The notes below the pieces were generated by a model, which saw only the letters and a program-made list of their open reading frames with translations, made no database searches and had not been told where the DNA came from. Shown here piece after piece: positions 1 through 11,900 of a stretch of 11,900 bases of DNA; the first letter of the stretch is position 1; the number at the start of each line of letters is the position of its first letter. The DNA lies in assembly GCA_964447495.1 (NCBI GenBank), contig CAYUTF010000092.1:1-11900 (forward strand), given 5' to 3'. This DNA is from an uncultured archaeon. GTDB taxonomy: Archaea; Asgardarchaeota; Lokiarchaeia; Sigyniarchaeales; SOKP01. The position numbers and the translations under genes were made by a program.

Positions 1-313
1 AAGCAGTCATAAAAGCATCAGATGCTACATTCACACCAACATGTTTCATACACGCTACAGACCGAACATTAGCCATTGAACCTCCATATGCTACCTCAAA
101 GCCCACTTTTTCGTTTATACTCCATTCCAATTTAAGGTGAGGGTGGAATCGGGCCATTTCAGCCAACGTAGTTAAAATCTCAGACGAAGGTGTCCCTGGA
201 TATCCTGCAGCAATTTCCACGCCGGCTTCAAGAATTCCTCTAGCAAGGGCTTCATTTCCTAACAAAATTGCCTTTTCTCCGGGCAATTCTTCAGCATACT
301 TAGGTTTAATCAT
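1..313 (-). CDS. iorA: Indolepyruvate:ferredoxin oxidoreductase alpha subunit, N-terminal part (runs off the window start)
   Basis: Not in the ORF track; translated by hand from ATG at 313: [50 protein letters not shown]...[42 protein letters not shown]. It has the IorA motifs GNEAx[11 protein letters not shown], EWSxNEKV and MKHVGxNVAxD. An SD (GAGGTGA) lies upstream and the start overlaps the iorB stop (ATGATTAA). Confidence 0.95.
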
Positions 314-926
314 TTGCTTCACCTCTAATTAATTCTCCTTTCTCTATGCCTAAATCAAATGCGACTTTATTAATATCCCGGGTTTTTTTGGGAATAAAGT
401 TCATTATAGAATCAAAAATAATTTCCCTTTTGATAGGAATCTGGTTCATCCCTACAAGAACTCCTAACATAACTACATTCATAGCTCTTTGATTTCCTGC
501 TTTTAAAGCAAGATTATCTGCAGGGATAAAATGGATATTTTTAGAAACGGCACTTAAAAATTTGTGAATTTGATTCATAGTAGGATATTCTAATCCTTGT
601 TGATGAATCATTGGTGGAATTATTATTTTATTGTTAATCAAAAAGTGAGTTTGGGGTCCAGCATAATTGAAATTTCTTACAGCTTCACTTGCTTCAAACG
701 CTAAAAGCACATCTGCTTTACCTCGAGGAATTAGTGGACCTTCAATTTTACTTCCAAACCGTAAATAGGATGCAACACTTCCTCCTCTCTGAGCCATTCC
801 ATGAGTTTCTGCAGTTCTAACCTGATATCCTTCTTTCATAGCCGCCCAAGAAAGAATTTGAATAGATAAAATTACTCCTTGACCACCAACGCCTACATTG
901 AGTAAATTATAACTCTGGATTGTCAT
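306..926 (-). CDS. iorB: Indolepyruvate:ferredoxin oxidoreductase beta subunit
   Basis: 206 aa with [27 protein letters not shown] and NVVMLG motifs typical of IorB; overlaps the iorA start by 8 bp. Confidence 0.93.
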
Positions 927-1214
927 AAGGAATCTTTCTAGGAAATATTCTTTTTAATAATATATATTTCTTATTAATTTCCATAATTTAATTATATTTT
1001 TCGTTATGTAGTATAATGGGAAGGGTATCCCATCAGAGTTGATTTAAGAAACTTAAATTCTGATAATAAACATTTGGAATTTTAAAGAGAACGCTTATAT
1101 ATAATGAAAGCTAATCTTAAAAATTACATAACCATATTTTGCTACTTTCTTAGTAAAAAAACTTTTATTAGAACTATATTTTAGTGAATTATAACTTCGA
1201 AGGAAAAAGTAAAA

Positions 1215-2747
1215 ATGAAAATTGCAATTATTGGATCTGGTTTAGCAGGGCTTACCGCAGCAGCATATTTAGTAAAGGAAGGACATGAAGTAAAGGTATT
1301 TGAGCAATTTGAAGAAATTGGGGGAGTTACAGCCACACTCCATAAAGATCAATATTCTTGGGACATTGGGCCTTTATTATTAGAAGGTTTTGCACCGCAT
1401 GAAAAGTTTGGAAAAATTCTTGTTGAATTAGGATTGACAAATAAAATTGATATAATCAATGATGATAGAGGCCAATCATTTCCAGATTTTCAAATATGGA
1501 AGCCAGAAGATTATAAAGGACCGTATTGGAGACGAGAGTATTTTAAAAAACTATTTCCATCAGAAAGCGAGGGACTCGATAAGTATTATAAATTCTATGA
1601 TCACATGATGGCTATTATGTATTTGGGAAATCAGTTACCCTTTGCTAAAGGTTTAAAAGCTAATACATTAAAATTAAAGATGCTATTCAAATTTATGAAA
1701 GTGAAAAAATTTAAAGATTGGAATGCTGGCCAAATAACAGATTACTTTTTTAAAGAACAAAAATTAAAAGCTATATATTTAGGAATCTTAGCAGATATGG
1801 TAGTCAGGCCCAGTCAATTTTTTGGCTTAGGTGTTCCCCTCTTTAATGTAGAAACGGCTTTTGACAAACGCATTCCAATAACCGCTAAATATGGCAAATT
1901 GCCTACATATCATTACATTAAAAATGGATGCGAGACATTAGTTAAAGCTTTAGCTGATTTCACTATATCTAATGGAGGAGAAATTCATACACGTAGCAAA
2001 ATAATTAAAATTATTATCGAAAACAATAAAGCAAAAGGTATAATGCTTGAAAATAATGAGATTATAGATGCAGATTTAGTTATTACCAGTGGTGGTGTTT
2101 TAAATACGTTCTTTAATCTTATAGGTCGTGAATATTTGCCTTCAGAATTAATATCGCTAATTGAAAAATTGCAATATATGGAATCCGTATTTTTTGTAAA
2201 CATAGGAATAGATTTTGATCCTTCTCCATACCAAAGGAAAGCATTATGCTATTATTATGGAACTTATGATATAGAAGGGGGAATAGACACATGTATTTCA
2301 GGGAGATATCATGAAGGAAAGGATGGATTTTTAATTTATATCCCGTCTATGCATTCACCTGAAATGGCTCCTCCTGGTAAACATGCAGTAACAGTATATA
2401 CAATTGCGCCTCATAAGTTAAATGAAGGAGATTGGACACAAAGGAAAGAAGAATACGCTGAAAAACTATTAATCGAAGCTGAAAAGTATATACCTGGGTT
2501 GAGAGCGCATATACAAACAAAAGTAGTTCTCACTCCTGATGATTTTACATCCCGAATAAATGTTGTTCGCCATAGTTTTGGAGGATTAGCACCTATTATT
2601 GGGCAAATAGGACCCTCACACCGGACTCCAATTAACAATTTGTGGTATATTGGAGCCTACAGTGAATCTGGGGGAGGAGTTGCTGGCACAGCTTTTGGAG
2701 CTCGAAATGCTGTAAATATGATTTTAAAGGAATTTAAAAATCAGTGA
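1215..2747 (+). CDS. Phytoene desaturase family / NAD(P)-FAD-dependent oxidoreductase, substrate unknown
   Basis: 510 aa. N-terminal Rossmann MKIAIIGSGLAGLTAA...VFE...GG, WDIGP, SMHSPEMAPPGKH, TPDDF, and C-terminal TPINNLWYIGA...GGGVAG, all typical of CrtI-like/COG1233 enzymes. Confidence 0.85.
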   Translation: MKIAIIGSGLAGLTAAAYLVKEGHEVKVFEQFEEIGGVTATLHKDQYSWDIGPLLLEGFAPHEKFGKILVELGLTNKIDIINDDRGQSFPDFQIWKPEDYKGPYWRREYFKKLFPSESEGLDKYYKFYDHMMAIMYLGNQLPFAKGLKANTLKLKMLFKFMKVKKFKDWNAGQITDYFFKEQKLKAIYLGILADMVVRPSQFFGLGVPLFNVETAFDKRIPITAKYGKLPTYHYIKNGCETLVKALADFTISNGGEIHTRSKIIKIIIENNKAKGIMLENNEIIDADLVITSGGVLNTFFNLIGREYLPSELISLIEKLQYMESVFFVNIGIDFDPSPYQRKALCYYYGTYDIEGGIDTCISGRYHEGKDGFLIYIPSMHSPEMAPPGKHAVTVYTIAPHKLNEGDWTQRKEEYAEKLLIEAEKYIPGLRAHIQTKVVLTPDDFTSRINVVRHSFGGLAPIIGQIGPSHRTPINNLWYIGAYSESGGGVAGTAFGARNAVNMILKEFKNQ

Positions 2748-3197
2748 TATGTCTTTGTTATTAAAACATATATATTTTAAATCCTAAATAGATTTACTTT
2801 ATATTCAATTACTTAAAATTCTTATTCATAATCTTCGATATCTCCTTCTTTTTAATATTATTTGTTAGATACGTTTTAAAATCCACTGGAAATTGTTTCA
2901 AGTCTCATTAAATCAAGGATCATTCCTTATTAAGATCTTAATAATTTGTCACTTTATTTTGATTTGTAACATTTCTATTCAAAATTTATTCAAAATTTGG
3001 GATGATATATTTCAACAAAATTGCATTATGTCCCATGAATTGTGAGAAAAAATTTTACTTTTAATTAAAATTATGAGCCAACTTAGCTTTTATTTTCTAA
3101 TTATTGATTATTACCTATAATAAAAAAAGATGCTAAATCAATTGCTTTCTATCATTCTATTTTATAGATTATTCAAATCCAACGTTTATTAAATTGA

Positions 3198-3212
3198 CGA
3201 AACATTTTTATA
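3198..3212 (+). promoter_or_regulatory. Archaeal BRE-TATA promoter with no downstream protein gene
   Basis: CGAAACA followed by TTTTTATA (3198-3212) matches the BRE plus TATA arrangement. The expected start site about 25-27 nt downstream (~3235) coincides with the 5' end of a hairpin. Confidence 0.6.
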
Positions 3213-3235
3213 GTGGGATGAACATATTATAGATT

Positions 3236-3354
3236 AGAAAATTTCGATTTTCTTTTTTGTAGTGGAATGTTTGTTTTTAGCCCATAATTTATTCCTCCAC
3301 GAATTGTTTGGACTTAAATTCCAATACATTCCATTACTTTTTCCTTTTTTTTTT
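3236..3354 (+). ncRNA. Candidate intergenic small RNA of about 120 nt with two stem-loops
   Basis: Hairpin 1 is AGAAAAU-UUCG-AUUUUCU (3236-3253). Hairpin 2 spans 3259-3337, with a 12-bp basal stem GUAGUGGAAUGU/ACAUUCCAUUAC, interrupted inner stems and a 10-nt loop AUUCCUCCAC. A promoter lies upstream and a U-tract downstream. Three G-U pairs favour the + strand. Confidence 0.6.
3338..3354 (+). terminator. Oligo-U terminator of the candidate sRNA
   Basis: TTTTTCCTTTTTTTTTT lies immediately 3' of the long hairpin. Confidence 0.55.
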
Positions 3355-3481
3355 AAAAGTTTGTTAATACATTTAATTTTTAATTCATTTAAGAAAAACT
3401 GCCCAATTTATGAAATAAGTTATTATAAGATGTTTTTCTAGGTATTGGGTTAATAATAGAGAAATAAACACTTAACAGTAA

Positions 3482-4678
3482 TTATTCTTCTTGTTTCATT
3501 TTTTTAATTTCCTCAATAAGTACAGGAATTACCTGATGAAGATCACCCACTATACCATAATGAGCAACATTAAATATAGGAGCATTTGGATCTTTATTAA
3601 TTGCGACGATTATTTCTGAGTTTTCCATTCCAACTAAATGTTGAATCGCTCCAGAAATTCCACATGCAATATATAGTTTTGGGGCAACAGTTTTTCCTGT
3701 TTGACCTACTTGGTGGTCCTGATCTAACCAATTTAATTCTATAGTTACTCTTGATCCTCCTAATTCTGCCCCTAATACATTTGCTAACTCCTCAACGATT
3801 TTAAATTTTTCTTTTGAGCCAACTCCTCTGCCTCCTGAAACTATAATTTCAGCATCTTCAAGGTTTGCTTTCTTTTTTTGCTTATCAATAATTTTAACGA
3901 TTTTAGTTACGGAATCTTTCTCCTCAAAATCCTTTACGATTTTAGTAACTTTAATGTCTTTTTTTGATACCTTAACGGCTTTAAATATTCCCGGCCTAAC
4001 AGTCGCCATTTGAGGTCTACTTGTGGGCGTTCTTATAGTGGCCATAATATTACCCCCAAATGTAGGGCGAGTTTGTAACAAATTACCTGTTTCTTCTTCA
4101 ATCTCTAATCCTGTACAATCTGCGGTTAGTCCTGCATTAAGCTTTTTAGCAATTCGCGGTGCAAAATCTCTCCCAGTCGGAGTAGCTCCTATTAGGATTA
4201 TCTCTGGTTTTCGTTCTTGTATTAATTCCGCTAACATGCTAACATACAAATCCGAATAATAATTTTTCAATAACGATGATTTAATATAAATAACCTCATC
4301 TGCACCATATTCAGCAAAATCCTTTAAGAGATTATCAAATCTATCACCTAACAAAACAAGGACTAAATTAACTTTTAGTTTATTCGCAAGTTCTCTCCCT
4401 CTCCCTAAGAGTTGATATGCAACTTTATGAATTACCCCTTTATAATGTTCAGCAATCACCCAGACTCCCTTATATTGTGTTTTATCAACCTTATCAATAT
4501 ATTCTTCTCGTTCTAAAGTTATAGCCTCCACAGGACAAGCATCTATACATGCACCACACAATGTACACTCTTCAGTAATAACTGCAATATTATCGATTAT
4601 TTCAATTCCTCCAAATGGACAATTTGCAACACAACTAGCACAGCCTGTACATAATTCATCATCAATAATAATGCTCAT
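3482..4678 (-). CDS. etfA: Electron transfer flavoprotein alpha subunit with N-terminal 2x[4Fe-4S] ferredoxin domain
   Basis: CTGCASCVANCP and CTLCGACIDACP precede an EtfA body (GLTADC, QTRPTFGGN, VSGGRG, QVGQTGKTVAP, ACGISGAIQH, AINKDPNAPIF). SD-like GAGGGAG lies upstream. Confidence 0.96.
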   Translation of the reverse strand: MSIIIDDELCTGCASCVANCPFGGIEIIDNIAVITEECTLCGACIDACPVEAITLEREEYIDKVDKTQYKGVWVIAEHYKGVIHKVAYQLLGRGRELANKLKVNLVLVLLGDRFDNLLKDFAEYGADEVIYIKSSLLKNYYSDLYVSMLAELIQERKPEIILIGATPTGRDFAPRIAKKLNAGLTADCTGLEIEEETGNLLQTRPTFGGNIMATIRTPTSRPQMATVRPGIFKAVKVSKKDIKVTKIVKDFEEKDSVTKIVKIIDKQKKKANLEDAEIIVSGGRGVGSKEKFKIVEELANVLGAELGGSRVTIELNWLDQDHQVGQTGKTVAPKLYIACGISGAIQHLVGMENSEIIVAINKDPNAPIFNVAHYGIVGDLHQVIPVLIEEIKKMKQEE

Positions 4679-4691
4679 TTTATTCTCCCTC

Positions 4692-5510
4692 TCATATAAT
4701 TTTATCTTCTCGAAGATTATTGCACAACTCTTGAGACATTTCTTCTATTGTTCCTTCAAGCTTAATGTGTTTGCCTTTACGTTGAGGTACAAAAATGCGC
4801 CATACTTCAGTTTGACTTCCGTTTAATCCGATCTCAGATTTATCTGCTCCGAGATCTTCTGCAGACAATGAAATTACCTGTTTTTTAGAATACGCATTAA
4901 CTATACCTTTAACTCCTGGATTTCTTGGCATATTCAATTCTTTAAGTACTGAAATTAATGCGGGTAATTTTGTTTCTATTATAACTACCTCATCTGACCT
5001 AAATGCACGTTCGACGAGTATCTTATTATTTTCCTTTAATTCAAATTTTAATACATAGGTTATTTGAGGAATATTTAATTCTTCTGCTAACTCGGGACCA
5101 ACTTGAGCAGTATCTCCATCAATAGCTTGTGTTCCGCAAATCACAATATAATCCTCATTCTTTTTTAAATCTCTTAATAGTTTCTTGATTCCTAAAGCTA
5201 ATGTATGAGACGTAGCTAATGTATCGGCTCCTGCAAATGCTCTATCAGTGAGTAAGTAAGCTTTGTCAGCACCCATAGCTAAAGCTTCTCTTAATGCTGT
5301 TTCTGCTTGAGGAGGGCCCATGCTAAGAGCTATCACTTCTCCGCTGTACTTTTGTCTTATTGAAATACCCAATTCGATTGCATGTTTATCATGAGGATTT
5401 ATTATTGAAGGTATACCTTCCCGTACTAGAGTGTTTGTTTTCGGGTCAATTTTTACTTCGGATACGCCTGGAACTTGCTTTATACACACAAAAATTTTCA
5501 CAATTAACAC
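4692..5510 (-). CDS. etfB: Electron transfer flavoprotein beta subunit (start is GTG 5510 or GTG 5501)
   Basis: VCIKQVP, INPHD, SMGP, DRAFAGADTLATS and GTQAIDGDTAQVGP motifs; ends 13 bp before etfA. Confidence 0.96.
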   Translation of the reverse strand: MLIVKIFVCIKQVPGVSEVKIDPKTNTLVREGIPSIINPHDKHAIELGISIRQKYSGEVIALSMGPPQAETALREALAMGADKAYLLTDRAFAGADTLATSHTLALGIKKLLRDLKKNEDYIVICGTQAIDGDTAQVGPELAEELNIPQITYVLKFELKENNKILVERAFRSDEVVIIETKLPALISVLKELNMPRNPGVKGIVNAYSKKQVISLSAEDLGADKSEIGLNGSQTEVWRIFVPQRKGKHIKLEGTIEEMSQELCNNLREDKII

Positions 5511-5635
5511 TTAGGAGAAATTTTTTACTACTATAAAATATTGAAACACTTTTAAACAATATAATTTTTTATTTTAAATAATTATACAAAAATTTCCAAA
5601 AGAAAAAATTAAGGAATTAAATCAAGATAGTTTAA

Positions 5636-6799
5636 TTATTTTTTTCTTAGCATATGATTAGCTATTACCATTCTTTGAATTTCACTTGTACCCTCATAAA
5701 TTTCTGCCACCTTAGCGTCTCGAAAATATCGTTCGACAGGGTATGATTTCATTAACCCATAGCCCCCATGAATCTGTACAGCTTGATGAGCGCCATACAT
5801 TGCTGCTTCTGATGCAACAAGTTTAGCCATTGAAGCGGACAATCCATAATCCATTTTTTTGTCACACATCCATGCTGCTTGATATACTAATAATCTAGAA
5901 GATTCTACAGCTGTGGTCATGTCCGCAATTTTCCATTGAATTCCTTGAAATCGCGCAATTTTAGTACCAAATTGTTCTCGTTCATTTGCATATTTTATAG
6001 ACGCCTCTAAACAAGCCTGAGCTAACCCAAGGCATTGAGCAGCTATCGTTATTCTTCCATAATCCAGAATTCGTAATCCTAGTTTAAATCCATTTCCGAG
6101 TCCTCCTAAAATATTTTCCTCAGGAACAGCAACATTATCAAATACCAATTCTGAAGTATTAGAAGCACGCACTCCTAATTTATCCTCTTTTACTCCAACG
6201 GAGTAACCGGGCGTATCTCTATCAACAATAAACACGGTTAATTCTTTTCTCTTTCCTTGTTGACCTGTTTTACCAACAACTAGCATAGTACTTGCAATTC
6301 CGCCATTAGTTGCAAATATCTTGCTTCCATTAAGTATATATTCATCTCCATCTTTTTCTGCAGTCAATTGTACACCTCCAGCATCTGAACCAGCATTGGC
6401 TTCAGTTAAGCAAAAAGCTCCAATCTTTTCGCCTTTTGCTAATGGAATAAGGAATCTTTTCTTTTGCTTCTCCGTTCCGTATTTATAAATAGGATAAGCA
6501 CAGACAGAACAATGAACGCCTGTTGTTATAGCCCAAGAAGCATCTACCCTTCCAATCTCCTCTGTAATTATGGTAAACGCAATAGTATCGTTATGCAATC
6601 CTGCTCCCCCATACTCTTCTGGAATACATGTTCCAAAATAGTTTAATTCTTTCATTTTCTCCATAACAGTAGGATTCAATTCTTGTTTGCGATCAGATTC
6701 TTCTGCTACTGGAGTAATATATTCTTCGGCAAATTCACGAGTAAGTTTTCGTATCATTTTTTGCTTTTCTGTTAACTCAAAATCCATACTAACCATCAA
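5636..6799 (-). CDS. Acyl-CoA dehydrogenase, short-chain/butyryl-CoA type (true start probably ATG 6796 or 6787)
   Basis: IPEEYGGAG, GAFCLTEANAGSDA, LNGSKIFATNG, KLGVRAS, GRITIAAQ, QIHGGYG and ERYFRDAK...IYEGTSEIQR (catalytic Glu); adjacent to etfBA. Confidence 0.95.
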   Translation of the reverse strand: MMVSMDFELTEKQKMIRKLTREFAEEYITPVAEESDRKQELNPTVMEKMKELNYFGTCIPEEYGGAGLHNDTIAFTIITEEIGRVDASWAITTGVHCSVCAYPIYKYGTEKQKKRFLIPLAKGEKIGAFCLTEANAGSDAGGVQLTAEKDGDEYILNGSKIFATNGGIASTMLVVGKTGQQGKRKELTVFIVDRDTPGYSVGVKEDKLGVRASNTSELVFDNVAVPEENILGGLGNGFKLGLRILDYGRITIAAQCLGLAQACLEASIKYANEREQFGTKIARFQGIQWKIADMTTAVESSRLLVYQAAWMCDKKMDYGLSASMAKLVASEAAMYGAHQAVQIHGGYGLMKSYPVERYFRDAKVAEIYEGTSEIQRMVIANHMLRKK

Positions 6800-6946
6800 A
6801 TCAAAACAAATTTCAGATACAAAATATAATTAAAACTACTTTAAAAGAATAAATGTTTTCATTCTATTGAATTATAATACCTTAAAAATAACTTCTTATA
6901 TCTGATTTGAAAAAGGAAATAAAAAAAAATTAAGAAGTTAAAAAAT

Positions 6947-7765
6947 TTAATTTGATATACTATAAGGCATCTCAGCATCCAGTTTTCGTGATAGTTTTTT
7001 AGGACCAGCATAGATGATAACAATGATTAAATAAATACCAATCATCACCCCCCCACCGATGTAAAATACCATTTGAGGAAGTAATCCGAATAACCCTGTA
7101 ATAAACGTGCCATTGAAGTTGAAGCTAAAATGGAAAATTATAGTAATGATTAAACTTCCTTTTGTATTGTTATATCCCCAAGTCATTAAAATAGAGATTA
7201 CAACTACAAGAAAGATAAAAATATAAAATGGGATTCGAGGCTCTATAAAATATAGTGGGATATGCCAACAAGCCCATATTATCCCCAGAAATATACTAGC
7301 AGTCAACGCATTGAATCTTGTTTGTAATCTTGGGAGTGCAAAACCACGCCATCCAGCTTCTTCACTAAGAGGACCCCTAAATAGAGTAAGAAATAGCTCA
7401 CTCAAGATTATTGGAATAGTCAAACCTACTACAGGTCCGGGTGTTGAACCTCCAATAAGAAGATAAATGGCTGCAAATATTAAAGGACCTATCATCAATA
7501 GAAATCCAGCAAAATACCATGAGATTCCTACCTTCCATATCAAAAACCTTTTTAATAATTTCTTAAGCTCTTGCCACCCTCCAATTAATCCAGAGATGAT
7601 AATTGCTGAAATTGTTGGACTCCAAATCATTATTATAAGCATGATTTCGGGAAGAATTCCAAAGATATAGATAATGATTGGTATAATCATTAACAAATAG
7701 CTCAAAACAAAGAAGGAACTAAGTGAAAACTTTTTTAATACTTCAGATAAATTCATGAATAACAT
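6947..7765 (-). CDS. CPBP family (Abi/Rce1, type II CAAX) intramembrane glutamic protease, copy 1 (likely start ATG 7756)
   Basis: Multi-TM protein with EEAGWRG, WACWH and HFSFN motifs. The 7756 start aligns with the paralog N-terminus and sits about 27 nt from a TATA box. Confidence 0.92.
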   Translation of the reverse strand: MLFMNLSEVLKKFSLSSFFVLSYLLMIIPIIIYIFGILPEIMLIIMIWSPTISAIIISGLIGGWQELKKLLKRFLIWKVGISWYFAGFLLMIGPLIFAAIYLLIGGSTPGPVVGLTIPIILSELFLTLFRGPLSEEAGWRGFALPRLQTRFNALTASIFLGIIWACWHIPLYFIEPRIPFYIFIFLVVVISILMTWGYNNTKGSLIITIIFHFSFNFNGTFITGLFGLLPQMVFYIGGGVMIGIYLIIVIIYAGPKKLSRKLDAEMPYSISN

Positions 7766-7824
7766 TGCATTTGATTTCTATTTATATCTGTTGGAGTCCG
7801 AATTTAGATACTTATATTAAAAAC

Positions 7825-7836
7825 AAAAAAAAAAAA
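7825..7836 (-). terminator. Oligo-T terminator of the FG-GAP gene
   Basis: A12 on the + strand (T12 on -) starts about 27 nt after the stop codon at 7863. Confidence 0.55.
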
Positions 7837-7862
7837 GAGTATTAAAAGTGATTTTGAATCTT

Positions 7863-7952
7863 CTATTTAAACTCCTTTTTATTTGCGAAAGCGACAGAAA
7901 TGATTGCTATCACACTCGTAATAATAACTATCAAGTTAGCATACCCCGGAAT
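7863..7952 (-). other. C-terminal protein-sorting signal (IPGY, TM helix, basic tail)
   Basis: IPGYANLIVIITSVIAIISVAFANKKEFK* has the tripartite motif/TM/basic layout of the PGF-CTERM and Loki-CTERM class. Confidence 0.8.
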
Positions 7953-9455
7953 AGATTGAGGGGTTGGAGTAATAAAAACTCTTTTTTCTGCTCCAAAAAA
8001 CAGATAAGCTTTCCCTGCAAGAGGTTCTGAATAACTATATTGATGGGCTCCTATAAGAAAATCATCATAATCATCCCCATTAACATCACCAATTCCTGCT
8101 AATGAACTCGATGAGGTGTCGCCATTTTTCTCTCCGATAAATGAAGCATCTGCATTTTGAATGGGAGTATCCATATTCCAACTAGAGTCTTTTCCAAATA
8201 TTAAGTATGTTTTTCCACGGGAACCTCCACTTATATATCCTATTGCACCAAGAAGAATATCATTATAAGTATCATTATTTATATCATATGCTCCAGTTAA
8301 GTAATTACCCAAAAGATCATTATGATTTTCACCATGGAAAGAAGCATCTGCATCTGATAAGTTGTATACTGAATTCCATGTCTCTTTACCAAAAATGATA
8401 TAAGCCTGTCCAGCACTACTTTCAGATTCATCGTTGCCAGGAGCACCTATCATGAAGTCATTATAACCATCACCGTTTATATCGCCTACTCCGGAAACAG
8501 CACTACCAGATAGATCATATTCCTTTTCCCCATTGAAAGTCACATCTGCATTTGTAAGATTCACATCAGTATTCCATCCCAATTCTTTACCAAAGATCAA
8601 ATAAGACTGGCCAGCACTAGTTCCTAATTCGTCATTTAGATATGCGCCTATTAAAAAGTCACCAAAATTATCTCCATTTACATCCCCCAATCCAGATATT
8701 GAAAAGCCTGCATGATCAGACTCTTTTACTCCTGTAAAAGAAGCATTACAATTTGAAAGACTGATATCCATTTCCCAATCAGATTCTCTTCCAAAAATTA
8801 GATATATTTTCCCTGCGTTGCTTGCATATTCATCATTCCACTTATCTCCTATCAAGATATCATCATAATTATCTCCATTTACATCCTTGATAATGTCGAT
8901 GGAATTTCCTGCTCTATCACTCATTATTTCTCCCAAGAAAGAGGCATCAGCATTAGCTAGGCTTGTATTTAGTCCCCATCCTGAAGCTTTACCTAAAATT
9001 AAATAGATCTGACCATCAGTTTCTCCAGTTTCATCATTCAAGGGGGCTGAAATGAGAAGATCGTCAAACCCATCCCCATTAACATCACCTCCTCCACCAA
9101 GTGCATGTCCGGATTCATCTCCACTTAATTCCCCGATAAATGTAGCATTAGCATTAGCAAGATCAAAGATTTCTGGCCAATTTGATGTTCTTCCAAAAAA
9201 TATGTATGTTTGACCTGCGTTCTGAGAATTTACATCACTTCTCGACGCACTAATACAAAAATCGGATATAGTATCTCCATTTAGATCCCCTACTCCTATT
9301 AAGGATTGACCAAAATAATCTTGAGAAGCTAGACCATAAAATGAAGTATCTGCTTTTTCAATTCCTACATTTGATTGCCAAGCAACTATAGATGAGCTGA
9401 AGATCATTATAAATAAGATAAAAATACCAAGAGTTAGGAAGAATTTTTTATTCAT
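7863..9455 (-). CDS. Secreted, membrane-anchored FG-GAP repeat (integrin-alpha-like) beta-propeller protein with an IPGY (Loki-CTERM-like) sorting signal
   Basis: Signal peptide MNKKFFLTLGIFILFIMIFSSSIVA, seven DxN(G/N)DxxxD repeats each followed by GA-type and GxxYxxFG strands, a TPTP linker, IPGY, a TM helix and a basic tail KKEFK. Confidence 0.9.
   Translation of the reverse strand: MNKKFFLTLGIFILFIMIFSSSIVAWQSNVGIEKADTSFYGLASQDYFGQSLIGVGDLNGDTISDFCISASRSDVNSQNAGQTYIFFGRTSNWPEIFDLANANATFIGELSGDESGHALGGGGDVNGDGFDDLLISAPLNDETGETDGQIYLILGKASGWGLNTSLANADASFLGEIMSDRAGNSIDIIKDVNGDNYDDILIGDKWNDEYASNAGKIYLIFGRESDWEMDISLSNCNASFTGVKESDHAGFSISGLGDVNGDNFGDFLIGAYLNDELGTSAGQSYLIFGKELGWNTDVNLTNADVTFNGEKEYDLSGSAVSGVGDINGDGYNDFMIGAPGNDESESSAGQAYIIFGKETWNSVYNLSDADASFHGENHNDLLGNYLTGAYDINNDTYNDILLGAIGYISGGSRGKTYLIFGKDSSWNMDTPIQNADASFIGEKNGDTSSSSLAGIGDVNGDDYDDFLIGAHQYSYSEPLAGKAYLFFGAEKRVFITPTPQSIPGYANLIVIITSVIAIISVAFANKKEFK
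8073..9290 (-). repeat. Seven intragenic FG-GAP repeats
   Basis: The Ca-loop motifs begin at 9290, 9089, 8888, 8687, 8486, 8288 and 8090, spaced 201, 201, 201, 201, 198 and 198 nt. Confidence 0.9.
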
Positions 9456-9532
9456 TTTTATTACCTAAATTTAATTTAATGAATAATTATTCGAATTCAT
9501 ATAAATAATTTTCACTTTCTTATTACAAAATA

Positions 9533-9550
9533 GTCAAAAGCCATTTTGAC
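9533..9550. promoter_or_regulatory. Possible transcription-factor operator (inverted repeat)
   Basis: GTCAAAA-gcca-TTTTGAC lies about 30 bp upstream of the minus-strand TATA (TTTATAT, ~9499-9505) of the FG-GAP gene. Confidence 0.35.
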
Positions 9551-9680
9551 CATTTGGTTTAGATACGAGTTAGAATTAAAATAATTGTAAAAGAATAAAA
9601 ATTTTTAATTTCAATAAAACAGGAGATAAGAACTAATCCCTTTTTCAATTAGATTCTATGAGATATAGCACTTTATATCT

Positions 9681-10313
9681 TTAATTCAATTTTTTTAGAA
9701 ATTTTCTTTTTCTTTTTTGAAGTATTGGTGCTTTATATCCAAGTAAATTATCAAATACTATTTCTTGCTTTAGTTGAGGACGAAAGATAAATTTATAATA
9801 CTTTTTTTTCCAGTAAAATCGTAGACTGTTAAGATATATTGCTAATTCTTTTATTTGCTGGGGGTCTATATTTGTATATGTGGTTATAATTTCTTCTTCT
9901 GTATTAAATTCAATATTTCTTTTTAATAAAGTGCCATCTGTTTTTAAAACATAAATAGTACCATTTAGTAATAAATTCTTTTCTTTATTATGGGTCAATC
10001 CAAGATATTGAGCATACAACTTAAAATATTGATTAATTTTAGCGTCTAGATAATTCTTTTGAATTACATCTCGATTTTTATTTTTTATTAGATCCTTCAA
10101 CTGCAATTCCTCTATTTGAGTTTCCTTTGTTTGAAGTATTTCATAATATTTCACCTGGAGGTTAGTAAAGATTAGCAACTCTATATCACTATAAAAATCT
10201 TGTACTTCACGTGCTAAAATTCTATCATCTTTAATATGATCCCAAATTACAAAAAAAAGGACTGCTATGGAGACTCCCAAACTAAGATATACTATAGCAT
10301 CCGTGGAATTCAT
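9681..10313 (-). CDS. Hypothetical membrane-anchored protein
   Basis: 210-aa ORF with an N-terminal TM (AIVYLSLGVSIAVLFFVIW), a helical soluble region and a polybasic C-terminus KRKRKFLKKLN; no family recognised. Confidence 0.75.
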   Translation of the reverse strand: MNSTDAIVYLSLGVSIAVLFFVIWDHIKDDRILAREVQDFYSDIELLIFTNLQVKYYEILQTKETQIEELQLKDLIKNKNRDVIQKNYLDAKINQYFKLYAQYLGLTHNKEKNLLLNGTIYVLKTDGTLLKRNIEFNTEEEIITTYTNIDPQQIKELAIYLNSLRFYWKKKYYKFIFRPQLKQEIVFDNLLGYKAPILQKRKRKFLKKLN

Positions 10314-10412
10314 CTTTTTTCCATCTAGTTTATTATTTTAGATTGATATATAATATGATACTTAATATTATTTACTTATTGTTTATAAAATCATTATAAA
10401 ATTTTTCTCTGT

Positions 10413-11222
10413 CTAATTTAGGACTTTAAAAGGCATCTCTGAATCAGATTTTCGAGAAAGCTTTTTAGGACCAGCATAGATAATAACAATGATTAAATAA
10501 ATCCCAATCATTATTCCACCACCAATATAGAAAACCATTTGAGGTAATAATCCTAAATATCCAGTAATAAAAGCTCCATTAAAGTTAAAGCAGAAATGAA
10601 ATAATACGGCGATTATCAAACTTCCTTTAGTATTATTATACCCCCATGTTATTAAAATTGAAATTACAAGATTTAGGAAAATAAATATGTAAAAAGGTAT
10701 ACGGGTTTCAACAAAATATAACGGGATATGCCAACAACCCCATATCAATCCTAAAACCAAGCTTGAAGTTAAGGCACTAAATTTTGATTCAAGTCTTGGT
10801 AAAGCAAACCCTCTCCATCCTGCTTCCTCGCTTAAAGGACCGGATAATAGAGTAGTTAACAAGTAAAATAGAAACAAAGGAAAAGTTAATCCAGTTACTG
10901 GTCCTGGCGCGCTTCCTCCAAGTAAAAGATAAATCCCCGAAAAAATAAGCGGAGCAATCATTAACAGAAATGCGGCTAAGTACCATTTATAACCTACTTT
11001 CCATTTTAGAAATCCCTTTAAGAGGATTTTTACTTCTGTCCAACCTCCAATTAACCAAGAAGTAATCAAAGCGGCTATTGTTGGATTCCAAACTGAAAAA
11101 AACCAATAAATTATGAAATCTAAACCCCAAAATAATCTAAGAATAACAGTTACAATCATTATCAGATAAGTTAATAAAAAATAGAAAGTAAGTGAATACT
11201 TTTTAATAAATTCTGAAGACAT
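10413..11222 (-). CDS. CPBP family (Abi/Rce1) intramembrane glutamic protease, copy 2
   Basis: EEAGWRG, WGCWH and HFCFN motifs; collinear paralog of 6947..7765. Confidence 0.92.
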   Translation of the reverse strand: MSSEFIKKYSLTFYFLLTYLIMIVTVILRLFWGLDFIIYWFFSVWNPTIAALITSWLIGGWTEVKILLKGFLKWKVGYKWYLAAFLLMIAPLIFSGIYLLLGGSAPGPVTGLTFPLFLFYLLTTLLSGPLSEEAGWRGFALPRLESKFSALTSSLVLGLIWGCWHIPLYFVETRIPFYIFIFLNLVISILITWGYNNTKGSLIIAVLFHFCFNFNGAFITGYLGLLPQMVFYIGGGIMIGIYLIIVIIYAGPKKLSRKSDSEMPFKVLN

Positions 11223-11240
11223 AATATATAAAATCTGACT

Positions 11241-11254
11241 TTTTTATATAAAAA
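11241..11254. promoter_or_regulatory. Palindromic TATA box in the divergent CPBP-2 / MBL intergenic region
   Basis: TTTTTATATAAAAA is self-complementary and centred about 26 nt upstream of the CPBP-2 ATG (11222). Confidence 0.55.
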
Positions 11255-11311
11255 GATTTCATAGCCCGATTTTTAATTAGTATTAAATTTTATTATTGCA
11301 TACTTTAATTT

Positions 11312-11900
11312 ATGGCGAATAGCACTCAACACTTCGAAATTTCAAAACTTAAAGAATATCTATATGTGATTAAAGAAAATATCTCTCTTGTTCATCCTGT
11401 TTATACAAATGATCCTTTGAATATGTATTTGATCTTAGGAGACCATTCTGCTCTTCTCCTTGATACCGGTTGTGGGCTTTCTCCTCTCAAACCAGTTGTT
11501 GAAGATTTAATTGCAGACCGGGAGTTAATCGTTTTAAATAGCCATACTCACTGGGATCATATCTTAGGAAATAAAGAATTCGGAGAAGTGTTTGTTCACG
11601 AAGAAGAAGCCCATATAGTTTCACGATCCTATGATGTTTCATATTTTCAAGACTCTCCTAACAAGAAAGTTATTCAAATATACGCAAATCAGAATTTTTT
11701 AATTCCTCCTGCTCCAGTTATAAAAACATTCAAAGATCAAGATGAATTTGACTTGGGTGGATTAAAAGTGAAAATTATACATTGCCCAGGACATTCCCCT
11801 GGGTCTATTTGCTTACTCTCGAGTAATAATGAACTTTTTACTTCTGATGTGGCCTATTATGGAGACATATTTTTACCAGAGAGAAATAAATTTTCTCAAG
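11312..11900 (+). CDS. MBL-fold metallo-hydrolase, 3' end beyond the window
   Basis: Not in the ORF track; translated by hand: MANSTQHFEISKLKEYLYVIKE...MYLILGDHSALLLDTGCG...VLNSHTHWDHILGN...DLGGLKVKIIHCPGHSPGSICLL...LFTSD. It has DTG, HxHxDH, PGHSPG and the downstream Asp. Confidence 0.93.
   Translation, partial: MANSTQHFEISKLKEYLYVIKENISLVHPVYTNDPLNMYLILGDHSALLLDTGCGLSPLKPVVEDLIADRELIVLNSHTHWDHILGNKEFGEVFVHEEEAHIVSRSYDVSYFQDSPNKKVIQIYANQNFLIPPAPVIKTFKDQDEFDLGGLKVKIIHCPGHSPGSICLLSSNNELFTSDVAYYGDIFLPERNKFSQ

Follow-up and report, generated by a model that had tools for sequence, protein, structure and literature searches.

A predicted structured small RNA gene in a family of Asgard archaea, with one arm antisense to histone start regions

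The locus and the anatomy of the element

The element lies at positions 3198–3354 on the + strand of the window (the whole 11,900-nt stretch of DNA that was analysed), inside a 734-nt gap between two convergent ORFs, as described in the initial annotation. The 5′ neighbour, 1215–2747(+), is a flavin amine-oxidase-like gene; the 3′ neighbour, 3482–4678(−), encodes electron-transfer-flavoprotein (ETF) alpha with a ferredoxin domain and is followed by genes for ETF beta and acyl-CoA dehydrogenase. When 79 loci carrying the element were compared, ETF alpha was found to adjoin it in 58, and several genera carry it with no ETF nearby. No histone gene was found near it in any of the 79, the sequence covered being about 3 kb or less around the element.

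The promoter, the two hairpins, the wobble pair, the loop and the T-rich tract that had been recognised in the initial annotation are all present. The promoter, CGAAACATTTTTATA, consists of a BRE (CGAAA) and a TATA box (TTTTTATA) at 3198–3212(+). In a comparison of 97 distinct loci across genera, a promoter of the form CGAAA-nn-TTT(A/T)T(T)A, with TTTATTA or TTTTTATA as the box, stands at a constant distance of about 23 nt on the 5′ side of the first hairpin. From the TATA distance, transcription is predicted to start at about 3234–3237. Directly 5′ of the BRE, at 3181–3197(+), there is a conserved AACGTT motif that reads AACGTTTATTAAATTGA here and GAACGTTCATAAAATTGA in many other genera among the same 97 loci; it is unique in its own genome and is a possible regulator-binding site. 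Just 5′ of the promoter, many of these loci keep (G)AACGTTCATAAAATTGA. No promoter motif common to the small RNA and the histone genes was found.

The sequence and its predicted fold place a 5′ hairpin of 7 bp with a UUCG loop (AGAAAAU/UUCG/AUUUUCU) at 3236–3253(+), and a long imperfect hairpin of 79 nt at 3259–3337(+). The base stem of the latter is formed by 12 bp between GUAGUGGAAUGU (3259–3270) and ACAUUCCAUUAC (3326–3337) and includes the wobble G3262·U3334. Its 5′ arm and loop contain a segment, 3267–3300(+), that is the reverse complement of a histone Shine–Dalgarno (SD) sequence, spacer, AUG and codons 2–6, and that is mostly paired inside the hairpin. At the apex, 3291–3304(+), a short stem (AUUC/GAAU) closes the loop CUCCAC and leaves the anti-SD sequence CCUCC exposed in the predicted fold; the apical sequence at 3291–3300 is AUUCCUCCAC. 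In this model, the apical loop is the likely site of first contact with a target. The variable 3′ internal arm, 3301–3325(+), pairs back on the antisense arm. The hairpin is followed by a T-rich tract, 3338–3354(+), which we predict to be an oligo-T terminator, its T-run being kept across loci, and which could also provide an Lsm-binding tail; the genome has three Lsm genes.

Conservation, fold and strand

The 3.8-Mb assembly that contains the window is 98.4% complete and carries one full copy of the element, with none elsewhere in the window. A BLAST search with 3190–3360 as the query detected homologs at 69–91% identity in 18 of the 24 same-genus genomes (70–82% where the match covered most of 3190–3360); against 16 genomes of other families, it returned short, weak matches only. 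An exact pattern of three blocks drawn from the alignment, with the reversed pattern as a control, was matched in 99 of 154 genomes of the order. In the window's own family, 98 of 134 genomes matched, the 19 genomes of three sister families gave no match, and the reversed control gave none at all. Each matching genome has one copy, except for G005, which has two. The single copy in the genome and in all but one of the matching relatives disposes of a MITE or other dispersed repeat, which had been raised as an alternative in the initial annotation.

The pattern was also run against one genome per species for 185,579 prokaryotic species and matched 99 stretches. Among the 80 stretches listed, nearly all are titled Promethearchaeota or Promethearchaeia, with a few other Asgard names and one bacterial name chosen by the submitters, in agreement with the Asgard host that had been supposed. 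A covariance model built from 19 sequences found the element in 102 of 131 genomes of the family, each with a single strong match, and in none of 19 genomes outside it (three sister families). Within genus g12, the small RNA was found in none of five genomes, including 100%-complete ones, and the single genome of genus g13 also gave no match. A scan of the whole window against Rfam 15, on both strands and with E up to 10, gave no match at or near 3198–3354, the only hits being three chance-level matches (E of 3 or more) elsewhere in the window, and ARAGORN found no tRNA or tmRNA. The element had not been recognised as any RNA family, and the Rfam result agrees. What is added is an uncatalogued RNA family of about 100 members, together with its covariance model.

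On inspection by eye, an archaeal H/ACA guide was rejected: the stem is followed by ACU and a U-run in most loci and by ACAAC only in some, and no tandem G·A was seen.

The + strand folds with an energy of −25.8 kcal/mol (z = −4.33), which none of 200 shuffled sequences equalled, and the − strand with −25.7 kcal/mol (z = −5.31). Both strands fold equally well, and folding energy by itself therefore gives no strand. We assign the element to the + strand on the basis of the conserved G·U pair, the BRE/TATA upstream and the T-run downstream. Of 61 sequences, 55 have the G·U of the base stem; on the other strand it would be a C·A mismatch, which upholds the earlier observation that the 3262/3334 wobble fits the + strand only. 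A T-run of at least five within 30 nt after CATTCC is found in 95 of 97 distinct loci, and the remaining two are truncated records; the flanks beyond the T-run show no conservation.

Pairing was counted in 61 distinct sequences, in an alignment that was fitted to the covariance model, so that the counts lean towards the structure. On this footing, 92.5% of paired cells are indeed paired, compared with 84.2% in shuffled alignments and 40–58% when the partner strand is slid, and changes on both sides occur at 13 pairs, a number reached by none of 500 shuffles. All nine model pairs of the first hairpin covary, and this is also plain in the raw listing of the sequences. In the base stem, seven of the 11 pairs never change, and pairing is kept in 99.9% of cells. 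In the apical part, ATTCCTCCAC is invariant in all 19 BLAST homologs. Homologs with an invariant loop and compensated stems are what the initial reading of the element as an RNA gene had led us to expect. Conservation of the two internal arms is unequal: over 90 distinct sequences, the mean pairwise identity is 0.72 for the antisense 5′ arm and 0.53 for the 3′ arm. Such a difference is expected if the 5′ arm pairs in trans as well as within the hairpin. The arms also vary in length, from 11 to 26 nt (5′) and from 14 to 40 nt (3′), in steps that are not multiples of three.

The loop of the first hairpin is UUCG or A/U in the homologs, and only the other of the two hairpins carries CCUCC. A multi-loop C-rich small RNA of the RNAIII or 'cuckoo' type was rejected on this ground. 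Many genomes have a T-run of six to nine as the 3′ arm of the first hairpin; it lies about 20 nt into the predicted transcript and, in an archaeon, might cause early transcription termination.

Taking these signals together, we predict a + strand RNA of about 105–115 nt, running roughly from 3236 to 3345, with its own promoter and terminator, and we regard it as very probable that the element is a real, conserved and structured small RNA gene. One match was found in RNA libraries, a 180-nt metatranscriptome contig of a relative (depth 2) that covers 3247–3304. Its 3′ end coincides exactly with the 3′ end of the base stem, and it reaches about 87 nt on the 5′ side of the predicted start; it may derive from DNA or from read-through. 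Three other public runs, not necessarily of RNA, contain relatives only. The cultured Loki relatives presumably lie outside the family that bears the small RNA, and if so, no transcriptome from culture applies to it.

Complementarity to histone start regions

The best non-self match of the element in its own genome by BLAST is a stretch of 33–34 nt with 88% identity on the opposite strand of contig C40 (21039–21071, E = 3e-4). The match coincides precisely with the 5′ end of a 72-aa gene that begins MAKKKHSFAWSPIRRLMK (MAKKKHS-type) and whose product is a histone by its match to PF00808 (E = 1.9e-8); against the NCBIfam archaea_histone model it scores 47 bits, just below the cut-off of 50. The segment 3267–3300 of the element corresponds, in reverse complement, to the SD, spacer, AUG and codons 2–6 of this gene, and 30 of the 34 positions agree. 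The proposed complementarity of the loop to ribosome-binding sites is thus supported and sharpened: it takes in 34 nt of 5′ arm and loop and is directed at the SD, the AUG and the initial codons of a histone gene. In all, the genome has four classical histone paralogs, and the three besides C40 give matches at E = 5e-19 to 6e-10. The 13-mer GTGGAGGAATAAA, complementary to the loop together with its 5′ flank, is present five times in the 3.8 Mb: four occurrences lie 5′ of histone start codons, and the fifth is on the − strand of the element. The predicted histone targets are on other contigs than the small RNA gene.

The relation is not confined to this genome. In 13 genomes of 10 genera, the arm of the small RNA is antisense to the start of the MAKKKHS-type histone of the same genome, and cross-genus alignments have 22–33 identical positions over 24–43 columns, with indels of 3–6 nt in the small RNA tolerated. 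In many genomes, the likeness to the histone reaches the His-Ser codons (CAUUC), which form part of the base stem of the small RNA. Likeness that extends so far points to an origin from an inverted partial copy of a MAKKKHS-type histone gene, and we suggest that the small RNA gene most likely arose in this way from the histone gene's 5′ end.

Targets were ranked in the genome by two methods, each applied to 6,584 putative start regions (from −30 to +30 relative to the start that a crude ORF caller assigned to ORFs of at least 60 aa). The first was the RNAduplex energy of 3259–3302 against each region; the second was the dimer energy minus the folding of the full RNA and of the target itself, for which the 6,584 regions give a mean of −2.8 and a standard deviation of 2.5 kcal/mol. 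The C40 histone ranks first by both (−42.6 by RNAduplex and −25.1 kcal/mol with folding subtracted). The C24 histone ranks second by RNAduplex (−39.0) and fifth with folding subtracted (−15.1 kcal/mol), and a 66-aa DUF1931-type protein encoded on C56 ranks third (−35.8) and second (−17.9 kcal/mol), respectively. The remaining two histones fall back once RNA structure is counted, C36 from rank 5 (−34.5) to rank 316 (−7.7 kcal/mol) and C17 from rank 33 (−27.4) to rank 369 (−7.4 kcal/mol), and both are moderate candidates only in these models. Ribosomal protein L37e is placed fourth by RNAduplex and third with folding subtracted. A sliding-window RNAduplex scan of four contigs was uninformative owing to G/U-rich windows that give long spurious duplexes.

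The C56 protein matches DUF1931/bacterial-histone entries of the PDB (9qt0, E = 1.3e-10; 8cmp, E = 9e-7; 8fvx, E = 1e-6), and its matches in Pfam and NCBIfam are below the cut-offs. To judge from the PDB matches, it is a histone-fold protein of the DUF1931 type, only remotely related to the classical histones. Its orthologs have GGAGGAAU before the AUG in all 30 loci compared and AUGGCUAAAAA in 28 of the 30. A C56-type gene was found in 49 of 55 genomes sampled from the family, in none of four from genus g12 and in none of five from family f2. The two groups without this gene, g12 and f2, are also without the small RNA; as they are close kin, the joint absence amounts to only one or two independent events.

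The correlation between the small RNA and the histone starts is only partial. Among the matches listed, and counting rows by eye, histone starts with GGAGGAAU make up one of 14 in f2, four of 14 in g12, 17 of 18 in genus g15 and 12 of 20 in genus g16. Genus g12 has similar histone start regions, and the small RNA was not detected there, which indicates that a conserved histone start region does not need it. No compensatory change between the small RNA and the histone start regions was seen by eye. The spacer of the small RNA keeps AAAUUAUGG, while the histone spacers are mostly AAAAAAUGG, and the duplex would have two mismatches or a bulge at this point. Without compensatory change, the complementarity could be inherited similarity that is frozen by separate constraints on each partner.

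Proposed mechanism, alternatives and known systems

We propose that the small RNA is a trans-antisense repressor of the translation of histone-fold mRNAs, and that it descends from a histone 5′ end copied in inverted orientation; judged from sequence and modelled pairing, we give this a little better than an even chance. Repression is the effect proposed, with stabilisation or activation of the mRNA as alternatives. The exposed CCUCCAC loop would touch the GUGGAGG of histone mRNAs, and pairing would then invade the upper stem, which is weak and mismatched, until up to about 34 bp are formed with the mRNA of the MAKKKHS-type histone. With the SD and AUG masked, initiation by the ribosome would be blocked. 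The long duplex may be cut by an RNase III-domain protein, a gene for which is present in this genome and in 57 of the 61 surveyed from the order. The 5′ hairpin would be protective, and the U-rich tail could serve as a binding site for one of the three Lsm proteins. A more specific proposal, which we make tentatively and with real doubt, is that this one small RNA is a dedicated post-transcriptional controller of both histone and DUF1931-type dosage by way of the start region that their genes share.

The strongest competitor to the repressor model is that the RNA is structured and functional but has another job, for example in a ribonucleoprotein assembled on its base stem, and that its likeness to the histone gene is an unused trace of its origin. 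The near-invariance of both strands of the base stem, where seven pairs never vary, suggests sequence-specific recognition by a protein, and the lack of compensatory change with the targets and the retention of the histone start region by g12 without the small RNA would both fit such a role. We nevertheless consider it unlikely: among the single-stranded parts of the RNA, it is precisely the anti-SD/anti-AUG segment that is conserved best, the antisense arm has changed less than the arm with which it pairs, the antisense relation has outlasted indels in 10 genera, and the same start region is found on a second, otherwise unrelated histone-fold family.

It is quite improbable, in our assessment, that the RNA is a general regulator whose CCUCC loop acts on the ribosome-binding sites of many mRNAs, in the manner of bacterial small RNAs with C-rich loops. 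The loop is displayed and invariant, and non-histone genes such as that for ribosomal protein L37e also score well. On the other hand, GGAGG is present in only 274 of the 6,584 putative start regions, and a general anti-SD role would touch few genes. Conservation continues beyond the 5-nt core into the positions opposite the spacer, AUG and codons of histone genes, and, besides its own locus, the complementary 13-mer occurs at histone starts only. Of the original anti-SD proposal, then, the complementarity to an SD holds, but it is more than CCUCC against any SD.

Very improbable is the view that there is no RNA gene at all and that the element is a decaying fragment of a histone 5′ pseudogene, a small ORF, a DNA-level element, or a terminator or 3′ element of ETF alpha. 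The − strand does resemble a histone start, with an SD and an AUG followed by Gly and a stop; a mechanical ORF of 59 aa can be read on the + strand (3262–3441); and ETF alpha is the usual neighbour. Yet the − strand ORF is unconserved, with two codons here, four in some genomes and unrelated, longer lengths in others, and coding on this strand was rejected. Coding on the + strand was rejected as well: the arms differ in length by amounts that break the reading frame, and a conserved ORF is thereby excluded. There is covariation in the stems, the promoter and T-run are kept on the + strand, and a role tied to ETF alpha is at odds with the genera that have no ETF nearby and with the unconserved flanks past the T-run. 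Finally, a miRNA-like precursor, from whose hairpin guides would be cut to direct an Argonaute to histone mRNAs, has the expected look in its 79-nt imperfect hairpin with one arm antisense to the target and could draw on the conserved RNase III-domain proteins, but it is hardly credible in a genome of this completeness in which Piwi (PF02171) was not found while positive controls were detected.

By mechanism, the RNA would belong with the trans-encoded antisense small RNAs that mask ribosome-binding sites. Staphylococcus aureus RNAIII and the alphaproteobacterial 'cuckoo' RNAs direct C-rich loops against SD sequences, but they have several such loops and short seeds, whereas the Loki RNA has one loop and its complementarity runs about 25 nt further. 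Escherichia coli DsrA offers a parallel in its target, in that it pairs in antisense with the beginning of hns mRNA and so reduces the synthesis of an abundant nucleoid protein; it differs in being bacterial and Hfq-dependent, with short imperfect pairing, and its sequence is unrelated to that of the Loki RNA. The eukaryotic U7 snRNA is dedicated to histone mRNAs by base-pairing and has a U-rich protein-binding site beside a hairpin, but its pairing site lies 3′ of the coding sequence, and it guides cleavage at the mRNA 3′ end rather than acting on translation. No Rfam match to U7 or to any other family lies at or near 3198–3354, and the likeness would be one of functional analogy only, without detectable homology. 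Some plant microRNA genes were born by inverted duplication of their targets, so that their hairpins combine an antisense copy of the target in one arm with a decayed sense copy in the other. The Loki RNA resembles them in this layout of the arms; unlike them, it occurs in a genome in which no Argonaute was found.

Among archaeal RNAs, Methanosarcina mazei sRNA41, which was reportedly described by Buddeweg and colleagues in 2018, is said to pair with several ribosome-binding sites in the mRNAs of metabolic operons. The likeness to the Loki RNA is in archaeal pairing at ribosome-binding sites; the reported targets are different. A second M. mazei RNA, sRNA162, is trans-encoded and pairs with an mRNA such that the ribosome-binding site and start are masked, and it is thought to repress translation (PMC3510493). 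The likeness rests on its being archaeal, trans-encoded and engaged in masking of a ribosome-binding site; in sequence and structure, the Loki RNA is unrelated to it. The pairing partner of sRNA162 is a cistron inside a transcription-factor operon, which it contacts by means of an unstructured linker (PMC3510493), whereas the Loki RNA would use a hairpin loop and arm. The complementarity of the Loki RNA is also much longer (34 nt), its predicted targets are of the histone fold, and it is found in one Loki family only.

A search of openly available full texts found no report on small RNAs of Asgard or Loki archaea or on RNA control of archaeal histones. What appears to be new is the class of target (histone-fold chromatin proteins), the lineage (Asgard) and an RNA that evidently derives from its own target. 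Archaeal chromatin is shaped by histone levels, and to our knowledge, how archaea set these levels is hardly known. A family-wide, single-copy RNA that mirrors histone starts offers a concrete hypothesis for post-transcriptional control of histones in the Loki lineage. If it is correct, the RNA would be the first case of riboregulation of histones in archaea, and it would parallel the histone-specific RNA-based control of eukaryotes in function, though not by homology. The element also offers a clear example of a small RNA gene that was evidently born from its own target.

A short way upstream, at 2927–3075, there is a conserved block of 150 bp with fixed spacing, which contains an 18-bp palindrome at 2927–2944. 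RNAalifold predicts no pairs in it, and it shows neither a conserved ORF nor 3-base periodicity. At much lower odds than the proposals made above for the RNA, this block could be a DNA sensor that couples transcription of the small RNA to the state of the chromatin.

Conserved DNA upstream of the sRNA promoter

The + strand has a second stretch of conserved non-coding DNA at 2927-3075, 140-300 nt 5' of the sRNA promoter, and in several genera this block keeps its place beside the sRNA. It opens with a perfect 18-bp palindrome, TTATTAAGATCTTAATAA (2927-2944), and carries AATTAAAATTATG at its 3' end; a palindrome like that at 2927-2944 occurs only once more in the 3.8-Mb assembly, on contig C220. 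A regex test of 32 loci found the spacing to be 148-150 nt, free of gaps, in 18 of them, RNAalifold predicted no pairs (0) within it, and neither a conserved ORF nor 3-base periodicity was found there. The fixed spacing suggests a possible architecture for protein binding at the level of DNA.

The motif AACGTTTATTAAATTGA (3181-3197) abuts the sRNA BRE on its upstream side. It reads GAACGTTCATAAAATTGA in many genera, with the palindrome GAACGTTC inside, occurs once in the assembly, and was not found ahead of the histone genes of this genome. We regard it as a possible regulator site.

The 5' hairpin of the sRNA and the histone-fold start regions

In 3236-3258 and its homologs, 6-9 consecutive T make up the 3' arm of the 5' hairpin in most genomes. 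They lie only about 20 nt past the predicted sRNA start and are a potential signal for early termination or attenuation.

Elsewhere in this genome, outside the window, the four classical histone genes (contig positions C40:21039, C24:7731, C36:13967 and C17:1351) and one DUF1931-type histone-fold gene (C56:1624) all have in common a near-identical start region, (U/G)GGAGGAAUAAA..AUG, and the proteins behind it are divergent. The DUF1931-type gene keeps this start region in all 30 of the 30 genomes examined.

Of 61 genomes of this Loki order, 57 have a conserved RNase III-domain protein of about 250 aa, which in this genome maps to C118:6692-7054; RNase III is unusual among archaea.

Neighbouring genes

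The convergent neighbour of the sRNA is the ETF alpha gene in 58 of 79 loci (genera g1, g21 and g22). In the window, this gene belongs to a - strand operon (3482-6799) encoding ETF alpha, ETF beta and an acyl-CoA dehydrogenase, and its product has a 2x[4Fe-4S] ferredoxin domain at the N-terminus. A - strand gene (7863-9455) encodes an FG-GAP repeat protein of 530 aa, and its DNA shows a periodicity of 198-201 nt. On either side of it is a CAAX-protease-like gene (6947-7765 and 10413-11222); these two are paralogs, 76% identical across 300 nt.
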